A stretch of 64,000 nucleotides of DNA from a virus, in UHGV virus genome UHGV-0098755; one strand, written 5' to 3'. This document shows, in pieces, positions 1 through 64,000 of the stretch. The notes beneath the pieces were generated by a model. That model was given only the letters and a program-made list of their open reading frames with translations, was not told the origin of the DNA and did no database searches. A program made the translations under genes and the position numbers. Within the stretch, counting starts at the first letter, position 1; each line of letters opens with the position of its first letter.

Positions 1-427
1 ATTTATAGTTAATTGCATCATTTGTATTAACTTGATACCGCTTAGCAAGTAACTTAATAATCAATACTTCGGTAGAATCTTCAACCAGTTTTGCCCATTT
101 ACCATATCTTTTACCCCGAGGAACAGCAGCCATCAGATAATTAAAATGGGCTTCATCGCTTAAACCCGATCCAATTAAATTCATAGCATATACAGCTGGC
201 ATGCACTCCGGAAATTGCGATAATGCATTCTCAACCATGTATTTTGAATAATCTTTTTGAGCAATAGAGCATTTAGTTTTATTATTAATAGCTCCAATTA
301 TTTCAAAAAACTCATTTTCAGCTTTTTCTTTAAAAGAATCAGCAGCAGATTGGACAGCTGTCCAATCTTTTGAATACCAAGCAACTTGATGCTCGTTTAA
401 TTGAATATCATCTTCAAATAAGCTCAT
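1..427 (-). CDS. 62: clamp-loader small subunit gp62, N-terminal part (gene runs past window start)
   Basis: Minus-strand ORF leaving the window; its ATG overlaps the gp44 stop; translation [22 protein letters not shown]... matches recalled T4 gp62; lies downstream of gene 44 as in T4. Confidence 0.8.
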
Positions 428-428
428 A

Positions 429-1388
429 TCACTTCCACTGCATTTCACATGCCAATTGAATGAAAAGATATGCTAAATGTAATTCAGTATTAGCCGCAAT
501 TCCATGGTACTGGTTATTTTCACCAACAATTTCATACATACGAATAATACTTTGCGGAGTTACGCGTGTATAGATTTCTTCAGCAAGTTTACCAACGAAC
601 CACGAATAATCAGCCGCATATTTTGGTGCTAAAGCTCTGAGTTGTTTAACATCTTTATTTTTGAGAGACTCAAGAACATCATCAATAGCACCACGATCGT
701 TAGTAACCAGTGATAAAATACCAGCATCCAAAACACCTTTAGATGAATAACTATCGAGCTCGCCAATAGTTTTACGAAAATCAGGAAAATTCTTTTTAAC
801 CAAAGCTGCTACAACTTTCATATCAGCTATAGCAATTCCTTCACGCTTGCAGATTTCAGTCAATCGACGAATCATCTGCTTCATCATTTCAATTTTATCT
901 TCATCGGTTGGTTGACCGAATGTAATAACTCGGCAGCGTGACTGAAGCGGTTTAATAATACCATCAATATTGTTAGCAGTAATAATAATACTACAGTTTG
1001 AACTATAAGCTTCCATAAAGGAACGAAGATGTCGCTGAGACTCTGCTAGCCCTGAGCGGTCAAATTCATCAATAACAATTACTTTTTGACGACCATCAAA
1101 TGAAGCTGCACTAGCAAAATTAGTCAAAGGACCACGAACGAAATCAATTTTACAATCTGACCCATTCACAAACATCATATCAGCATTTACATCATGACAC
1201 AATGCTTTTGCTACGGTTGTTTTACCTGTTCCTGGAGAAGGAGAATGAAGAATAATATGTGGAATCTTACCTTTACTTGTAATAGATTTAAAGGTTTCTT
1301 TATCAAAGGCGGGAAGAATACATTCATCGATAGTAGATGGACGATATTTCTGTTCAAGAATGTGTTCTTTTTCATTTACAGTAATCAT
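429..1388 (-). CDS. 44: clamp-loader large subunit gp44 (AAA+ ATPase)
   Basis: ORF track 429..1403; Walker [11 protein letters not shown] and Walker B VIVIDEFD; near-identical to recalled T4 gp44; start moved to internal Met (MITVNEKEH...) giving 319 aa. Confidence 0.93.
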
Positions 1389-1413
1389 AATTTCCTCATT
1401 CAAGTTTTAGTGT

Positions 1414-1440
1414 AAATTATAAAGGGCCGAAGCCCTCTAT
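1414..1440 (-). other. stem-loop between genes 45 and 44
   Basis: AGAGGGC-TTCG-GCCCTTT hairpin in the 36 nt gap. Confidence 0.4.
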
Positions 1441-2126
1441 TAAAAATCGTGGGTAGAATCAGCTTCAAGAGCTACTACATAATTCGCGTGTTCACCTTCA
1501 AATTTAGCAGCACCTTGTTTACCTTTTGCCCAGAGCAGAAGTTTATAATTTCCTGGTTGCATTTTCATATTTGCCATATTGATAATGAAATTAAATGTAT
1601 TTTCACCATCATAATCACCAAGAGTCAAAGAATATTTAACACGGGTTAAAGCAGAATCTTCTACTTTATTAAAACCGTTAATTACGATTTTACCTTCTTT
1701 TACTGTGATAGCAATTGTATCAATCTGCAGACCGCGAGATACACGCAACAGTTGTTGAAGGTCTTCAGCTTTAATTTCAGTAACAACAGATGCTACCGGG
1801 AATGGAATTGGTTTATTAGGAGCAACGACTGTACTCGGATCAGCTGCCGGCCAAAAAATTGTTGAACGGGCATCAGCAATTTTAATATTACCATCTTCTG
1901 ACTGGGAAATTTCTGCATCATCATTAACTAGAGACAGAATACCGAGAAAACCGTTCAAATCGTAAATCGCTACATCAAAATCAATAGTGTCAGAAATATT
2001 TGCTTCCGCATAAGTTGTACCATTAACCGCGCGAGTCATAATAAATTGACCGGATTTAAGCATAATACCGGAGTTAATAGTAGCGAAATTTTTAAGCAGA
2101 GCAGTAGTATCTTTAGACAGTTTCAT
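1440..2126 (-). CDS. 45: sliding clamp gp45
   Basis: 228 aa, matches recalled T4 gp45 (MKLSKDTTALLKNFATINSG...). Confidence 0.93.
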   Translation of the reverse strand: MKLSKDTTALLKNFATINSGIMLKSGQFIMTRAVNGTTYAEANISDTIDFDVAIYDLNGFLGILSLVNDDAEISQSEDGNIKIADARSTIFWPAADPSTVVAPNKPIPFPVASVVTEIKAEDLQQLLRVSRGLQIDTIAITVKEGKIVINGFNKVEDSALTRVKYSLTLGDYDGENTFNFIINMANMKMQPGNYKLLLWAKGKQGAAKFEGEHANYVVALEADSTHDF

Positions 2127-2157
2127 GTAATTTCCTTCAATTCAAATGAGATTTAAT

Positions 2158-2181
2158 TTTATAACTAATTTAATAAAGCAA
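2158..2181 (-). promoter_or_regulatory. MotA-dependent middle promoter upstream of gene 45
   Basis: MotA box TTGCTTTA with TATAAA -10 about 11 nt downstream. Confidence 0.5.
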
Positions 2182-2571
2182 TTAACGATTAAAATCAGCA
2201 GCAATTGTTTCAGCAACAATTTGAGCAGCAATAATTAGACGTTCATCTGCATTACCGCAATAATCATCTTCAAGGCGTTCACCACATGAAGTCATAATAA
2301 ATTTAGCACCAGCATTTAGAGATTCTGTCGTATGTTTGCGCATTAGTTCAATCCATTTATCACTTACTTCACGATCGATGGCTTCATAATATGCATGACG
2401 AGCAGGTGCAGATTTAATTTTGTTCTGAATAACTTCCATTGCGTTATCAGAAAGAGACAAAACCCATGCTCGACGAATTTTATTTTGGTTTTGTGGATTT
2501 GATTCAGAACGCACGTATTTTGGCTGAATATCTTTTACATCAACAGTATAATTCACAGTAATTTTAGTCAT
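2182..2571 (-). CDS. rpbA: RNA polymerase binding protein RpbA
   Basis: 129 aa ORF between 45 and 46, size and position as T4 rpbA. Confidence 0.7.
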
Positions 2572-2580
2572 AATACACCT

Positions 2581-2769
2581 TTAGTCATAATAATCAGTAA
2601 CAGTCCAAGCTTCATTTCTATTGGACATTATTTTCGTATATTCTGATTTAAATGCATTCTTAAGCATAGATTCAGTAACTATATGCTCTTCATTAGAAAA
2701 ATTATTTCTCAGAATATATCGTTTTATTTCAGGAATAGTTAATAGATGCTGTCCAGTTGAATATTCCAT
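2581..2769 (-). CDS. small early protein (T4 45.2 position)
   Basis: 62 aa ORF, size and position of T4 45.2. Confidence 0.55.
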   Translation of the reverse strand: MEYSTGQHLLTIPEIKRYILRNNFSNEEHIVTESMLKNAFKSEYTKIMSNRNEAWTVTDYYD

Positions 2770-2785
2770 GTTTTTCCTCCATAGA

Positions 2786-2811
2786 GATTATACTCTAATA
2801 AATTAAAGCAT
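2786..2811 (-). promoter_or_regulatory. MotA-type middle promoter upstream of 45.2/rpbA
   Basis: ATGCTTTA box, 12 nt spacer, TATAAT. Confidence 0.45.
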
Positions 2812-2824
2812 AATCTCTTATAAA

Positions 2825-4507
2825 TTAAACCATTACAGTAAATCGACCAACTTTCTTCATTTGAAGATGCTGACCATATTCTTGCGGGTCATGGTCTTTA
2901 TGCGAAATTATAAAAACATTAGTGTTTTTCATTGAATTTATAATATTAGCTACACCTTTAATACCTTCGGCATCAAATGACCCATCAAACACTTCATCGA
3001 GTATTAATGTACTAATACTAACACCAGATACAATAGAAGCAATATCACGCCAAGTAAATAAAAGAGCAATATCGATTCGTGCTTTTTCACCTTCACTAAA
3101 TGAAGCATAACTAAAATCTTCACGACCACGGGATTTAATTGTCTCATTAAATTCTTCATCTAATGTAAACACATAATCCGCTTCCATTATTTTAAGATAA
3201 TGGTTAATCTGCTTATTAAATAATGGAATGTACTTTTTAATAATAGCACCTTTAATACCAGAATCTTTGAGCATATCAGTCAAAATTCCTCGGTGGTATT
3301 TTTCCATTACTAAATTAGTTTTTGTCTTAACAATTTTATCAAGTTCTTCTTGAAGCAGTGCTATTTCATCAGCATGGTCAATAAACTCAGATGATGCTTT
3401 TTCTATAGCCGCTTTAACTTTTTTAGCTTTATCTACTGCTGCGATCAGAGATTGCTTTTTATTGCGAATATCATTTGCCAACGACTGCTGAGTTTTAATA
3501 TTATCTCGGTATTCATCAACAAGAACTTTTAAATTATCACGATGTGTTGAAAGCTGTTCAAACGAATGCGTACATTCAGAAACTTTATCTTTAATTTTAG
3601 AAACAACTTTATCACCGGAACTCAATTGTGACAAACAGGTTGGACATAATCCGCCTTCGTGATACATATTAATGACTTTATTATACGAGTCAATTTTTGA
3701 TTTAATTAAAAATGCTTCTTGACCGATTTTATTAAACGCATCAGTTGGGTCTTCGTCTAAAACAATATTAACTAATCTTTCATTAGCTTCTTCTATTTCC
3801 GATTTTAGCGTTCTAGCTTCTTTTGCCAAATCATCATACATATTTTGTAGACGAGTAAGGTTGTCACCCGTTAATTTTTTCTGGCGTTCAACGTTATCAT
3901 TATATATTTTAATTTGCTGGATAATACTATCTTTTTTAACATCAAGCACTTGGTTTTGTGAATTTAATTCACGTATTAGTGCTTTATTAAGCTTATCCAT
4001 TTCAGCTAATGTTCCTACCTCAAGCAGGTCTTCCACAAGCTTTCTTCGCGCAGGGGTCGACAAACCCATGAAAGGGGTATACCCTGCTGTACCAAGGACA
4101 ACAATCTGCTTGAAACTGGCATATGACATTCCGATAAGCTGTTCAAATTCTGCTTGGAAATCTTTACTGCTGGCAGATTCATTAAGACGTGTACCGTTAA
4201 CGGTGATTTCGAAAACGTTTGGTTTTTGTCCTCTTTTGATATAGTACTTTTTCTCATCATATTCCATCCACAGTTCAACTAAAAGTTCTTTCTTATTTGT
4301 GCTGTTTATTAATTGACCTTTCTTTACATCACGAAATGGCTTGCCAAAAAGCCCAAATGTGATGGCTTCTAACATAGTAGACTTACCACCGCCATTTCGT
4401 CCAGTAATAAGAGTTTTTTGAACCTTATCTAGTTGAATGTCAATAGGATTTCCACCTACTGACATTATATTTTGATACCTAACTCGGTTTAGTTTAAAAT
4501 TCTTCAC
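2825..4507 (-). CDS. 46: recombination endonuclease subunit gp46 (Rad50/SbcC-like ATPase)
   Basis: 560 aa; N-terminal P-loop GRNGGGKST, long coiled-coil with CPTC zinc hook, C-terminal LILDEVFDG signature. Confidence 0.92.
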   Translation of the reverse strand: MKNFKLNRVRYQNIMSVGGNPIDIQLDKVQKTLITGRNGGGKSTMLEAITFGLFGKPFRDVKKGQLINSTNKKELLVELWMEYDEKKYYIKRGQKPNVFEITVNGTRLNESASSKDFQAEFEQLIGMSYASFKQIVVLGTAGYTPFMGLSTPARRKLVEDLLEVGTLAEMDKLNKALIRELNSQNQVLDVKKDSIIQQIKIYNDNVERQKKLTGDNLTRLQNMYDDLAKEARTLKSEIEEANERLVNIVLDEDPTDAFNKIGQEAFLIKSKIDSYNKVINMYHEGGLCPTCLSQLSSGDKVVSKIKDKVSECTHSFEQLSTHRDNLKVLVDEYRDNIKTQQSLANDIRNKKQSLIAAVDKAKKVKAAIEKASSEFIDHADEIALLQEELDKIVKTKTNLVMEKYHRGILTDMLKDSGIKGAIIKKYIPLFNKQINHYLKIMEADYVFTLDEEFNETIKSRGREDFSYASFSEGEKARIDIALLFTWRDIASIVSGVSISTLILDEVFDGSFDAEGIKGVANIINSMKNTNVFIISHKDHDPQEYGQHLQMKKVGRFTVMV

Positions 4508-4767
4508 AAAAGATTCCTTTTAATGTATCTTTTAGACCATTCTATCATATCATCATAATCTAAAAAGTATTCATCAAATTCAGCCATGCAAACAACACCT
4601 TGCGCTGCTTTTGATGTGATATAAATTATTCCAACATATCTAGAATCTTCTTCGGTGTAATCAATATTTGCTATGAATTCATCATTAATGTCAAATGTCG
4701 AAAACTTCACAGTATGCATCCTTAATACAAGATACAGCCATATCTTGTAATGATTTAGGTGTGTCAT
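4504..4767 (-). CDS. hypothetical protein (T4 46.1 position)
   Basis: 87 aa ORF; overlaps next ORF, start uncertain. Confidence 0.45.
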   Translation of the reverse strand: MTHLNHYKIWLYLVLRMHTVKFSTFDINDEFIANIDYTEEDSRYVGIIYITSKAAQGVVCMAEFDEYFLDYDDMIEWSKRYIKRNLL

Positions 4768-4954
4768 TATCTAAAATGTTGAAGTTAAAAGATACAGCCC
4801 AGTCAGTGCAGACCGTAACCTTTTTAATACAATTATCTTCAACTTCTAGGGGTTCAAACCAATATTCAATAATTTCTTTATGCCCAATATCATCTTTTAC
4901 TTCGCATTCAAAATGCTGACACATCATAACATTTTTAAATTCATCAAAAGTCAT
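4691..4954 (-). CDS. hypothetical protein (T4 46.2 position)
   Basis: 87 aa ORF directly downstream of gene 47. Confidence 0.45.
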   Translation of the reverse strand: MTFDEFKNVMMCQHFECEVKDDIGHKEIIEYWFEPLEVEDNCIKKVTVCTDWAVSFNFNILDNDTPKSLQDMAVSCIKDAYCEVFDI

Positions 4955-5970
4955 TGTGTTGCCTCTACATATAACTGATTTGCATATTGAATAAGTGCTT
5001 CACGGTCAGAATCAGTGATGTCTGGAATTGCATTAATGTATTCTTCCATCAATGTCTGAAGAGATTGAACTTCAACTTCTTCACTATCATCTGACTCGAC
5101 AGAGTTATCAATCTTTGACACAACTCGTAATGAATGCACAACTTTTTCTAGTTCAGATTCGAACTTCGTTAGATTTTTGTCTACCTCAGTTACTATAACA
5201 CGCACTGATAGATTTGTAAAATCTTTATAGTCAATTTTTCCTTTAAATGGATACTGAATTCGACGATGCCAGGTAGTGTTGTTTGGAATAAATTCCATTC
5301 GTTCTGTTTCTGTATCAAACATCCAGAACCCACGAGGGTCATTCTCGTCACCCGCAGTTAGTGTCCATGGTGTCCCAATATATCTGACGTTAGCAGCCTC
5401 AGAGATAGTATGGAAGTGACCAGACCACACTTCTTTATAAGTCTTAAGGAAATCAGGTTCAAGACCGTGAGATTTCATTCCTTTATAAAAATAAAATCCA
5501 TTCAGTTCCCAGTGACCAACACAAAAAGAAGCAGATGAAGTTTTGATGTGTTCAAGAATTTCACCAGTATTTTCTTCGCACATCCAAGGAATTAAATCAA
5601 TCAAACATCCGTCAAAATCTACTGTAGTAGGCTTATCATATACTTTAACATTAGGGTATTTAGCCAAAAGCTCAGTAGAAGCATTTGGAGTTAAAGTATT
5701 TTTAAAGTGCATATCATGGTTTCCTACAACAGTATGTAGGGTAATACCAGCATCATCAAGCATTTGAACTATTTCACGGGCAAACTCCATAGTTTTATGC
5801 GTGATTGCTTTTCGCACATCAAAAATATCACCGTATTGAATCCATGTAGTAATTCCGTTTTTCTTAGAATATTCTATCGCTTGCTTAATTCCATCCAGCT
5901 GAATAGATTGAACCCACTCATCATCAGCTTTAACGCCTAAATGCCAATCACCTAAATTTAAAATTTTCAT
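4951..5970 (-). CDS. 47: recombination endonuclease subunit gp47 (Mre11/SbcD-like phosphoesterase)
   Basis: 339 aa; calcineurin-like phosphoesterase motifs (GDWHLG, GDIFD, GNHD, GHWE, GHFH). Confidence 0.92.
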   Translation of the reverse strand: MKILNLGDWHLGVKADDEWVQSIQLDGIKQAIEYSKKNGITTWIQYGDIFDVRKAITHKTMEFAREIVQMLDDAGITLHTVVGNHDMHFKNTLTPNASTELLAKYPNVKVYDKPTTVDFDGCLIDLIPWMCEENTGEILEHIKTSSASFCVGHWELNGFYFYKGMKSHGLEPDFLKTYKEVWSGHFHTISEAANVRYIGTPWTLTAGDENDPRGFWMFDTETERMEFIPNNTTWHRRIQYPFKGKIDYKDFTNLSVRVIVTEVDKNLTKFESELEKVVHSLRVVSKIDNSVESDDSEEVEVQSLQTLMEEYINAIPDITDSDREALIQYANQLYVEATQ

Positions 5971-6146
5971 ATATCAAGAACCGTCATTGAAATGCAAAAT
6001 AAAATTATTGAAATAAATCCATCTGGAGTACTAAAGAACCCAATCCAACACGCTCTGGTGAATAGATAAAATGCAAGAAAAAGTATCACATATCCAAGAA
6101 ATATCATTATATCAAACTCCGTATAAAGCTAAAGGGCCGAAGCCCT

Positions 6147-7349
6147 TTATTTTGTAATAATGTCAAACTGCTCTTTAAAGCAGAAGCTTGAATCTTGGTG
6201 CTGATACAAAAATTCATAAGCTTTTTCACGTTCACGGTCATAAAGAGCTCGGTCAGATGACAGTTCTTTAATACGTTCAAATGTTGATTCCATGTCATTT
6301 TCATCAAACCAAACGATACCGCTATCGTGTGAAATTAATGGAGTATTATCAACACGGAATTTTAAATTTTCGCCAGTAGATTTCCAAAATACTGGAATTG
6401 TTCCACATGCACCAAGCTCGAGATGAGTGTATTCTAAAGAACGCTGTAGATATTTTTTATCTAATTTACTCAGCTGATAACCAAATCCGGATTTACTCAT
6501 GCGTTCAAGCATTTCGCTATTTACATAACGGTCAAGAATTTGCGTTGGCAAATTAGGAGCAATTTTAATTTGGTCTACTTGATGAAGACGATAATACTCG
6601 TATGGAATTCCTTTTTCTTTAATAGGAATGAACGCTGGAGAACGTTCCAGACCTTCCATAATAGTACTTAGTCCTGCAGGTTTAAGATGTTTTTCATGAA
6701 AATCAAACATCTGATAAAAGCCTTTCCATGTAGTAGTACGACCAATCCAACGGTTGATATTCATGTTAATTTCAGAAACATCTTTCCAGTAGGTTGATCG
6801 AACCTTCGCAATATCCATAGGAGGCTGAAAGTTATATACGGTCGGTGCTTCTTCAATATCATCAAACAAAGAAACAGTTTCCGGATACCATTCTTTCATT
6901 AAAACTTTATTAAAATCACCATTATCAGAATGGCTAAAAATAACATCAGCTCGACGAACAGTTTCTTCTAATCCCAAATTTCGACGCAAAGAAAGAGAAG
7001 AATGGTCATGCTGATAAACTACAACACGAACCGAAGGTTTAATGTTATCAATAATTTTTTTATAGTTATTAATCGTGTCTTCTTCAACTGAAGTAGCAGG
7101 AACTGAATTGATAACTAGAATATCACAATCATTTACCAGCTTAAGTGTTTTATCGTATTCTTTTGCCAATAAAACTGGAATTGAAAATGACTTATAATCA
7201 TGCGCACAATTACGAGTAAATGATTTATCTTTAGCATAAACCAAAGTTACTTCATGACCATTTTTAATAAACCAATCACGCTGCTCAAGAGAAAATTTAG
7301 TTACACCGCAACCTTCAAGACCTCGAGCCATAAAAATACATACTTTCAT
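6147..7349 (-). CDS. a-gt: alpha-glucosyltransferase (DNA hmC glucosylation)
   Basis: 400 aa ORF; length, position (after 47) and N-terminus as recalled for T4 a-gt. Confidence 0.8.
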   Translation of the reverse strand: MKVCIFMARGLEGCGVTKFSLEQRDWFIKNGHEVTLVYAKDKSFTRNCAHDYKSFSIPVLLAKEYDKTLKLVNDCDILVINSVPATSVEEDTINNYKKIIDNIKPSVRVVVYQHDHSSLSLRRNLGLEETVRRADVIFSHSDNGDFNKVLMKEWYPETVSLFDDIEEAPTVYNFQPPMDIAKVRSTYWKDVSEINMNINRWIGRTTTWKGFYQMFDFHEKHLKPAGLSTIMEGLERSPAFIPIKEKGIPYEYYRLHQVDQIKIAPNLPTQILDRYVNSEMLERMSKSGFGYQLSKLDKKYLQRSLEYTHLELGACGTIPVFWKSTGENLKFRVDNTPLISHDSGIVWFDENDMESTFERIKELSSDRALYDREREKAYEFLYQHQDSSFCFKEQFDIITK

Positions 7350-7373
7350 TTAATGTCCTCATTGTTTTGGTTT

Positions 7374-7398
7374 ATTTTACCAAAAATTTATAAAGCAA
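7374..7398 (-). promoter_or_regulatory. MotA-type middle promoter upstream of a-gt
   Basis: TTGCTTTA box, 11 nt spacer, TAAAAT. Confidence 0.45.
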
Positions 7399-7592
7399 TA
7401 TAGGAGCCGAGGCTCCTATCCACATAATACACCATACAGAGGCTCATTAGAGCTTCTAAATTTTATGCGCTTATATGTTATAGTTCCTTCTGCTTTAGCT
7501 TTATCATGAGACTCTTTAAAGCGTCTCATCATTTCTACTTTAGAGGAACGAATTTTATTATAATCTATTTCAGAAGTCTGGGTGTTCATCTT

Positions 7593-7799
7593 TCACAGTT
7601 GCCACCATTTTTTGACTTGATAAGAATCAACCCACACTTTCATATTAGGGTCTGCTCTTACAATAGGAGGATTAACTTCTTTAATTGAACTATCATGGTA
7701 TTCTTTTTCAGAAATTTTCACACAAAGATGACCATTCAAAGATTCAGTAAATCCTGCATTAATTTTAAGACGCTTGAATTTTACGTGTGTAAGCATCAA
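7593..7799 (-). CDS. hypothetical small early protein
   Basis: 68 aa ORF, no recognisable domain. Confidence 0.35.
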   Translation of the reverse strand: MMLTHVKFKRLKINAGFTESLNGHLCVKISEKEYHDSSIKEVNPPIVRADPNMKVWVDSYQVKKWWQL

Positions 7800-8082
7800 T
7801 CATATCCTCAATCTGTGATCTAGTAGTCTTCCAAAGAATACTAATGAGTTCATCATTATATGGCTGTTTTAGAATATCCCGACTTTTCTTGATAGCATAT
7901 TCGTATTGAGCAAAATTATTGTTTTCAGCTGCAATCTGAGCGTGTTTATAAAGACGGTTCAGTTCGCGTTTGTTTTTAGACAATAACTTATTTGCTTTTC
8001 TTTCTGCTTCAAGACGGTTCTTTTCTTCAATAGAAGAAATAAGCTTTTCCACTTCATCATTAATTTCGGGTTTATCAGTCAT
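7765..8082 (-). CDS. hypothetical protein
   Basis: 105 aa ORF, charged and helical. Confidence 0.45.
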   Translation of the reverse strand: MTDKPEINDEVEKLISSIEEKNRLEAERKANKLLSKNKRELNRLYKHAQIAAENNNFAQYEYAIKKSRDILKQPYNDELISILWKTTRSQIEDMIDAYTRKIQAS

Positions 8083-8083
8083 A

Positions 8084-8302
8084 TTATTTCTCTAATATAA
8101 AATAAAAATCATCATCTGTTAAATGATACCGATAGTTTAATTCTACACCATTAGATTTAAAAGCGGTATCATACGGATTTTCTGGATCAATATCAATGTC
8201 AAGAGCTAAAACTTCCCTGAGATACATTTTAAGTAAATAGGGAATAGCTTCAACTTCAGGTATTTCTTCCAAGAATCCGGAGAGGTTAATCGTTAGCCTC
8301 AT
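8084..8302 (-). CDS. hypothetical protein
   Basis: 72 aa ORF immediately downstream of gene 55. Confidence 0.45.
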
Positions 8303-8843
8303 ATAAAAAATCCAAACTAGGAGAATCGTCTACAACACTTTTCTTTTCAGCCCCCGGTGTTCTATAGGTTGATTCTTCGTAATGCGTCATTTTATCGTAG
8401 ATGTCTTGAATAAAAGTTTCATCTACTAACGCAACCATATCGTCGTCACGACTGTCATAGACATTGTGAACGAAGTAACTATATTTCTTTGCAACTTCCT
8501 TACGTTCTTTTTTAATACGTTGGACGAATGCATTAAAACAAGCTTGAGTTATATATGCATGTGGGTTTTTATATTTCGTTTCATCAAAATTATGAAGCCC
8601 CTTAATAGAAGCTTCTATACCATCTGCAATCATTTCTTGTTTCCAAGACTGGGTGTATCCTGAAAAGTTGAAACGTTTAGATAAGCCTTCTGCAATAAGC
8701 ATAATGGCTAATCCGATAGTATCATTCTGACGAACTACTTTATTTGGGTCTTTATTATTTGCTAATTCTGTTTTCCAATCAATAATAGCTTGTAAAAGCT
8801 CTTTATTGTTTACGTAATTATATTTAGGCTTAGTTTCTGACAT
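8286..8843 (-). CDS. 55: late-transcription sigma factor gp55
   Basis: Matches recalled T4 gp55 ([23 protein letters not shown]...); start placed at third Met to give 185 aa. Confidence 0.9.
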
Positions 8844-8872
8844 TTTCACCTCTTAGCTCAATTCATAGATCT

Positions 8873-8909
8873 ATTATATCATAATATTTGAAGATCTATC
8901 TTAAAGCAT
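8873..8909 (-). promoter_or_regulatory. MotA-type middle promoter upstream of gene 55
   Basis: ATGCTTTA box followed by TATTAT/TATAAT candidates. Confidence 0.4.
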
Positions 8910-8925
8910 AGAGGATGAATCAATT

Positions 8926-9141
8926 TTACGTATTCATTAAGTTAGCCGCTTCGAGAGCTGCATCTAGTGAATCAAATTGATCGACATATTCAATTAATTC
9001 GCCATAATTAGCATATAACCACCATTGGCTAAATTCATACTCAAGGATGAATCCATTTCCTTCAATTTGAGTTAAACCATTGCCGTTTGTATTTACTTCA
9101 TATCCGGCAAGACGCAAATCGTTAATAAGAGCTTCGTTCAT
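8926..9141 (-). CDS. hypothetical protein
   Basis: 71 aa ORF. Confidence 0.4.
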   Translation of the reverse strand: MNEALINDLRLAGYEVNTNGNGLTQIEGNGFILEYEFSQWWLYANYGELIEYVDQFDSLDAALEAANLMNT

Positions 9142-9143
9142 AA

Positions 9144-9470
9144 TTATACCTTAGTAATTTTCAGGTCTGCAAATTTTTTCTTGCGTTGATTTTTCATGCG
9201 ACGAATAGTTTTATCGGAAATTTCATGTTTTTGATAAGCTTTAGATTCTACGCCAAAAGCTTTAACATCAAATTCTGACAAGATATATTGAACTAACAAT
9301 TCACGGACAGTATTGCGTCCAATCTTCTGATCATTCTGTTTCATCGTCTGATGAAGCTCTTTTTCCCATTTATCCAAAATTTGAGGAGTTACAATATCGC
9401 CTTTTTCTAGCAGAGAAACTACTTTATCATATGCGTAAGAATTGATGGCGTTTTTAATTTGAATAGTCAT
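9144..9470 (-). CDS. hypothetical protein
   Basis: 108 aa ORF. Confidence 0.45.
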   Translation of the reverse strand: MTIQIKNAINSYAYDKVVSLLEKGDIVTPQILDKWEKELHQTMKQNDQKIGRNTVRELLVQYILSEFDVKAFGVESKAYQKHEISDKTIRRMKNQRKKKFADLKITKV

Positions 9471-9494
9471 ACATTATCCTCAATTACGTTAAAA

Positions 9495-9524
9495 TTTTAT
9501 TATCCAAAAAGGGCCGAAGCCCTT
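9495..9524 (-). terminator. intrinsic terminator hairpin
   Basis: GC stem (AAGGGC-TTCG-GCCCTT on minus strand) followed by U-rich run. Confidence 0.55.
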
Positions 9525-9723
9525 AGCTAAACTGTTTGGCACCCTTCCAGCCTTCGTACATCATTGCGGCTGATATTAATATTGCTCCTGAGCAACTCGA
9601 ATATTTGTGATTCCAAAACCAGTTTAGAAAAACTTCATCATCAATACCTTGGGCTATCATATTTTCAAAGAACTGACGACGAGATTCGGCAATTCGTTGT
9701 GATAATTTAGATTCAGGATTCAT
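9523..9723 (-). CDS. hypothetical protein
   Basis: 66 aa ORF followed by a terminator hairpin. Confidence 0.4.
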   Translation of the reverse strand: MNPESKLSQRIAESRRQFFENMIAQGIDDEVFLNWFWNHKYSSCSGAILISAAMMYEGWKGAKQFS

Positions 9724-9855
9724 TTAAATTTTCCAGTTACCGTTTTCATCAATAAATTTAATCCAGTCATTTACTGACCACTTAGTTGTATCACCTTTTG
9801 GAGTAACATTTAAAGTGTATAATCCTTGTTTAAAAAGCATACGTTTGATATTCAT
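9724..9855 (-). CDS. hypothetical small protein
   Basis: Track ORF 9724..9939 trimmed to internal ATG (MNIKRMLFK...) preceded by GAGGA; the longer form would overlap the upstream gene by 77 nt. Confidence 0.3.
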   Translation of the reverse strand: MNIKRMLFKQGLYTLNVTPKGDTTKWSVNDWIKFIDENGNWKI

Positions 9856-9862
9856 ATTTTCC

Positions 9863-10156
9863 TCAGCTGTAACGATAGCACTCGTTTGATTTACGTTTAG
9901 CAACTCGTTGAGAAGTATTATAATCAAAATCATCATCAATGTAAACTGATTTTTTCAACTTTCTTACTTCACTACGTAATTGACGATTTAGCTCATCTTT
10001 AACTTCTGAATCAATGCCTTTCATTCTACGCCATTTATCTGAGCGAAAAATGTTTTCAACCATATCTTTATGACTTACCCCATCAGGAGCTTTACGCTTT
10101 CCGAAATAGTCATAATCACGCACTTTTAAGTCTTTACGACGATACGTTTTACCCAT
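9863..10156 (-). CDS. hypothetical basic protein
   Basis: Track ORF 9863..10195 trimmed to internal ATG (MGKTYRRKDL...); lysine/arginine-rich. Confidence 0.4.
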   Translation of the reverse strand: MGKTYRRKDLKVRDYDYFGKRKAPDGVSHKDMVENIFRSDKWRRMKGIDSEVKDELNRQLRSEVRKLKKSVYIDDDFDYNTSQRVAKRKSNECYRYS

Positions 10157-10331
10157 GGAGTTTAATTTCCTTAGCAATTGAACTAAATGCAGCACGATCG
10201 CAAATCATGCGTTTATGTAACTTGAGTATAATATAGCAAACTTCAAAACTATTTACATGAGTAACACGAACAGCATTACCATTCACGAGATAATACTGTC
10301 CCTTTTTAATTTCTTTATCAACCACAACCAT
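10149..10331 (-). CDS. hypothetical small protein
   Basis: 60 aa ORF. Confidence 0.35.
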   Translation of the reverse strand: MVVVDKEIKKGQYYLVNGNAVRVTHVNSFEVCYIILKLHKRMICDRAAFSSIAKEIKLHG

Positions 10332-10461
10332 ATCAATTCCTCAAAGGTAATTCATATGTTAATAATACCACAGTTTGAACTTGTTGTAAACAACTTTGTG
10401 AAAATTATTTTAGGGAATGATAAGAAAGGAACGATAGCTTAGAATGGTAATATACAGAATG

Positions 10462-10487
10462 TGAGAAAGAAAGGCCCAGAGGGCCCG
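10462..10487 (-). terminator. intrinsic terminator after nrdH
   Basis: GGGCCC-TCT-GGGCC hairpin then UUUCUUUC. Confidence 0.55.
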
Positions 10488-10489
10488 TC

Positions 10490-10798
10490 TTAATCTTCTA
10501 TGATATCTCTATCATATCCAAGTGAAATGAGAGTTTCTTTGAAGTGTTTAATGTTCTTTTGTCTAGAATCATTAATGAAAATGACTGGATAACGAATGTT
10601 AAGAGATGTGAATCCAGCGCGTTTAGCAAGAGATACAATCAGTGGACGATCATACTCAATCTTACCATTATTTGTAAGAACTTTATAGAAAGTAAAAGGA
10701 GCATTGAGCTCCTTTAGAAGTTTTGTAACTGATTGACATCCAGGACAACGACCTACTTCATCTGGAATTCCATAGACTTCAATCTTATTTTGTTTCAC
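10490..10798 (-). CDS. nrdH: glutaredoxin-like protein NrdH
   Basis: 102 aa, CPGC redox motif, adjacent to nrdG/nrdD. Confidence 0.75.
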   Translation of the reverse strand: MKQNKIEVYGIPDEVGRCPGCQSVTKLLKELNAPFTFYKVLTNNGKIEYDRPLIVSLAKRAGFTSLNIRYPVIFINDSRQKNIKHFKETLISLGYDRDIIED

Positions 10799-10800
10799 AA

Positions 10801-11013
10801 CTATTCCTTACTAAGAGCAGCATTCAGCTTGTTAGTAATTTTATCCAGACGCTCACTGAACTCACTGGAAGATAAGCCTTTTTCTGGAGAAATTAAACTA
10901 ATCACGAAAAATATAGCAATAAAAGGAATAAGGAAAATAGCTCCAACTGCCATAAACAGAAAGAATGTTACAGTTGTAAGAAAATCAGCTAAACCTTTAC
11001 GAAATTTATACAT
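10801..11013 (-). CDS. small membrane protein
   Basis: 70 aa, one long hydrophobic segment. Confidence 0.45.
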   Translation of the reverse strand: MYKFRKGLADFLTTVTFFLFMAVGAIFLIPFIAIFFVISLISPEKGLSSSEFSERLDKITNKLNAALSKE

Positions 11014-11128
11014 ATTTTACCCTTAATTGATTAACCAAGCATTGATAAGCACTAAACTATATTGGGAATAAAATTCTGGACCAAAATGAAAAATCATATC
11101 ATTTATAGTATCCATAATGTAATTCAAT

Positions 11129-11599
11129 TTAATCATGTTTCCACACCCCATCGGTATTTGACCAAAGCCGCTGATTATCTGATCCTCGCCACAGCTTTTT
11201 GGTCGGAAGATTTTTCTCATACTTCCCATCAATAATAACATCAACATATTTAAGCATTTCTAGTTGTTTAATATCTTCAAACTTGTATCCTGTCCACAAC
11301 CAAATGCTTTTATTCGGATAAAGATTTTTTACCGTTTGAACAATGCAATGAACAACATCTCGGTTATCAGGATAAAGAGGGTCTCCTCCAGTTATAGTTA
11401 ATCCTTCTATATAATCATTATTCAAACATTCAATTAATTGTTCTAGTGTTTCACCAGTGAATGGAATACCATTTCTAGCATTCCATGTTGATTTATTATA
11501 ACACCCTTCGCATTTATGCAAACAACCTGTAACGAAAAGAACAACCCTGCAACCAGGGCCATTCACAAAATCGCAAGGATAAAATCTATCATAATTCAT
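11129..11599 (-). CDS. nrdG: anaerobic ribonucleotide reductase activating protein NrdG (radical SAM)
   Basis: 156 aa; CxxxCxxC cluster (CLHKCEGC); overlaps nrdD stop. Confidence 0.88.
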   Translation of the reverse strand: MNYDRFYPCDFVNGPGCRVVLFVTGCLHKCEGCYNKSTWNARNGIPFTGETLEQLIECLNNDYIEGLTITGGDPLYPDNRDVVHCIVQTVKNLYPNKSIWLWTGYKFEDIKQLEMLKYVDVIIDGKYEKNLPTKKLWRGSDNQRLWSNTDGVWKHD

Positions 11600-13413
11600 T
11601 GGTGTTTAACCCTATGCATGATTTCTTTATTTTTACCGAGATTAAATCCGCGTTCGTTCGGGTTTCCAAGATATCCGCATGTTCTTCTTATTGTGTTCAT
11701 CTTTTTAGGATCAGTTTCTCCACAAATAGAACAAACAAATCCGTTTTCAGTAGGAGTCATTTCATGGGTACTTCCGCATGTAAAACATTTATCTACTGGC
11801 ATATTAACACCAAAATAATCTAAATGTTGTGCAGCATAATCCCATACAGCCTCAAGACCTTTTAGGTTATTTTTCATATCAGGAAGTTCAACATAAGAAA
11901 TGTGACCACCTGTCGCAATGAAATGATATGGGGCTTCTCGAGAAATCTTTTCAAACGGAGTGATATTTTCTTCTACTGAAACGTGGAAACTATTAGTGTA
12001 CCATCCTTTATCAGTAACATCCTTTACACTTCCATATTTCTCGGTATCAAGTTTACAGAAGCGATAGCACAGGTTTTCAGCAGGAGTAGAATACAAGCTA
12101 AAAGCAAAACCGGTTCTTTCAGTCCACTGCTTAAGATGTGCATTCATTTTAGTTAAAATTTCCTGTCCAATATCACGACCGACAAGAATATTCAATTCGT
12201 GAATACCGATGTATCCTAGGGACACTGAACTTCTACCGTTTTTAAATAACTCAATTATGTCGTCATCAGGTTTAAGACGAACCCCGAATGCACCTTCTTG
12301 GTAAAGAATAGGAGCAACAGTCGCTTTAACTCCTTTTAAGGAACTAATTCTACACATCAATGCTTCAAAACATAAATCCATTCGTTCATTGAACAATTCG
12401 ATAAATTTCTGTTCATTGAATTGTGTTCCAATATAAGAATCTAACGCGATGCGAGGAAGATTCAATGTTACAACGCCAAGATTATTACGTCCATCAAGAA
12501 TTTCATTACCAGTGGAATCTTTCCATACGCCCAAGAAACTACGACAACCCATTGGAGAAACAGGAATAGATGAACCTGTGATAGCTTTATTATTCTTAAC
12601 TGAAATAATATCAGGATACATTCTTTTACTTGCACACTCTAGGGCAAGTTGCTTAATATCATAGTTCGGATCGTCTTTATAAAGATTAACACCTTCTTCA
12701 ACGAACATAACAAGCTTAGGGAAAATAGGAGTTATCCCGTCACGACCGAGACCTTTAATGCGATTTTTCAGAATTGCTTTCTGAATCATTCGTTCAGTCC
12801 AGTCAGTTCCCGTACCAAATGTAATTGTTACAAAAGGCGTTTGTCCGTTTGAACTAAAGAGAGTATTTACTTCATATTCGTAAGCTTGGAATGCATCGTA
12901 TACGTCTTTTTCTGTTTTAGATTGGGCATAATTCAATGCATCTGCGATTTGCCATTTTTCTGCATCCTCAATATGTTTTGCATAGGTGCGTTTAACATAA
13001 GGAGAAAGTACTTTATCTACATTCGCAAAAGTCGTTCCGCCATATTGATGGGAAGCAACCTGTGCAGTAATTTGTGCCATAATTGCAGTAGCAACACCGA
13101 TTGATTTAGGAGTTTCAATCTGCGCATTACCGAGCTTAAATCCGTTCTCAAGCATTCCTTTTAAATCTACTAAACAGCAATTAGTAAATGGAAGAGCAGG
13201 GGAATAATCAATATCATGGAAATGAATAATTCCGCTTTCATGCGCTTTCATAATAAAAGACGGGACCATATTTTTGGCAATGTGTTTAGACACAATACCA
13301 GCCATAAGGTCCCGTTGAGTTGGAAAAACACGAGAATCTTTATTAGCATTCTCGTTTAAAAGGTCTTTATTAGTTTTATGAATCAATCCTTCAATTTCTT
13401 TTTCAATTGTCAT
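11596..13413 (-). CDS. nrdD: anaerobic ribonucleoside-triphosphate reductase NrdD, uninterrupted
   Basis: Single 605 aa ORF with C-terminal glycyl-radical and Cys-rich region (CFTCGSTHEM...CSICGE...RRTCGYLG). Confidence 0.92.
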   Translation of the reverse strand: MTIEKEIEGLIHKTNKDLLNENANKDSRVFPTQRDLMAGIVSKHIAKNMVPSFIMKAHESGIIHFHDIDYSPALPFTNCCLVDLKGMLENGFKLGNAQIETPKSIGVATAIMAQITAQVASHQYGGTTFANVDKVLSPYVKRTYAKHIEDAEKWQIADALNYAQSKTEKDVYDAFQAYEYEVNTLFSSNGQTPFVTITFGTGTDWTERMIQKAILKNRIKGLGRDGITPIFPKLVMFVEEGVNLYKDDPNYDIKQLALECASKRMYPDIISVKNNKAITGSSIPVSPMGCRSFLGVWKDSTGNEILDGRNNLGVVTLNLPRIALDSYIGTQFNEQKFIELFNERMDLCFEALMCRISSLKGVKATVAPILYQEGAFGVRLKPDDDIIELFKNGRSSVSLGYIGIHELNILVGRDIGQEILTKMNAHLKQWTERTGFAFSLYSTPAENLCYRFCKLDTEKYGSVKDVTDKGWYTNSFHVSVEENITPFEKISREAPYHFIATGGHISYVELPDMKNNLKGLEAVWDYAAQHLDYFGVNMPVDKCFTCGSTHEMTPTENGFVCSICGETDPKKMNTIRRTCGYLGNPNERGFNLGKNKEIMHRVKHQ

Positions 13414-13883
13414 TTTAAACTCTTTCTAAGCTGCTTCTTGAATGAAGCTATTAATTGTGTTTTGGTGTCAGATTCATTATATTCAAATCCTCTTTGAAGC
13501 ATCTCAGCCATCATTTCCTCTTTTCCTAAACGAGAAAATTCCTTTGATTTATCTCCAACGAAGTTAGGGTGAATATTATTTTGGGTGTAATCGGATTTTA
13601 AATAAGTAAGTAAATTTTCTAACCATTCAAGATAATCAACACCTTGTCCCTTTAAGCCAGAACGATTAAATTTATGCTTCATTTGACCTTCTGCGGCATT
13701 GCAGAGATTACAAAGCAATCCACGTACCTTTCCTGCTTTTGGTCCATTTAATTCATGGTCATGGTCGAGGTGATTAGCTTGAACATCAGGATTTAGTTCT
13801 CGTTGGCAAATTAAGCATTTACCGTTTTGTGCATCATAAAATTTCTGTTTTTCTTCTTTATATAATTTGCCAGTCAATAACAT
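13410..13883 (-). CDS. 49: endonuclease VII (Holliday junction resolvase) gp49
   Basis: 157 aa, matches recalled T4 endo VII incl. zinc-binding Cys pairs. Confidence 0.88.
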   Translation of the reverse strand: MLLTGKLYKEEKQKFYDAQNGKCLICQRELNPDVQANHLDHDHELNGPKAGKVRGLLCNLCNAAEGQMKHKFNRSGLKGQGVDYLEWLENLLTYLKSDYTQNNIHPNFVGDKSKEFSRLGKEEMMAEMLQRGFEYNESDTKTQLIASFKKQLRKSLK

Positions 13884-13925
13884 AATAAAACCCTTACCTT
13901 AAATAGATAAGGGTATTTATTATTT

Positions 13926-14411
13926 TCAAGTATTGTAAAACATTTGATTCAATCGCTTATATTGCCGAATCTTTTGGTCAGAAAAAGAAATTTGGGTTTC
14001 AAGCCATTCAATATATTCTGCCGCAGCTTGCATCAGGTTACCTTCATAGCCATCGTTATTTTCTTGTGCAGCTAATTTAGCTAATGCGTATGAAATACGT
14101 TCACCTTGAAAATCGGCTTTAGGTATTTGAACATCTTGACTAGTTCTCTCTACAACTTCTTCAATTTCGCCATTTTCAACGGATTCAGTATTCCATAAGC
14201 ACCAATACGTAATTGGCTTATCGTAGATGTTAATAATCTTTCCATCAGAAAGTTCAATTTCAATAATTCCAGTATCAGGTTCTATATCATCTTCGCATTC
14301 TTTTGCAAGTTCACGAACTTTAAAGACAGTACCTGCACTAAGTTCCGGCCAGTAATTACATAGCCCTCTATCAGCACGATTAATTCTAAACCACTTATCT
14401 ACTGTAATCAT
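13926..14411 (-). CDS. pin: Pin (protease inhibitor)-like protein
   Basis: Size (161 aa from Met7) and position next to gene 49 as in T4; no sequence check possible. Confidence 0.45.
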   Translation of the reverse strand: MITVDKWFRINRADRGLCNYWPELSAGTVFKVRELAKECEDDIEPDTGIIEIELSDGKIINIYDKPITYWCLWNTESVENGEIEEVVERTSQDVQIPKADFQGERISYALAKLAAQENNDGYEGNLMQAAAEYIEWLETQISFSDQKIRQYKRLNQMFYNT

Positions 14412-14534
14412 GTCCCATCTCCATATCAATTAAGTCATTTATCGTTGGTTCATTATATACTGTTTCTTCATCAGTGTAAACCGGTTCTTCCGGCTCTGGC
14501 TCTACAGTTTCCCATCTAGCCGCCCACCAAGGTT

Positions 14535-14855
14535 TTATAGCGTAATCCATTCTCGTACTGTCTGAGTTACTACACGTTCTCGAAGCTCAACCAGTTCAAC
14601 AGTAGGAACTGCATAATACCAGTCAGAATGGTAAGAACCTGAGCGAGATTCATTTACGGAAACATATACGTAGTGTTTTGGGCTAAAGTAAATTACTCGA
14701 CGATATTGGCATTTGCCTTGTTGAGTCCATTCTTCGGATTCAATCTGAATAAGATAGTCGGAAAAATCGAAATCATAGTTTTCCGAAAATGCATCATGGT
14801 CTTCGATGATTTCGCTCAGAACTGCATCAACATCTAATTTATTTTCAATAGTCAT
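14535..14855 (-). CDS. hypothetical protein (49.1 position)
   Basis: 106 aa ORF. Confidence 0.45.
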   Translation of the reverse strand: MTIENKLDVDAVLSEIIEDHDAFSENYDFDFSDYLIQIESEEWTQQGKCQYRRVIYFSPKHYVYVSVNESRSGSYHSDWYYAVPTVELVELRERVVTQTVREWITL

Positions 14856-14866
14856 TTTTTCACCAA

Positions 14867-15076
14867 TTAATTTCGCAATTTATTAAGTTCTTCATAATCA
14901 ATCCAGGATTCTAATCCTGATGGCAAATCAGATTCAATTTCACAAAGAAGCTCTTCAATTTTCTGAAGACGATCTAATTCTTCAGCTGGAATAGTAACCA
15001 TTGACGGAGTTCTTGATACACTAATATCGTAAATCATATTTACCCCAGTTTGACCATACAATCGCCATATTTCCAT
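14867..15076 (-). CDS. hypothetical protein (49.2 position)
   Basis: 69 aa ORF. Confidence 0.4.
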   Translation of the reverse strand: MEIWRLYGQTGVNMIYDISVSRTPSMVTIPAEELDRLQKIEELLCEIESDLPSGLESWIDYEELNKLRN

Positions 15077-15255
15077 TTAGAAATAGACTTTTCGCCGTTA
15101 GAATAATAAACTTCGAGTTTAGCGCGGCCATTTTTAATTTGAATAACCTTGGCTGTCATCAAAGTTCCATACCCATAGTAAACTGCAACTTCATCACCTA
15201 CATATACCGCGCTTCCGCGGTAATCATGGATATAATCAGTTCCTTCTAGCATCAT
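15040..15255 (-). CDS. hypothetical protein (49.3 position)
   Basis: 71 aa ORF. Confidence 0.4.
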   Translation of the reverse strand: MMLEGTDYIHDYRGSAVYVGDEVAVYYGYGTLMTAKVIQIKNGRAKLEVYYSNGEKSISKWKYGDCMVKLG

Positions 15256-15515
15256 TTAAAGTATTCCCGCAATTGGTCAAATCCACCAATATGACTTCCA
15301 TCAGGAGCAAATACCTGAGGCATTGTCAAGCCGATTTGAGTATCACGACCTAGTTTAGTCAGAAGCTCAGCAATTTTCTCATCATCAAAAACACCTTTTT
15401 CCGGCATAATGTTGATAAATTCAAACGGCTGTTTCTTCACGGTCAAAAGACGTTTTGCATTATCGCAATACACACATTTGTGGATGTTGCTATCATAACC
15501 ATATACTTTAAACAT
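15252..15515 (-). CDS. nrdC: thioredoxin/glutaredoxin NrdC
   Basis: 87 aa, CVYC active site, matches recalled T4 thioredoxin. Confidence 0.88.
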   Translation of the reverse strand: MFKVYGYDSNIHKCVYCDNAKRLLTVKKQPFEFINIMPEKGVFDDEKIAELLTKLGRDTQIGLTMPQVFAPDGSHIGGFDQLREYFK

Positions 15516-15516
15516 A

Positions 15517-15774
15517 TTATTCCTTAATTCCTAGTACTTGTTTAAAAGTCTCGTCGTAATCAAGACTTTGGCCCGTTTGTTCTTTATGTTTGTATATAAT
15601 ATCACTTACTTCTGATAGCATATTTTTATATGAACGAGTTAAAGCAGATTTAAGCACGCTGTATCTATCAGGAAATTTACCATGTTCATTATAATACGCT
15701 ATTGCTAATTCACGGACTGCCTTTTCAGCAGTCTCCATATATTCTTTACGCTTGGTCATTTTCTTCTCGGTCAA
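15517..15774 (-). CDS. hypothetical protein (nrdC.1 position)
   Basis: 85 aa ORF. Confidence 0.45.
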
Positions 15775-16060
15775 ATCGGTGTTTACAATGGCGACATTTA
15801 TAACGAAGATTACTAGTCTGCCAATGAACTAATTGTACCTGTTCAGTACCGCATTCAGGACAATTAGGAACGTTTTTAGAAGCCCTTTCGCGACGTTTAA
15901 CCATGACCATTACAGAATCCCAATTAACAGGAGGGCTATAATCATCACAACCATGAATCTTTCCACGCATTTCCAAATCGTCTTCTTCACCGGCCATAAT
16001 AATTTTAATTAAACTGGAATTACTTGAAGCTGCAATGTCTTCTAATAGACGCTTTTTCAT
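15746..16060 (-). CDS. hypothetical zinc-ribbon protein
   Basis: 104 aa; CPECG...CRHC four-Cys motif. Confidence 0.45.
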
Positions 16061-16986
16061 TTCAATACCTCAATAGCATTACGTAAACCATTTGCTTTTG
16101 CATTAAGAGCTTTTAACAATTTGGTGTGTTCTGCAATTTGGGCTTCAACTTCAATCAAACGGGCATTGAGATATTCACGTTCTTCACTCAGATTATCAAC
16201 CTTTTCTGCTTTAGGTTCTTTTACAACTTGCTTATATGTATTAGGGTTCTTCAGTTTAATTAGAATGCGTGAACTGTACAGCATTGAACCATTATCTTCG
16301 GTTTCGTCATACATTTCCACTACGTCCATCATCTCCACCATCGTGCAGAGTTTATAAGACAACGAACGAATAATTTTGTTGTGCTTATTAATTTCTCTAG
16401 CTGTCATGGTGCCGAGATTACGTGAGTAATAATAAGGAACCTGGATATTAATTAATACTGATGAACCACCTGGCTTGTGTGTTACTTCATCAGCAATAAC
16501 CCAATCCTTAACATGAACTGTATTTGTACGGTCATCGCCCGCGGTAAATAGTTTACGAGCATGCTTAAAAAGCATATTCACTTGGTCATTGAATTGACAA
16601 GCGAATTTATCAGCAAATTTAGTTTCGGGAATGGTAGATAACCAATCAGCCAAATGGGTCTTTTTAACATCGTTAACAATAGTAAATTCAACCAAATCGG
16701 TTATAGATGTCTCAGATTTAATGAAGCTCGGCTTCATAAAGTTTTTAATGTTATCACTAGCTACAGTAGAAGATAACAGACGAGAACGTTTAAACCATTC
16801 AAGCAAATTACCTAACGAATGAGAATAAGCGTTTTGAGTATCTTTACAGATATGATTTTCCTGGCCAACATATTGAAGGAAATCACGAAGAATATTATTG
16901 ATTACTGCCCTGTGTCCTATCTGATAATTACGATGTTTAGTAATAAGACTGTCAAAATAATCAATATAATGTTTACGAGTTTTCAT
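16057..16986 (-). CDS. hypothetical protein, member of coiled-coil-tailed paralog array
   Basis: 309 aa; N-terminus MKTRKHYIDYF; C-terminal ~50 aa heptad coiled coil. Confidence 0.55.
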   Translation of the reverse strand: MKTRKHYIDYFDSLITKHRNYQIGHRAVINNILRDFLQYVGQENHICKDTQNAYSHSLGNLLEWFKRSRLLSSTVASDNIKNFMKPSFIKSETSITDLVEFTIVNDVKKTHLADWLSTIPETKFADKFACQFNDQVNMLFKHARKLFTAGDDRTNTVHVKDWVIADEVTHKPGGSSVLINIQVPYYYSRNLGTMTAREINKHNKIIRSLSYKLCTMVEMMDVVEMYDETEDNGSMLYSSRILIKLKNPNTYKQVVKEPKAEKVDNLSEEREYLNARLIEVEAQIAEHTKLLKALNAKANGLRNAIEVLK

Positions 16987-17038
16987 GTTCTTCTCACTTT
17001 GTTAATGATTTATACTCCGAGCCATCCTTGGCTTTAAA

Positions 17039-18040
17039 TTACTTAATTAACTGTAAAGCTTGTTCCAGACGATCAAGACGATTAACGGATTCTTCCCAAA
17101 TCTTTTTAGCCTGCTCATATTCTTTCTGCGCTTTATTAGAAATTTCTAGAACTTCTTTATAAGCTTTTTCTAGTGCAATAACTTCTGGACGAATTTCTAC
17201 CGGTTCAGGTGAATCATCAAGATTATCCATTAGTTCCTCAAGGGTAGTTTCTTCTTTAGGAGTATTCACAACTTCATCACATTTTTGTTGGTAAATTTCT
17301 TTATCAGTCGGTGAGTACGCGCACTTTACTTCACGAAGGCTAATTACGAGTTTATATCCTTCCCAACCGCATATATTCTTAAAAGGATATGTATGAATAT
17401 TTTCTACTGTTTCCATACAAAGTAATGCGGTCTCTAATTGACGAGTTATAGTACTAGCAATTGAGAAAAATTTATTAATATTCTTTTGGTTAGTTTCTGG
17501 TGTAAAAAATCCATAATTCACAAAAATAGATACTTTATTTTTATCAAGTTCATATTCTTTTATGATAATCATATCAGAAGCCAAAGGATGAATTTGACGA
17601 TAATCGCCATAACATAATTTAGAAGCTGATTTTAGAATCTGTCCTTTGAAAAGTCTGAAATTACTAATCCAACGACGAGTAAAAATATTCTCAGGGTCTT
17701 CTTTATTATTAAGATGATAAGAATTAACATCACCAAACCAATTATATCCTACTACATCTTTGGTTCGTTTAATTTCTTTCCCAAAATTACCAAGAATATC
17801 CCGATTAACCAAATATGAAAGAAGACGAGACTCTTTAAAGGTTTTCTTGATAAGATCTTTATCTACACGGCTAGAAATTTTACGAATTTCATGAATAAAT
17901 TTAGTAGAAGAAACAATACTTGCATCAACACTATTGAGCCATTGATTGATAATAGAAAGAACGATATTTTGACCAAACATCGGTATAGCTTTATCATCAA
18001 TAACGCTATTGAATGATTTGATATATTCGTTACGAGTCAT
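17039..18040 (-). CDS. hypothetical protein, member of coiled-coil-tailed paralog array
   Basis: Track ORF 17039..18070 trimmed to ATG (MTRNEYIKSF) preceded by GAGGAG; C-terminal coiled coil. Confidence 0.55.
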   Translation of the reverse strand: MTRNEYIKSFNSVIDDKAIPMFGQNIVLSIINQWLNSVDASIVSSTKFIHEIRKISSRVDKDLIKKTFKESRLLSYLVNRDILGNFGKEIKRTKDVVGYNWFGDVNSYHLNNKEDPENIFTRRWISNFRLFKGQILKSASKLCYGDYRQIHPLASDMIIIKEYELDKNKVSIFVNYGFFTPETNQKNINKFFSIASTITRQLETALLCMETVENIHTYPFKNICGWEGYKLVISLREVKCAYSPTDKEIYQQKCDEVVNTPKEETTLEELMDNLDDSPEPVEIRPEVIALEKAYKEVLEISNKAQKEYEQAKKIWEESVNRLDRLEQALQLIK

Positions 18041-18067
18041 ATTAATCTCCTCAGTAGAAAGTAAGAA

Positions 18068-18099
18068 CATTATACCACATCCTTGTGACGAAGTAAACT
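18068..18099 (-). promoter_or_regulatory. T4 early-type promoter
   Basis: GTTTAC -35, 17-18 nt spacer, TGGTATAAT extended -10. Confidence 0.5.
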
Positions 18100-19123
18100 A
18101 GTTTAGTGCATTTAGTGCATTGTTCAGTTTAGAACGCTGCTTTGTCAGATTTTGAACCCTTGACTGAGCTTGTTCTAACACCTTTTCAGCTTCTAGCACT
18201 TCATTGGTCGCTTTAACGAGTTCATCATCTACTGCCTTAAGAGACTTCTCAATCGCGTCAGCGTGCCATTTTTCAACAGGTTTAAGACTCGGATTTTCAA
18301 TAGGAAGAAAATTCACTTTATTGAATTTCCATGCATCCTTATTACCTGAACTATACATCCAAAATTTAGGATCGTTTGATAAGTAATTGGATAAATTTAA
18401 ATTTAAGTTATCTTGTACTTCTTGCTTTTTCTCTTGTGTAACTTCGTCCTTTCTCAAAAAATCATATTTAAATGAAACGATCATATCAAGTTCATATGTT
18501 GTCGTATCTAACTTAAATCGTTCAAAACGAGGTAAAATCTTAGATTGAACAGCAGAAACAACATCCATATACTTAAATGCTTCTGTCAACTGTGATTTAA
18601 GGCATTCACAAATTGAAAGAGAATTTTTAGTATTAGGCTTAAAGCTAATTCGTGCAGTTCTATTATTTTCTTTTAATGGTCTTACTTCCATTTGAAGAGT
18701 ATAACCATCAAATTTCAGATTCTTTAAGTTAATATCAGAACCTTTTAATCGACTAGCAGTAGACAAAATTTGTTTTAATTGTCTACGGAACAGAGCAATA
18801 AATCTCCATTCAAGACGATAATGATTTGGATTAAAAAATCCTGTTGATAAATCGACCTTACTTTGACCAACGCCTTGAACAAATAGAGGATTTTTATAAT
18901 CAACAGTTTTACAGAAATCGGTGAGCTGCTCACGAGCAGTCATTTGAGTAATATACCCCGCTTTACTAAAATGACGTAACCATTCACTGCTATTCATATA
19001 CTTAAAGTGAATATCACGATTAACTTTATCAGGGTCTAAATTATTTTGGCACAAAAATGTCATAACATCACGAGTATAACTGGCATTACGAACCATATCT
19101 TCAATTTGAGAACGAGTTTTCAT
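18098..19123 (-). CDS. hypothetical protein, member of coiled-coil-tailed paralog array
   Basis: 341 aa; N-terminus MKTRSQIEDMV; C-terminal coiled coil. Confidence 0.55.
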   Translation of the reverse strand: MKTRSQIEDMVRNASYTRDVMTFLCQNNLDPDKVNRDIHFKYMNSSEWLRHFSKAGYITQMTAREQLTDFCKTVDYKNPLFVQGVGQSKVDLSTGFFNPNHYRLEWRFIALFRRQLKQILSTASRLKGSDINLKNLKFDGYTLQMEVRPLKENNRTARISFKPNTKNSLSICECLKSQLTEAFKYMDVVSAVQSKILPRFERFKLDTTTYELDMIVSFKYDFLRKDEVTQEKKQEVQDNLNLNLSNYLSNDPKFWMYSSGNKDAWKFNKVNFLPIENPSLKPVEKWHADAIEKSLKAVDDELVKATNEVLEAEKVLEQAQSRVQNLTKQRSKLNNALNALN

Positions 19124-19131
19124 GGTGTTCC

Positions 19132-20043
19132 TTAAGATTTAAGTAAATCAACAATTTTAATTAATTTTTCACGCTCAGATTTAGCTTTACTACTCAATCC
19201 AGATAGTCTGAAAATTTCATCGTCATATTGTTGAATAGAAATATTCAGCTCTTCAATTTGCTTATTAAAATAATCAATTTGTTCAGAATGTTTTTCGTTA
19301 CTACGAACTGGTGCAGGTTTTGTAGGCAATTTAGTTGAACTGGATTCATCCGGGCGATAAATTAAAATACAACTTGAACCAATCGGACATTTAGCACCAG
19401 ACACATATTCTAATGTTCCAGCTTCTTTTAAAATTTCAAAAGCTAAACAGAGATGATGCCCCATATTAACATAATCTGTAGAGTGAGCTCTGACGTAATA
19501 ATCATCTCCACGAGTGCTAAATTTAAAGCATTTAAGGTCTTCTGTATTATTAGTTTTAAAAATCATTTGTTTATCTAGACCTTTAGCCAATCGAGCGCCT
19601 AATGCTAATAATCGTCGTTGATTTTCCCACAAATCTGCGATCATTTGGTCAAATGATAATTTCGGCATTAGTCGACCATAAAGGTCATATCCTTTATTAT
19701 AATTACGAAGGATTTCACTCGCGTTAATACGAGACAATGCTCCAATTTTATTAAGGGCTTTCATAATGCGATTAGATAAACCCATTCCAGACCCGTTTGT
19801 TCGCTGTAAATGTTTTTCTAATCCAAATCCAATATCAACTTTAAATTTATCTAAAATTTCAGCATGAACATCTCTGTCAATAACATTCAAATCCAAAGTT
19901 GGGTTAAATCTATGAAAAAATTTATCTGGCTCTCCACGACGAAGTACAGTCCATTCATTCATCATTTTTTTATTAACTAAAGATTTAATTACTGCATTGA
20001 CATTATTAATTACTACTGACATATTTTCCTCACTCAATTTCAA
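19132..20043 (-). CDS. hypothetical protein with C-terminal coiled coil
   Basis: 303 aa ORF. Confidence 0.5.
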   Translation of the reverse strand: MKLSEENMSVVINNVNAVIKSLVNKKMMNEWTVLRRGEPDKFFHRFNPTLDLNVIDRDVHAEILDKFKVDIGFGLEKHLQRTNGSGMGLSNRIMKALNKIGALSRINASEILRNYNKGYDLYGRLMPKLSFDQMIADLWENQRRLLALGARLAKGLDKQMIFKTNNTEDLKCFKFSTRGDDYYVRAHSTDYVNMGHHLCLAFEILKEAGTLEYVSGAKCPIGSSCILIYRPDESSSTKLPTKPAPVRSNEKHSEQIDYFNKQIEELNISIQQYDDEIFRLSGLSSKAKSEREKLIKIVDLLKS

Positions 20044-20437
20044 TTTTACTAAATATACAGAATAAAATGGAACAGACTATATAAGCACCACACACAGATT
20101 GAACTAATACCATTCCAAAGAACCAAACAATATTATCAAACAATGTCTGTTTTACGTCGAAAGGACGTAAACTTACAGTAATATTATCACCTTTTTCTAT
20201 TGAAGAATACATCTCTGGTGAAATATATTCGCTAAATCTATAACCGTCTTTGAGTTCATATACAGCAATAAACGATAAACTAGACCCCTTTCCTTGAGTT
20301 CCTGTAAGGGTATTAACTACAGTAACATCATAATCTTTATAATGCATATAATCATTAATAGCATAATAACCATATGCAATTACTATACATAAACAACATA
20401 TCAATAAATTCAATCTTTTAATTATCAACTGTTTCAT
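20030..20437 (-). CDS. hypothetical membrane protein
   Basis: 135 aa; N- and C-terminal hydrophobic helices. Confidence 0.5.
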   Translation of the reverse strand: MKQLIIKRLNLLICCLCIVIAYGYYAINDYMHYKDYDVTVVNTLTGTQGKGSSLSFIAVYELKDGYRFSEYISPEMYSSIEKGDNITVSLRPFDVKQTLFDNIVWFFGMVLVQSVCGAYIVCSILFCIFSKIEIE

Positions 20438-20492
20438 AATAATCTCAATTAAAAGGGCTTAGAACCATTATACCATCCTTGGTATAAAGCGG

Positions 20493-21020
20493 TTATGCGA
20501 GTACCGTCTTTAACCGTTCTTCAAACTTCCGAAGAGTATTTTGGCGTTCAGCTCTTTGCTTTTTGTAAGTTTCAATACGCTCTGAAATGAGAGTGTATCG
20601 TTCATTTACTGATTCTTTCATAAAATCAGGAATTTCACGAGAAGCTTTAATCTCGTCAAATTTATCAATAACAGCTTGCTCTTCAGCAATTAAGTTATCA
20701 TACATCAAAATATCTTTCTTGATGAACTCAATATCTTCTTGAGTTACACGAGATAATTTAGATGCTTTATCCTTTTTGTACTGTTCGTTAGTATCACGAG
20801 ACCAGTGTAATGTACGATTTTTATTCGTATTCTTGTAAATTTCTACAATACCAATCTCATCAATAATAACGATCCAATTCCAGCGGGATTTGTAAATTTG
20901 TCCTCCATCAACAGTGATTTCACCTCCGATTGAGATGTCGTTAAAGAACTTGCTTTGTGCTTCAGATTTAAATTTACCATCGTTGTAATTTACCAAGTTG
21001 AAAATATCTTTAGCGTTCAT
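20493..21020 (-). CDS. hypothetical protein
   Basis: 175 aa ORF with early promoter-like element upstream. Confidence 0.5.
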   Translation of the reverse strand: MNAKDIFNLVNYNDGKFKSEAQSKFFNDISIGGEITVDGGQIYKSRWNWIVIIDEIGIVEIYKNTNKNRTLHWSRDTNEQYKKDKASKLSRVTQEDIEFIKKDILMYDNLIAEEQAVIDKFDEIKASREIPDFMKESVNERYTLISERIETYKKQRAERQNTLRKFEERLKTVLA

Positions 21021-21046
21021 TTTCTGTTCCTCCGTAGTTGATAGTT

Positions 21047-21080
21047 GTATAGTACCACAGAGGAACAGTCTTGTAAACCA
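21047..21080 (-). promoter_or_regulatory. T4 early-type promoter (conserved cassette)
   Basis: GTTTACA ... TGGTACTATACAACTATCAAC. Confidence 0.5.
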
Positions 21081-21395
21081 CTAAAAGAAACTTCTTTCAC
21101 AATTTTTTCCACTGAACCAAGCGCTCACTGCTTTCTTAGTCTCAGGAGCAGTGTTATCCATAAACCATTCAAAGGCAGCCTTTTTATGATTCTGGAGGGC
21201 TTCTCGGGCTTTAATCTGCTCACGGTCTATTAACACTAACATATGAGCCTTTCTTGTCACCATGGGCTTCTTATGATTTTTTGAATACTCCCAGTCATTT
21301 GTCCATCGCATTGTCGTTGCGAATTGAAATACAGCTTCTTTAATCTTAGTTTCGTAAATTTCACGAGCCTTTGAGTATAACATCACTACCTCCAT
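21081..21395 (-). CDS. hypothetical protein
   Basis: 104 aa ORF. Confidence 0.45.
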   Translation of the reverse strand: MEVVMLYSKAREIYETKIKEAVFQFATTMRWTNDWEYSKNHKKPMVTRKAHMLVLIDREQIKAREALQNHKKAAFEWFMDNTAPETKKAVSAWFSGKNCERSFF

Positions 21396-21484
21396 TTACC
21401 AGTTTAATTCTAATCATCTTTTTGATGGCAGTCCATATAATCTATTTCTGAACTGCCTTTTTGTCATAGAAGTCCTCTTATGAA

Positions 21485-22465
21485 TTATTTTAGAAGAGTA
21501 ACCTCAGCAATTTCTTCCCAACCATTTTTGTCGGTCATAATAAAGTCAGCAAGATAAAGAGCAGTACGCAGTGAAACATTGCGTAAACGATTAACATTAA
21601 CTTTCATCCATGATAATGCTTTATAAGTTTCTTCATCAGAAAGACCGCGCTTTTGCATCATGTCAGTTGAAAGAATAACATCTTCAACCCTGACCATAAT
21701 TTCTTCATTAGTGTGAACACCCAAATCTAAATAAACCGAGCGGGACACTAATGCTTGTAAGTGTGGAGCAAGTTTAGTACCACGGTCTAATTCGCGGTCA
21801 ATGTCAACGTTTGTGATAAAAACAATCGTTCCTTTAAATTCAAACTCACGGTCAATGCCTTTTTCTTCTAAGTAAGAAGATGCAGTGCTCCAGCAGACTT
21901 TACGGGTCTCTCCAGTGTCCAGAGCAGCTTTTAGAAGATTAAGAATGTCCATATCAGAGAAAACATCCACATCATCAATCAAAAGGACAGAATTCTCTTC
22001 ACGATTATTCCAAAGCTGTTCATAAAGACCAATACCAGAGATTTTACCATTAATGCTTTTATATTCAATGTATCCATTATCATTTGCTTTATTTAAAGCT
22101 TTATCTAAAGAATACGTTTTACCAATACCTGCTGCGCCAGAGATAATTAATGAACGAATATTTCCATTAATAATACCATTCGTCATCATTCCCATAACAT
22201 TAAATCTTTTATTAATGCGGGTTTTCATATCTTCATACGATTCTTTAACTTCTTCAACTTTTACACCATCATATGAAATATCTGATTTGTAAACCCAAAC
22301 ACCGCGACGTTTACCGTCAATTTCAACAAAAACTTTACCATCTCCTTGTGCATCTACCGGAGCATTATCTGGGAACCATTCGCCTAAGAGCTCAAAAGTT
22401 CCAGAGATTTCTTTACCGAAGTAGATACCCTTATTGATAGTTACAGTTTTCATTTTATTCTCCAA
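21485..22465 (-). CDS. P-loop NTPase (AAA-like) of unknown function
   Basis: 326 aa; Walker A SGAAGIGKT and Walker B VLLIDDVD. Confidence 0.6.
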   Translation of the reverse strand: MENKMKTVTINKGIYFGKEISGTFELLGEWFPDNAPVDAQGDGKVFVEIDGKRRGVWVYKSDISYDGVKVEEVKESYEDMKTRINKRFNVMGMMTNGIINGNIRSLIISGAAGIGKTYSLDKALNKANDNGYIEYKSINGKISGIGLYEQLWNNREENSVLLIDDVDVFSDMDILNLLKAALDTGETRKVCWSTASSYLEEKGIDREFEFKGTIVFITNVDIDRELDRGTKLAPHLQALVSRSVYLDLGVHTNEEIMVRVEDVILSTDMMQKRGLSDEETYKALSWMKVNVNRLRNVSLRTALYLADFIMTDKNGWEEIAEVTLLK

Positions 22466-22488
22466 TTTTACATTTGTTTTGATAGGGT

Positions 22489-22521
22489 AATAGTATCACA
22501 CTACTACCCTGCTGTAAACAA
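22489..22521 (-). promoter_or_regulatory. T4 early-type promoter upstream of the P-loop protein gene
   Basis: TGTTTACA ... TGATACTATTACCCTATCAAAAC. Confidence 0.5.
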
Positions 22522-22522
22522 T

Positions 22523-22786
22523 TTATTTTAATGTTTGCCAAATTTTTACTGCTTCGCGACGAGATACTTCTACGGCGCCAAGTTCTATAGCTTTTTGGCG
22601 TCGCCGAGCGTGTAAGTCATAATGTTTAATGCGTTTATCTTGAAACCAAGAACGTTTCATTCCTATTGCTTCTGCCATTTCGTGAAGCTCTTCAATATCT
22701 CCATCAGTGAACATATGACAATTTTTAGTTGGATGACCGCGAAGTTTCCATCCATGATTCATTAAAACATCTACGTAAACTGTCAT
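22523..22786 (-). CDS. hypothetical protein (nrdC.11 position)
   Basis: 87 aa ORF. Confidence 0.45.
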   Translation of the reverse strand: MTVYVDVLMNHGWKLRGHPTKNCHMFTDGDIEELHEMAEAIGMKRSWFQDKRIKHYDLHARRRQKAIELGAVEVSRREAVKIWQTLK

Positions 22787-22932
22787 TGATTCTTCTCCAA
22801 ATAAGTTTCGATAATTTTCTGGGCGAGATAAACCGCGTTATCTTCAGTTGCGTCTTCTAAGAAACTTTCAAAACACTCTGAAATTTCTTCTGTATCAATC
22901 AACTTTTTTACTTCAATTGGTGTAATTTTCAT
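22784..22932 (-). CDS. hypothetical small protein
   Basis: 49 aa ORF (below track cutoff) read by hand; stop overlaps next gene's ATG. Confidence 0.3.
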
Positions 22933-22965
22933 TTTGTTTTCCGTTTAAGTGTTTGTTTTGATAGT

Positions 22966-23000
22966 TGTATAGTACCATAAAGCTTTATGCTTGTAAACCA
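22966..23000 (-). promoter_or_regulatory. T4 early-type promoter (conserved cassette)
   Basis: GTTTACA ... TGGTACTATACAACTATCAAAAC. Confidence 0.5.
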
Positions 23001-23015
23001 CTTTGTGAAAAATTT

Positions 23016-23048
23016 TTGAAATAAAAAAGGGGACCTCTAGGGCCCCTT
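23016..23048 (-). terminator. intrinsic terminator after the 161 aa gene
   Basis: GC-rich hairpin then U6. Confidence 0.55.
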
Positions 23049-23057
23049 TGTGTTGAT

Positions 23058-23543
23058 TTATTCCATTTCTACTATATGCATGTTCTTTTTGCTATCAAAA
23101 TATATGTTTTTAACTATTAACTCAGAATTAATTGGCAGTAAAAACTCTCTTTCATAATCTACCATACAAAGATTATCATAAAGCTTGTTAAGCTTATCAT
23201 CGTCAGTTTGGCCAGATTCTTCAATTGCGATTAAATTTTCTAAAATGTCAATCATAGCAGTCGAATAGTCGAAAACGTTTGCATTTTTTAACACTACTAA
23301 AACATTAGTCATATAGCGTTCTGCCGCAAACGTTTCAGCTATATGAGACTCACTGCTAAAGGAAGTTATTCTTTTAAATTTGATTCTCCTATTAACTTCA
23401 AACTTATAAGATAGCACTTCCTCTATTGTAAGTCCTCTAAAAAGCACGTCTTTAATCTCAAGTTTGTCTTTAATGTAATCATTAACACGCTTATGATTAA
23501 AATCATTAATTTTGTTGCCAAGGCATTGCATTAAAATATGCAT
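23058..23543 (-). CDS. hypothetical protein with ADP-ribosyltransferase-like R / S-x-S / E-x-E motif spacing
   Basis: 161 aa; FRG (~aa 36), SFSSES (~aa 62), YEREF (~aa 130); own promoter and terminator; motif match by eye only. Confidence 0.35.
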   Translation of the reverse strand: MHILMQCLGNKINDFNHKRVNDYIKDKLEIKDVLFRGLTIEEVLSYKFEVNRRIKFKRITSFSSESHIAETFAAERYMTNVLVVLKNANVFDYSTAMIDILENLIAIEESGQTDDDKLNKLYDNLCMVDYEREFLLPINSELIVKNIYFDSKKNMHIVEME

Positions 23544-23587
23544 TGTATTCTCCTCAATTTTTAAAGAGCAATTAATTAACTACACAT

Positions 23588-23621
23588 ATATTATAATATG
23601 CTTTGCGATAGAAGTAAACAA
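23588..23621 (-). promoter_or_regulatory. T4 early-type promoter for the 161 aa ART-motif gene
   Basis: TGTTTACT ... CATATTATAATAT. Confidence 0.45.
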
Positions 23622-23641
23622 CTTTGTGACGTCATTTTAAA

Positions 23642-23669
23642 CAAAAAAAGGGGAGCCCGAAGGCTCCCT
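23642..23669 (-). terminator. intrinsic terminator after the nucleotidyltransferase-like gene
   Basis: GGGAGCC-TTCG-GGCTCCC hairpin then U7. Confidence 0.6.
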
Positions 23670-23670
23670 A

Positions 23671-24684
23671 TCATTTATAATAACTTCGGTGGTTTTCAAG
23701 ATAAACCCTCTCAAGGAAGTCATCCCAGAAACCCATGTCTACTTTTTGCTGCATACCGTTCTTAGAAGCTTCAATTGATGCTGCTTCTACTTGATCGACC
23801 ACATCTTCCAAAAACTCTTGAACCGTTTTAAATGGATGTTTACCAAGCTTCACGTCGAGAATAAATGGAGCGTCTTGGAGTGGATAGACTAAGTCACCAG
23901 TTTTGTAAATTTCCAATAGTTGGAGTCCACCACGACAAGCATGACTCAGAGCTTTCCAGTCAATACCCTCATTCGCTTCAGCCTTACGAGCGCGTTCACC
24001 ATATTCGGCATCAAGTTTATTCAAAGACTGCTTAAGCTCAATAAGAGAAAGTGTTGTCTGATATTTACGACCCAACACGGTATAAAACGTTTGTGGGCCT
24101 GTTTTCTCATGATTATGGAATACCCATTCGCAGAATTCGTTCTCTGGAAGACGATGCTTAATATCTTCAACTTTAGTGCGACGTTGCTTAATAGAACCAT
24201 CTTCTTGGTAATCAACCCACTGGTCAGGGATTTGATTAACTACTTTCAATACATCACGTAATGCGGCCAAACGAGAACCCTTGACACCGTATTTAGAAGC
24301 TTGCTTGCGAACATATCCTAAATAGGATTTCATGTTAGTCGTATAAAAACGAGAACGATTGTCTTGAATGAACTTCCATACATCAGGCAAATCAGATTTA
24401 ACTACCAGTTCAGGTGGAGTGTGGAGCATATCCAATGCTACAGTTTCACCATCTGCTGCTAATTTAAAGAAATACTTAAGACTGTACAGTTCATGGTCAA
24501 TATCATCTTTAGTGTTTTTAGATGATGTGTTGTTAGTGTTTTTACTCATATGCTCTTTAACATTTCCAATAAGAATATCACGAGCAGGAGGAACAAAGAT
24601 TTCTTTAAAATCTACATCAGATTCTGGAGTAGAAGTTCCATAAAGATGACTACCAAAATAGCTTTTCATTACTGTTTTCATCAT
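23671..24684 (-). CDS. Pol-beta-superfamily nucleotidyltransferase-like protein
   Basis: 337 aa; N-terminal YFGSHLYGTSTPESDVDF matches the GS-x(9-13)-DxD nucleotidyltransferase signature; helical C-terminal half; terminator hairpin after stop. Confidence 0.55.
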   Translation of the reverse strand: MMKTVMKSYFGSHLYGTSTPESDVDFKEIFVPPARDILIGNVKEHMSKNTNNTSSKNTKDDIDHELYSLKYFFKLAADGETVALDMLHTPPELVVKSDLPDVWKFIQDNRSRFYTTNMKSYLGYVRKQASKYGVKGSRLAALRDVLKVVNQIPDQWVDYQEDGSIKQRRTKVEDIKHRLPENEFCEWVFHNHEKTGPQTFYTVLGRKYQTTLSLIELKQSLNKLDAEYGERARKAEANEGIDWKALSHACRGGLQLLEIYKTGDLVYPLQDAPFILDVKLGKHPFKTVQEFLEDVVDQVEAASIEASKNGMQQKVDMGFWDDFLERVYLENHRSYYK

Positions 24685-25142
24685 TCAGCCTTATATTCAA
24701 TAACAGGACATACTTTAGCTTTACGCGCTTTTAAAAATTCGACGATAATAGATTTCTTGGGTTGAATAGGAGGTAAACCTTTATACGCCCTATCAATATT
24801 TTCTACGTGTAAAGCATAGTCCTTTTTCCATTTATAATCTTTATATTTTTCATGCAGTTGTGCAGGAATAACAAATGAACCAATAATAAGTAAAACAAGC
24901 AAAATGGCAAGTATAAATGCTGATGGAATAAGAGTCCATAAACTACCAAAAATAAGCCATTTCTGTATGATTTCTGCGCAGATGATAGTTAGACCTGCGA
25001 GTATAGTACATCCGAAAAAAGAAACGAAAAATGTAGGGATAACAATAGACCAAAAGTATGCGCACAGCGTCTTAGGTCGTTGCCATTCATCGTTAAACAA
25101 TTTGAATAATTTATAGTGCCAAGAGTTTTCATTAATAATCAT
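24681..25142 (-). CDS. membrane protein (about 3 TM helices)
   Basis: 153 aa, three long hydrophobic segments; overlaps the nucleotidyltransferase gene start by 4 nt. Confidence 0.55.
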   Translation of the reverse strand: MIINENSWHYKLFKLFNDEWQRPKTLCAYFWSIVIPTFFVSFFGCTILAGLTIICAEIIQKWLIFGSLWTLIPSAFILAILLVLLIIGSFVIPAQLHEKYKDYKWKKDYALHVENIDRAYKGLPPIQPKKSIIVEFLKARKAKVCPVIEYKAE

Positions 25143-25144
25143 AA

Positions 25145-25666
25145 TTATCCTTTCATTGAAGGTGTAACAGTTGTTAAATATTTAATCATAGCTTCAGCTT
25201 CTGATTTTGATAATGAAATTTCTCCATTGTTTTGACGAATAGAAATAAAATCCGGATGACGGTCACCACCGGCTTTTAAAACACACATATAAGTATCAGA
25301 TTCGTCTTCGATATTTGAAATGATTGAAGCAGTTCCACACGAATGTGGTTTTTGATAAATCAATACAGCTTTTCTTCCACCGTTTGACTGTTCATAAACT
25401 TTTAACACATCAAACAAATCACTTCTTTTATCAATAGCTAAGATGTTATTTTCATCTTCAATGTTAAATCCTTCGGATACTTCATAAAGTGTTACCCATA
25501 AATCACCTATATCGATAGTAGCATTTACTTTTCCATGACTTTCAAGAGCATGACAAATTTTCTTGATTTCGTCATAACTCATTTTAATAATATCATCTCC
25601 TTGAATAAGGAAGATGTCATTTTTAAATTCAACACGAATTAAACCACTTTCACTTGAAATAAACAT
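25145..25666 (-). CDS. hypothetical protein, tandem paralog B
   Basis: 173 aa; shares C-terminal block (...EAEAMIKYLTTVTPSMKG) and internal GFNIE motif with upstream 185 aa ORF. Confidence 0.5.
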   Translation of the reverse strand: MFISSESGLIRVEFKNDIFLIQGDDIIKMSYDEIKKICHALESHGKVNATIDIGDLWVTLYEVSEGFNIEDENNILAIDKRSDLFDVLKVYEQSNGGRKAVLIYQKPHSCGTASIISNIEDESDTYMCVLKAGGDRHPDFISIRQNNGEISLSKSEAEAMIKYLTTVTPSMKG

Positions 25667-25672
25667 ATTTCC

Positions 25673-26230
25673 TCACTTTGAAATCATAGTTGGAATGACA
25701 GAATCAAGATAAGTCTTTAGCGCAATAGCTTCGTCTTTGGTAAATGTGACAATATGTGATCGAAAATCGTCAATTTGGCGAATAGTTAAGACATCTCCTT
25801 CTTCATAACATTTTGATACATTTAAAACAGTTTCATCATTCTGATCACAAGCGTTAGTAATAATAGCATTGCAATTTTTAAACCATTTTAAACTATGTTT
25901 TCTTTCATTAGAATAATAAAAATATTTAATCTTAGTTATAAAATTATCCCAATTATTAATTGATAAGCATATTGACTCGCTTTCAATATTAAATCCTGGG
26001 CATGAAGAATAAAAATGAATTTTATGCTCATCATTAATGCTTACAATTTTATCAGTATAAGGATTTTCAATTTGGGTTAAATGAATGATTTCACTAGGCG
26101 TAAAATACAGCATATCGTCTTCTTGCGTCAAACGATACATATTATTTACTTTTTCTATAGCCAATTCACCAAAAAGTGAACTAACTTCTAGTACTAATCG
26201 TTTCATATTGATTCTCTTCGACTCACTCAC
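25673..26230 (-). CDS. hypothetical protein, tandem paralog A
   Basis: 185 aa; ...DEAIALKTYLDSVIPTMISK C-terminus similar to paralog B. Confidence 0.5.
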   Translation of the reverse strand: MSESKRINMKRLVLEVSSLFGELAIEKVNNMYRLTQEDDMLYFTPSEIIHLTQIENPYTDKIVSINDEHKIHFYSSCPGFNIESESICLSINNWDNFITKIKYFYYSNERKHSLKWFKNCNAIITNACDQNDETVLNVSKCYEEGDVLTIRQIDDFRSHIVTFTKDEAIALKTYLDSVIPTMISK

Positions 26231-26363
26231 AATTACATACTCCTTTGAATAATATCAATAATATTGTTCACTAGATTATAAGTAAACATTGGGTAATTAT
26301 ATTGAATCATCACATACACAACAAACAAAACTTTCATTCTCTTCTCCTTGACAGTTGACAAGA

Positions 26364-26396
26364 TTACTATATCATAACCTTGCCAACTTGTAAACC
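26364..26396 (-). promoter_or_regulatory. T4 early-type promoter for the paralog/TM/nucleotidyltransferase operon
   Basis: GGTTTACA ... TGATATAGTAAT. Confidence 0.45.
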
Positions 26397-26397
26397 A

Positions 26398-26571
26398 TTA
26401 AATGACGTTTTCAATAAAATTCTGAAGCTTTGTGTGCGCATCAACCATAATTTTCATTTCTTCCTTTGCGAAAGCTGTACCTCTTTCCCGAGCAGAATAC
26501 TCATAGTCAGAAACTGCATTAGCATATTCTTCAATTAGCTTCATTAAAAACATCTGCTTTTCAGTTTTCAT
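26398..26571 (-). CDS. hypothetical small protein
   Basis: 57 aa ORF read by hand, GGTGGA upstream of ATG. Confidence 0.25.
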   Translation of the reverse strand: MKTEKQMFLMKLIEEYANAVSDYEYSARERGTAFAKEEMKIMVDAHTKLQNFIENVI

Positions 26572-26755
26572 TATTCCACCTAATCATTTCAAGATATTGA
26601 ACTAACTTAGCTTTGGATTTATCCAAATCCTTTTTAGCTGCTTCTATACCATCGTATGAATATCCTTCACAATGCTCAACTGCTAATTGATATGAATCTA
26701 TTTCAATATCACGTGCTAATTTAATGATTTTTTCAAACTGTTCGCATGTTAGCAT
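26561..26755 (-). CDS. hypothetical small protein
   Basis: 64 aa ORF. Confidence 0.4.
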   Translation of the reverse strand: MLTCEQFEKIIKLARDIEIDSYQLAVEHCEGYSYDGIEAAKKDLDKSKAKLVQYLEMIRWNNEN

Positions 26756-26757
26756 AC

Positions 26758-26940
26758 TTAAACTCTCGTATTGTGATCGATAATTTCATCAAGAAACATA
26801 TCTAAAGCTTCTAAAGCATTATCAACTTTAGCTTCAAGTTCTTCAATACCTGATAAGGCAAAGTTAATGCGTTCCTCATCTGCTTTGCGAATTAAAGCTA
26901 CCAATTCTTTAATTTTATCTGCTTGTTCGATACTAATCAT
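26758..26940 (-). CDS. hypothetical small protein
   Basis: Track ORF trimmed to ATG overlapping upstream stop (TAATGA). Confidence 0.35.
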   Translation of the reverse strand: MISIEQADKIKELVALIRKADEERINFALSGIEELEAKVDNALEALDMFLDEIIDHNTRV

Positions 26941-27128
26941 TATTCCACCACATATGAAAGAGAGAATATTGCACACGCCATGTGAGTTGCAACTTCATCA
27001 CACATATCATAACGTTTCTTAAGAAGTTCTACAAGTTCTTCACTAGTAACTTCATCCATGTCGACGAAAAAATCACCATTAATGATGACGTAGATATTTC
27101 CTTCTTGATTAAGTGCTTCAATTTTCAT
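26940..27128 (-). CDS. hypothetical small acidic protein
   Basis: Track ORF 26940..27173 trimmed to internal ATG (MKIEALNQ) with AGAGGAG; the longer form would run into the promoter. Confidence 0.35.
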
Positions 27129-27154
27129 GATGTTCTCCTCTTTATCCGATGGTT

Positions 27155-27188
27155 GTATAGTATCACAGTTCAAATGGAAAGTAAACCA
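27155..27188 (-). promoter_or_regulatory. T4 early-type promoter
   Basis: GTTTACT ... TGATACTATACAACC. Confidence 0.5.
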
Positions 27189-27194
27189 GTAAAA

Positions 27195-27219
27195 TGAAAA
27201 AAGTCTCCCGAAGGAGACT
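27195..27219 (-). terminator. intrinsic terminator after rI.-1
   Basis: GTCTCC-TTCG-GGAGAC hairpin then U6. Confidence 0.55.
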
Positions 27220-27223
27220 AATG

Positions 27224-27610
27224 TTATTCGAGGGAAAGAAGATACTTACTCTGGTAAAACATTCCAGTAATATCATCTATCGTGCTTTGGATGGCTGGAG
27301 GCATTTCTTTATAAATGCTGTTAGATTGGTCTAGTATGCGATCAATCATTTTAATTGTGTCGGTAGGAAGTTTACTGGCATCTGGAATTGAAGGTGTGTA
27401 TTTTCTACCAGAATACCCCAAATATTGCTCACCAAATTTATCAATCAAATCTGGCAACTCGGAGAAAATAAAATCGTATGCTTTGTGTCTAGCATAACTT
27501 TTAGTTTCAAAATGTGCAGAATGAAAATAAGCTTGTGCAGCCATTAATAAACCTAAGTATTCATCTGCCTTTGAAGGTTTTCCACTTTGTGAAAAGTCGC
27601 TGAATTTCAT
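27224..27610 (-). CDS. hypothetical protein (T4 rI.-1 position)
   Basis: 128 aa ORF immediately downstream of rI. Confidence 0.5.
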
Positions 27611-27900
27611 TCAGTCTCCAATTTAATGTTCATAATTCTAGCGTATGATTGTGCCATCTCCGCGCCTCGTTCTATACATTCAAAATCAGAAGAGCACGGG
27701 TCATTTTTATAGGTCGTTCTCATAAAACTATAGAATTGTTCAGACGATTCTACGCTTTTATTTTCAAAAAGCATATAAACGTGCCTAATACCAGATTCCA
27801 TAAATTTATCAAAATGAGGATCGACATTCGCTTCAATCGATGGGGATAAAACAAATGACAATCCTAGCATGGCAAATAGTGCCGTTGCTTTTAAGGCCAT
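27607..27900 (-). CDS. rI: lysis inhibition regulator RI
   Basis: 97 aa, N-terminal signal-anchor; matches recalled T4 RI. Confidence 0.8.
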   Translation of the reverse strand: MALKATALFAMLGLSFVLSPSIEANVDPHFDKFMESGIRHVYMLFENKSVESSEQFYSFMRTTYKNDPCSSDFECIERGAEMAQSYARIMNIKLETE

Positions 27901-27912
27901 AAAGGCCTCCTA

Positions 27913-28125
27913 TCATTTTTGCCCTGTATTTACTTTATGCCGATGCACGGCCTTAACTTTATCAAGGTATTTTTCAAAATTTCGCAATCTAGTATAGTCT
28001 GCCGGAGATTGGTTGAGTGATACTTCTCGACGCAAAGCTGAAATGATATTTCCAACTTCCCTACGAATTTCATCTAATTGAAGAACAGTAAGATTGCGAA
28101 GTTGCTTTTCAGTTAATTGTAGCAT
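27913..28125 (-). CDS. hypothetical protein (rI.1 position)
   Basis: 70 aa basic ORF. Confidence 0.45.
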
Positions 28126-28167
28126 ATATACCCCTTTAGTTAGATAAACCTATTTATAACTTTTGCA

Positions 28168-28749
28168 CTAACCAAGCTTTTTAGTTAATTCATTCCAATG
28201 TTTTCTACACAAAGAAACATAAATTTCATCACCAATACAGATTTGATTACCTTCTTTAACTGGTGTTCCATCTTCCATTAATCGAGCTGTCATAATCGCT
28301 TTTTTACCGCAATGACAAACTGCCTTTAGTTCAATAAGTTTATCTGCAATCGCCAAAAGTTCTTTAGAACCTTCAAACAATTTTCCAGCGAAATCAGTCC
28401 TTAATCCATAAGCCATAACAGGAACATTATATGTATCAACAATTCGACTCAATTGATGCACTTGTTCAGTTTTTAAAAACTGGGCTTCATCTACAAATAC
28501 GCAATGAATATCTTTTTGTGCTTCAGCCCATTTATAGAACTCGAAAATATCCATATCATCTGTAATAATATTTGCTTCCTGCCTAATTCCAATGCGAGAA
28601 ACGACTTCACAGACAGAATCGCGAGTATCAATAGCAGGCTTAAGAACTAATACACTCATTCCACGTTCTTTATAATTATGTGCAGCAGTCAAAAGAGAAG
28701 CAGATTTTCCAGCATTCATTGCTGCATAAGTAAAAATTAAACTCGCCAT
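28168..28749 (-). CDS. tk: thymidine kinase
   Basis: 193 aa; P-loop AAMNAGKS, Cys zinc motifs; matches recalled T4 Tk. Confidence 0.9.
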   Translation of the reverse strand: MASLIFTYAAMNAGKSASLLTAAHNYKERGMSVLVLKPAIDTRDSVCEVVSRIGIRQEANIITDDMDIFEFYKWAEAQKDIHCVFVDEAQFLKTEQVHQLSRIVDTYNVPVMAYGLRTDFAGKLFEGSKELLAIADKLIELKAVCHCGKKAIMTARLMEDGTPVKEGNQICIGDEIYVSLCRKHWNELTKKLG

Positions 28750-28750
28750 T

Positions 28751-28939
28751 TTAGTCCTTAGTTAAATTTTCTAAATATGTTTCTAAATCATTTTCAGCTT
28801 TATCGATAGATTTTACTAATTCGTAATATGTTTCGGCATCTCCATAATCAGAAGATAATTCAAAAGACAAATCCTTTTCTAAACTAATAATTTCACCAAC
28901 TAAAAATAATATTTCGTTCTTTTGTTCGCGAGTAATCAT
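28751..28939 (-). CDS. hypothetical small acidic protein
   Basis: 62 aa. Confidence 0.4.
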   Translation of the reverse strand: MITREQKNEILFLVGEIISLEKDLSFELSSDYGDAETYYELVKSIDKAENDLETYLENLTKD

Positions 28940-29142
28940 AAGGAATTTATATAATCAATAAGTTCTTGTTCTTTATTATCGAATTCTTTAGAAAGTTCTT
29001 CGTACTCGTTTGCACTAAAAGGACCGCATTCATTACAAACTTTTTCCAATTCACTATTTTTATCCATAACTTCGTGGATAAGAGAAAAGAGTTTGTCTTT
29101 TTGTTCTTTGCTTAAACTCATAACCATGTCACCTTTAAGCAA
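28936..29142 (-). CDS. hypothetical small acidic protein
   Basis: 68 aa. Confidence 0.4.
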   Translation of the reverse strand: MLKGDMVMSLSKEQKDKLFSLIHEVMDKNSELEKVCNECGPFSANEYEELSKEFDNKEQELIDYINSL

Positions 29143-29345
29143 TATTCTTCTACGTGCTGTTTACGACCTTTCTTATCAATAAAGGTGTATTCAACGAATG
29201 TTCCAATGTAGTCTTTATCGACATCATGTGGACTATTAATTGGACATTTAGTACGGCAAATGCGTTCCCATTGACGAATAATTACTGCCTTATTCTTTGG
29301 GTCATACGGATGTGGATAATGTATATTCATAATAATGGTTCCCAA
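29118..29345 (-). CDS. hypothetical protein
   Basis: 75 aa. Confidence 0.4.
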   Translation of the reverse strand: MGTIIMNIHYPHPYDPKNKAVIIRQWERICRTKCPINSPHDVDKDYIGTFVEYTFIDKKGRKQHVEEYCLKVTWL

Positions 29346-29794
29346 TCAACAATCACAATTTCTAATTTAGAGGAATATGTATCTAAAATCCCCTCAATAA
29401 TATCCCAGTTCCCTTTACCTATGCCTGCACCAATCCTAGGCATATAGATTGTAGGTTTAATCAGTTTATTTTCACCAAACTCATTTAATTCTAACATACA
29501 ATTCATTAAAGCGGAATATTCAAAATTTGGCCCTGGTTGAAATTGAGTATAAAGATTAAAGCAGTAAGCTTTATGAGTCCTAAAGTATTTTTCATAGACT
29601 GAGTAAGAACCAAGTTTAGTTACATCACCCCATTCAGTCTGTAATTTATCAGCTTCCAAAATTTTAGGGAAAGCTTTGGTTAATTGACCTGCGACTCCAG
29701 CTTTCATCGTATGAAAACAATTGCATCCATGCGCAATATTTTTACCTTCAGTGAAAAGGGCGACAATATCGCCCTTGATATATTTTATAATCAT
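29327..29794 (-). CDS. macro-domain protein, TARG1/OARD1-like (putative ADP-ribose hydrolase)
   Basis: 155 aa; KGDIVALF...AHGCNCFHTMKAGVAGQL and MPRIGAGIGKGNW resemble the TARG1 blocks (HCIS..MGAGIA and MPRIGCGLDRLQW). Confidence 0.6.
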   Translation of the reverse strand: MIIKYIKGDIVALFTEGKNIAHGCNCFHTMKAGVAGQLTKAFPKILEADKLQTEWGDVTKLGSYSVYEKYFRTHKAYCFNLYTQFQPGPNFEYSALMNCMLELNEFGENKLIKPTIYMPRIGAGIGKGNWDIIEGILDTYSSKLEIVIVDWEPLL

Positions 29795-30138
29795 TTAGTA
29801 CTCAATCCTCGATTATAAGAATCTACCAAACGGTCAACCATTGAATGACAAGCGGCTTTATCTTTCTCCTCCGCAACTGAACATTCTAAGGTATTCCACT
29901 TTTTAGCATATCGTTTTAATAATGTATCGTTTTTGTATCTGCTTGATTTATCTCTTTCTCCGTCTTTATATGCATATATTAATTTCTGCGCAAATTCAGC
30001 TTGGCATGCTTTATTTTTCCCACAATAATCTGCCGCAGTGCGATTTACATATTCTCTAATTTCAGTATATGATGTATCTGCTGACGCAGAAGCAGAAAAT
30101 GAAATTAATCCTATACATAAAACCAAAATTTTAGTCAT
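29791..30138 (-). CDS. secreted small protein (signal peptide), T4 vs position
   Basis: 115 aa; N-terminal signal peptide MTKILVLCIGLISFSASASA; Cys-containing. Confidence 0.45.
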   Translation of the reverse strand: MTKILVLCIGLISFSASASADTSYTEIREYVNRTAADYCGKNKACQAEFAQKLIYAYKDGERDKSSRYKNDTLLKRYAKKWNTLECSVAEEKDKAACHSMVDRLVDSYNRGLSTK

Positions 30139-30676
30139 TTACTATTTCCAAAAGTTTATTATTTTTAAGGTAATTAGCCTTTTCTAGGACTTCAGAAGCA
30201 TATTTAGAACCAGCTTTAACATTCCATCCCGAATTATAAGAGGATATTGCTTTTCTTATATCGCCCTTATGTATATTTAACCAATAAGAAAGTTCAATGT
30301 ACGCCCAGGAAGCTGAATTGGATCGTTTATTCAACATTCTTTTTATTTCAGCATCGGTCATATTATAACCAAGTTCCTTAACTCTCGCTCGCATAGTAGG
30401 CAAATAATTTTGGAACATTCCGTAGGCGTGATGCTTTGGTTTAGATTTTAAATTAACTCCGCCAGAGCTTTCTTGCCATAAAATAGCAGCCATTATATGA
30501 CCTAATCCGCTCTTGTGGATATTTTTGTGTGTTTTATATTTTCCATCCTTAGAAAACTGTTCCCCGAATTGATACGCGTAACGCATGTTATCGAGTTGGA
30601 CATTACTGAAAGTATGCTCGGAGCTATGTGCCATCATAGAAATGGCCAATAGACCAGCGAGTAGTGCTTTTCTCAT
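30131..30676 (-). CDS. lytic transglycosylase-like protein with signal peptide
   Basis: 181 aa; signal peptide; SLT-like motifs QESSGG, GMFQ, SYNSG. Confidence 0.55.
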   Translation of the reverse strand: MRKALLAGLLAISMMAHSSEHTFSNVQLDNMRYAYQFGEQFSKDGKYKTHKNIHKSGLGHIMAAILWQESSGGVNLKSKPKHHAYGMFQNYLPTMRARVKELGYNMTDAEIKRMLNKRSNSASWAYIELSYWLNIHKGDIRKAISSYNSGWNVKAGSKYASEVLEKANYLKNNKLLEIVND

Positions 30677-30683
30677 GCTTACC

Positions 30684-31145
30684 TCATTGAGTTTTAATTA
30701 CTGCTTTAGAAGCCTTTCCTGGTAAACGACGACTGTTGATAATTGCCATCCTACATTGAAGTGACGGGTCTTTGAACTTCGCGTTAGGTTTACAAACTGT
30801 AAATCCAAGCCAAAGATTTCCATCTGTGATTTCTAAACGTCCAGGACGATATTCAACCCCATCAATAAAATCCTCGTCAATGTCAGGACGCGGAGGCATA
30901 CTAAGGAATTCATTAACTTCTAAAACATGGTCTTTTATTTTATGGAATAATTCAAAAACATATGTCTCGTCAATCTCCCGTTGAATTGCACGATCAAGAA
31001 GATGCTGAGAATATTTTAGATGAAACGATGAGACCCCTGCTGCTTTTGATGCCTCACGAATCTCATTGTTAATTTGACGAAACTCCGACTCAAAGTGACG
31101 ACGAAGCTTATTTCGACGGATAAAAACTTCTGTATTGATAGTCAT
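30684..31145 (-). CDS. regB: endoribonuclease RegB
   Basis: 153 aa, matches recalled T4 RegB. Confidence 0.8.
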   Translation of the reverse strand: MTINTEVFIRRNKLRRHFESEFRQINNEIREASKAAGVSSFHLKYSQHLLDRAIQREIDETYVFELFHKIKDHVLEVNEFLSMPPRPDIDEDFIDGVEYRPGRLEITDGNLWLGFTVCKPNAKFKDPSLQCRMAIINSRRLPGKASKAVIKTQ

Positions 31146-31170
31146 GTTATTCTCCTCTTAACTGATAGAA

Positions 31171-31204
31171 AAATTATACCACAGTCAAGAGGAAAAGTAA
31201 ACAG
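31171..31204 (-). promoter_or_regulatory. T4 early-type promoter upstream of regB
   Basis: TGTTTACT ... TGGTATAATTTT. Confidence 0.5.
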
Positions 31205-31525
31205 TTATTCTTTAAATCTAATCAATTTATTCATAGACTTTGAAACTTCTGCACGAACCTCATGTAGATTTTTGAGCTGTTCAAGACGCTGCTCATAGTA
31301 AGCAATTTCATCTTCTTCGAGACAGTCCTGTGAATCTTCTTTAAGATAACGTGCATAGTCCTGGAAAGCGTTACGAACTACTTCCTGGAAGTCATCAAGA
31401 CTTTGAATTTTCTTAGGAGCAACAGATACACGACGAGGGGCAGTATAATACTCATAACCAAACCCTGCGCTTAATTGAGCCATTAGTATTTTTCCTCTGG
31501 TTGGAACACAGCACGGCAAGCCCAC
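31205..31525 (-). CDS. hypothetical protein
   Basis: 106 aa. Confidence 0.45.
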
Positions 31526-31749
31526 ATACTGGCTTCTTTGAGTTTCGTTTTAGCAATAGTTAACTGATCGAGGCTTTCGGCGTAATTCTTCGCGAGTTCA
31601 TCATCTTCACAGCTATCAAATGCTTCCCAAAATTCATCGTATAAAGCATCAAAGATAAGTCCTAAACGAACTTCAGCGTCTTTAATAGCATTTACTTTAC
31701 CGATTTTTTCGTCGGTATGTGGCTTATAACCTTTAATATCTTCAATCAT
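31483..31749 (-). CDS. Acb2-like protein (T4 vs.4 family, cyclic-nucleotide sponge)
   Basis: Track ORF 31483..31785 trimmed to [11 protein letters not shown]...; resembles recalled T4 Acb2/Vs.4. Confidence 0.5.
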
Positions 31750-31963
31750 ATTTGACTTCCTCACCAGTACATAAATCGTATTCAACTAAACGAATAGGTT
31801 CATGAATGCCATATCCTTGAACAGAAATTTCTGTCGTAGGATAAATTCCATTAATATCACCCATGTTCCATGCTTCGTTAAATTGCTGTTCGCCTGAATT
31901 ACTAAACCATTCGGCGAAAGCATTTAGCACATCTTCAGAACCTTCAATAATTATCTTTGCCAT
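31742..31963 (-). CDS. hypothetical protein
   Basis: 73 aa. Confidence 0.4.
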   Translation of the reverse strand: MAKIIIEGSEDVLNAFAEWFSNSGEQQFNEAWNMGDINGIYPTTEISVQGYGIHEPIRLVEYDLCTGEEVKYD

Positions 31964-32325
31964 TACAAACTCTCGGTAAAGGTACGAGCGATAACGTCGC
32001 GCTGCTGTTCCGGAGTCAGAGAGTTAAAGCGAACTGCATAACCGGATACACGGATGGTCAGCTGCGGATATTTTTCCGGATGCTTAACTGCATCTTCCAG
32101 AGTTTCGCGACGCAGAACGTTAACGTTCAGGTGTTGACCACCTTCAATTTTAACTGTAGGTTGTGTTTCAATTTCAATTTCACGGGCATGCAAACCATAG
32201 AAAATTTCTGGGTCTACAAAAGAGTCCTCTTTAAAGGTTTTAGAAACGATAATTCGTGCTTGAATACCATCTTCAAAATAAATAGTACCTTTATGTGTGC
32301 CTTCAAGAATTTGATATGCTTTCAT
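31963..32325 (-). CDS. autonomous glycyl-radical cofactor (GrcA/YfiD-like)
   Basis: 120 aa; C-terminal [28 protein letters not shown] glycyl-radical motif. Confidence 0.8.
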
Positions 32326-32332
32326 ATAAACC

Positions 32333-32662
32333 TCAATTAGAAAATAAATTTATCCAAGATTGTTCTTTAATTAAAAATGGCTCAGAATCATATGCCATTA
32401 AACTTTGGGTGATTAGTCCTTTAAAAGGCCCATCAATAAATTCCATGGTAAAATATGGAATTTTATTCATTAGCCGTGCATTAGGAGCAGTGCACAAAAC
32501 TCTGCATCCTTTGAATACGCCTTTTTGTAATTTGTATTGCTTAGGATAAAATTCGCTCAAAATGTTATTTTTTGCCAAAATTTCAAAATGATTCACCAAT
32601 TTATTTTTAATAGTTTTTGGTGAAAAATAAAGATATTCGAAAAGCTGAGTGTCTGTCATCAT
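32333..32662 (-). CDS. hypothetical protein
   Basis: Track ORF 32333..32713 trimmed to internal Met to remove overlap. Confidence 0.4.
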
Positions 32663-33246
32663 TGCATTCCGATTACGAAAAACTGTGGACGAGTAATACC
32701 ACCAATGCAACATTTAATATTACAGCAGCAGTGTACAGTGTCAATATGGACACTATAAATCTTATCCATATCAGGAGATTTGACAGGCTCATCAATTATA
32801 TATAAAATTCGCGAAAGCTTTAAACCTCTGAACTTGCTTCCTTTATTACCGATAAAACTGCGCACAGAATCAGTAAATAAACGAAAACGTATATCATCAT
32901 TAGAATAACGCGAAAATTCCTTTTTGATGCTATTTGCAGAAATTTTAGCGTAAGCTGAAGTATTAGAAAGAACAATAACTGTTCCACCGTCATACAACCA
33001 ATTAGCGGCAAAATTAGTTACTGCAGTTGATTTACCGGATTGACGTCCACCATCTAGTCGAAGTGTGCAATACTGTTTGAGTAAGTCTTCAAATGGTGGG
33101 ATATAATCGTTTTTACAAATTTCTTCTACTCTAGCATCAGAATGGTGTGTAAAAGCATTCATCAGGGATAGATAAGGACCAGTTAAAAATGTTCTCATTT
33201 TGTTATCTCTAAATTTGGGCCATTCCGTGGCGCGTGAATTGTCCAT
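32659..33246 (-). CDS. P-loop protein with Cys-rich C-terminus
   Basis: 195 aa; Walker A-like GGRQSGKST; C-terminal HCCCNIKCCIGG. Confidence 0.45.
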   Translation of the reverse strand: MDNSRATEWPKFRDNKMRTFLTGPYLSLMNAFTHHSDARVEEICKNDYIPPFEDLLKQYCTLRLDGGRQSGKSTAVTNFAANWLYDGGTVIVLSNTSAYAKISANSIKKEFSRYSNDDIRFRLFTDSVRSFIGNKGSKFRGLKLSRILYIIDEPVKSPDMDKIYSVHIDTVHCCCNIKCCIGGITRPQFFVIGMQ

Positions 33247-33375
33247 TTCTGTATTTACCCATTACCGCACTTGGGCTCGACCTTATTACAGGTTGGCGGG
33301 AATCCCTCACAGAATCATGAGGTCCAGCTTGTTCCCATGTTATTTGAATGTAAATAGGCCTAAGTATAGGCCTTA

Positions 33376-33954
33376 TTAATTACCACGGGCTGCATTAGCA
33401 ACGGCATAAGCGTACTGAACATTAGCGTCCTTAAACGTACCTTTAGAGGTATCTATTTCTGCCTTAAAGCCGCCTTTAGCCATAACATCGGCAAATTCTT
33501 TACGGAAAGCCATTGCATCAAGACCTTTCCATGATGATTTGTGCTTAGCGAATTCAAGACCAGCGTAGTTGACAGCCTTAGCTAATTTATTATCAATGAC
33601 CCATTTACCGGCTTTAGGCACAAACTTCGGGCCTTTTTGTTTAGAGAACAGTTTTAAATTCCAGCGACGAAGGTCACTGTCGGCTTTAACAAAAGCTGCG
33701 TCTAAGTTACTAGCAACAACATCTTCAATATGAGCAAATTTAAGTCCGTCAACTTCAATATTTAGATCGTTACGCCAGCGAAGTCCTTCCCAAGCGAAGG
33801 CTTTAAAGTCGGAAGCCTTTGTAGCTAAGTACCGTTCAATAGGAGCTGTTTTAGGGTCAAAGCCGTTTCCCGATCGGTAGGTCCACTCATCTTTATTAAT
33901 GCCTTTGGCCTTTACTATAGAAGCTTCGGCAATAAATTCTTGATAGGTTTTCAT
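33376..33954 (-). CDS. ipIII: capsid-targeted internal protein (IPIII-like)
   Basis: 192 aa; N-terminal capsid-targeting sequence MKTYQEFIAEA with gp21-type I-x-E cleavage site; size as T4 IPIII; early promoter upstream. Confidence 0.7.
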   Translation of the reverse strand: MKTYQEFIAEASIVKAKGINKDEWTYRSGNGFDPKTAPIERYLATKASDFKAFAWEGLRWRNDLNIEVDGLKFAHIEDVVASNLDAAFVKADSDLRRWNLKLFSKQKGPKFVPKAGKWVIDNKLAKAVNYAGLEFAKHKSSWKGLDAMAFRKEFADVMAKGGFKAEIDTSKGTFKDANVQYAYAVANAARGN

Positions 33955-33982
33955 GTGTTTCCTTGTTTGTTTTGATAGAGTA

Positions 33983-34012
33983 ATTATACCATATTAATAC
34001 TTAAGCGTAAAC
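33983..34012 (-). promoter_or_regulatory. T4 early-type promoter upstream of the IPIII-like gene
   Basis: GTTTAC, 18 nt spacer, TGGTATAATTAC. Confidence 0.5.
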
Positions 34013-34015
34013 CGT

Positions 34016-34276
34016 TTAAGCTTTACCGCCAGAAATAATTCCGAAGTTGTTAAAATCATATCCAATATCGTCAACATCTACTTTAGGACTTGCTACAACA
34101 TAAGCAATTTCACTACGTTTTGCACAGGTGTTGATTTCTTTACCATCGCCACCTAAGAAAGAATACCCATTACGTTTTAATGAGCCAAAGTCTTCCGCAT
34201 CACCAATGAAAGCTTTAACTTTAAATTTAGAACCTTTGGCATCTGCTTCAACGATAAATTCTTGATACATTTTCAT
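34016..34276 (-). CDS. capsid-targeted internal protein (IP family, 86 aa)
   Basis: N-terminus MKMYQEFIVEA is a variant capsid-targeting sequence. Confidence 0.6.
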   Translation of the reverse strand: MKMYQEFIVEADAKGSKFKVKAFIGDAEDFGSLKRNGYSFLGGDGKEINTCAKRSEIAYVVASPKVDVDDIGYDFNNFGIISGGKA

Positions 34277-34411
34277 TTTTCCTTAGTAAATTGATTTACC
34301 AAAGTATTTGTACCAAGTCGGACGTTGATCAATTTTTTCATCTAAGCGTGCTTGATTTATCGCAATGGACGCTTCGGACGGGTCATAATTTCCTCCAAGT
34401 AGTTGATGAAT

Positions 34412-34443
34412 ATATAGTATCAAAACCCTTGGAGGAAGTAAAC
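34412..34443 (-). promoter_or_regulatory. T4 early-type promoter inside the denV remnant
   Basis: GTTTACT ... TGATACTATATAT. Confidence 0.45.
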
Positions 34444-34445
34444 AA

Positions 34446-35686
<1,241 letters not shown>

Positions 35687-35705
<19 letters not shown>

Positions 35706-36175
35706 TCAGTGATAAAGCTATTTAAATTTTGAGCATATTTCTTTTCATCATAAATCTTTTGCTGTCTGCGTAAACGCCATGGCATTTCAATGAACATACG
35801 CCATGTTCCTGATAATACTGCTGCTGTAAAAATATTAACAAGTATAGTTAAAAGAACCCAATCTCCTATTCTGTCCATTGGATTTTTTATAAAAAAGTAA
35901 AATACTAACGATGATATAGGAAGACTAATGATATACCACAGAAGAACCTTCTTATCTGTGAACCAATCAGCATTCGTTAACTTAGCGCGACCATTTTGAA
36001 TACACACGAATTTATCATCTGTTACCGTAAATGGCTTAGCTGCTTGATATCCCATTCTAAACTCCCTAATCAGCAAATTTTTCATATCTTCGGAACAGCC
36101 ATTCCAGTCAACTCTATCAACTGAAATGCCATCGTCCCCATCATCTAAATCATACCAGCGAGTTTTTAAAATCAT
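35687..36175 (-). CDS. membrane protein, paralog family with next two ORFs
   Basis: 162 aa; two TM helices then basic tail ending ...ECRKLK. Confidence 0.5.
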
Positions 36176-36534
36176 TTAATTTTCCTACAATCACTCACAA
36201 ACTCTTCCATTGATTCATTTTCAATATAAGACATGTAGTTATTATATTCTTTTAATTGTATTTTGTAATCCTTTTTTCTTTGCCAATTTATTTTAAAATT
36301 ATCATAATGAAAATATAGCATGGTACCAAAGAATGAAAATAATGTAATCGCTATAGTAAAACGAAGTTCACTCCAAACCTCTGTTATAATTGCTGAACCA
36401 TCGATGTTTAAAATAATACAGTCAATTAACAATCCAATAAGACTACCAGCAAGAGCTGCAAATACTGACACGGCAAGAATTAATAGTGCCTCGGGAAACG
36501 AATATTTGACTTTATTTAGTTTTGGCTTTTGCAT
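36172..36534 (-). CDS. small membrane protein (paralog)
   Basis: 120 aa; two TM helices; tail ...DCRKIK. Confidence 0.5.
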   Translation of the reverse strand: MQKPKLNKVKYSFPEALLILAVSVFAALAGSLIGLLIDCIILNIDGSAIITEVWSELRFTIAITLFSFFGTMLYFHYDNFKINWQRKKDYKIQLKEYNNYMSYIENESMEEFVSDCRKIK

Positions 36535-36929
36535 CGTGATTCCTTAACAAATTTCATAATTTCATTAAATTCATACTCAGCAAGTTTAAGCTGGTGTTCC
36601 TTTTTAATCTTTTTACACTGTGCTTTCCAATCACGTACACGTTTACGATAATGTCTTCCTTGATACCAATATCCTATCCAATTTACAGGTACTAATAAAA
36701 GTGGAACTATTAATGGAAGAATTAGCATTAACACAAGTATTTCGCCAGAATCAATATCAGTCATAACATCTAAAACACCTCCAATAATCAATAGAATTAC
36801 AAATGATATGAGTATAACAGGACCTATTAATACATCAGTAGGAATTAGCTGGCGTTTTAATTCATACTTCAAAGGTTTACTTGGAAGGTATAGTGATGGC
36901 TTTGACATATTCTCTACATTCCTTAACAA
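36516..36929 (-). CDS. small membrane protein (paralog)
   Basis: 137 aa; two TM helices; basic tail ...SRCKSQN. Confidence 0.5.
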   Translation of the reverse strand: MLRNVENMSKPSLYLPSKPLKYELKRQLIPTDVLIGPVILISFVILLIIGGVLDVMTDIDSGEILVLMLILPLIVPLLLVPVNWIGYWYQGRHYRKRVRDWKAQCKKIKKEHQLKLAEYEFNEIMKFVKESRCKSQN

Positions 36930-37485
36930 ATTTTTCTAGTAATAAATCACTTTCAAAATTAGGATTTTCCACTAATTTATCAAAAAGATCATCAACAATA
37001 TTCAAGATATTTCTTTTACTAAGAATACGTTTATTTTCATGCTTCGTTTCAGAATCAACTATAAGAGTAAAGAAATATTTCTTTCCCTGAAATTTTACTG
37101 TAGTATCAATATAGAATAAATTTGACTTTTGTAAGTTACGTTTAAACCATGCGTCACTTAAACTATAAACGCCGAGATAATCAAAATCGTCGTTTAAATA
37201 ACATACTGTCCATTCAGGAGAAATGAAATCAGTAAATTCAACATCAAAATCACACGTCAATGAATGAATTGATTCAATACTGTTAATAAGTATTCCAGGA
37301 CGTATTAAAGACTTTTTACCTCTAGAAAATCTTCCAGAAAGACTTTCATCAGTTTCATATGAAGACCCCCAATAGTAATTACGTCCTTCTGCCATACGTT
37401 TAAGAGCATTTAATAATTGGTCTGGAACATCAACTTGTCTTTGGAATTCTTCAAACATTGAATTGAAATCACTTTGCATTTTCAT
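36877..37485 (-). CDS. hypothetical protein
   Basis: 202 aa. Confidence 0.5.
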   Translation of the reverse strand: MKMQSDFNSMFEEFQRQVDVPDQLLNALKRMAEGRNYYWGSSYETDESLSGRFSRGKKSLIRPGILINSIESIHSLTCDFDVEFTDFISPEWTVCYLNDDFDYLGVYSLSDAWFKRNLQKSNLFYIDTTVKFQGKKYFFTLIVDSETKHENKRILSKRNILNIVDDLFDKLVENPNFESDLLLEKFVKECREYVKAITIPSK

Positions 37486-37526
37486 TCCTATTTACTCCAA
37501 GTAATAGGGGCCGAAGCCCCTTATCA

Positions 37527-38120
37527 TTATTTCAGAGAATTAATATATTCCTGAACATCGGCAGAGGTAGTTTCAACCCCAGAAATATTACCGTTAAAGG
37601 TTTCAACTCGAGCGAGAGTGTCTTCAATATCAACCTTAGTCAGCGCTGCAATTTCAACTACATCATCAGCAGTACTAATTCCAAGTGCATTCGCTGCACG
37701 AGTTTCACGGATATATTCCAATTTAACTGCAAGTTCTTGGCGAGCATCATCCAATTCAACTACTTTCTTGGCGATTTCAATTCGCATTTCAGCATAACCA
37801 TCAGCTTTAGTAGTCAACTGTTCAGCTGTTCGACGATATAGCAAACCGAGTTTAGCATGCATTGTTACATCTTGACCCTCGGAAAGAAGCTTGCGAATTT
37901 CACGCTCTTTTGATTCGGCCTGCTTATTCTTTTCAATAACAAGTTCACGAATACGTTTTTCTTCATTAATAGATTTAACAGAAGCAGTTTTTAGATCTTT
38001 AATTTTATCAAGTAGTTTTGCTGCTGCAGCAGTATACTGTTCTTCAACAGATAGATTTTTAGCCATAGCAGAACCAAGTTTAGTGCGAATAAACTCAACA
38101 ATTTTCTTCAGCATGTTCAT
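37527..38120 (-). CDS. coiled-coil protein, PspA/IM30-like
   Basis: 197 aa; extended heptad-repeat helices; weak resemblance to phage-shock protein A. Confidence 0.4.
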
Positions 38121-38162
38121 AGCATTTCCTTTAGTTAATTAAGGGTTTTATAATCCATGGGA

Positions 38163-38190
38163 GTATTATACTCCGGATAGTTTGTAAACT
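38163..38190 (-). promoter_or_regulatory. T4 early-type promoter
   Basis: GTTTACA ... GAGTATAATAC. Confidence 0.45.
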
Positions 38191-38342
38191 ATTTCAACAT
38201 CGCCTTTTGCTGCTTTATAACCTTCAGCCCAAGATACAACCGAGTTTTTATCCGAAGATTCAAATTCTGGCATTGGGCTTTCGCCAATGTTCACGCAGTA
38301 TGTTTCTTCATTTTCGTCAAACCAAATAATTAAAGTAGTCAT
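38166..38342 (-). CDS. hypothetical small protein
   Basis: 58 aa ORF read by hand. Confidence 0.3.
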   Translation of the reverse strand: MTTLIIWFDENEETYCVNIGESPMPEFESSDKNSVVSWAEGYKAAKGDVEIVYKLSGV

Positions 38343-38410
38343 TTATTTCTCTGTTTCTGTATTTGTTTTGATAAGTCTATAATAACACCGTCCTTGGTGT
38401 TTGTACACAA

Positions 38411-38674
38411 TTATTTCATATTATTGAAATATTCTTCAGCGATTTCGTCGTTATCATGGTAAACTTTAGAAGACAGTTTAACATAACTTTCAGCAGTGAA
38501 CATGTTAATCACAACCTTTACAGTATACCACTGACCATCTTCATTACCCATTACTGCATAGGTTTCAAACATCGGATGGTCAGGACCGATAACTTTAATA
38601 TCATTCACTGTACGACCGAAATCTTCTGAAACACATTTCATAAAGAAGTTGAACAGTTCGCCGTAATTATCCAT
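38411..38674 (-). CDS. hypothetical protein
   Basis: Track ORF 38411..38737 trimmed to ATG (MDNYGELF) preceded by GGAGAA. Confidence 0.45.
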   Translation of the reverse strand: MDNYGELFNFFMKCVSEDFGRTVNDIKVIGPDHPMFETYAVMGNEDGQWYTVKVVINMFTAESYVKLSSKVYHDNDEIAEEYFNNMK

Positions 38675-38713
38675 TTCGTTCTCCAAGTTGTTTTCTGTAT
38701 CAGTAGTTGATAG

Positions 38714-38748
38714 TTGTATAGTACCATGGAATGACAAGGGTGTAAACA
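38714..38748 (-). promoter_or_regulatory. T4 early-type promoter (conserved cassette)
   Basis: TGTTTACA ... TGGTACTATACAACTATCAAC. Confidence 0.5.
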
Positions 38749-38875
38749 GTTTTGTGAAAAAATTTTTAAAAAGTTTTAGGGAATTCTAGGGCAAAGAGGG
38801 GCAATTAAAGGATAGGATAATATATTAAAAGGGTAGAAACTAAATGATGCCTAGAGAGGTCCAGAAAGGCCTAGA

Positions 38876-38905
38876 TACTAAAAAGCCCCAACCTTTCGGT
38901 CGGGG
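38876..38905 (-). terminator. terminator hairpin at the 3' end of the tRNA/small-RNA transcription unit
   Basis: GCCCCGACC-GAAA-GGTTGGGGC hairpin then U-run. Confidence 0.5.
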
Positions 38906-39218
38906 CTAAGCCTTGCGGCAACCTTGTCGGGGTTCCACCTGCTAAGGCAAGTGTTTGTACGAAACGCCGGGATTCGAACCCGGTTATTAAGTAGTTGACG
39001 CTACTCAATATTTTTAAAAGGCCATATCTCGACCATATCCGAACGTTCCGTCAAAAACGCTACTCGGCTTACGGCAAAGATATTTCCTCGAATCGATAAT
39101 TCTGTGCGCCGTTTCTGCTGTGATGTAAGGGGACATTAACAGATCGTAAAGATTTGTTAATGCCAGTCCTTACCCAGGGAACATCAGTCCGACGACTTAC
39201 CGGTAGCGACCCGGTTTC
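38884..39218 (-). ncRNA. candidate stable small RNA(s) downstream of the tRNA cluster (T4 RNA C/D-like region)
   Basis: 335 nt without ORF; tRNA-like T-arm (CCGGGTTCGAATCCCGG on minus strand, plus 38964-38980); terminator hairpin at 3' end. Confidence 0.35.
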
Positions 39219-39569
39219 TTAGTATTCTTTTAAAGCATCAATCTGTTCACGGCGTTTACGCCATAAATCAATTGCCTCATACGCGGATTCAGCATTTCGA
39301 ATTGGTCGGCATTTATGTAAAGACTTGTGATTTTGATATTTTGTAGATAATGGAATTTTATCTAAAAGGTCTTTACGTTCAAAGTATTCGTAACCATCTA
39401 AACCAAATGAACGATTTTTGAGAAATTGCCAATGACCATATTCGTTTTGGATGTAAATATAATCCGCGTGTTGATAAAGCAAATTAGTTTCACGAGATGA
39501 GATATGGTTTTCATATTCATTGAAGTAAAATGTTAAATCATGAACTACTAAATAAACATTACCTTTCAT
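39219..39569 (-). CDS. hypothetical protein within tRNA region
   Basis: 116 aa ORF. Confidence 0.5.
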   Translation of the reverse strand: MKGNVYLVVHDLTFYFNEYENHISSRETNLLYQHADYIYIQNEYGHWQFLKNRSFGLDGYEYFERKDLLDKIPLSTKYQNHKSLHKCRPIRNAESAYEAIDLWRKRREQIDALKEY

Positions 39570-39587
39570 ATTTTCCTCACTTATAAT

Positions 39588-39663
39588 TGGTCGAGGCAGT
39601 AGGGATCGAACCTACGACCCAGGACTTAGAAGGTCCTTGCTCTTCCTTCTGAGCTATGCCTCG
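39588..39663 (-). tRNA. tRNA-Arg (anticodon UCU)
   Basis: Cloverleaf folded by hand: perfect acceptor stem, T-arm GGTTCGATCC, anticodon loop CUUCUAA, CCA encoded. Confidence 0.8.
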
Positions 39664-39667
39664 TATT

Positions 39668-39742
39668 TGGCGGACGTGATAGGATTCGAACCTATAACCA
39701 ATCGCTTAACAGGCGATCGCTCTGCCATTGAGCTACACATCC
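39668..39742 (-). tRNA. tRNA-Asn (anticodon GUU)
   Basis: Hand-folded; D-arm GCTC/GAGC, anticodon stem ATCGC/GCGAT, loop CUGUUAA, T-arm TTCGAAT, CCA encoded. Confidence 0.75.
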
Positions 39743-39746
39743 AAAT

Positions 39747-39833
39747 TGGTGGGGAGTGATGGAGTCGAACCACCCGAGTCGCAATGACAATGGATTTACA
39801 GTCCACACCGCTACCTCTACGGGATAACTCCCC
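39747..39833 (-). tRNA. tRNA-Tyr (anticodon GUA), long variable arm
   Basis: Hand-folded 87 nt; anticodon loop CUGUAAA; long extra arm; T-arm GGTTCGACTCC. Confidence 0.7.
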
Positions 39834-39842
39834 AAATTAATT

Positions 39843-39917
39843 TGGTGGCCCTGGGTGGAATTGAACCACCATCTGGCGATTATGAGTCGCTTGCTTGAAC
39901 CTTCCAGCTACAGGGCC
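39843..39917 (-). tRNA. tRNA with anticodon CAU (Ile2/Met type; T4 tRNA-Ile equivalent)
   Basis: Hand-folded; anticodon loop CUCAUAA; T-arm GGTGGTTCAATTCCACC. Confidence 0.7.
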
Positions 39918-39918
39918 T

Positions 39919-39994
39919 TGGTGCTGATTGACGGAATCGAACCGCCGACCTTCTCATTACAAGTGAGTTGCTCTACCTACTGAGCTAAATCAGC
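39919..39994 (-). tRNA. tRNA-Thr (anticodon UGU)
   Basis: Hand-folded; anticodon loop CUUGUAA; D-arm GCTC/GAGC. Confidence 0.8.
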
Positions 39995-39999
39995 AAAAC

Positions 40000-40089
40000 T
40001 GGCGGAGGCGATAGGATTTGAACCTATGAGTCGCCGGAGCGACTGCCGGTTTTCAAGACCGGTGCATTAAACCACTCTGCCACGCCTCC
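40000..40089 (-). tRNA. tRNA-Ser (anticodon UGA), long variable arm
   Basis: Hand-folded 90 nt; anticodon loop CUUGAAA. Confidence 0.8.
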
Positions 40090-40091
40090 AG

Positions 40092-40165
40092 TCTCCATAC
40101 AAGGATTTGAACCTTGGACCTCCTGATCCCAAATCAGGCGCTCTACCAAACTGAGCTACACGGAG
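40092..40165 (-). tRNA. tRNA-Pro (anticodon UGG), CCA not encoded
   Basis: Hand-folded; anticodon loop UUUGGGA; T-arm AAGGTTCAAATCCTT. Confidence 0.75.
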
Positions 40166-40175
40166 TAAATTAAAT

Positions 40176-40249
<74 letters not shown>

Positions 40250-40254
40250 AAATT

Positions 40255-40341
40255 TGGTGCGAGAAGTGGGACTCGAACCCACAAGGAAATCATTCCGCAG
40301 CATTTTAAGTGCTGTGCCTTTACCAATTTGACCATTCTCGC
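40255..40341 (-). tRNA. tRNA-Leu (anticodon UAA), long variable arm
   Basis: Hand-folded 87 nt; anticodon loop CUUAAAA. Confidence 0.8.
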
Positions 40342-40342
40342 G

Positions 40343-40415
40343 CTGGGAATAAAGGACTCGAACCTTTGCATCTAGCAGTCAAAGTGCTATGCCTTACCAA
40401 CTTGGCTAATTCCCA
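40343..40415 (-). tRNA. tRNA-Gln (anticodon UUG), CCA not encoded
   Basis: Hand-folded; anticodon loop CUUUGAC; abuts tRNA-Leu 5' end. Confidence 0.75.
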
Positions 40416-40575
40416 ATTATTAACAAAGGCTCTTAAGCAAGAACCCTTGATGATAGAGGGTATTAATCAGTGCGATATGAGTTAATAATAACAAATAATT
40501 CTTAAAGCAAATTAAACATTTTAACGGTCGGCAAAACAATTTCTTCTTCTATATAAGAGTATTTAACACTCTCAA

Positions 40576-41025
40576 CTACACGCAAAAATCATAATCATAA
40601 TACTCAGAAGCATTACCTAAAATATTAATAAGTCCTTCAAGCACTTTATTACCATTCACAAAGAATAAGTCAAATACACGTTCTTCATCTTCTTCAGATT
40701 TATTACCAAGGTCAACTTCTATATCAAAGACCTTTTTAATGAATTCTGGATAAAGTTGGTCTGAGAACAGTCCTTCAACCAAGTATTCATAGATAAAAAG
40801 CGATTGCTCACTGAACGAAGCATTACCACAATAGTGCTCAATTTTAGTACTAGAATGTCGGCTTTTAAACTTCTTTAAAAGATATTGGAATTGTAAGATT
40901 TCATGCTCTTCTACGCCAAACAGTGTTTTGGTTTTATAGTTGTCACCATCATTTTCCCAGGTAGTGACATCAATTACGTAACCCTGCGGAATTGTAGTAC
41001 CCAAACAAATATTCATTTTCACCAC
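40576..41025 (-). CDS. hypothetical protein
   Basis: 149 aa. Confidence 0.5.
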   Translation of the reverse strand: MVKMNICLGTTIPQGYVIDVTTWENDGDNYKTKTLFGVEEHEILQFQYLLKKFKSRHSSTKIEHYCGNASFSEQSLFIYEYLVEGLFSDQLYPEFIKKVFDIEVDLGNKSEEDEERVFDLFFVNGNKVLEGLINILGNASEYYDYDFCV

Positions 41026-41315
41026 GCTGCATTAATGTAAGTATATTTAATACATTCAAGACCCAAAGGATTCTTGAAAATATCATATTCAAGAGGACCT
41101 TTTTCTGTTTCAATAAAGAAATCAAAATTTACTGTATTAAATTTACGGTCTTCCTTTACTAATTTAACTTGAGAAGATGAACGGTCAATGTAAACCTTTT
41201 CAACTTCAAAACATGTTAAAATGCCATAATCATCAATCAAGGCTTTAGCCGCATCTTGATCATATTTATATCCATTTTCAATGGATGATACTTTCGCATA
41301 AAGAATCACTATCAA
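41019..41315 (-). CDS. hypothetical protein
   Basis: 98 aa. Confidence 0.45.
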   Translation of the reverse strand: MIVILYAKVSSIENGYKYDQDAAKALIDDYGILTCFEVEKVYIDRSSSQVKLVKEDRKFNTVNFDFFIETEKGPLEYDIFKNPLGLECIKYTYINAAW

Positions 41316-41722
41316 CCTCTATCAACAATAGCATGAGTATGGGCATTTACAATTTGCCACCAATCGAAACGATTGGAACCATAATCTGGTTTATTTTCAT
41401 TTTCTTTAATGATATCACGCAGTTTATCTTCTGTTTCAGCATACGCAATTAAATCATCATATCCACCACAAGGATAATAATTATCACCCGCGAATAAAAG
41501 AAAATTTACCTTAGATGGATTTACGTAATAATGGTCTTTAGGATATTTAGTTCCTCTCCAATCAGTTACTTCAACATAACGATAAGAAAATCCATTTTTA
41601 CTTTCAATCCAACTCCACGCTTCAAAAGGAGTATTAAAAACTTTATCAGGTATTAAATTACCTTCAAAATGAGAAGGATTTGCATAATCCCCGGCATAAA
41701 CATAATATTCGTTAATACTCAT
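41312..41722 (-). CDS. hypothetical protein
   Basis: 136 aa, aromatic-rich. Confidence 0.5.
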   Translation of the reverse strand: MSINEYYVYAGDYANPSHFEGNLIPDKVFNTPFEAWSWIESKNGFSYRYVEVTDWRGTKYPKDHYYVNPSKVNFLLFAGDNYYPCGGYDDLIAYAETEDKLRDIIKENENKPDYGSNRFDWWQIVNAHTHAIVDRG

Positions 41723-41908
41723 TTATTCACCTTTAGAAATTTTATCCATAACGATAGCGATTAAACCAATTAAAAATGCTACTACAAGTGAAAACACATT
41801 TTCTGCTGTAGTTAATAATCCGCATATAAATCCAGCAAACATTGAAAAACTAAAAGCGGAAGCAGAAATTGCAATAGCAACATTTCGAATTAATTCACAA
41901 CGTTTCAT
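41723..41908 (-). CDS. small membrane protein
   Basis: 61 aa, two hydrophobic helices; early promoter upstream. Confidence 0.45.
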   Translation of the reverse strand: MKRCELIRNVAIAISASAFSFSMFAGFICGLLTTAENVFSLVVAFLIGLIAIVMDKISKGE

Positions 41909-41935
41909 TTTATTCTCCTCAGTAGTTGATAGGGT

Positions 41936-41967
41936 AATAATATCACTACCCCATCTAAAAGTAAACG
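41936..41967 (-). promoter_or_regulatory. T4 early-type promoter
   Basis: GTTTAC ... TGATATTATTACC. Confidence 0.5.
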
Positions 41968-41976
41968 GTTTATAAA

Positions 41977-42285
41977 CTATTTTATTCCGCGTGATGCAAT
42001 TGTGTTCTGCCGTTTAACGCCAGTTTGTTTAAAGTCATGATTGTCAATTTGATCGGTACGAGCAACTCCGAATGATGATTTGATCTTAGCTTTAGATCCT
42101 TTAGTTATAGAAATAAACATCTCGGAAGCCCCTTTCTTAAAGTCCGAGGCGATTACTTCAACGCCGTTCTTAGCAAGTGACTTCAGAATTGCCTCTGCAT
42201 ACTCATCGTCAAGACTCGTCTGAGTATTAATAACGAATGTCTTTGGCGCAGCCGCTTCATTGATAAATTCTTTAAATGTTTTCAT
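41977..42285 (-). CDS. capsid-targeted internal protein (IP family, 102 aa)
   Basis: N-terminus MKTFKEFINEA is a variant capsid-targeting sequence; own early promoter; at the ipI locus. Confidence 0.6.
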   Translation of the reverse strand: MKTFKEFINEAAAPKTFVINTQTSLDDEYAEAILKSLAKNGVEVIASDFKKGASEMFISITKGSKAKIKSSFGVARTDQIDNHDFKQTGVKRQNTIASRGIK

Positions 42286-42313
42286 TTTATTTTCCTAATT
42301 AATTTTTGATGAG

Positions 42314-42347
42314 ATAATAGTATCACAACCCTATTTAAAAGTAAACT
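42314..42347 (-). promoter_or_regulatory. T4 early-type promoter for the 102 aa IP gene
   Basis: GTTTACT ... TGATACTATTATC. Confidence 0.5.
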
Positions 42348-42619
42348 CATTTTAAATAAATTGCGTATTTTTTATAACCCGCTGACTCATGACGAAGACC
42401 CTTATCATTAGCAAAACGCTCAATGTTGTTAATTTGATTCTGGTCAAGTTCAGAGATGTCAAACACGAAAAAATTACGTTTGTTACCAACTGTTACATAG
42501 TCAGTTAAATCAATATCATATAGGTAATTGATGTCAGCAATCAAAGTCTTGACAGCTTTGCTAATTTTTACTTTTTCGTTAAAAGCAGCTTCAGCAATAA
42601 ATTCTTGATACGTTTTCAT
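42347..42619 (-). CDS. capsid-targeted internal protein (IP family, 90 aa)
   Basis: N-terminus MKTYQEFIAEA is the canonical T4 capsid-targeting sequence; own early promoter. Confidence 0.65.
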   Translation of the reverse strand: MKTYQEFIAEAAFNEKVKISKAVKTLIADINYLYDIDLTDYVTVGNKRNFFVFDISELDQNQINNIERFANDKGLRHESAGYKKYAIYLK

Positions 42620-42647
42620 TTTATTTTCCTAATTAATTTTGATGAGG

Positions 42648-42680
42648 TAATAGTATCACTACTAAAACCCCATGTAAACA
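42648..42680 (-). promoter_or_regulatory. T4 early-type promoter for the 90 aa IP gene
   Basis: TGTTTACA ... TGATACTATTACC. Confidence 0.5.
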
Positions 42681-42691
42681 ACTTTGTGAAA

Positions 42692-43388
<697 letters not shown>

Positions 43389-43389
<1 letters not shown>

Positions 43390-44114
43390 TATAGTACCTT
43401 TAGTGTATTTTTAATTTTAGAAAAAAGTTCTTCAAGAGAACCATCGTTTGTAATTACTAAATCGCCATCACGAATTGGCAATCCAGCTTCTGTAATATGT
43501 GTATCATTGGATTTTTGACCAGGACGAACTACATGAATTACTGTAGCACCCATCGCCCTAGCCGCATCCATTTCATGATCTTGACGAGTATCAGGAACGA
43601 TATAATAATCATAACCTGAGTTAAATTTATCAAGATAATCTAAAGCAAATAATTTTACCCAATACATGCGGTCGAAGTTATTAACAATCAAATCCGTACC
43701 TAGGGCTTGCATCAGACGACGGACTGACCATTGATCTTCAATATTATTTATAACGTCAGCAATCTTGTTAAATGCTACGAAAGTAACTGATTCCTTTCCT
43801 TCGTCATCAAAAACAAACACACCTTTAATTGGGCTTTTACTATTAAGATAGCAAAATGCTTGTTCCATAATCGTAATTACTTCTAATTTAGTCAGATTTA
43901 AATTAGTCTCACGATCATAGTCAATTCCTTCAAACTCTTTACGAGTTAAACAAGGATAGTCAGTGTTTGCTGCAAATACTCCCCATGCATAAGCCAATGC
44001 ATCTTTAATAGGACCAGCAAGTTGATATTTAACTGCAGAATAATTATTCATGATAAAATCTGCAGTAGTATCTTTTCCACTACGCTTTACACCACTTAAA
44101 AAGATTAGTTTCAT
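43389..44114 (-). CDS. 1: deoxynucleoside monophosphate kinase gp1
   Basis: 241 aa; P-loop GVKRSGKDT. Confidence 0.9.
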
Positions 44115-44163
44115 ATGTTTCTCCTCAAATTTAGTTAAGATTATAACACATGAAACTGAAGCA

Positions 44164-44694
44164 TTAAACTTCTGCTATAATTTTACCATCTTTTTCTACT
44201 TGAAAATACGTATAAGGAATCGTTGCTGTACATACTAAAGCTGGGTCTGAATCTTCCGTGTAGCTAAATTCTACTTCAGACAGGTCAGAAACCCAAGGCT
44301 TATAAAAATTTATTGACATCACGATTTCAGTTTTACTGTTATCTAAAATGTAAAGCGTAATGTATTCAGGACCTGTTTTTTGGGCAGTATTTTCGCCTGT
44401 AAGATAGTTGCTAGTTCCTAGCATCCATTCATACATTCCTATCCACGACTTAAGTTCTTCATCAACTATAAATCTCACAATGAGTGGGTCGTACTCAAAT
44501 GTAACACCTGGACGTTGTGCTCGGCCTAGTCCAAACGGCCCAGTCACGGTATCAGTAACAGGTATCCTAATTCCCGGAATAGGAACTGACTGAGCATTTA
44601 AAGTAAAAGCGGATGTAGTATTACTATGCGGTATTGATACTACAAAGTTAGTTGTATTTGCTTGGTTAAAAATTTGTTGTAGTGCTTGCGACAT
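44164..44694 (-). CDS. 3: tail sheath stabiliser/terminator gp3
   Basis: Track ORF 44164..44775 trimmed to Met (MSQALQQIF...) giving 176 aa as T4 gp3. Confidence 0.8.
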   Translation of the reverse strand: MSQALQQIFNQANTTNFVVSIPHSNTTSAFTLNAQSVPIPGIRIPVTDTVTGPFGLGRAQRPGVTFEYDPLIVRFIVDEELKSWIGMYEWMLGTSNYLTGENTAQKTGPEYITLYILDNSKTEIVMSINFYKPWVSDLSEVEFSYTEDSDPALVCTATIPYTYFQVEKDGKIIAEV

Positions 44695-44800
44695 ATATTC
44701 CTCATAATGCTTCATAAATGTTGGTGGTATAATGGGTCTAAGTCCCTTCCATTCAATTCCAATTAGAACAAACAATAGAAAAGAATGGAAGATAATAGAA

Positions 44801-45625
44801 TTAGATATTTGACCAGACTTTGTTTGCAGAGAAACGTTTTCCTTTTGAAACGAACTGCTGAAGTGGCATTAATACAACGTTCGCCCAGTCTTTCGGGGCG
44901 ATTTCAACAAGGTTACCCATAATATTACCAGGTATATATGCCTTAATCATTTGGTCTGCACCCCTAAATCCTTTCACTTGACTCCAATCAATTTTTAATT
45001 TCGTTTTATTAGTAATAGTAGGTGTATTTGAATATTGCTTTAAAAGCTCTTCTAGAAATTGCTGACGAGCTTTAGGTGGAATATAGTGCAAGTTCAATCC
45101 ATACATTAAATTATGTTTACCTAAACCAAGGTAGATTATCAAAGGAAATTTATCCCAGTAAGGAAGAGTTTCTTTGTGTTTAGCATCGTAAGCAAAAGCA
45201 TATATTCGTCCCGGCTGCGGGCGAACAACTTTATGTCCTTTTACTTGCTTAATAGTTTCAGCAAACCACTTTCTGGTTTTATTATTAATTGCTGCACCTT
45301 CATTACGAATTTTATCACGCAATGTTTGCCTGAATGAATTTATCATAAGCAGTTGTCTTTCTTGCTTATTGAGTTTATTCATTGGTTTTGATTCAAGCTT
45401 TTGAATCTTTTCAGCCGTTTTAATTCCTGAAGCATATTTTGACATTGCCGAAGTAAACGTAGAGTATTTGATTCCTCTTTCTTCAGCAAATTGCTTTCCT
45501 GACATTCCTTTTGCTTTGGCCTTTCTGTATTCAAGACCTATCTGAATCCATTTCTTTTCGTTTAATGATTGCTTAACCTTTGGAACTTGGGGAGTGCTTT
45601 CATTAATTATTTGAAAAATAGCCAT
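44801..45625 (-). CDS. 2: DNA end-protector protein gp2
   Basis: 274 aa, size and position as T4 gp2. Confidence 0.85.
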
Positions 45626-46077
45626 TATGCCCCCTTAAAGCCAAGAGCTCTTAATCCATCTTCTGTTAGAATTCTAAATTTTATTCCACGCTTTTCAGCT
45701 AAAGCTTGAGCTGCTTTCCATTTGTCAGTATTAACGGAATATGTATAAATTTCATTCATAAATCTTTTCTTCGCTGCAGTTGTTAGATGTGCTGGTTTAA
45801 CTGGTGGTTGTGTTTCTTTTTTAGGCTTTATTTCAATAAAAAATTCTTGTCCAGAAGAATCTTTCATCCAAATATCCATGAAGTATCTACGTTTTTTCCC
45901 TTCTGCATTACAAAAATAAGGAATTACTGCTGTTTCACTACCCCATGCAATAATTTCTGGATTTTTATCTAACCATTCAAAAAAGAATTTTTCCCAATTT
46001 GATCTATACGTAATTTTTTTAGGGTCACCTCTATATTTTGATATATTTTTAGGAACCCATTTTCCAGAATATGCCAT
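45625..46077 (-). CDS. 4: head completion protein gp4
   Basis: 150 aa, size and position as T4 gp4; late promoter upstream. Confidence 0.85.
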
Positions 46078-46088
46078 TGGATTCTCCT

Positions 46089-46096
46089 TATAAATA
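46089..46096 (+). promoter_or_regulatory. T4 late promoter (TATAAATA) for gene 53
   Basis: Exact TATAAATA about 30 nt upstream of gene 53 ATG. Confidence 0.7.
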
Positions 46097-46103
46097 GATA
46101 ATA

Positions 46104-46111
46104 TATTTATA
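46104..46111 (-). promoter_or_regulatory. T4 late promoter (TATAAATA) for gene 4, divergent from the gene 53 promoter
   Basis: TATAAATA on minus strand about 27 nt upstream of gene 4 ATG. Confidence 0.65.
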
Positions 46112-46124
46112 AACAGGAGGGCCC

Positions 46125-46715
46125 ATGCTCTTTACATTTTTTGATCCGATTGAATATGCGGCCAAAACGGTGAATAAAAACGCGCCGACTATTCCTATGA
46201 CAGATATTTTTAGAAACTATAAAGACTATTTTAAACGCGCTCTTGCGGGATACCGCTTACGTACTTATTATATTAAAGGTTCACCACGCCCGGAAGAATT
46301 AGCAAATGCTATATATGGAAATCCGCAGTTGTATTGGGTTTTATTGATGTGTAATGATAATTATGATCCGTATTATGGATGGATTACTTCGCAAGAAGCT
46401 GCTTATCAAGCATCTATACAAAAATACAAAAATGTAGGTGGAGACCAAATAGTATATCATGTGAATGAAAACGGTGAAAAATTTTATAATTTAATATCAT
46501 ACGATGATAATCCATATGTTTGGTATGACAAAGGCGATAAAGCTAGAAAATATCCTCAATATGAAGGAGCACTTGCTGCGGTAGATACGTATGAAGCTGC
46601 TGTTCTTGAAAATGAAAAACTTCGTCAAATAAAAATAATAGCAAAATCAGACATCAATTCATTTATGAACGACCTTATACGTATAATGGAGAAATCTTAT
46701 GGAAATGATAAGTAA
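46125..46715 (+). CDS. 53: baseplate wedge protein gp53
   Basis: 196 aa; first gene of plus-strand late operon; late promoter upstream. Confidence 0.88.
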   Translation: MLFTFFDPIEYAAKTVNKNAPTIPMTDIFRNYKDYFKRALAGYRLRTYYIKGSPRPEELANAIYGNPQLYWVLLMCNDNYDPYYGWITSQEAAYQASIQKYKNVGGDQIVYHVNENGEKFYNLISYDDNPYVWYDKGDKARKYPQYEGALAAVDTYEAAVLENEKLRQIKIIAKSDINSFMNDLIRIMEKSYGNDK

Positions 46716-48426
46716 TAACCTTAATTGGTTTGTTGGTGTTGTTGAAGATAGAATGGACCCATTAAAATTAGGTCGTGTTCGTGTTCGTGTAGTTGGTCTG
46801 CATCCACCTCAAAGAGCACAAGGCGACGTAATGGGTATTCCAACCGATAAATTGCCATGGATGTCAGTTATTCAACCTATAACTTCTGCAGCAATGTCTG
46901 GAATTGGAGGTTCTGTTACAGGGCCAGTAGAAGGAACTAGAGTTTATGGTCATTTTTTAGACAAATGGAAAACTAACGGAATTGTCCTTGGCACTTATGG
47001 CGGAATAGTTCGCGAAAAGCCTAATAGACTTGAAGGATTTTCTGACCCGACTGGACAGTATCCTAGACGTCTAGGAAATGATACTAACGTATTAAACCAA
47101 GGCGGAGAAGTAGGATATGATTCGTCTTCTAATATTATTCAAGATAGTAATCTAGACACTGCGATAAATCCTGATGATAGACCGCTATCAGAGATTCCAA
47201 CTGATGATAATCCAAATATGTCAATGGCTGAAATGCTTCGCCGTGATGAAGGATTAAGACTAAAAGTTTATTGGGATACTGAAGGATATCCGACAATTGG
47301 TATTGGTCATCTTATCATGAAGCAGCCAGTTCGTGATATGGCCCAAATTAATAAAGTTTTATCAAAACAAGTTGGTCGTGAAATTACTGGAAATCCAGGT
47401 TCTATTACAATGGAAGAAGCGGTAACTTTATTTGAACGTGATTTGGCTGATATGCAACGTGACATTAAATCACATTCTAAAGTTGGCCCAGTTTGGCAGG
47501 CAGTTAATCGTTCTCGTCAAATGGCATTAGAAAATATGGCATTTCAGATGGGTGTTGGTGGTGTAGCTAAATTTAACACAATGTTAACTGCTATGTTAGC
47601 CGGAGATTGGGAAAAAGCATATAAAGCCGGTCGTGATTCATTGTGGTATCAACAAACAAAAGGCCGTGCATCCCGTGTTACCATGATTATTCTTACAGGG
47701 AATTTGGAATCATACGGTATTGAAGTGAAAACTCCAGCTAGGTCTTTATCAGCAATGGCTGCGACTGTAGCTAAATCTTCTGATCCAGCTGATCCTCCTA
47801 TTCCGAATGATTCGAGAATTTTATTCAAAGAACCTGTTTCTTCATATAAAGGTGAATATCCGTATGTTCACACAATGGAAACTGAAAGCGGTCATATTCA
47901 GGAATTTGATGATACCCCTGGGCAAGAACGATACAGATTAGTTCATCCAACTGGAACTTATGAAGAAGTATCACCGTCAGGAAGAAGAACAAGAAAAACT
48001 GTTGATAATTTGTATGATATAACCAACGCTGATGGTAATTTTTTGGTAGCTGGCGATAAAAAGACTAACGTCGGTGGATCAGAAATTTATTACAACATGG
48101 ATAATCGTCTTCACCAAATAGATGGAAGCAATACAATATTTGTACGTGGCGATGAAACTAAGACGGTTGAAGGTAATGGAACTATCCTAGTCAAAGGTAA
48201 TGTTACTATTGTAGTTGAAGGTAATGCTGACATTACAGTTAAAGGAGATGCTACCACTTTAGTTGAAGGTAATCAAACTAATACAGTAAATGGAAATCTT
48301 TCTTGGAAAGTTGCTGGGACAGTTGATTGGGACGTTGGTGGTGATTGGACAGAAAAAATGGCATCTATGAGTTCTATTTCATCTGGTCAATACACAATTG
48401 ATGGATCGAGGATTGACATTGGCTAA
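46699..48426 (+). CDS. 5: baseplate hub / tail-associated lysozyme gp5
   Basis: 575 aa; OB-fold N-terminus, central lysozyme domain, C-terminal VxGxxxxx beta-helix repeats. Confidence 0.95.
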   Translation: MEMISNNLNWFVGVVEDRMDPLKLGRVRVRVVGLHPPQRAQGDVMGIPTDKLPWMSVIQPITSAAMSGIGGSVTGPVEGTRVYGHFLDKWKTNGIVLGTYGGIVREKPNRLEGFSDPTGQYPRRLGNDTNVLNQGGEVGYDSSSNIIQDSNLDTAINPDDRPLSEIPTDDNPNMSMAEMLRRDEGLRLKVYWDTEGYPTIGIGHLIMKQPVRDMAQINKVLSKQVGREITGNPGSITMEEAVTLFERDLADMQRDIKSHSKVGPVWQAVNRSRQMALENMAFQMGVGGVAKFNTMLTAMLAGDWEKAYKAGRDSLWYQQTKGRASRVTMIILTGNLESYGIEVKTPARSLSAMAATVAKSSDPADPPIPNDSRILFKEPVSSYKGEYPYVHTMETESGHIQEFDDTPGQERYRLVHPTGTYEEVSPSGRRTRKTVDNLYDITNADGNFLVAGDKKTNVGGSEIYYNMDNRLHQIDGSNTIFVRGDETKTVEGNGTILVKGNVTIVVEGNADITVKGDATTLVEGNQTNTVNGNLSWKVAGTVDWDVGGDWTEKMASMSSISSGQYTIDGSRIDIG

Positions 48427-48955
48427 TATACTTCCAATGAGCGCTGATTTAGGAGAATCCATGGAAGGTTCTTCTATCGACGTCACCTTTACCGCTCAAT
48501 TAGAAACAGGTGAAACGTTAGTATCTATAAATATAACTAGTTACGAAGAAACTCCTGGGGTTTTAGTAGAAGAAAATCGTTTATATGGAACGTATGAATC
48601 TGTATTTGGATTTGGAAATGATGCATTGAAATATCGTTTAGATAATGAATTTAAAACCGCTGCTTCATGGGAAGACCTTCCAACTGATTCTAATACTCAG
48701 TTATATCTATGGAAAGCTCCTCAAAACCTCCAGAAGACATTCACTTACGAAGTAACATTAATATATGACTACCAAGAACAAAGTGAATCTGGAGGTTCTG
48801 GCAGTAATTCTAGGTCATCTTCTGATACTACTGAACCAACGAATCCTCCAGCTCCAATAAGAAAAACTCTTGTTAAAAATTACACAAAAACTATAGTTGG
48901 AAATTGGAGTCGTTGGGCTAATAAATTGAGAAGCTATGTGTATGAGAGGCCATAA
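48398..48955 (+). CDS. 5.1: gp5.1
   Basis: 185 aa ORF between 5 and 5.4. Confidence 0.7.
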   Translation: MMDRGLTLANILPMSADLGESMEGSSIDVTFTAQLETGETLVSINITSYEETPGVLVEENRLYGTYESVFGFGNDALKYRLDNEFKTAASWEDLPTDSNTQLYLWKAPQNLQKTFTYEVTLIYDYQEQSESGGSGSNSRSSSDTTEPTNPPAPIRKTLVKNYTKTIVGNWSRWANKLRSYVYERP

Positions 48956-49249
48956 ATGTCAGGATTAAGTTATGATAAGTGTGTTACTGCTGGCCATGAA
49001 GCATGGCCTCCAACAGTTGTGAATTCTACACAAAGTAAAGTATTCACTGGAGGAATTGCTGTTCTCGTAGCAGGTGATCCAATTACAGAACATACAGAAA
49101 TTAAAAAGCCATATGAAACACATGGCGGAGTGACACAACCTAGAACTTCTAAGGTATATGTCACTGGAAAGAAAGCTGTTCAAATGGCTGATCCAATATC
49201 ATGCGGTGATACTGTGGCTCAGGCATCATCTAAAGTATTCATTAAATAG
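48956..49249 (+). CDS. 5.4: PAAR-repeat spike-tip protein gp5.4
   Basis: 97 aa; size and position of T4 gp5.4. Confidence 0.8.
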
Positions 49250-49257
49250 GATTTAAA

Positions 49258-51240
49258 ATGGCAAATACCCCTGTAAATTATCAATTAACAAGAACAGCAA
49301 ATGCTATTCCCGAGATATTCGTCGGGGGTACATTTGCTGAAATAAAACAAAACCTCATTGAATGGCTTAATGGCCAAAATGAATTTTTGGATTATGATTT
49401 TGAAGGCTCAAGATTAAACGTTCTGTGTGACCTTTTGGCTTATAATACGCTGTACATTCAGCAGTTTGGTAATGCTGCTGTGTATGAAAGCTTTATGCGT
49501 ACTGCTAACTTACGAAGTTCAGTTGTTCAAGCTGCGCAAGATAACGGATATTTACCTACTTCAAAATCCGCTGCGCAGACCGAAATTATGTTAACATGCA
49601 CCGACGCATTGAATAGGAATTACATTACTATTCCTCGCGGTACTCGCTTTTTAGCATATGCAAAAGATACTTCTGTTAATCCATATAACTTCGTTTCTAC
49701 CGAAGACGTTATTGCTATTCGTGATAAAAATAACCAATATTTTCCACGTTTAAAATTAGCTCAGGGACGTATAGTAAGAACTGAAATCATTTATGATAAA
49801 TTAACACCTATTATCATTTATGATAAAAATATTGATAGAAACCAGGTTAAATTGTATGTTGATGGAGCGGAATGGATTAACTGGACGAGAAAGTCAATGG
49901 TTCATGCTGGTTCAACATCAACGATTTACTATATGCGTGAAACTATTGATGGAAACACTGAATTTTATTTTGGCGAAGGTGAAATTTCTGTTAATGCTTC
50001 TGAAGGAGCTTTGACCGCTAATTATATCGGAGGTCTTAAACCTACTCAGAACTCTACGATTGTTATTGAGTACATCAGTACTAATGGTGCTGACGCGAAC
50101 GGAGCAGTCGGATTTTCATATGCAGATACATTAACAAATATAACTGTCATCAATATTAATGAAAATCCAAACGATGACCCAGATTTTGTTGGGGCAGATG
50201 GCGGCGGTGATCCAGAAGATATTGAGCGTATTCGCGAATTGGGTACTATTAAACGCGAAACCCAGCAACGCTGCGTAACTGCAACTGACTATGATACATT
50301 CGTTTCAGAAAGATTTGGTTCTATTATTCAAGCAGTTCAAACTTTCACTGATTCTACTAAACCTGGGTATGCATTTATTGCTGCTAAACCTAAATCAGGG
50401 TTGTATTTAACTACTGTACAACGCGAAGATATTAAAAATTATCTCAAAGACTATAATTTAGCTCCTATTACGCCATCAATTATTTCTCCTAATTATCTTT
50501 TTATTAAGACTAATTTAAAAGTCACATATGCTTTAAATAAGCTGCAAGAATCTGAACAGTGGCTTGAAGGTCAAATAATTGATAAAATTGACCGCTATTA
50601 TACTGAAGATGTAGAAATTTTTAACTCATCTTTCGCTAAATCTAAGATGTTGACATATGTAGATGATGCAGATCATTCTATCATTGGTTCATCAGCGACA
50701 ATTCAAATTGTTCGTGAAGTACAAAACTTCTATAAAACGCCTGAAGCAGGTATTAAATACAATAATCAAATAAAAGATCGTTCTATGGAATCTAATACGT
50801 TTTCATTTAATTCTGGACGAAAGGTTGTAAATCCTGATACTGGTTTAGAAGAAGATGTATTATATGACGTTCGTATAGTATCAACAGACCGAGATTCTAA
50901 AGGAATTGGTAAAGTTATTATTGGTCCATTTGCTTCTGGCGATGTTACAGAAAATGAAAACATTCAGCCATATACAGGCAACGATTTTAACAAATTAGCA
51001 AATTCTGATGGACGCGACAAATACTATGTTATCGGTGAAATAAATTATCCAGCTGATGTGATTTACTGGAATATCGCTAAAATTAATTTAACATCTGAAA
51101 AATTTGAAGTTCAGACTATTGAATTATATTCTGACCCAACAGATGATGTTATCTTTACTCGCGATGGTTCACTGATTGTATTTGAAAATGACTTACGTCC
51201 ACAATACTTAACTATCGATTTGGAGCCTATATCACAATGA
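49258..51240 (+). CDS. 6: baseplate wedge protein gp6
   Basis: 660 aa. Confidence 0.92.
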   Translation: MANTPVNYQLTRTANAIPEIFVGGTFAEIKQNLIEWLNGQNEFLDYDFEGSRLNVLCDLLAYNTLYIQQFGNAAVYESFMRTANLRSSVVQAAQDNGYLPTSKSAAQTEIMLTCTDALNRNYITIPRGTRFLAYAKDTSVNPYNFVSTEDVIAIRDKNNQYFPRLKLAQGRIVRTEIIYDKLTPIIIYDKNIDRNQVKLYVDGAEWINWTRKSMVHAGSTSTIYYMRETIDGNTEFYFGEGEISVNASEGALTANYIGGLKPTQNSTIVIEYISTNGADANGAVGFSYADTLTNITVININENPNDDPDFVGADGGGDPEDIERIRELGTIKRETQQRCVTATDYDTFVSERFGSIIQAVQTFTDSTKPGYAFIAAKPKSGLYLTTVQREDIKNYLKDYNLAPITPSIISPNYLFIKTNLKVTYALNKLQESEQWLEGQIIDKIDRYYTEDVEIFNSSFAKSKMLTYVDDADHSIIGSSATIQIVREVQNFYKTPEAGIKYNNQIKDRSMESNTFSFNSGRKVVNPDTGLEEDVLYDVRIVSTDRDSKGIGKVIIGPFASGDVTENENIQPYTGNDFNKLANSDGRDKYYVIGEINYPADVIYWNIAKINLTSEKFEVQTIELYSDPTDDVIFTRDGSLIVFENDLRPQYLTIDLEPISQ

Positions 51241-54200
51241 CAGTAAAAGCACCTTCAGTCACTAGTCTCAGAATTTCCAAGTTATCCGCAAATCAGGTGC
51301 AAGTACGCTGGGATGACGTTGGTGCTAATTTCTACTATTTTGTAGAAATCGCTGAGACAAAAACAGACTCGGGGGAAAATCTCCCGAGTAATCAATACAG
51401 ATGGATTAACTTAGGATATACTGCAAATAACAGCTTCTTTTTTGATGATGCCGACCCATTGACATCATACGTTATTAGAGTAGCTACAGCTGCGCAGGAT
51501 TTTGAGCAGTCTGATTGGATTTATACCGAAGAGTTTGAAACTTTTGCTACAAACGCTTATACATTTCAAAACATGATTGAAATGCAATTAGCTAATAAAT
51601 TCATTCAGGAAAAATTTACTCTTAATAATTCTGATTATGTTAATTTTAATAATGACACTATAATGGCTGCATTGATGAATGAATCATTTCAATTCAGCCC
51701 GTCATATGTTGACGTTTCATCAATAAGTAATTTTATTATTGGTGAAAATGAGTATCATGAAATACAAGGTTCTATTCAGCAAGTATGTAAGGATATTAAC
51801 CGAGTTTATTTGATGGAATCAGAAGGGATTCTATATCTTTTTGAGCGTTATCAACCTGTAGTTAAAGTATCCAATGATAAAGGACAAACCTGGAAAGCGG
51901 TAAAGCTCTTCAATGACCGTGTAGGATATCCTTTATCTAAGACAGTATATTACCAATCTGCGAACACAACATACGTTCTAGGATACGACAAGATTTTCTA
52001 TGGCCGCAAATCTACTGATGTTAGATGGTCAGCTGACGATGTCAGATTTAGTTCGCAGGATATAACATTCGCTAAACTTGGCGACCAATTACATCTAGGA
52101 TTTGATGTAGAAATTTTTGCCACTTACGCAACTTTGCCAGCGAATGTATACCGTATAGCTGAGGCTATTACTTGCACGGATGATTATATCTATGTTGTTG
52201 CCAGAGATAAAGTTAGATACATAAAAACGAGTAATGCACCTATAGATTCTGATCCATTATCTCCGACATATTCGGAAAGACTTTTTGAACCTGATACTAT
52301 GACTATAACCGGAAATCCTAAAGCAGTATGCTATAAAATGGATTCTATCGGTGATAAAGTTTTTGCTCTTATTATTGGTGAAGTTGAAACATTAAATGCT
52401 AATCCTAGAACATCAAAAATAATTGATTCTGTTGATAAAGGAATATATGTTTTAAATCATGACACAAAAACGTGGAAAAGAGTTTTTGGCAACACTGAAG
52501 AAGAAAGAAGACGTATTCAACCAGGGTATGCGAATATGTCAACTGATGGTAAATTAGTTTCTCTATCATCGAGTAATTTTAAATTTTTAAGTGATAATGT
52601 TGTTAATGACCCTGAAACTGCAGCAAAATATCAGTTAATCGGTGCTGTTAAATATGAATTTCCTCGTGAATGGTTAGCTGATAAGCATTATCATATGATG
52701 GCATTTATAGCAGATGAAAAGTCTGATTGGGAAACTTTTACTCCTCAGCCGATGAAATACTACGCTGAACCATTCTTTAACTGGTCTAAAAAATCTAACA
52801 CACGCTGTTGGATAAACAACTCTGATAGGGTTGTAGTAGTTTATGCTGATTTAAAATACACTAAAGTTATAGAAAATATTCCGGAAACATCACCAGATAG
52901 ATTAGTTCATGAATACTGGGATGATGGCGATTGCACTATAGTAATGCCAAATGTTAAATTCACTGGATTTAAAAAATATGCATCTGGGATGCTTTTCTAT
53001 AAAGCCTCTGGTGAAATAATTTCTTACTATGATTTTAACTATCGTGTTAGAGACACTGTCGAAATTATTTGGAAGCCAACTGAAGTATTTTTAAAAGCAT
53101 TTTTACAAAACCAAGAGCATGAAACTCCTTGGTCGCCCGAAGAAGAGCGTGGATTAGCTGACCCTGATTTAAGACCATTGATTGGCACAATGATGCCTGA
53201 TTCTTATTTGTTACAGGATTCGAATTTTGAGGCATTTTGCGAAGCATATATTCAGTATCTTTCTGATGGATATGGAACTCAGTATAACAATTTACGAAAT
53301 TTAATTCGTAACAAATATCCACGAGAAGAGCATGCATGGGAATATTTGTGGTCAGAGATATATAAAAGAAACATTTATTTAAATGCTGATAAACGCGATG
53401 CTGTTGCGAGATTCTTTGAATCACGTAGCTACGATTTTTATTCTACTAAAGGAATTGAAGCATCATACAAGTTTCTTTTTAAAGTTCTTTATAATGAAGA
53501 AGTTGAAATTGAAATTGAATCTGGGGCTGGTACTGAATATGACATAATCGTTCAATCTGATTCTTTGACTGAAGATTTAGTAGGACAAACGATTTATACG
53601 GCAACAGGAAGATGTAATGTTACTTATATAGAAAGAAGCTATTCTAATGGTAAATTGCAATGGACCGTAACTATTCATAATCTTTTGGGAAGATTAATTG
53701 CTGGTCAAGAAGTTAAAGCAGAAAGACTCCCTAGTTTTGAAGGCGAAATTATTCGTGGCGTTAAAGGAAAGGATTTGCTTCAAAACAATATAGACTATAT
53801 TAATAGAAGTAGATCATACTATGTAATGAAAATTAAATCCAATTTACCTTCTTCCCGCTGGAAATCTGACGTTATTCGTTTTGTTCATCCAGTAGGATTT
53901 GGATTTATAGCAATTACACTTTTAACAATGTTTATTAATGTTGGTTTAACTCTTAAACATACAGAGACTATAATTAATAAATACAAAAACTATAAATGGG
54001 ATTCTGGATTGCCTACTGAATACGCTGATAGAGTAGCTAAATTGACTCCAACTGGCGAAATTGAGCATGATTCAGTAACAGGCGAAGCAATTTATGAGCC
54101 TGGCCCAATGGCTGGCGTAAAATATCCTCTTCCTGATGACTATAATGCTGAAAATAATAATTCAATATTTCAAGGTCAATTGCCGTCTGAACGACGTAAA

Positions 54201-54335
54201 TTAATGAGTCCTTTATTTGATGCATCTGGAACAACATTTGCGCAATTTAGAGATTTAGTTAATAAACGTTTAAAAGATAATATAGGAAATCCAAGAGACC
54301 CTGAAAATCCAACACAGGTTAAAATAGATGAATGA
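51237..54335 (+). CDS. 7: baseplate wedge protein gp7
   Basis: 1032 aa. Confidence 0.92.
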   Translation: MTVKAPSVTSLRISKLSANQVQVRWDDVGANFYYFVEIAETKTDSGENLPSNQYRWINLGYTANNSFFFDDADPLTSYVIRVATAAQDFEQSDWIYTEEFETFATNAYTFQNMIEMQLANKFIQEKFTLNNSDYVNFNNDTIMAALMNESFQFSPSYVDVSSISNFIIGENEYHEIQGSIQQVCKDINRVYLMESEGILYLFERYQPVVKVSNDKGQTWKAVKLFNDRVGYPLSKTVYYQSANTTYVLGYDKIFYGRKSTDVRWSADDVRFSSQDITFAKLGDQLHLGFDVEIFATYATLPANVYRIAEAITCTDDYIYVVARDKVRYIKTSNAPIDSDPLSPTYSERLFEPDTMTITGNPKAVCYKMDSIGDKVFALIIGEVETLNANPRTSKIIDSVDKGIYVLNHDTKTWKRVFGNTEEERRRIQPGYANMSTDGKLVSLSSSNFKFLSDNVVNDPETAAKYQLIGAVKYEFPREWLADKHYHMMAFIADEKSDWETFTPQPMKYYAEPFFNWSKKSNTRCWINNSDRVVVVYADLKYTKVIENIPETSPDRLVHEYWDDGDCTIVMPNVKFTGFKKYASGMLFYKASGEIISYYDFNYRVRDTVEIIWKPTEVFLKAFLQNQEHETPWSPEEERGLADPDLRPLIGTMMPDSYLLQDSNFEAFCEAYIQYLSDGYGTQYNNLRNLIRNKYPREEHAWEYLWSEIYKRNIYLNADKRDAVARFFESRSYDFYSTKGIEASYKFLFKVLYNEEVEIEIESGAGTEYDIIVQSDSLTEDLVGQTIYTATGRCNVTYIERSYSNGKLQWTVTIHNLLGRLIAGQEVKAERLPSFEGEIIRGVKGKDLLQNNIDYINRSRSYYVMKIKSNLPSSRWKSDVIRFVHPVGFGFIAITLLTMFINVGLTLKHTETIINKYKNYKWDSGLPTEYADRVAKLTPTGEIEHDSVTGEAIYEPGPMAGVKYPLPDDYNAENNNSIFQGQLPSERRKLMSPLFDASGTTFAQFRDLVNKRLKDNIGNPRDPENPTQVKIDE

Positions 54336-55332
54336 TTCAAGTGTTATCTATCGTGCGATAGTTACTTCAAAATTTAGAACAGAAAAAATGTTGAATTTTT
54401 ATAATTCAATTGGAAGTGGTCCGGATAAAAACACTATCTTTATCACATTTGGAAGATCAGAACCATGGTCATCAAATGAAAATGAGGTGGGATTTGCCCC
54501 ACCTTATCCCACCGATTCTGTATTAGGTGTAACTGACATGTGGACTCATATGATGGGAACCGTGAAGGTTCTTCCATCTATGCTTGATGCAGTTATTCCT
54601 CGTCGAGATTGGGGAGATACTAGATATCCGGATCCATACACATTTAGAATTAACGATATTGTAGTATGTAACTCAGCTCCTTACAATGCTACCGAATCAG
54701 GCGCAGGCTGGTTAGTATATCGATGTTTAGATGTTCCTGATACCGGAATGTGTTCAATAGCATCTTTAACTGATAAAGATGAATGCCTTAAGTTAGGTGG
54801 AAAATGGACTCCTTCCGCTAGGTCAATGACTCCTCCTGAAGGTCGAGGAGACGCGGAAGGAACAATTGAACCTGGAGACGGATATGTTTGGGAATATCTT
54901 TTTGAGATTCCGCCTGATGTATCTATAAATAGATGTACGAATGAATATATCGTGGTTCCTTGGCCTGAGGAATTAAAAGAAGACCCGACTAGATGGGGAT
55001 ATGAAGATAATCTCACATGGCAGCAAGATGATTTTGGATTAATTTACCGGGTTAAGGCAAATACTATTCGTTTTAAAGCATATTTAGATTCAGTTTATTT
55101 TCCTGAAGCTGCATTGCCGGGAAATAAAGGATTTAGACAAATATCAATAATCACGAATCCTCTTGAAGCTAAAGCTCATCCAAATGACCCAAACGTTAAA
55201 GCTGAAAAGGATTATTATGATCCAGAAGATTTAATGAGGCATTCGGGCGAAATGATTTATATGGAAAATAGGCCACCTATTATCATGGCAATGGATCAAA
55301 CAGAAGAAATCAATATTCTGTTTACATTTTAA
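54328..55332 (+). CDS. 8: baseplate wedge protein gp8
   Basis: 334 aa; followed by terminator hairpin. Confidence 0.92.
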   Translation: MNDSSVIYRAIVTSKFRTEKMLNFYNSIGSGPDKNTIFITFGRSEPWSSNENEVGFAPPYPTDSVLGVTDMWTHMMGTVKVLPSMLDAVIPRRDWGDTRYPDPYTFRINDIVVCNSAPYNATESGAGWLVYRCLDVPDTGMCSIASLTDKDECLKLGGKWTPSARSMTPPEGRGDAEGTIEPGDGYVWEYLFEIPPDVSINRCTNEYIVVPWPEELKEDPTRWGYEDNLTWQQDDFGLIYRVKANTIRFKAYLDSVYFPEAALPGNKGFRQISIITNPLEAKAHPNDPNVKAEKDYYDPEDLMRHSGEMIYMENRPPIIMAMDQTEEINILFTF

Positions 55333-55335
55333 CTT

Positions 55336-55361
55336 AAGGGAGCCCATGGGCTCCCTTTTTC
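55336..55361 (+). terminator. intrinsic terminator after gene 8
   Basis: GGGAGCC-CATG-GGCTCCC hairpin then TTTTTCTTT. Confidence 0.6.
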
Positions 55362-55363
55362 TT

Positions 55364-55371
55364 TATAAATA
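55364..55371 (+). promoter_or_regulatory. T4 late promoter (TATAAATA) for gene 9
   Basis: Exact TATAAATA after the gp8 terminator, about 25 nt upstream of gene 9. Confidence 0.7.
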
Positions 55372-55395
55372 CTATAAACTCATAAGGAAACCGCT

Positions 55396-56262
55396 ATGTT
55401 CATTCAAGAACCAAAGAAATTGATTGATACCGGCGAAATTGGTAACGCTTCTACTGGTGATATCTTATTCGACGGTGGTAATAAAATTAATAGTGATTTT
55501 AACGCAATTTATAATGCGTTTGGCGATCAACGTAAAATGGCAGTAGCAAATGGCACTGGAGCGGATGGTCAAATTATCCATGCTACTGGATATTATCAAA
55601 AACACTCTATTGCAGAGTACGCAACTCCAGTAAAAGTTGGCACTAGACATGATATTGATACCTCTACTGTGGGTGTTAAAGTTATCATTGAAAGAGGCGA
55701 ACTTGGCGACTGCGTTGAATTTATTAACTCAAATGGATCAATATCAGTTACTAATCCTTTAACGATTCAAGCTATTGATTCAATTAAAGGCGTTTCAGGT
55801 AATTTGGTAGTAACTAGCCCATATAGTAAAGTAACTTTACGCTGTATTTCATCTGATAATTCTACATCGGTTTGGAATTATTCTATTGAAAGTATGTTTG
55901 GACAAAAGGAATCACCAGCTGAAGGTACATGGAATATTTCTACATCCGGATCAGTTGATATTCCACTATTTCATCGTACTGAATATAACATGGCTAAATT
56001 GTTAGTTACATGTCAATCGGTAGATGGAAGAAAAATTAAAACGGCAGAAATAAATATTCTTGTGGATACTGTTAATTCAGCTGTCATTTCTTCTGAATAT
56101 GCTGTCATGCGAGTTGGGAATGAAACCGAAGAAGACGAAATCGCTAATATTACATTTAGTATTAAAGAAAATTATGTAACGGCGACTATAAGTTCTTCAA
56201 CTGTCGGTATGAGAGCAGCAGTTAAAGTTATCGCTACGCAGAAAATCGGGGTGGCTCAATAA
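55396..56262 (+). CDS. 9: baseplate protein gp9 (long tail fibre socket)
   Basis: 288 aa; late promoter upstream. Confidence 0.92.
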   Translation: MFIQEPKKLIDTGEIGNASTGDILFDGGNKINSDFNAIYNAFGDQRKMAVANGTGADGQIIHATGYYQKHSIAEYATPVKVGTRHDIDTSTVGVKVIIERGELGDCVEFINSNGSISVTNPLTIQAIDSIKGVSGNLVVTSPYSKVTLRCISSDNSTSVWNYSIESMFGQKESPAEGTWNISTSGSVDIPLFHRTEYNMAKLLVTCQSVDGRKIKTAEINILVDTVNSAVISSEYAVMRVGNETEEDEIANITFSIKENYVTATISSSTVGMRAAVKVIATQKIGVAQ

Positions 56263-58070
56263 TGAAACAAAATATTAATATCGGTAATGTTGTAGATGAT
56301 GGTACCGGTGACTACCTGCGTAAAGGTGGTATAAAAATAAATGAAAACTTTGATGAGCTTTATTACGAGCTCGGTGATGGAGACGTTCCATATTCAGCTG
56401 GTGCCTGGAAAACTTATGATGCTTCATCTGGCCAAACACTAAAAGCTGAGTGGGGAAAATCATACGCTATTAATACCTCTTCTGGAAGAGTGACTATAAA
56501 TCTTCCAAAAGGAACTGTCAATGATTACAACAAGGTAATTAGAGCTAGAGACGTATTTGCTACATGGAACGTTAATCCAGTTACACTAGTAGCTGCTTCC
56601 GGTGATACGATTAAAGGGTCTGCAGTACCAGTTGAAATTAATGTTCAATTCAGCGATTTAGAACTAGTGTATTGTGCCCCAGGACGTTGGGAATATGTCA
56701 AAAATAAACAAATTGACAAAATTACCAGTTCAGACATTAGTAATGTAGCTCGCAAAGAATTTTTAGTTGAAGTTCAAGGACAAACGGACTTTTTAGATGT
56801 TTTCCGTGGAACTAGTTATAATGTAAATAACATCAGAGTAAAACATCGCGGTAACGAATTGTATTACGGTGATGTGTTTAGCGAAAACAGCGATTTTGGC
56901 TCTCCGGGCGAAAATGAAGGAGAACTAGTTCCTCTTGATGGATTTAATATTCGATTAAGACAGCCTTGTAATATTGGTGACACTGTTCAAATTGAAACAT
57001 TTATGGATGGTGTATCGCAGTGGAGAAGTTCATATACAAGACGTCAAATTAGATTGTTAGATTCAAAATTAACGTCAAAAACTTCTTTAGAAGGAAGCAT
57101 TTACGTTACTGATTTATCAACAATGAAATCAATTCCATTTTCTGCTTTTGGATTAATTCCAGGAGAACCTATTAATCCTAACTCTCTTGAGGTTCGTTTT
57201 AACGGGATTTTGCAGGAATTGGCTGGCACAGTTGGAATGCCATTATTTCATTGTGTTGGTGCCGATTCAGACGATGAAGTAGAATGTTCTGTTTTAGGTG
57301 GAACTTGGGAACAATCTCATACCGATTATTCAATTGAAACTGATGAAAACGGCATACCGGAAATTTTACATTTCGATAGAGTATTTGAGCATGGTGACAT
57401 TATCAATATCACCTGGTTTAATAATGATTTGGGTACATTATTAACAAAAGACGAGATTATTGATGAAACTGACAATCTCTATGTATCGCAAGGGCCGGGA
57501 GTAGATATTTCTGGTGATGTAAATTTAACAGACTTCGATAAAATTGGTTGGCCAAATGTAGAAGCAGTTCAATCCTATCAACGTGAATTTAATGCTGTTT
57601 CAAATATCTTTGATACGATTTATCCTATTGGAACTATATATGAAAACGCTGTTAATCCAAACAACCCTGTTACATATATGGGATTCGGCTCATGGAAATT
57701 ATTTGGGCAAGGAAAAGTTTTAGTTGGATGGAATGAAGATATTTCGGACCCTAACTTTGCTCTAAATAACAACGATTTAGATTCGGGCGGAAATCCTTCA
57801 CATACTGCAGGCGGAACAGGTGGTTCTACTTCTGTTACATTGGAAAATGCTAATCTTCCTGCAACTGAGACAGATGAAGAAGTTCTAATAGTTGATGAAA
57901 ATGGATCAGTCATTGTTGGTGGGTGTCAATACGATCCAGATGAATCCGGTCCAGTTTACACTAAATACCGTGAAGCTAAAGCATCTACTAACTCTACTCA
58001 CACTCCGCCAACATCAATAACTAACATTCAACCATATATTACAGTTTATCGTTGGATAAGGATTGCATAA
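56262..58070 (+). CDS. 10: baseplate wedge protein gp10
   Basis: 602 aa. Confidence 0.92.
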
Positions 58071-58729
58071 TGAGTTTACTTAATAATAAAGCGGGAGTTA
58101 TTTCCCGCTTAGCCGATTTTCTTGGTTTTAGACCTAAAACTGGCGACATCGATGTAATGAATCGTCAATCAGTTGGGTCAGTGACAATTTCTCAATTAGC
58201 GAAAGGATTTTATGAACCAAACGTAGAATCAGCTATTAATGATGTTCATAATTTTTCTATAAAAGACGTTGGTACAATTATTACTAATAAAACTGGTGTT
58301 TCTCCTGAGGGTGTTTCTCAAACTGATTATTGGGCATTTTCGGGAACTGTGACGGATGATTCGCTTCCTCCTGGTTCTCCTGTTACTGTATTAGTATTTG
58401 GTCTTCCAGTTTCAGCAACAACTGGAATGACGGCTATTGAGTTTGTCGCCAAAGTTTGTGTTGCTCTGCAAGAAGCTATTGCGTCATTTACTGCTATCAA
58501 TTCATATAAAGACCATCCAACCGATGGTAGTAAATTAGAAGTTACTTATTTAGATAATCAAAAACACGTATTAAGCACATATTCTACATATGGAATAACT
58601 ATTTCCCAAGAAATTATTTCCGAATCTAAGCCTGGATATGGCACATGGAATTTGCTTGGTGCACAAACTGTAACTTTAGATAATCAGCAAACTCCAATAG
58701 TACTTTATCATTTTGAGAGAACAGCATGA
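58070..58729 (+). CDS. 11: baseplate wedge protein gp11
   Basis: Track ORF starts at a TTG (58052); true ATG ([14 protein letters not shown]...) overlaps the gp10 stop, giving 219 aa. Confidence 0.92.
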
Positions 58730-60309
58730 GTAATAATACATACCAACACGTTTCTAATGAATCTCGCTATGTAAAATTTGATCCAACTGGCACAAATTTT
58801 CCAGCAGAGATTACTGATGTTCAGGCTGCTATAGCAGCCATTTCTCCTGCTGGTGTAAATGGAGTTCCTGATGCATCATCAACAACAAAAGGAATTTTAT
58901 TTCTTGCCACTGAACAGGAAGTTATCGATGGAACTGATAATACCAAAGCAGTTACACCAGCAACGTTGGCAACAAGATTATCTTATCCAAACGCAACTGA
59001 AACTGTTTACGGATTAACAAGATATTCAACCAATGACGAAGCAATTGCGGGAGTTAATAATGAATCTTCTATAACTCCTGCTAAATTTACTGTTGCCCTT
59101 AATAATGCCTTTGAAACTCGTGTTTCAACTGAATCAAAGAATGGAGTTATTAAAATTTCGTCATTGCCGCAAGCATTGGCAGGTGCTGATGATACTACTG
59201 CAATGACTCCATTAAAAACACAACAGTTAGCTATTAAATTAATTGCACAAATTGCTCCTTCTGAAACCACAGCTACCGAATCGGCCCAAGGTGTTGTTCA
59301 ATTAGCGACAGTAGCTCAAGTTCGTCAAGGAACTTTAAGAGAAGGCTATGCAATTTCTCCTTATACGTTTATGAATTCTACTGCTACCGAAGAATATAAG
59401 GGTGTAATTAAATTAGGAACGCAATCAGAAGTTAACTCAAATAATGCTTCTGTTGCGGTTACTGGCGCAACTCTTAATGGTCGTGGTTCTACAACGTCAA
59501 TGAGAGGCGTAGTTAAATTAACTACAACCGCCGGTTCACAGAGCGGAGGTGATGCTTCATCAGCACTAGCTTGGAATGCTGACGTTATCCACCAAAGAGG
59601 TGGTCAAACGATTAATGGAACACTTCGTATTAATAATACGCTTACAATAGCTTCAGGCGGAGCAAATATTACCGGAACAGTTAACATGACCGGTGGTTAT
59701 ATTCAAGGTAAGCGTGTTGTAACGCAGAATGAAATAGATAGAACTATTCCTGTCGGAGCTATTATGATGTGGGCGGCAGATAGTCTTCCTAGTGATGCTT
59801 GGCGCTTCTGTCATGGCGGAACTGTTTCTGCGTCAGATTGCCCATTATATGCTTCTAGAATTGGAACAAGATACGGCGGAAGCTCATCAAATCCTGGATT
59901 ACCTGATATGCGTGGTCTTTTTGTTCGTGGCTCTGGTCGTGGCTCTCACTTAACAAATCCAAACGTTAATGGTAATGACCAATTTGGTAAGCCTAGATTA
60001 GGTGTAGGTTGTACCGGTGGATATGTTGGTGAAGTACAAAAACAGCAGATGTCTTATCATAAACATGCTGGTGGATTTGGTGAGCATGATGATTCTGGGG
60101 CATTCGGTAATACCCGTAGATCAAATTTTGTTGGTACACGTAAAGGACTTGACTGGGATAACCGTTCATACTTCACCAATGACGGATATGAAATTGACCC
60201 AGAATCGCAGCGTAATTCCAAATATACGTTAAATCGCCCTGAATTAATTGGAAATGAAACACGTCCATGGAACATTTCTTTAAACTACATAATTAAGGTA
60301 AAAGAATGA
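58726..60309 (+). CDS. 12: short tail fibre gp12
   Basis: 527 aa. Confidence 0.92.
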
Positions 60310-61769
60310 CAGATATTGTACTGAATGACTTACCATTCGTTGACGGCCCTCCTGCAGAGGGCCAGAGCCGCATTTCCTGGATTAAAAACGGCGAAGAAAT
60401 ATTAGGAGCTGACACACAGTATGGAAGCGAAGGTTCAATGAATAGACCTACAGTTTCTGTACTAAGAAATGTCGAAGTTCTCGATAAAAACATTGGAATA
60501 CTTAAAACATCTTTAGAAACCGCAAATAGTGATATTAAAACAATTCAGGGCATCTTAGATGTATCTGGTGATATTGAAGCTTTGGCCCAAATAGGTATCA
60601 ATAAAAAGGATATTTCTGACCTCAAAACGCTAACCAGTGAACATACAGAAATATTAAATGGAACTAATAGTACGGTTGACAGTATTCTTGCTGATATTGG
60701 TCCATTTAACTCCGAGGCCAACTCTGTATACAGAACGATCAGAAATGATTTACTGTGGATAAAGCGTGAACTTGGACAATACGCAGGTCAAGATATTAAT
60801 GGTCTTCCTGTTGTAGGAAATCCTAGTAGTGGAATGAAGCATCGCATTATTAATAATACTGATGCCATTACTTCACAGGGAATACGTTTAAGCGAATTAG
60901 AAACAAAATTTATTGAATCTGATGTAGGTTCTTTGACTATTGAAGTTGGTAATCTTCGCGAAGAGCTTGGACCAAAACCACCATCGTTTTCACAAACCGT
61001 TTACAGTCGCTTAAATGAAATTGACACTAAACAGACAACAGTTGAGTCTGACATTAGTGCTATTAAGACGTCAATAGGATATCCAGGAAATACTTCGATT
61101 ATCACGAATGTTAATACAAACACTGATAATATTGCATCTATTAATTTAGAGCTAAATCAAAGTGGAGGTATTAAACAACGTTTAACTGTTATTGAAACTT
61201 CTATTGGTTCAGATGATATTCCTTCGAGTATTAAAGGCCAAATCAAAGATAATACAACTTCAATCGAAGCTCTAAATGGAATCGTCGGTGAAAACACTTC
61301 ATCTGGTTTAAGAGCGAATGTTTCATGGTTAAACCAAATTGTTGGAACTGATTCTAGCGGTGGACAACCTTCTCCTCCTGGGTCTCTTTTAAACCGAGTT
61401 TCTACAATTGAAACTTCTGTTTCAAGCTTGAACAACGATGTTCAAAACCTACAAGTAGAGATTGGTAATAACAGCGCAGGAATTAAAGGGCAAGTTGTAG
61501 CGTTAAATACTTTAGTAAATGGAACTAATCCAAATGGTTCAACTGTCGAAGAACGTGGATTAACCAATTCAATAAAAGCTAACGAAACCAACATTGCATC
61601 AGTTACACAAGAAGTGAATACAGCCAAAGGCAGTATATCTTCTCTGCAAGGTGATGTCCAAGCTCTACAAGAAGCAGGTTATATTCCTGAAGCTCCGAAA
61701 GATGGTCAAGCTTACGTTCGTAAAGACGGCGAATGGGTATTACTTTCTACCTTTTTATCACCAGCATAA
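60306..61769 (+). CDS. wac: fibritin (whisker) Wac
   Basis: 487 aa; long coiled coil; C-terminal foldon [27 protein letters not shown]. Confidence 0.95.
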
Positions 61770-61772
61770 CAT

Positions 61773-61788
61773 GGGGCCGCAAGGCCCC
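61773..61788 (+). other. GC-rich stem-loop after wac (no U-tract)
   Basis: GGGGCC-GCAA-GGCCCC; no T-run, so likely an RNA stability/processing element. Confidence 0.3.
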
Positions 61789-61800
61789 AAAGGATTTTAA

Positions 61801-64000
<2,200 letters not shown>

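Follow-up and report, generated by a model that had tools for sequence, protein, structure and literature searches.

Full-length diverged paralogs of the MobD.1/y05I family side by side in the nrdC-tk region of a T4-like phage

The two neighboring open reading frames (ORFs) at positions 25,145 to 26,230 of the window, by which we mean the whole 64,000-nucleotide stretch of the virus genome UHGV-0098755 that was analyzed, encode full-length homologs that are true diverged paralogs, and both of them belong to MobD.1/y05I, a small family of proteins found only in T4-like phages. The ORFs are located on the minus strand and encode proteins of 173 and 185 aa, exactly as a sequence-only reading of this DNA had placed them. 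The assignment of the pair to known family entries, the history of the locus, the mode of selection acting on it and a proposal that the products are binding proteins make up what we consider to be probably the best overall explanation of this region.

The source of the window is a Tequatrovirus, that is, a T4-like phage, and the G+C content of the window is about 35%. A 2.2-kb query spanning the gene pair matched 506 phage records with 90-99% identity, nearly all of them representing Tequatrovirus phages of Escherichia, Shigella or Yersinia. Comparison with the annotated T4 record placed the pair in the nrdC-tk region, on the minus strand, with the downstream order tk, rI.1, rI, rI.-1, mobD.5-mobD.2a, mobD.2, mobD.1, the gene of the 173-aa protein (p173), the gene of a 153-aa protein (p153) and nrdC.11, and with nrdC.10 further down (Table 1). 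This region is hypervariable and dispensable. As a T4 deletion extending from nrdC.11 to mobD.3 is viable (PMC9825161), the unit containing the pair can be considered dispensable in the laboratory. In line with its dispensability, T4 naturally lacks the 173-aa gene.

Table 1. Features of the region around the mobD.1-p173 gene pair, in window coordinates.
Feature	Coordinates	Strand	Basis or remark
tk	28168..28749	minus	
Putative T4-early-type sigma-70 promoter, TTTACA-17-TATAGT with TG extension	26366..26394	minus	Consensus scan
mobD.2, 34-aa hydrophobic peptide, first gene of the predicted unit	26233..26337	minus	Same position as T4 mobD.2
185-aa ORF, ortholog of T4 mobD.1 (y05I)	25673..26230	minus	GTG start at 26230
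Recurrent recombination junction in the mobD.1 C domain, codons ~130-133	25808..25818	minus	Allele and chimera joins
mobD.1 stop/p173 start junction, with the 19-nt p173 stub kept by T4	25648..25672	minus	blastn homology with T4 resumes at 25648
p173 (173 aa, ATG start), second y05I-family gene	25145..25666	minus	Absent from T4
p153, small membrane protein, 153 aa	24681..25142	minus	phrog_944 'membrane protein', hydropathy profile
nrdC.11, RlaP-type (DNA polymerase beta family) nucleotidyltransferase, last gene	23671..24684	minus	Pfam PF10127 (E = 3e-11), phrog_388
Strong intrinsic terminator, GGGAGCCTTCGGGCTCCC followed by a T run, ends the predicted unit	23651..23668	minus	Terminator scan

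The homology of the two proteins extends over their whole length. BLASTP aligned p173 with the 185-aa protein over 175 columns, with 26% identity and 50% positives (E = 2e-10). The Smith-Waterman score of this pair was 112, whereas 2000 shuffles averaged 31 (sd 5.3) and never exceeded 69 (z = 15.3), and reciprocal phmmer searches inside the window gave E values of 3e-8 and 6e-9; the window contains no third paralog. Both ORFs carry the same two Pfam domains in the same N-then-C order, each above its curated gathering threshold: PF24449 (T4_y05I_N, cutoff 24.9 bits) scored 113.4 bits with p173 and 138.9 bits with the 185-aa ORF, and PF24448 (T4_y05I_C, cutoff 27 bits) scored 83.5 and 74.7 bits, respectively. 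T4 MobD.1 itself reached 146.7 bits with PF24449 and 73.7 bits with PF24448. The N and C domains cover residues 12-108 and 113-182 of the 185-aa protein and residues 2-95 and 102-171 of p173, and phrog_1502 was matched end to end (1-178 of 178) by both ORFs (E = 1.9e-66 and E = 5.4e-81). The C-terminal blocks and the GFNIE motif that had first drawn attention to the pair are present in both proteins and, with the block written as ...EAxAxxxYLxxVxPxM, are the two most conserved features family-wide. The proteins had been described as otherwise diverged, which is right as far as their 26% identity is concerned, but misses the similarity that continues beyond those blocks and is not limited to a few chance residues. 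The idea that the similarity arose by chance, or that either ORF is spurious, has nothing but the low identity in its favor, and is practically untenable given the E value and z-score, the Pfam thresholds exceeded by 50-110 bits, the hundreds of genomes in which both ORFs are intact and subject to purifying selection, and a natural in-frame chimera of the two genes.

Sequence and synteny identify the 185-aa ORF as the T4 mobD.1 ortholog. Its product is 87-88% identical to T4 MobD.1 (87.5% over 176 aa), and the DNA of the window between 25648 and 28200 is collinear with T4 positions 57258-59795 (95.3% identity). The T4 protein (NP_049711) bears the UniProt-style name y05I and is described as 'uncharacterized 21.1 kDa protein in mobD-rI intergenic region'. 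In both phages mobD.2 is located upstream, and the promoter and Shine-Dalgarno (SD) context are the same; the start codons differ, being ATG in T4 and either GTG or an internal ATG here. The GTG aligns with the ATG start of T4 mobD.1 and is preceded by GGAG 9 nt upstream, whereas the alternative ATG at 26206, which would give a protein of 177 aa, is the annotated mobD.1 start in several records; the choice between them is uncertain. p173 shares with T4 MobD.1 both Pfam domains and the predicted fold, but is only 27-28% identical to it and represents a separate subfamily, which T4 lacks. That the y05I of Pfam is MobD.1 follows from the match of T4 MobD.1 to both models; the mobD.2 homolog carries Y05J, and NrdC.8 carries Y05D. 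NrdC.8, considered as 'y05I' and as a third paralog, was rejected as unrelated.

The counterpart of p173 in other phages is RB32ORF097c, which is 92-99% identical to it at the amino acid level, occupies the same slot between mobD.1 and the membrane-protein gene, is annotated as a hypothetical protein in every record, and does not differ from p173 in any material respect. A GenBank note on the gene of this type in Kha5h reads 'similar to mobD.1; MobD.1-1', and thus the paralogy has been recorded already. Proteins at least 90% identical to p173 are present in 433 phage records, and the MobD.1/y05I family as a whole in 729. The tandem arrangement of mobD.1 and p173 is the majority state in Tequatrovirus, and T4 is the exception, because there the mobD cassette has taken the place of the membrane gene and of everything in p173 from codon 7 on. 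The gene pair is thus not new: it is represented by Pfam and PHROG entries and by hundreds of T-even records, in which its products are annotated as hypothetical. Its members are real but ordinary accessory genes.

The family is narrow: when 1.8 billion representatives were searched exhaustively with its profile, only 26 proteins were returned, namely full-length members, truncated or fused variants, and stand-alone C domains of 70-87 aa. There were no informative domain fusions among these 26 matches. The long profile matches P0025, P0026, P0032 and P0036 resemble repeat or low-complexity noise. A locus search of IMG/VR gave 3 near-identical loci only, and a word-indexed homolog search gave 13 matches. 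The stand-alone y05I_C proteins (70-87 aa, phrog_7763), exemplified by gp119 of Yersinia phage fHe-Yen9-01 and by proteins of Serratia phage X20 and Erwinia phage Cronus, share the C domain with p173 and MobD.1, including the FTKxEAxALxxYLxxVIPTM end, but lack the N domain of about 100 residues that bears GFNIExE. In fHe-Yen9-01 the gene of this protein is in the same position, directly upstream of the homologous membrane-protein gene and nrdC.11.

The sequence around the pair points to a five-gene transcription unit, mobD.2, mobD.1, p173, p153 and nrdC.11, which would be early according to its predicted promoter. T4 early genes are transcribed in the first minutes of infection from sigma-70 promoters with a -35 element of the GTTTAC type. 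The putative promoter of the unit is located 135 nt upstream, matches the consensus at 10 of 12 positions and has the TG extension; the same sequence is present in the same place in T4. Over the region, the scan found such sites no more frequently than in shuffled sequences, and the activity of the promoter is to be taken as predicted. The SD sequence of mobD.1 contains GGAG, p173 starts 6 nt past the mobD.1 stop codon, which is overlapped by a GAGG, p153 begins 2 nt past the p173 stop, and nrdC.11 overlaps the end of p153. In the p153 protein two segments are hydrophobic and the C-terminal tail is basic, and NrdC.11 is 98% identical to its T4 namesake. The terminator after nrdC.11 is likewise annotated or reported in e11/2, Kha5h and UFV13, and the mobD.2 homolog in the metagenomic contig L018 matches Pfam Phage_T4_Y05J. 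The pair had been described as heading the operon; it is indeed near the head of the predicted unit, but its members are second and third, as mobD.2 comes first.

In four lineages, a family gene or a stand-alone C domain always directly precedes the gene of the homologous membrane protein, after which comes nrdC.11, and homologs of p153 follow a y05I-family gene in Bp7, fHe-Yen9-01, L018 and SP21535. A y05I-family protein, the membrane protein and NrdC.11 could act as one module, e.g., a membrane-anchored RNA-repair or counter-defense unit, in which the second copy would be a spare or alternative subunit. This gene order recurs in Tequatrovirus, Dhakavirus, Tegunavirus and contig L018, and the genes abut or overlap by 2-6 nt between a common promoter and terminator, as would suit such a module. 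However, T4 has mobD.1 and nrdC.11 while lacking the membrane protein and p173, an extra gene of 136 aa separates the membrane-protein gene from nrdC.11 in fHe-Yen9-01, and gene order in T4-like phages is generally conserved by descent. We therefore consider a single module unlikely, and return below to the preferred reading, in which the two proteins are early binding proteins.

Several observations bear on the age of the pair. In aligned codons, p173 and mobD.1 are 47% identical at the nucleotide level, and blastn found no significant HSP between them. In a neighbor-joining tree the p173 clade branches off outside all three kinds of MobD.1 sequence, namely allele A, allele B and the orthologs from Dhakavirus. 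Lineages with a single gene exist as well: contig L018 has only the p173 type, and its gene (56% identical) occupies this slot, Dhakavirus Bp7 carries just one MobD.1, followed by the membrane protein and nrdC.11, and in Tegunavirus fHe-Yen9-01 the slot holds only a stand-alone C domain of 74 aa. The lack of DNA similarity and the position of p173 outside all MobD.1 orthologs show that the duplication is not recent; either mobD.1 and p173 are paralogs that separated long ago, or they are old alternative alleles that have come to lie next to each other. Hence, the earlier designation of the genes as tandem duplicated is correct in that they are homologous neighbors, but they are not recent in-place duplicates.

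The history of the locus can be followed by comparison with T4. Synteny with T4 breaks at 24685 and 25648, and the segment 24686..25647, which comprises p153 and p173 minus its first 19 nt, is represented in T4 by 808 bp with mobD. Thus, the free-standing HNH homing-endonuclease cassette of T4 occupies exactly the slot of p173 and p153, between nrdC.11 and mobD.1; the MobD protein itself is unrelated to either of them and is their replacement, not their relative. Directly after the mobD.1 stop codon, T4 reads ATGTTTATTTCAAGTGGAA, the start of p173. As this stub remains in T4, T4 descends from a p173-bearing ancestor in which the mobD cassette displaced two genes. The 42-nt mobD.1/p173 junction is 100% identical in most records, and the complete T4-type mobD cassette is present in 47 records. 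A candidate homing site for MobD, the mobD.1/p173 junction at about 25640-25690, is one by-product of this comparison.

Other exchanges involve mobD.1 itself. SP21535 encodes one in-frame MobD.1::p173 chimera, of which nucleotides 1-400 are mobD.1-like (94%) and nucleotides 379-538 are p173-like (97.5%), with an overlap of 22 nt. RB27, e11/2, Kha5h and NBEco003 carry a MobD.1 allele that is 49% identical to that of the window, between flanks that are 97-100% identical. The join between allele B and allele A in RB27 and NBEco003 is at 25808 and that of the SP21535 chimera is at 25818, only ten bases apart, so that recombination has recurred at this site in the C domain; the left break, at 26232 (the mobD.2 end), is common to all variants. 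The identity of alleles A and B over the last 45 codons reflects the recombination junction, and not necessarily selection. These comparisons show that the locus evolves through the exchange, fusion and deletion of entire alleles and cassettes. An account of this hypervariable T4 locus, with its alternative cassettes, chimera, mobD stub and recurrent recombination junction, is a further by-product of the analysis.

In addition to being exchanged, the genes vary. The mobD.1 gene, p173 and the next, membrane-protein gene have 3-10 times more amino acid variation than the flanking genes, with variable residues clustered at positions 39-50 of p173 and 83-101 of MobD.1. We compared 10-15 Tequatrovirus loci by Nei-Gojobori counting, which with so few sequences could miss a few positively selected sites; nrdC.10 was excluded from this comparison because of a frame error. 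Pooled pN/pS was 0.21 for mobD.1, 0.15 for p173 and 0.18 for p153, as compared with 0.02 for tk and rI.-1, 0.05 for rI.1, 0.09 for rI and 0.10 for nrdC.11. The dN/dS of mobD.1 and p173 was 0.14-0.21, and their pN/pS was 0.14-0.25 by domain and did not exceed 0.42 in sliding windows of 30 codons in either gene. Clearly, mobD.1 and p173 are under purifying selection, which is 2-10 times looser than that on the flanking genes, and no region of them has a ratio above 1. Their diversification proceeds mainly by the replacement of alleles or cassettes, and not by rapid point mutation.

These results bear directly on a reading built on the sequence-only one, in which a recent tandem duplication produced two copies that diversifying selection then drove apart as specificity or anti-defense factors. 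The part of it that describes diverged paralogs in a phage accessory region is well founded, given the homology of the genes, their dispensable region and their variability relative to neighbors. The excess of variation in both genes and in the membrane-protein gene, the deeply divergent alleles within one genus, and the early, dispensable character of the region would also suit the reading as a whole. On the other hand, the genes retain no similarity at the DNA level, p173 falls outside all MobD.1 orthologs, single-copy lineages of either type exist (Bp7 and L018), selection is purifying in every window, which speaks against diversification by point substitution, and neither protein credibly matched the defense- or anti-defense-related models of PADLOC. 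As a whole, we regard this scenario as quite unlikely, and its "recent" and "gene-wide positive selection" parts as largely refuted; an old pair, diversified mainly by cassette exchange, fits better with the tree, the single-copy lineages and the pN/pS values.

The structures of both proteins were predicted with AlphaFold2 from an 18-sequence family alignment, with a pLDDT of 86.6 for MobD.1 and 84.6 for p173. A shared fold had been suggested as a check on the relationship, and both models indeed have the same 16 predicted secondary-structure elements in the same order, EEEE-H-EEEE-H-EEEEE-H. The N domain is modeled as four strands, a helix, four strands and a helix, and the C domain as five strands and a terminal helix. 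By hhalign, the first N subdomain and the C domain gave a weak signal for a shared module (P = 1e-4), [LI]xQ..D..[IV]x[FL][TS]xxE. Neither the individual proteins nor the family profile matched any PDB sequence, and a Foldseek search of BFVD with the models returned family members only. Foldseek matches of both models to PDB structures were marginal, beta-rich and mutually inconsistent (TM-scores mostly below 0.2, rmsd 16-20 Å), including PH-like proteins, Ctf4, a hydroquinone dioxygenase entry, a protein of cupin-like fold, sliding clamps and LytTR (E = 0.07), and a functional assignment based on fold was rejected for that reason. The best matches of the MobD.1 model were the tandem PH-like proteins Pob3-M, Rtt106 and SSRP1-M (E = 1e-3 to 5e-2). 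Like the MobD.1 model, each of them is built of consecutive modules consisting of a beta-sheet and a C-terminal helix, but they differ from it in structure (TM 0.16-0.2, rmsd about 16 Å), have no sequence relation to it, and are not reproduced as matches by the p173 model. As far as the models can tell, this is a resemblance and not membership.

Sequence searches were equally sparing with functional clues. Neither protein matched NCBIfam, and PADLOC gave no credible match (one at E = 0.002, 15 bits); homology to a characterized defense or anti-defense component was found neither by PADLOC nor in PDB by sequence or fold. No catalytic motif or enzyme family was evident in Pfam, NCBIfam or PADLOC, and Pfam and NCBIfam revealed no DNA-binding domain, including HTH. 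We found no functional study of mobD.1, y05I, PF24448, PF24449 or RB32ORF097c in the full-text literature. A DRT1 paper that mentions nrdC.8 is irrelevant to this family. The eight family members analyzed are all acidic, in both domains, with a pI of 4.2-5.8 and a net charge of -3 to -24.

Pfam names both PF24449 and PF24448 as a 'putative transcription factor', and the two proteins could accordingly be DNA-binding factors that tune early or middle transcription of the phage or the host. Expression from a predicted early promoter would be compatible with such a role, as would the weak fold matches to LytTR (E = 0.07) and to the PH-like chromatin factors Pob3, Rtt106 and SSRP1 (E about 1e-3). 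However, those matches have a TM below 0.2 and an rmsd of 16-20 Å and disagree with one another (PH-like, cupin-like, clamp, LytTR), the profile search of PDB sequences was empty, and no HTH or other DNA-binding Pfam model was matched. Moreover, the acidity of all members and of both domains, with a net charge down to -24, argues against a direct role in DNA binding. A transcription-factor function is therefore very unlikely in our view, and the strong acidity of the proteins makes the Pfam label itself doubtful, which is another by-product of this work.

The mechanism that we prefer, though only tentatively, is that MobD.1 and p173 are non-enzymatic early binding proteins. Both proteins would be soluble and acidic, would be made early, and would bind another macromolecule stoichiometrically; this partner could be a protein of the host or the conserved membrane protein encoded next to them. 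The C-terminal domain is the most conserved part of the family, and other T4-like genera encode it on its own, as a protein of 70-87 aa. This domain, with its terminal helix and the tail [FL][TS]KxEAxxLxxYLxxV[IT]P[TS]M, could be the common docking element, and the more variable N domain with its GFNIExE loop may set specificity. As the variable N domain would set specificity, the two subfamilies might serve different partners or host backgrounds. The acidity of the proteins, the lack of an enzyme motif, the stand-alone C domains and the fixed position before the membrane protein are points in favor of this proposal. The Pfam label differs from it, and the conserved gene order could be mere inheritance; in T4, mobD.1 and nrdC.11 persist although the membrane protein is gone. 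Should the family prove to consist of host-takeover or counter-defense effectors, a function would be assigned to a long-standing T4 ORF.

A more far-reaching version of the binding proposal, to which we give little credence, is that MobD.1/y05I proteins form a class of early effectors with a new fold. In this class the C domain would dock on the membrane protein and NrdC.11, and interchangeable N domains (allele A, allele B and the p173 type) would recognize host factors or defenses. If that were so, the tandem subfamilies would widen the range of hosts or defenses that the phage can handle, and the maintenance of divergent alleles in otherwise 97-100% identical genomes would be explained.

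The target of MobD, the HNH endonuclease of T4, is given as unknown in PMC2988022, and the junction between mobD.1 and p173 is a candidate for the site at which this enzyme homes or cleaves. In T4, the mobD.1 stop codon is followed by 19 nt of the p173 start, and then by the mobD HNH cassette. The 42-nt junction, which comprises the end of mobD.1 and the start of p173, showed 100% identity in most of the approximately 490 records. The positions of this junction and of the other features described here are listed in the table.

Two independent recombination junctions, located about 10 nt apart, were found in the part of mobD.1 encoding the C domain: one joins allele B to allele A of this gene, and the other is that of the MobD.1::p173 chimera. 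Additionally, two y05I-family proteins look like natural deletion or fusion variants. In P0029 (210 aa), approximately residues 1-51 of MobD.1 are fused to the C-terminal part of NrdC.11, with the loss of p173 and p153, while in P0015 (146 aa) an unrelated tail is attached to the MobD.1 N domain.

The small membrane proteins of the p153 type, encoded 3' of a y05I-family gene, form a single conserved family in four lineages (27-55% identity), with a common N terminus (MIINxNSWH...LCxYFW) and C terminus (F[IL]KAxKxKxCPxIE).

MobD.1 itself may contain an internal repeat: the first N subdomain gave a weak match to the C domain in hhalign (P=1e-4), and the two have the motif [LI]xQ..D..[IV]x[FL][TS]xxE[AI] in common.

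Directly upstream of the mobD.1/p173 region lies a second array of tandem paralogs, mobD.2a, mobD.3 and mobD.4, all three of which belong to Pfam DUF7438. In five compared loci (L009, L012, L013, L014 and L020), RefSeq gives the name 'molybdopterin-guanine dinucleotide biosynthesis protein MobD' to several mobD.x ORFs, MobD.1 among them, and the name 'helicase loader' to a 61-aa ORF. As the Pfam-scanned window ORFs matching mobD.x contained only T4_y05I or DUF7438 and no molybdopterin-related domain, the 'MobD' label looks like a collision with the name of the T4 gene.

Between nrdC.10 and nrdC.11, a 161-aa ORF is present as an insertion. Its match in PHROG is to the C-terminal part of 'RNA polymerase ADP-ribosylase' (phrog_832), and in UFV-AREG1 it is annotated as ModB-like. 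A unit composed of a terminator stem-loop and an early-type promoter occurs three times in this part of the window, and these repeats flank the inserted genes, namely the 161-aa ART-like ORF, a 49-aa ORF and the 87-aa DUF4031 ORF. For T4-type phages, PeSL cassette borders have reportedly been described in connection with modular shuffling, and the repeats resemble these borders. The start of nrdC.10 is more likely the ATG located four codons in (MKTVT...) than the listed TTG, and its product showed weak matches to AAA and novel-STAND NTPases.

Positions of the features in the window and in compared phage loci
Feature	Window (nt)	Strand	Other loci (nt)	Remark
mobD.1/p173 junction	25640..25690		L001 (T4) 7259..7300	end of mobD.1 + start of p173
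mobD.1 C-domain recombination junctions	25808..25818		L006 3858..3879; L011 3359	allele-B/allele-A join and MobD.1::p173 chimera
MobD.1 residues 9-56	26065..26206			hhalign, first N subdomain
MobD.1 residues 111-185	25676..25900			hhalign, C domain
Small membrane protein gene (p153 type)	24681..25142	-	L007 4018..4470; L018 (metagenomic contig) 2060..2512; L019 3216..3644	3' of y05I-family gene
mobD.2a, mobD.3, mobD.4	26398..26976	-		57, 64, 72 aa; Pfam DUF7438
161-aa ART-like ORF	23058..23543	-		phrog_832, E=1e-23; absent from T4
87-aa DUF4031 ORF	22523..22786	-		
Terminator/promoter repeats (within 22466..23670)	23668..23651 / 23618..23590; 23046..23030 / 22997..22969; 22518..22490	-		
nrdC.10	21485..22465	-		326 aa; TTG start in ORF list

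What the first reader, a model, noticed from the sequence alone, without database searches (positions are those of the whole stretch)
29327..29794. TARG1/OARD1-like macrodomain among early genes
The protein shows the KGD...HCxxxxxxMxAGxA and MPRIG[AC]G motifs typical of TARG1-type macrodomains, which remove ADP-ribose from proteins and from DNA (the DarG antitoxin is of this type). A phage-encoded copy could reverse host ADP-ribosylation-based immunity such as DarT, or regulate the phage's own ADP-ribosyltransferases.
Basis: partly seen in the sequence, partly recalled or inferred. Interest (0 to 1): 0.5.

Follow-up and report, generated by a model that had tools for sequence, protein, structure and literature searches.

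The report
T4 tk.4/AdfM anti-DarT2 macrodomain

Summary

In a T4 transposon screen tk.4 was the only hit against DarTG2, a clean knockout sensitised T4, and the gene was named adfM (bioRxiv 10.1101/2025.11.20.689424).

One correction is needed. The TARG1 Lys84/Asp125 pair and the DarG Lys80 are absent. An invariant Gln84 (76/76 relatives) and Gly126 occupy those positions. This does not refute hydrolase activity. SCO6735 also has Gln there, cleaves thymidine-ADP-ribose on DNA efficiently, and is inactivated by Q85A.

So this is an ALC1/TARG1-class, Gln-type, phage-borne macrodomain. It is not a TARG1 or DarG family member in the strict sense, and it is only distantly related to the Lys-type PhiKZ "AdfM". 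Hydrolysis by Tk.4 itself has not been shown biochemically. Verdict: already known, low interest.

The parts
29327..29794 (-). tk.4 / adfM coding sequence, a 155-aa stand-alone macrodomain
   Evidence: ORF. It is 97% identical to T4 GT7 Tk.4. Pfam Macro. AF2 pLDDT 95.8. Fold matches.
29768..29776 (-). K7-G8-D9 motif at the end of strand beta1. G8 is kept in 73/76 relatives; position 9 is D in 54 and N in 22.
   Evidence: It aligns with TARG1 V-K-G-D.
29690..29731 (-). H22-G-C-N25-C...M30-K31-A-G33-V-A35: the conserved H-x-C-N motif plus the phosphate-binding loop. N25 aligns with DarG N22 and PhiKZ AdfM N23. K31 is a variant: T4 and 63/76 relatives have Gly here.
   Evidence: DarG N22A, K29E and PhiKZ N23A mutants lose activity.
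29648..29650 (-). Asp49, invariant in 76/76 relatives and shared with Poa1p. It is Tyr in SCO6735, Bt_1257, DarG and PhiKZ gp104. Its role is unknown.
29543..29551 (-). Y82-T83-Q84, invariant in 76/76. Gln84 occupies the position of catalytic TARG1 Lys84, DarG Lys80 and SCO6735 Gln85.
   Evidence: hhalign. Conservation. MAFFT. SCO6735 Q85A is inactive.
29405..29443 (-). M118-P-R-I-G-A-G-I-G126-K127-G-N-W130, the substrate-binding (distal ribose/diphosphate) loop. Gly126 sits where TARG1 has Asp125.
29791..29794 (-). ATGA overlap: the tk.4 start codon overlaps the vs stop codon (translational coupling).
29327..29330 (-). ATGA overlap: the tk.4 stop codon overlaps the tk.3 start codon.
31173..31201 (-). 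Candidate sigma-70-type promoter (TTTACT-17-TG-TATAAT) upstream of regB. It could drive the regB…tk run. This is a consensus match only.

Best explanation
The gene is the orthologue of phage T4 tk.4, recently renamed adfM (anti-DarT factor, macrodomain). It is made before replication as part of the regB-vs-tk operon-like run. The 155-aa protein is a single macrodomain of the ALC1/TARG1/DarG class. When the host DarT2 toxin attaches ADP-ribose to thymidines in single-stranded phage DNA (TNTC motifs), the protein binds the ADP-ribose in the cleft formed by the H22-x-C-N25 / M30-x-x-G33 phosphate loop and the P119-x-I-G-x-G-x-x-G-x-W130 loop. It then cleaves the ribose-thymine N-glycosidic bond, releasing free ADP-ribose and restoring replicable DNA. 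Catalysis is not lysine-based as in TARG1 and DarG. The invariant Gln84 most likely positions the distal ribose and a water molecule, as proposed for SCO6735.

Shown: identity with tk.4, the fold, the residue equivalences, and (in T4, by others) the genetic requirement against DarTG2.

Inferred: that protection is enzymatic, that the substrate is T-ADPr DNA, and that Gln84 plays the SCO6735-like role.
For: - Orthology: 97.4% aa identity to T4 Tk.4, same gene order.
- Profile comparison with the DarG/TARG1/PhiKZ-AdfM set: 99.3% probability, E 8e-21. With the SCO6735/Bt_1257/ALC1 set: 98.8%, E 8.5e-17, with Q84 aligned to SCO6735 Q85.
- Genetics in T4: tk.4 was the only significant hit in the DarTG2 screen, and a clean knockout is sensitised (bioRxiv 10.1101/2025.11.20.689424).
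- Precedent for a Gln-type enzyme: SCO6735 removes T-ADPr from DNA faster than DarG or TARG1 and rescues DarT toxicity, and Q85A abolishes its activity (PMC9411070).
- A different phage macrodomain, PhiKZ gp104, has direct biochemical proof of T-ADPr removal (PMC13309987).
- Q84, T83, Y82, G33, A35, P119 and G124 are invariant in 76 relatives down to 34% identity. Gln is also kept in Felixounavirus, Pakpunavirus, cyanophage, Kuttervirus and Streptomyces-phage relatives.
Against: - No biochemical assay of Tk.4 itself was found in the literature searched. The T4 preprint only infers enzymatic removal.
- The catalytic Lys of DarG and TARG1, whose mutation kills those enzymes, is missing.
- Tk.4 also lacks the 5-residue-longer 'mobile loop' that the SCO6735 authors link to high DNA activity.
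- By sequence its closest characterised relative is Poa1p, an ADP-ribose-1''-phosphate phosphatase.
- The window protein differs from the T4 protein tested at 4 residues, including G31K in the phosphate loop.
- The genetic evidence comes from a single preprint.
Confidence: 0.75

Rival explanations
1. Its main job is on small ADP-ribose metabolites rather than DNA. Candidate activities are a Poa1p-like ADP-ribose-1''-phosphate phosphatase or an O-acetyl-ADP-ribose deacetylase. These could clean up by-products of RNA repair, or destroy ADP-ribose-derived immune signals or toxins.
For: Poa1p is among the best sequence and structure matches. Tk.4 shares the Poa1p H-x-C-N-C motif, the Poa1p His23 and Ser30 positions (H22, T29) and the Asp49 equivalent. 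The long-standing annotation is 'A1pp phosphatase' or 'phosphatase'. In related phage contigs the gene lies beside RNA ligase 1 and polynucleotide kinase. [quoted passage not shown]
Against: The only phenotype reported for tk.4 is specific loss of fitness on DarTG2, a DNA-modifying system. No KptA/Tpt1-type source of Appr1p was seen near the gene. The Gln-type relative SCO6735 prefers DNA-ADPr. This activity could coexist with DNA de-ADP-ribosylation without being the selected function.
Confidence: 0.1
2. It protects without catalysis, either by binding and inhibiting DarT2 directly or by shielding ADP-ribosylated DNA (an antitoxin mimic acting by interaction).
For: The canonical catalytic Lys is absent. 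Catalytically dead SCO6735 Q85A still inhibits DarT in vitro, more strongly than dead DarG or TARG1. Full-length DarG also inhibits DarT by binding.
Against: All ADP-ribose-contacting motifs and Gln84 are invariant across very diverse phages whose hosts carry different DarT proteins. That pattern is expected for an enzyme acting on a common chemical bond, not for a binder of one toxin. Tk.4 lacks the DarG C-terminal DarT-binding domain (155 aa, single domain). The isolated DarG macrodomain K80A does not inhibit DarT.
Confidence: 0.08
3. It acts on ADP-ribosylated proteins or RNA. It might tune or reverse marks made by the phage's own Alt/ModA/ModB transferases, or reverse host RNA or protein ADP-ribosylation.
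For: TARG1 and SCO6735 also remove Glu/Asp-linked protein ADPr and uracil-ADPr on RNA. T4-like phages do encode ADP-ribosyltransferases.
Against: Alt, ModA and ModB modify arginine, a linkage that ALC1-class macrodomains are not known to cleave. tk.4 is not next to those genes. Close relatives occur in many phage groups, including Felixounavirus, Pakpunavirus, Kuttervirus and cyanophages; I did not check those genomes for Alt/Mod homologues. The T4 screen gave no phenotype for tk.4 without DarTG2.
Confidence: 0.05

Closest known systems
T4 Tk.4 = AdfM (anti-DarT factor, macrodomain), bioRxiv 10.1101/2025.11.20.689424
   Same: 97% identical over all 155 residues. Same position between vs and tk.3. 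Same motifs, including Q84 and K127.
   Different: Four substitutions: I3V, T15A, K31G and A32S (window versus T4). The window allele has Lys instead of Gly at the first position of the phosphate loop. This allele is common in Tequatrovirus.
SCO6735 (Streptomyces coelicolor, PDB 5E3B) and Bt_1257 (PDB 2FG1/2AFC): Gln-type ALC1-like macrodomains
   Different: Only 21-29% identity. The loop after the Gln is 5 residues shorter in Tk.4. Tk.4 has invariant Asp49 where these proteins have Tyr. Tk.4 is phage-borne rather than chromosomal and DNA-damage-inducible.
DarG antitoxin macrodomain (T. aquaticus 5M31/5M3E, M. tuberculosis 5M3I) and PhiKZ gp104 'AdfM' (PMC13309987)
   Different: These are Lys-type (F-P-T-K). 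Tk.4 has Y-T-Q. DarG carries a C-terminal DarT-binding domain and sits next to darT. The NCBIfam DarG score is 25 bits against a cut-off of 250. BLASTP of Tk.4 against PhiKZ gp104 aligns only 23 residues (E 0.017).
Human TARG1/OARD1 (PDB 4J5Q-S)
   Same: Best Foldseek hit (3e-10). Same size and single-domain architecture. Shares the K-G-D, M-x-A-G-x-A and M-P-R-I-G-x-G motifs.
   Different: Catalytic Lys84 is replaced by Gln84 and Asp125 by Gly126. About 20% identity.
Yeast Poa1p (PDB 6LFQ-U), ADP-ribose-1''-phosphate phosphatase
   Different: Poa1p has Ser, not Gln, after the conserved Thr, and a different second loop (N-S-G-I-F-G). It acts on a small metabolite.

Membership tests
Macrodomain superfamily (Pfam PF01661) | Sequence match above the curated threshold | tested here: met
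   25 bits against a cut-off of 22, E 1.9e-5, covering 112 of 118 profile positions.
Macrodomain superfamily (Pfam PF01661) | Three-layer alpha/beta/alpha macro fold | tested here: met
ALC1-like (TARG1/DarG/SCO6735) class of macrodomains | Closest structural neighbours are members of this class, separated from MacroD, PARG and viral classes | tested here: met
TARG1/OARD1 family in the strict sense | Catalytic Lys84 | tested here: not met
   Profile alignment puts Gln84 at this position; it is invariant in 76/76 relatives.
TARG1/OARD1 family in the strict sense | Catalytic Asp125 | tested here: not met
   Gly126 aligns with Asp125. Relatives have Ala or Gly there.
DarG antitoxin (NCBIfam NF048014) | Catalytic Lys80 in an F-P-T-K motif | tested here: not met
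   Tk.4 has Y-T-Q in place of P-T-K.
DarG antitoxin (NCBIfam NF048014) | Two-domain protein with a C-terminal DarT-binding domain, scoring above the equivalog cut-off | tested here: not met
   The protein is 155 aa and matches profile positions 1-146 of 338 only. Score is 25 bits against a cut-off of 250.
DarG antitoxin (NCBIfam NF048014) | Encoded next to a darT toxin gene | tested here: not met
   The neighbours are vs, vs.1, regB and tk.1-3. Related contigs show phage genes only.
SCO6735/Bt_1257 subclass (Gln-type) | Gln at the position of the TARG1/DarG catalytic Lys | tested here: met
   Q84 aligns with SCO6735 Q85 (hhalign 98.8%).
SCO6735/Bt_1257 subclass (Gln-type) | Extended 'mobile loop', about 5 residues longer than in TARG1 and DarG | tested here: not met
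   Tk.4 has 9 residues from Q84 to the conserved Tyr, against 14 in SCO6735.
SCO6735/Bt_1257 subclass (Gln-type) | Hydrolysis of thymidine-linked ADP-ribose on ssDNA | not testable with these tools
   Needs an enzyme assay. Only the genetic link to DarTG2 exists for T4 Tk.4.
T4 Tk.4/AdfM orthologue group | High identity over the full length and conserved position between vs and tk.3 | tested here: met
   97.4% identity over 155/155 residues. Synteny.
T4 Tk.4/AdfM orthologue group | Required for growth on DarTG2-carrying hosts | not testable with these tools
   Shown for T4 in the preprint, not for this phage or for the K31 allele.
Poa1p-type ADP-ribose-1''-phosphate phosphatase | His23 and Ser30 positions. 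These are the residues mutated in PDB 6LFS and 6LFT; their catalytic role is my recollection of the Poa1p structure paper, which I did not read here. | tested here: inconclusive
   H22 (71/76) and T29 (52/76) align to them. The rest of the Poa1p pocket differs, and no activity data exist.

The most novel reading that the evidence does not exclude
The Tk.4 family may be a third, essentially phage-specific subgroup of ALC1-class macrodomains. Its features are Gln at the catalytic site, an invariant Asp49 and a short mobile loop. On this reading it removes base-linked ADP-ribose by a lysine-independent, water- or substrate-assisted mechanism. 'AdfM' activity would then have been recruited at least twice independently by phages: a Gln-type in T4-like and many other myoviruses, and a Lys-type DarG-like form in chimalliviruses. 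Its substrate range might extend to uracil-ADPr on RNA. Neither AdfM paper appears to discuss this in the passages I read (I did not read either in full).
Probability: 0.45. Interest if true: 0.35.

Novelty: already known. Interest (0 to 1): 0.22.

Why it matters
DarTG systems stop phages by ADP-ribosylating their DNA. Knowing which phage genes undo this explains host range and helps in choosing or engineering therapeutic phages. For this locus the answer is already published: tk.4 = adfM.

What remains open is mechanistic. The T4-type protein lacks the lysine that DarG and TARG1 need, so it is a natural test case for lysine-independent cleavage of the thymine-ribose bond. Relatives occur in about 2,700 of 50,700 deposited phage genomes, so the chemistry is widely used.

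Tried and rejected
- Bacterial origin or DarT linkage. Homologues labelled as bacterial MAG proteins (P0064, P0095) turned out to lie on T4-like phage contigs with Rnl1, PNKP, a Dda-like helicase and dCMP deaminase. There was no DarT neighbour.
- Foreign acquisition. GC content across the gene (33-35%) matches its surroundings.
- A middle (MotA-type) promoter for tk.4. The pattern is enriched in the window (27 matches against 7.6 expected), but none lies on the minus strand between 26.8 and 39.4 kb. Transcription is therefore more likely read-through from sigma-70-type sites upstream of regB.
- An apparent ART-macrodomain pair in Streptomyces phage Francob. The gene annotated 'ADP-ribosyltransferase' is itself the macrodomain, so it does not support pairing with a transferase.
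- Literature. The T4 genome review (PMC150520) is not held. A search for tk.4 together with regB and 'early' found nothing. Searches for biochemical work on Tk.4 also found nothing.
- Model coordinates cannot be exported. I therefore could not measure where Asp49, Lys31 and Lys127 sit relative to the ADP-ribose pocket.

Full report
**What the window is.** A 5-kb stretch around the finding is 98-99% identical to many Tequatrovirus (T4-like) coliphage genomes. Their annotation gives the local minus-strand order regB, vs.1, vs, tk.4, tk.3, tk.2, tk.1, tk. The ORF list shows the same genes here: tk at 28168-28749, the finding at 29327-29794, vs at 29791-30138, an SLT-domain vs.1 at 30131-30676 and regB at 30684-31145.

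**Checking the observation.** The ORF is real and lies at the stated coordinates: 155 aa, from ATG at 29794 to the stop at 29327 on the minus strand. ATGA overlaps couple it to vs upstream and tk.3 downstream. The quoted motifs are there: KGD (residues 7-9), HGCNCFHTMKAGVA (22-35) and MPRIGAG (118-124).

The domain call is not a chance match:
- Pfam Macro is above its gathering score (25 bits against 22, E 1.9e-5).
- PHROG 335 matches at 6.8e-65.
- The PADLOC and NCBIfam DarG profiles match the N-terminal macrodomain part weakly.
- PDB sequences of Bt_1257, Poa1p, TARG1, SCO6735 and DarG are all hit.

**Fold.** I predicted the structure from an alignment of 76 relatives with 34-86% identity. 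AlphaFold2 gave pLDDT 95.8 and pTM 0.91.

**What is already known.** The T4 record calls the orthologue "Tk.4; contains A1pp phosphatase motif", and a 2006 comparative paper noted the same domain (PMC1524935).

A November 2025 preprint (bioRxiv 10.1101/2025.11.20.689424) screened a T4 transposon library on cells expressing DarTG2:
- It confirmed that a clean knockout becomes sensitive to DarTG2.
- It noted the structural similarity to M. tuberculosis DarG.
- It named the gene adfM.
- It said only that enzymatic removal of ADP-ribose from DNA "seems likely".

A 2026 Cell Reports paper (PMC13309987) independently used the name AdfM for PhiKZ gp104. It showed in vitro that this protein removes DarT2-made ADP-ribose from a TNTC oligonucleotide.

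The window protein is 97.4% identical to T4 Tk.4.

**The catalytic residues.** I verified my recalled TARG1 sequence against PDB 2LGR/2L8R. I took the DarG, PhiKZ gp104, Bt_1257, SCO6735 and ALC1 sequences from PDB alignments and from the paper.

Profile-profile comparison of the Tk.4 family with the Lys-type set (three DarG macrodomains, PhiKZ gp104, TARG1) gives 99.3% probability (E 8e-21). It aligns Tk.4 N-L-Y-T-Q with DarG N-F-P-T-K. Gln84 therefore sits where DarG Lys80 and TARG1 Lys84 sit, and Gly126 sits where TARG1 Asp125 sits.

Gln84, Thr83 and Tyr82 are invariant in all 76 relatives. Gln is also present in more distant phage homologues from Felixounavirus, Pakpunavirus, a cyanophage, Kuttervirus and a Streptomyces phage.

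But the criterion is not sound:
- S. coelicolor SCO6735 lacks both residues and has Gln85 at that position.
- It removes thymidine-linked ADP-ribose from DNA faster than DarG or TARG1 and rescues E. coli from DarT.
- It is inactivated by Q85A.
- Its authors propose that Gln85 positions the distal ribose while a water molecule held by a backbone carbonyl starts the reaction (PMC9411070).

Comparison with the Gln-type set (SCO6735, Bt_1257, ALC1 macrodomain) gives 98.8% probability and aligns Q84 with Q85. The H-x-C-N motif and the PRIGxGxxGGxW loop are shared as well.

**How the Tk.4 family differs from SCO6735.**
- It lacks the five-residue extension of the "mobile loop".
- It has an invariant Asp49, shared only with Poa1p, where SCO6735, Bt_1257, DarG and PhiKZ gp104 have Tyr.
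- Sampled members are on phage DNA. Two homologues labelled as bacterial MAG proteins sit on T4-like phage contigs.

Tk.4 and PhiKZ gp104, which share the name AdfM, are barely alignable by BLASTP (23 residues, E 0.017). They differ in the catalytic residue, so they represent different lineages of the class.

**Allelic detail.** The window protein differs from T4 GT7 Tk.4 at four positions: I3V, T15A, K31G and A32S. Lys31 replaces the first glycine of the phosphate-binding loop, which is Gly in 63 of 76 relatives. The Lys allele is nevertheless common among Tequatrovirus sequences, including a cluster of 122 members. Lys also recurs at that position in unrelated members, so it is evidently tolerated. 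Whether it changes activity is unknown.

**Mechanism and rivals.**

Best-supported model (about 0.75): an early-made, stand-alone, Gln-type macrodomain that hydrolyses the ribose-thymine bond of DarT2-modified single-stranded phage DNA.
- Shown: orthology, fold, residue equivalence, and the T4 knockout phenotype.
- Inferred: that protection is catalytic and follows the SCO6735 scheme.

Rivals:
- Small-molecule processing of the Poa1p type. This is supported by sequence neighbours and by RNA-repair gene neighbours in some phages. It does not explain the DarTG2-specific phenotype.
- Non-catalytic inhibition of DarT2. This has a precedent in dead SCO6735. It fits poorly with strict conservation of pocket residues across phages of very different hosts.
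- Action on protein or RNA ADP-ribosylation, including the phage's own Alt/ModA/ModB marks. Those are arginine-linked, and no data support this role.

**Verdict.** The gene and its anti-DarTG2 role are already published, so novelty is "already known" and interest is low. The open points are the lack of direct biochemistry for Tk.4 and the roles of Gln84 and Asp49.

Noticed in passing
window 39588-40415 (-): A cluster of 10 tRNA genes: Arg, Asn, Tyr, Met/Ile(cat), Thr, Ser, Pro, Gly, Leu and Gln. T4 itself is usually credited with 8 (my recollection), so Asn and Tyr would be extra here.
   Followed up: no
window 35250-35705 (-): A NUDIX-domain ORF directly upstream of the lysozyme gene (34724-35212). 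It corresponds by position to T4 e.1/nudE.1, which is reported to hydrolyse ADP-ribose (Xu et al. 2002, cited in PMC1524935). It could dispose of the ADP-ribose released by Tk.4.
   Followed up: no
window 29756-29776: A perfect GC-rich inverted repeat lies inside codons 7-13 of tk.4: an 8-bp stem in the consensus scan and 9 pairs in the RNA fold. The 96-nt mRNA segment folds with z = -2.4 relative to shuffles. The scan flagged it as terminator-like only on the non-coding strand. It may be chance or a translational element.
   Followed up: partly
window, whole (e.g. 2785-2810, 7374-7397, 40485-40509, 44138-44163, all minus strand): MotA-box-like middle-promoter patterns (TGCTTNA…TANNNT) are enriched: 27 found against 7.6 expected, mostly on the minus strand. 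None lies on the minus strand between 26.8 and 39.4 kb.
   Followed up: partly
window 29702-29704 (codon 31 of tk.4): A Gly/Lys polymorphism in the phosphate-binding loop among Tequatrovirus Tk.4 alleles. It is K in this phage and in a 122-member cluster, and G in T4 GT7 and most relatives.
   Followed up: partly
L006 575-2980 (Pseudomonas phage vB_PaeM_C2-10_Ab1): The Tk.4-type macrodomain lies just downstream of a nicotinamide phosphoribosyltransferase gene and a ribose-phosphate pyrophosphokinase gene. This suggests a link to phage NAD+ salvage in that lineage.
   Followed up: no
L009 2501-2989 (Streptomyces phage Francob gene 167): The gene is annotated 'ADP-ribosyltransferase' but aligns as a SCO6735-type macrodomain (HVCND, GGWG, A-Q-H, long loop). 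This looks like a likely misannotation.
   Followed up: partly
L003 and L004 (GCA_051648945.1, GCA_051660865.1): Contigs binned as Bacilli and Culicoidibacterales MAGs carry T4-like phage genes (Rnl1, PNKP, Dda-like helicase, dCMP deaminase, spanin). They are probably phage contigs mis-binned into bacterial MAGs.
   Followed up: no
window 31963-32325 (-): A small glycyl-radical-domain ORF (GrcA/vs.6-like autonomous glycyl radical cofactor) lies upstream of regB.
   Followed up: no

Follow-up and report, generated by a model that had tools for sequence, protein, structure and literature searches.

We analyzed a window of 64,000 nucleotides of the virus genome UHGV-0098755 and found that it is a Tequatrovirus sequence, with about 96-97% identity over 24 kb to phages vB_Eco-B1.1 and G4498. 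Two small genes, ip7 and ip9, lie on the minus strand between 57B and tRNA.4. A first-pass annotation of the same DNA had reported two open reading frames here, in the slot where T4 has the single gene ipI, and both are present at exactly those coordinates, on the minus strand and with ATG starts; the order 57B, internal-protein genes, tRNA.4 likewise agrees with that in T4 and RB32. The locus and its boundaries are as follows.

41723-41908, minus: tRNA.4, encoding a hydrophobic protein of 61 aa; conserved downstream boundary (phrog_1692, E 5.4e-35; same place in T4, RB32 and N2)
41977-42285, minus: ip7, open reading frame for a 102-aa precursor, MKTFKEFINEA..., ATG start (98-99% identity to RB32/RB15 Ip7; phrog_2667, E 5.2e-41)
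42347-42619, minus: ip9, open reading frame for a 90-aa precursor, MKTYQEFIAEA..., ATG start (96-98% identity to RB32/RB15 Ip9; phrog_7673, E 3.7e-55)
42692-43147, minus: 57B, encoding a homologue of the anti-CBASS phosphodiesterase Acb1; it forms the conserved upstream border of the ipI locus (Pfam PF23474 Acb1, E 2.6e-60; same place in T4 and RB32)

The PHROG families phrog_2667 and phrog_7673, both labelled "internal head protein", cover Ip7 and Ip9 end to end, and the gene order around ip7 and ip9 is the one found around ipI in T4 and also in RB32. Gene 1 (dNMP kinase), 57A and 57B lie transcriptionally upstream of ip9, and ip7 is followed by tRNA.4, tRNA.3, tRNA.2, an ORF of 149 aa and, after these, ten tRNA genes in a block (39588-40415). 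The pair does lie between the tRNA region and 57B, with four ORFs separating ip7 from the tRNA cluster. The cluster itself (minus strand) contains ten contiguous genes, for Arg, Asn, Tyr, Met(CAT), Thr, Ser, Pro, Gly, Leu and Gln, compared to eight in T4, and unlike in T4 and RB32, no ORF of a size sufficient for the segB homing endonuclease lies inside it. At the other end, the locus is bordered by a known counter-defence gene, 57B, which is labelled "RNA ligase" in PHROGs and RefSeq despite its clear Pfam match to Acb1, an anti-CBASS 2H phosphodiesterase.

The interval between 57B and tRNA.4 is one of two variable internal-protein loci, the other being next to gene e. At that second locus (33376-34727, minus), which adjoins gene e (34724-35212), we found three further ORFs with the targeting sequence.

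33376-33954, minus: IPIII-like ORF, 192 aa (phrog_5341, E 9e-118)
34016-34276, minus: 86-aa ORF, MKMYQEFIVEA... (phrog_2667, the Ip7 PHROG, E 1.9e-19; pairwise BLASTP against Ip7 not significant)
34446-34727, minus: Ip5-like ORF, 93 aa from MKTYSEF (48% identity to Ip5, E 1e-24)

Counting ip7 and ip9, the window thus has genes for no fewer than five internal proteins. The second locus has an Ip5-like gene, while the ipI locus has no Ip5.

Predicted early promoters and a direct-repeat cassette

A match to the T4-type early promoter lies before each of ip9 and ip7, and in terms of such matches the suggestion that each gene has its own early promoter holds. A third match lies before tRNA.4, and all three are embedded in copies of a direct repeat of about 105 nt that runs through the promoter, leader, ribosome-binding site (AGGA) and first 12 codons, which hold the targeting sequence.

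41873-41976, minus: repeat copy 1, with a more diverged leader of the tRNA.4 type (repeat search and alignment)
41937-41966, minus: third early promoter match, before tRNA.4, GTTTAC-N15-TGATATTAT (pattern match; aligns with the T4 region before tRNA.4)
42250-42356, minus: repeat copy 2, before ip7 (repeat search and alignment)
42317-42346, minus: T4-type early promoter match before ip7, GTTTAC-N15-TGATACTAT (pattern match)
42584-42689, minus: repeat copy 3, before ip9 (repeat families D1 and D2, and alignment)
42650-42679, minus: T4-type early promoter match before ip9, GTTTAC-N15 and the extended -10 TGATACTAT (pattern match; aligns with the promoter before T4 ipI)

All three sites have the -35 sequence GTTTAC, a 17-bp spacer from TTTAC(A/T), the extended -10 TGnTA(C/T)TAT and the orientation of T4 early promoters, with predicted starts. 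In alignment, the three copies fall on the T4 regions before ipI and tRNA.4. The pattern GTTTAC-N15-TGNTAYTAT was found ten times in the window, every time on the minus strand (10/10), compared to no match in 100 shuffles, and three of the ten matches are at the ip locus. As a side product, these matches give a candidate early-promoter map of the window (minus strand; 10362, 21049, 22490, 22969, 27157, 34414, 38718, 41937, 42317 and 42650). A generic sigma-70 scan with a cut-off of 9/12 consensus positions detected two of the three locus promoters, the ip7 copy scoring 8/12.

The -35 hexamer of the ip7 promoter begins two bases past the ip9 stop codon, which leaves no room for a terminator, and no terminator-like sites were found in 41200-43500. 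We found stem-loops over the -10 before ip9 (42620-42695, minus; two shorter stacked stems, about -16 kcal/mol, z -3.2) and before tRNA.4 (41909-41980, minus; a 12-bp stem, about -16 kcal/mol, z -2.0), in agreement with the "weaker AT-rich stem-loops" of PMC2839356; the promoter before ip7, unlike the other two copies, has no stem-loop. We also considered a late promoter feeding ip7 or ip9 and rejected it, as neither gene has TATAAATA directly upstream; the only such late-promoter motifs near the locus are at 43745-43752 (minus, inside gene 1) and 41263-41270 (minus, inside tRNA.2). Since the motif is absent from both upstream regions, sequence alone does not explain how the proteins are supplied during head assembly.

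The repeat corresponds to the shuffling cassette known from earlier work on this locus, and promoter-based elements at both internal-protein loci were tied to locus plasticity by Repoila et al. 1994, in the account given by Arbiol et al. 2010 (PMC2839356). The PeSL cassettes of RB49/phi1-type phages (Arbiol et al. 2010, PMC2839356) are comparable: early promoters recur around small accessory ORFs, in some cases together with a stem-loop, and give the homology that modular shuffling needs; here a stem-loop covers the -10 in two of the three copies. In that paper's own words, however, PeSL cassettes and the locus repeats are analogues, not homologues, and the repeats in the window differ in being built on T4-type early promoters, in having weak AT-rich stems and in reaching into the targeting codons.

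To the scale of whole cassettes, the content of the 57B-tRNA.4 interval differs between phages, as the first-pass description of a polymorphic locus implied.

T4: ipI
T2: Ip5-Ip7
RB32: Ip5-Ip9-Ip7
RB15 and VEc74: Ip5-Ip9-Ip7-Ip8
the window and phage N2 (ON645936): Ip9-Ip7

RB32 and RB15 share with the window orthologous Ip7 (98-99%) and Ip9 (96-98%) at the same locus, in the order ip9 then ip7 and with flanking promoter repeats, and the RB32 annotation remarks "flanked by 43 bp direct repeat". They differ from it in having Ip5 between 57B and ip9, RB15 also in having Ip8, and RB32 in its leader before ip9, which in the window is of the ipI/Ip5 type. In alignment, the ip9 cassette of the window is a mosaic, with a spacer like that before Ip9 in RB32 and a leader like that before ipI in T4 or before Ip5 in RB32, as a recombination within the repeat that removed Ip5 would be expected to produce. 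Phage N2 has the identical two-gene arrangement, which GenBank therefore already contained. The literature since 1994 has covered the genes and their names, the polymorphic nature of the locus and the model of shuffling by promoter repeats.

On the other hand, the description of these genes as strain-specific does not stand, since Ip7 and Ip9 are common alleles. By tblastn, mature Ip7 was found in 284 phage records, including T2 and Enterobacter phage CC31, with many Klebsiella phages and VR7-type coliphages at 43-50% identity, and mature Ip9 was found in 194 phage records. A 77-aa "ip7" of Escherichia phage OLB35 is an in-frame hybrid of Ip7 (residues ~29-72) and the Ip9 C-terminus (~59-90) without the targeting sequence; it looks like either a deletion that fused the neighboring genes or an annotation from an internal Met.

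Targeting peptides, predicted processing and cargo domains

Ip7 and Ip9 share an N-terminus of the form MKT[FY][KQ]EFI.E, which alignment also places in T4 IPI, Ip5 and Ip8; M1, K2, T3 and F7 are invariant across all five proteins. The targeting sequence corresponds to residues 1-10 in both proteins, MKTFKEFINE in Ip7 (codons 42256-42285) and MKTYQEFIAE in Ip9 (codons 42590-42619). Its codons vary synonymously between the genes (ACG/ACA/ACT, TTT/TTC, ATT/ATC), which points to selection on the peptide and not on the DNA repeat alone. The first 11 residues of Ip9, MKTYQEFIAEA, are identical to those of the IPIII-like ORF at the second locus, and T4 IPII and IPIII presumably start with the same residues.

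An [LI]xE motif of the type recognized by the gp21 prohead protease is present at residues 8-10, as I-N-E in Ip7 and I-A-E in Ip9. In T4 IPI, which served as a control, the I-T-E motif ends at residue 19 and the solved structure of mature IPI* (2JUB) begins at residue 20. Cleavage at the corresponding position would yield a mature Ip7* of 92 aa (predicted 9.9 kDa, pI 9.65) and a mature Ip9* of 80 aa (predicted 9.3 kDa, pI 8.2). A second I-x-E motif in Ip9, at residues 55-57 within the folded domain, counts against this reading. For Ip7 and Ip9, the searchable literature yielded neither virion proteomics nor data on cleavage.

Past the targeting sequence, the two proteins are related neither to each other nor to T4 IPI. 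Paralogy of Ip7 and Ip9 was rejected, their mutual similarity being limited to residues 1-12. The first-pass annotation saw no likeness to T4 IPI beyond the targeting sequence, and BLASTP bears this out, aligning just residues 1-24 of Ip7 and 1-9 of Ip9; similarity to the mature IPI* region (residues 20-95), named beforehand as the contrary result, was absent from both proteins in the same comparison. The IPI* fold (PDB 2JUB) was also not among the top structural matches listed for the Ip7 or Ip9 models. These models are of moderate confidence, with an alpha/beta sandwich for Ip9 (pLDDT 78) and a ferredoxin-like core for Ip7 (pLDDT 69), whose basic, Lys/Arg-rich C-terminal tail (pLDDT <50) is probably disordered, and they match generic small folds only. 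Searches of Pfam, PADLOC and PDB sequences with Ip7 and Ip9 returned nothing above threshold, and we discarded the sub-threshold matches as noise (Mur_ligase_M, E 0.021; Csn2, E 0.006; PDB matches, E > 0.6). No likeness in fold or sequence to known anti-defence proteins was found for either protein.

T4 IPI (Ip1; IPI*, PDB 2JUB), the inhibitor of GmrSD-CT596, nevertheless resembles Ip7 and Ip9 in its slot, its promoter cassette, its N-terminal targeting peptide with an I-x-E site and, in the mature form, its similar size and basic charge. It differs in being cut after residue 19, compared to a predicted cut after residue 10 in Ip7 and Ip9, in the unrelated sequence of its mature region, and in having a known GmrSD target, when none was found for Ip7 or Ip9 in a published screen. 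T4 Ip2 and Ip3, inhibitors of GmrSD-ECOR21 and GmrSD-ECOR17, follow the same packaging logic but are encoded at a different locus and carry cargo domains unrelated to those of Ip7 and Ip9.

Possible roles of Ip7 and Ip9 in the infected cell

T4 internal proteins are packaged by means of the targeting sequence and then injected, the sequence is sufficient to bring foreign proteins into T4 heads, and about 1000 molecules of internal protein lie within the packaged T4 DNA (PMC3012670). We identify ip7 and ip9 as two known alleles of the polymorphic set of T-even internal (head) proteins, at the Tequatrovirus ipI locus, and, following this established T4 biology, consider it probable that their products are packaged, cleaved and injected. 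Each gene is a self-contained cassette in which a predicted T4-type early promoter and a ribosome-binding site precede about ten targeting codons, which lead into an unrelated cargo domain. The precursors would enter the scaffolding core of the prohead by means of the targeting sequence, and the gp21 prohead protease would then cleave after Glu10 (I-N-E|A in Ip7, I-A-E|A in Ip9). The basic mature proteins of 9-10 kDa would stay in the head with the DNA and be ejected with it into the cell, where they would most likely neutralize a host defence against incoming DNA, as T4 Ip1, Ip2 and Ip3 do. The DNA of the repeated cassette offers homology for the gain, loss or swap of whole ip genes between phages.

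T4 Ip1, Ip2 and Ip3 each inhibit a type IV restriction enzyme of the GmrSD family, a different one in each case (Silas et al. 2025, PMC12373910), and an anti-restriction or anti-defence role of Ip7 and Ip9 is a reasonable analogy with these three proteins. A test of ip4-10 against the GmrSD clusters that showed activity gave no reproducible inhibition (Silas et al. 2025, PMC12373910, section 10, Supplementary Fig. 9), and an apparent signal of ip7 with CLS_011 failed to repeat (PMC12373910). T2 is restricted by GmrSD-ECOR21 and GmrSD-ECOR17; since T2 has an Ip7 (98.9% identity to Ip7 of the window), Ip7 does not block those two enzymes. Given the negative screen of ip4-10 and our empty searches, the anti-restriction reading stays a reasonable analogy.

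A new observation here is that unrelated phages also carry the cargo domain of Ip9, in forms that lack the targeting sequence. In the siphovirus Kagunavirus JSSK01 (OQ442786, 40102-40320), a stand-alone 72-aa protein matches positions 20-90 of phrog_7673 (E 6.8e-27) and is 50% identical to Ip9 by tblastn; its gene is the first of a block of small ORFs. In Ackermannviridae, the domain forms the C-terminus of proteins of 667-861 aa, such as gp130 of Agtrevirus ChubbyThor. This large protein gave no further lead: it has no Pfam domain and, among its 356 phage matches, those listed are hypothetical or unannotated. An exhaustive profile search of 1.8 billion representative proteins placed the Ip9 domain in just 14 clusters at 50% identity, some with targeting-like N-termini and others without. 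This distribution fits a modular picture in which a targeting sequence is joined to a borrowed effector, and it mildly favors a target that is independent of glucosyl-hmC DNA. Kagunavirus and Ackermannviridae phages are not known to carry glucosyl-hmC DNA, and their DNA chemistry differs from that of the T-evens.

It is possible, though on balance unlikely, that Ip7 and Ip9, once injected, act on another defence or host process and not on a type IV restriction enzyme that depends on glucosyl-hmC. This explanation concerns Ip9 above all; here T4-like phages would have added a targeting sequence to a cargo domain that serves phages as a general-purpose accessory module. The explanation is favored by the stand-alone and C-terminal forms of the domain in JSSK01 and Ackermannviridae, by carrier phages that are not known to have glucosyl-hmC DNA, by the negative results of both ip9 and ip7 in the GmrSD screen and by the neighboring 57B, an anti-CBASS enzyme. 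However, Ip1, Ip2 and Ip3, the three internal proteins whose function is known, all act on enzymes of the GmrSD family. This family is highly diverse, and in the published test just a part of its clusters showed activity. Nor was any similarity of Ip7 or Ip9 to a known anti-defence protein found.

We find it improbable that the two proteins are generic structural or DNA-associated contents of the head, which would neutralize charge or aid packaging or ejection and have no host target. The basic pI predicted for both mature proteins (9.65 and 8.2), the Lys/Arg-rich, probably disordered tail of Ip7 and the roughly 1000 internal protein molecules within packaged T4 DNA (PMC3012670) are consistent with such a role, but it leaves unexplained the unrelated cargo folds, the presence or absence of whole cassettes and the variable copy number in close relatives. 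In addition, Ip9 is barely basic, its domain appears from sequence to serve a siphovirus as a non-packaged protein, and the three T4 internal proteins of known function all have specific host targets. Least probable is that Ip7 and Ip9 are unpackaged early cytoplasmic proteins whose shared N-terminus is a by-product of the recombination repeat: the repeat does span the promoter through the first 12 codons, only early-type promoters adjoin the genes and relatives of Ip9 without the N-terminal sequence exist, but the targeting codons differ synonymously, the same peptide is found on three second-locus ORFs in a different DNA context, the protease motif sits exactly at residues 8-10 and the targeting sequence alone brings foreign proteins into T4 heads (PMC3012670).

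Our preferred reading remains that Ip7 and Ip9 are packaged, injected and probably directed against host defence, as T4 biology suggests. Targets are known for Ip1, Ip2 and Ip3 alone; the sole published screen was negative for Ip7 and Ip9. As a tentative proposal, which we hold with considerable doubt, the Ip9 cargo may be a small mobile effector family that is injected in T4-like phages, free in Kagunavirus and fused in Ackermannviridae. Since the DNA chemistry of these carriers differs, the target of Ip9 would then be a host defence or host factor that does not depend on glucosyl-hmC. If this is true, Ip9 would be the first T-even internal protein aimed beyond type IV restriction enzymes. 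The non-targeted form of the Ip9 domain is in any case a practical handle, as its target could be searched for by expression and pull-down without injection.
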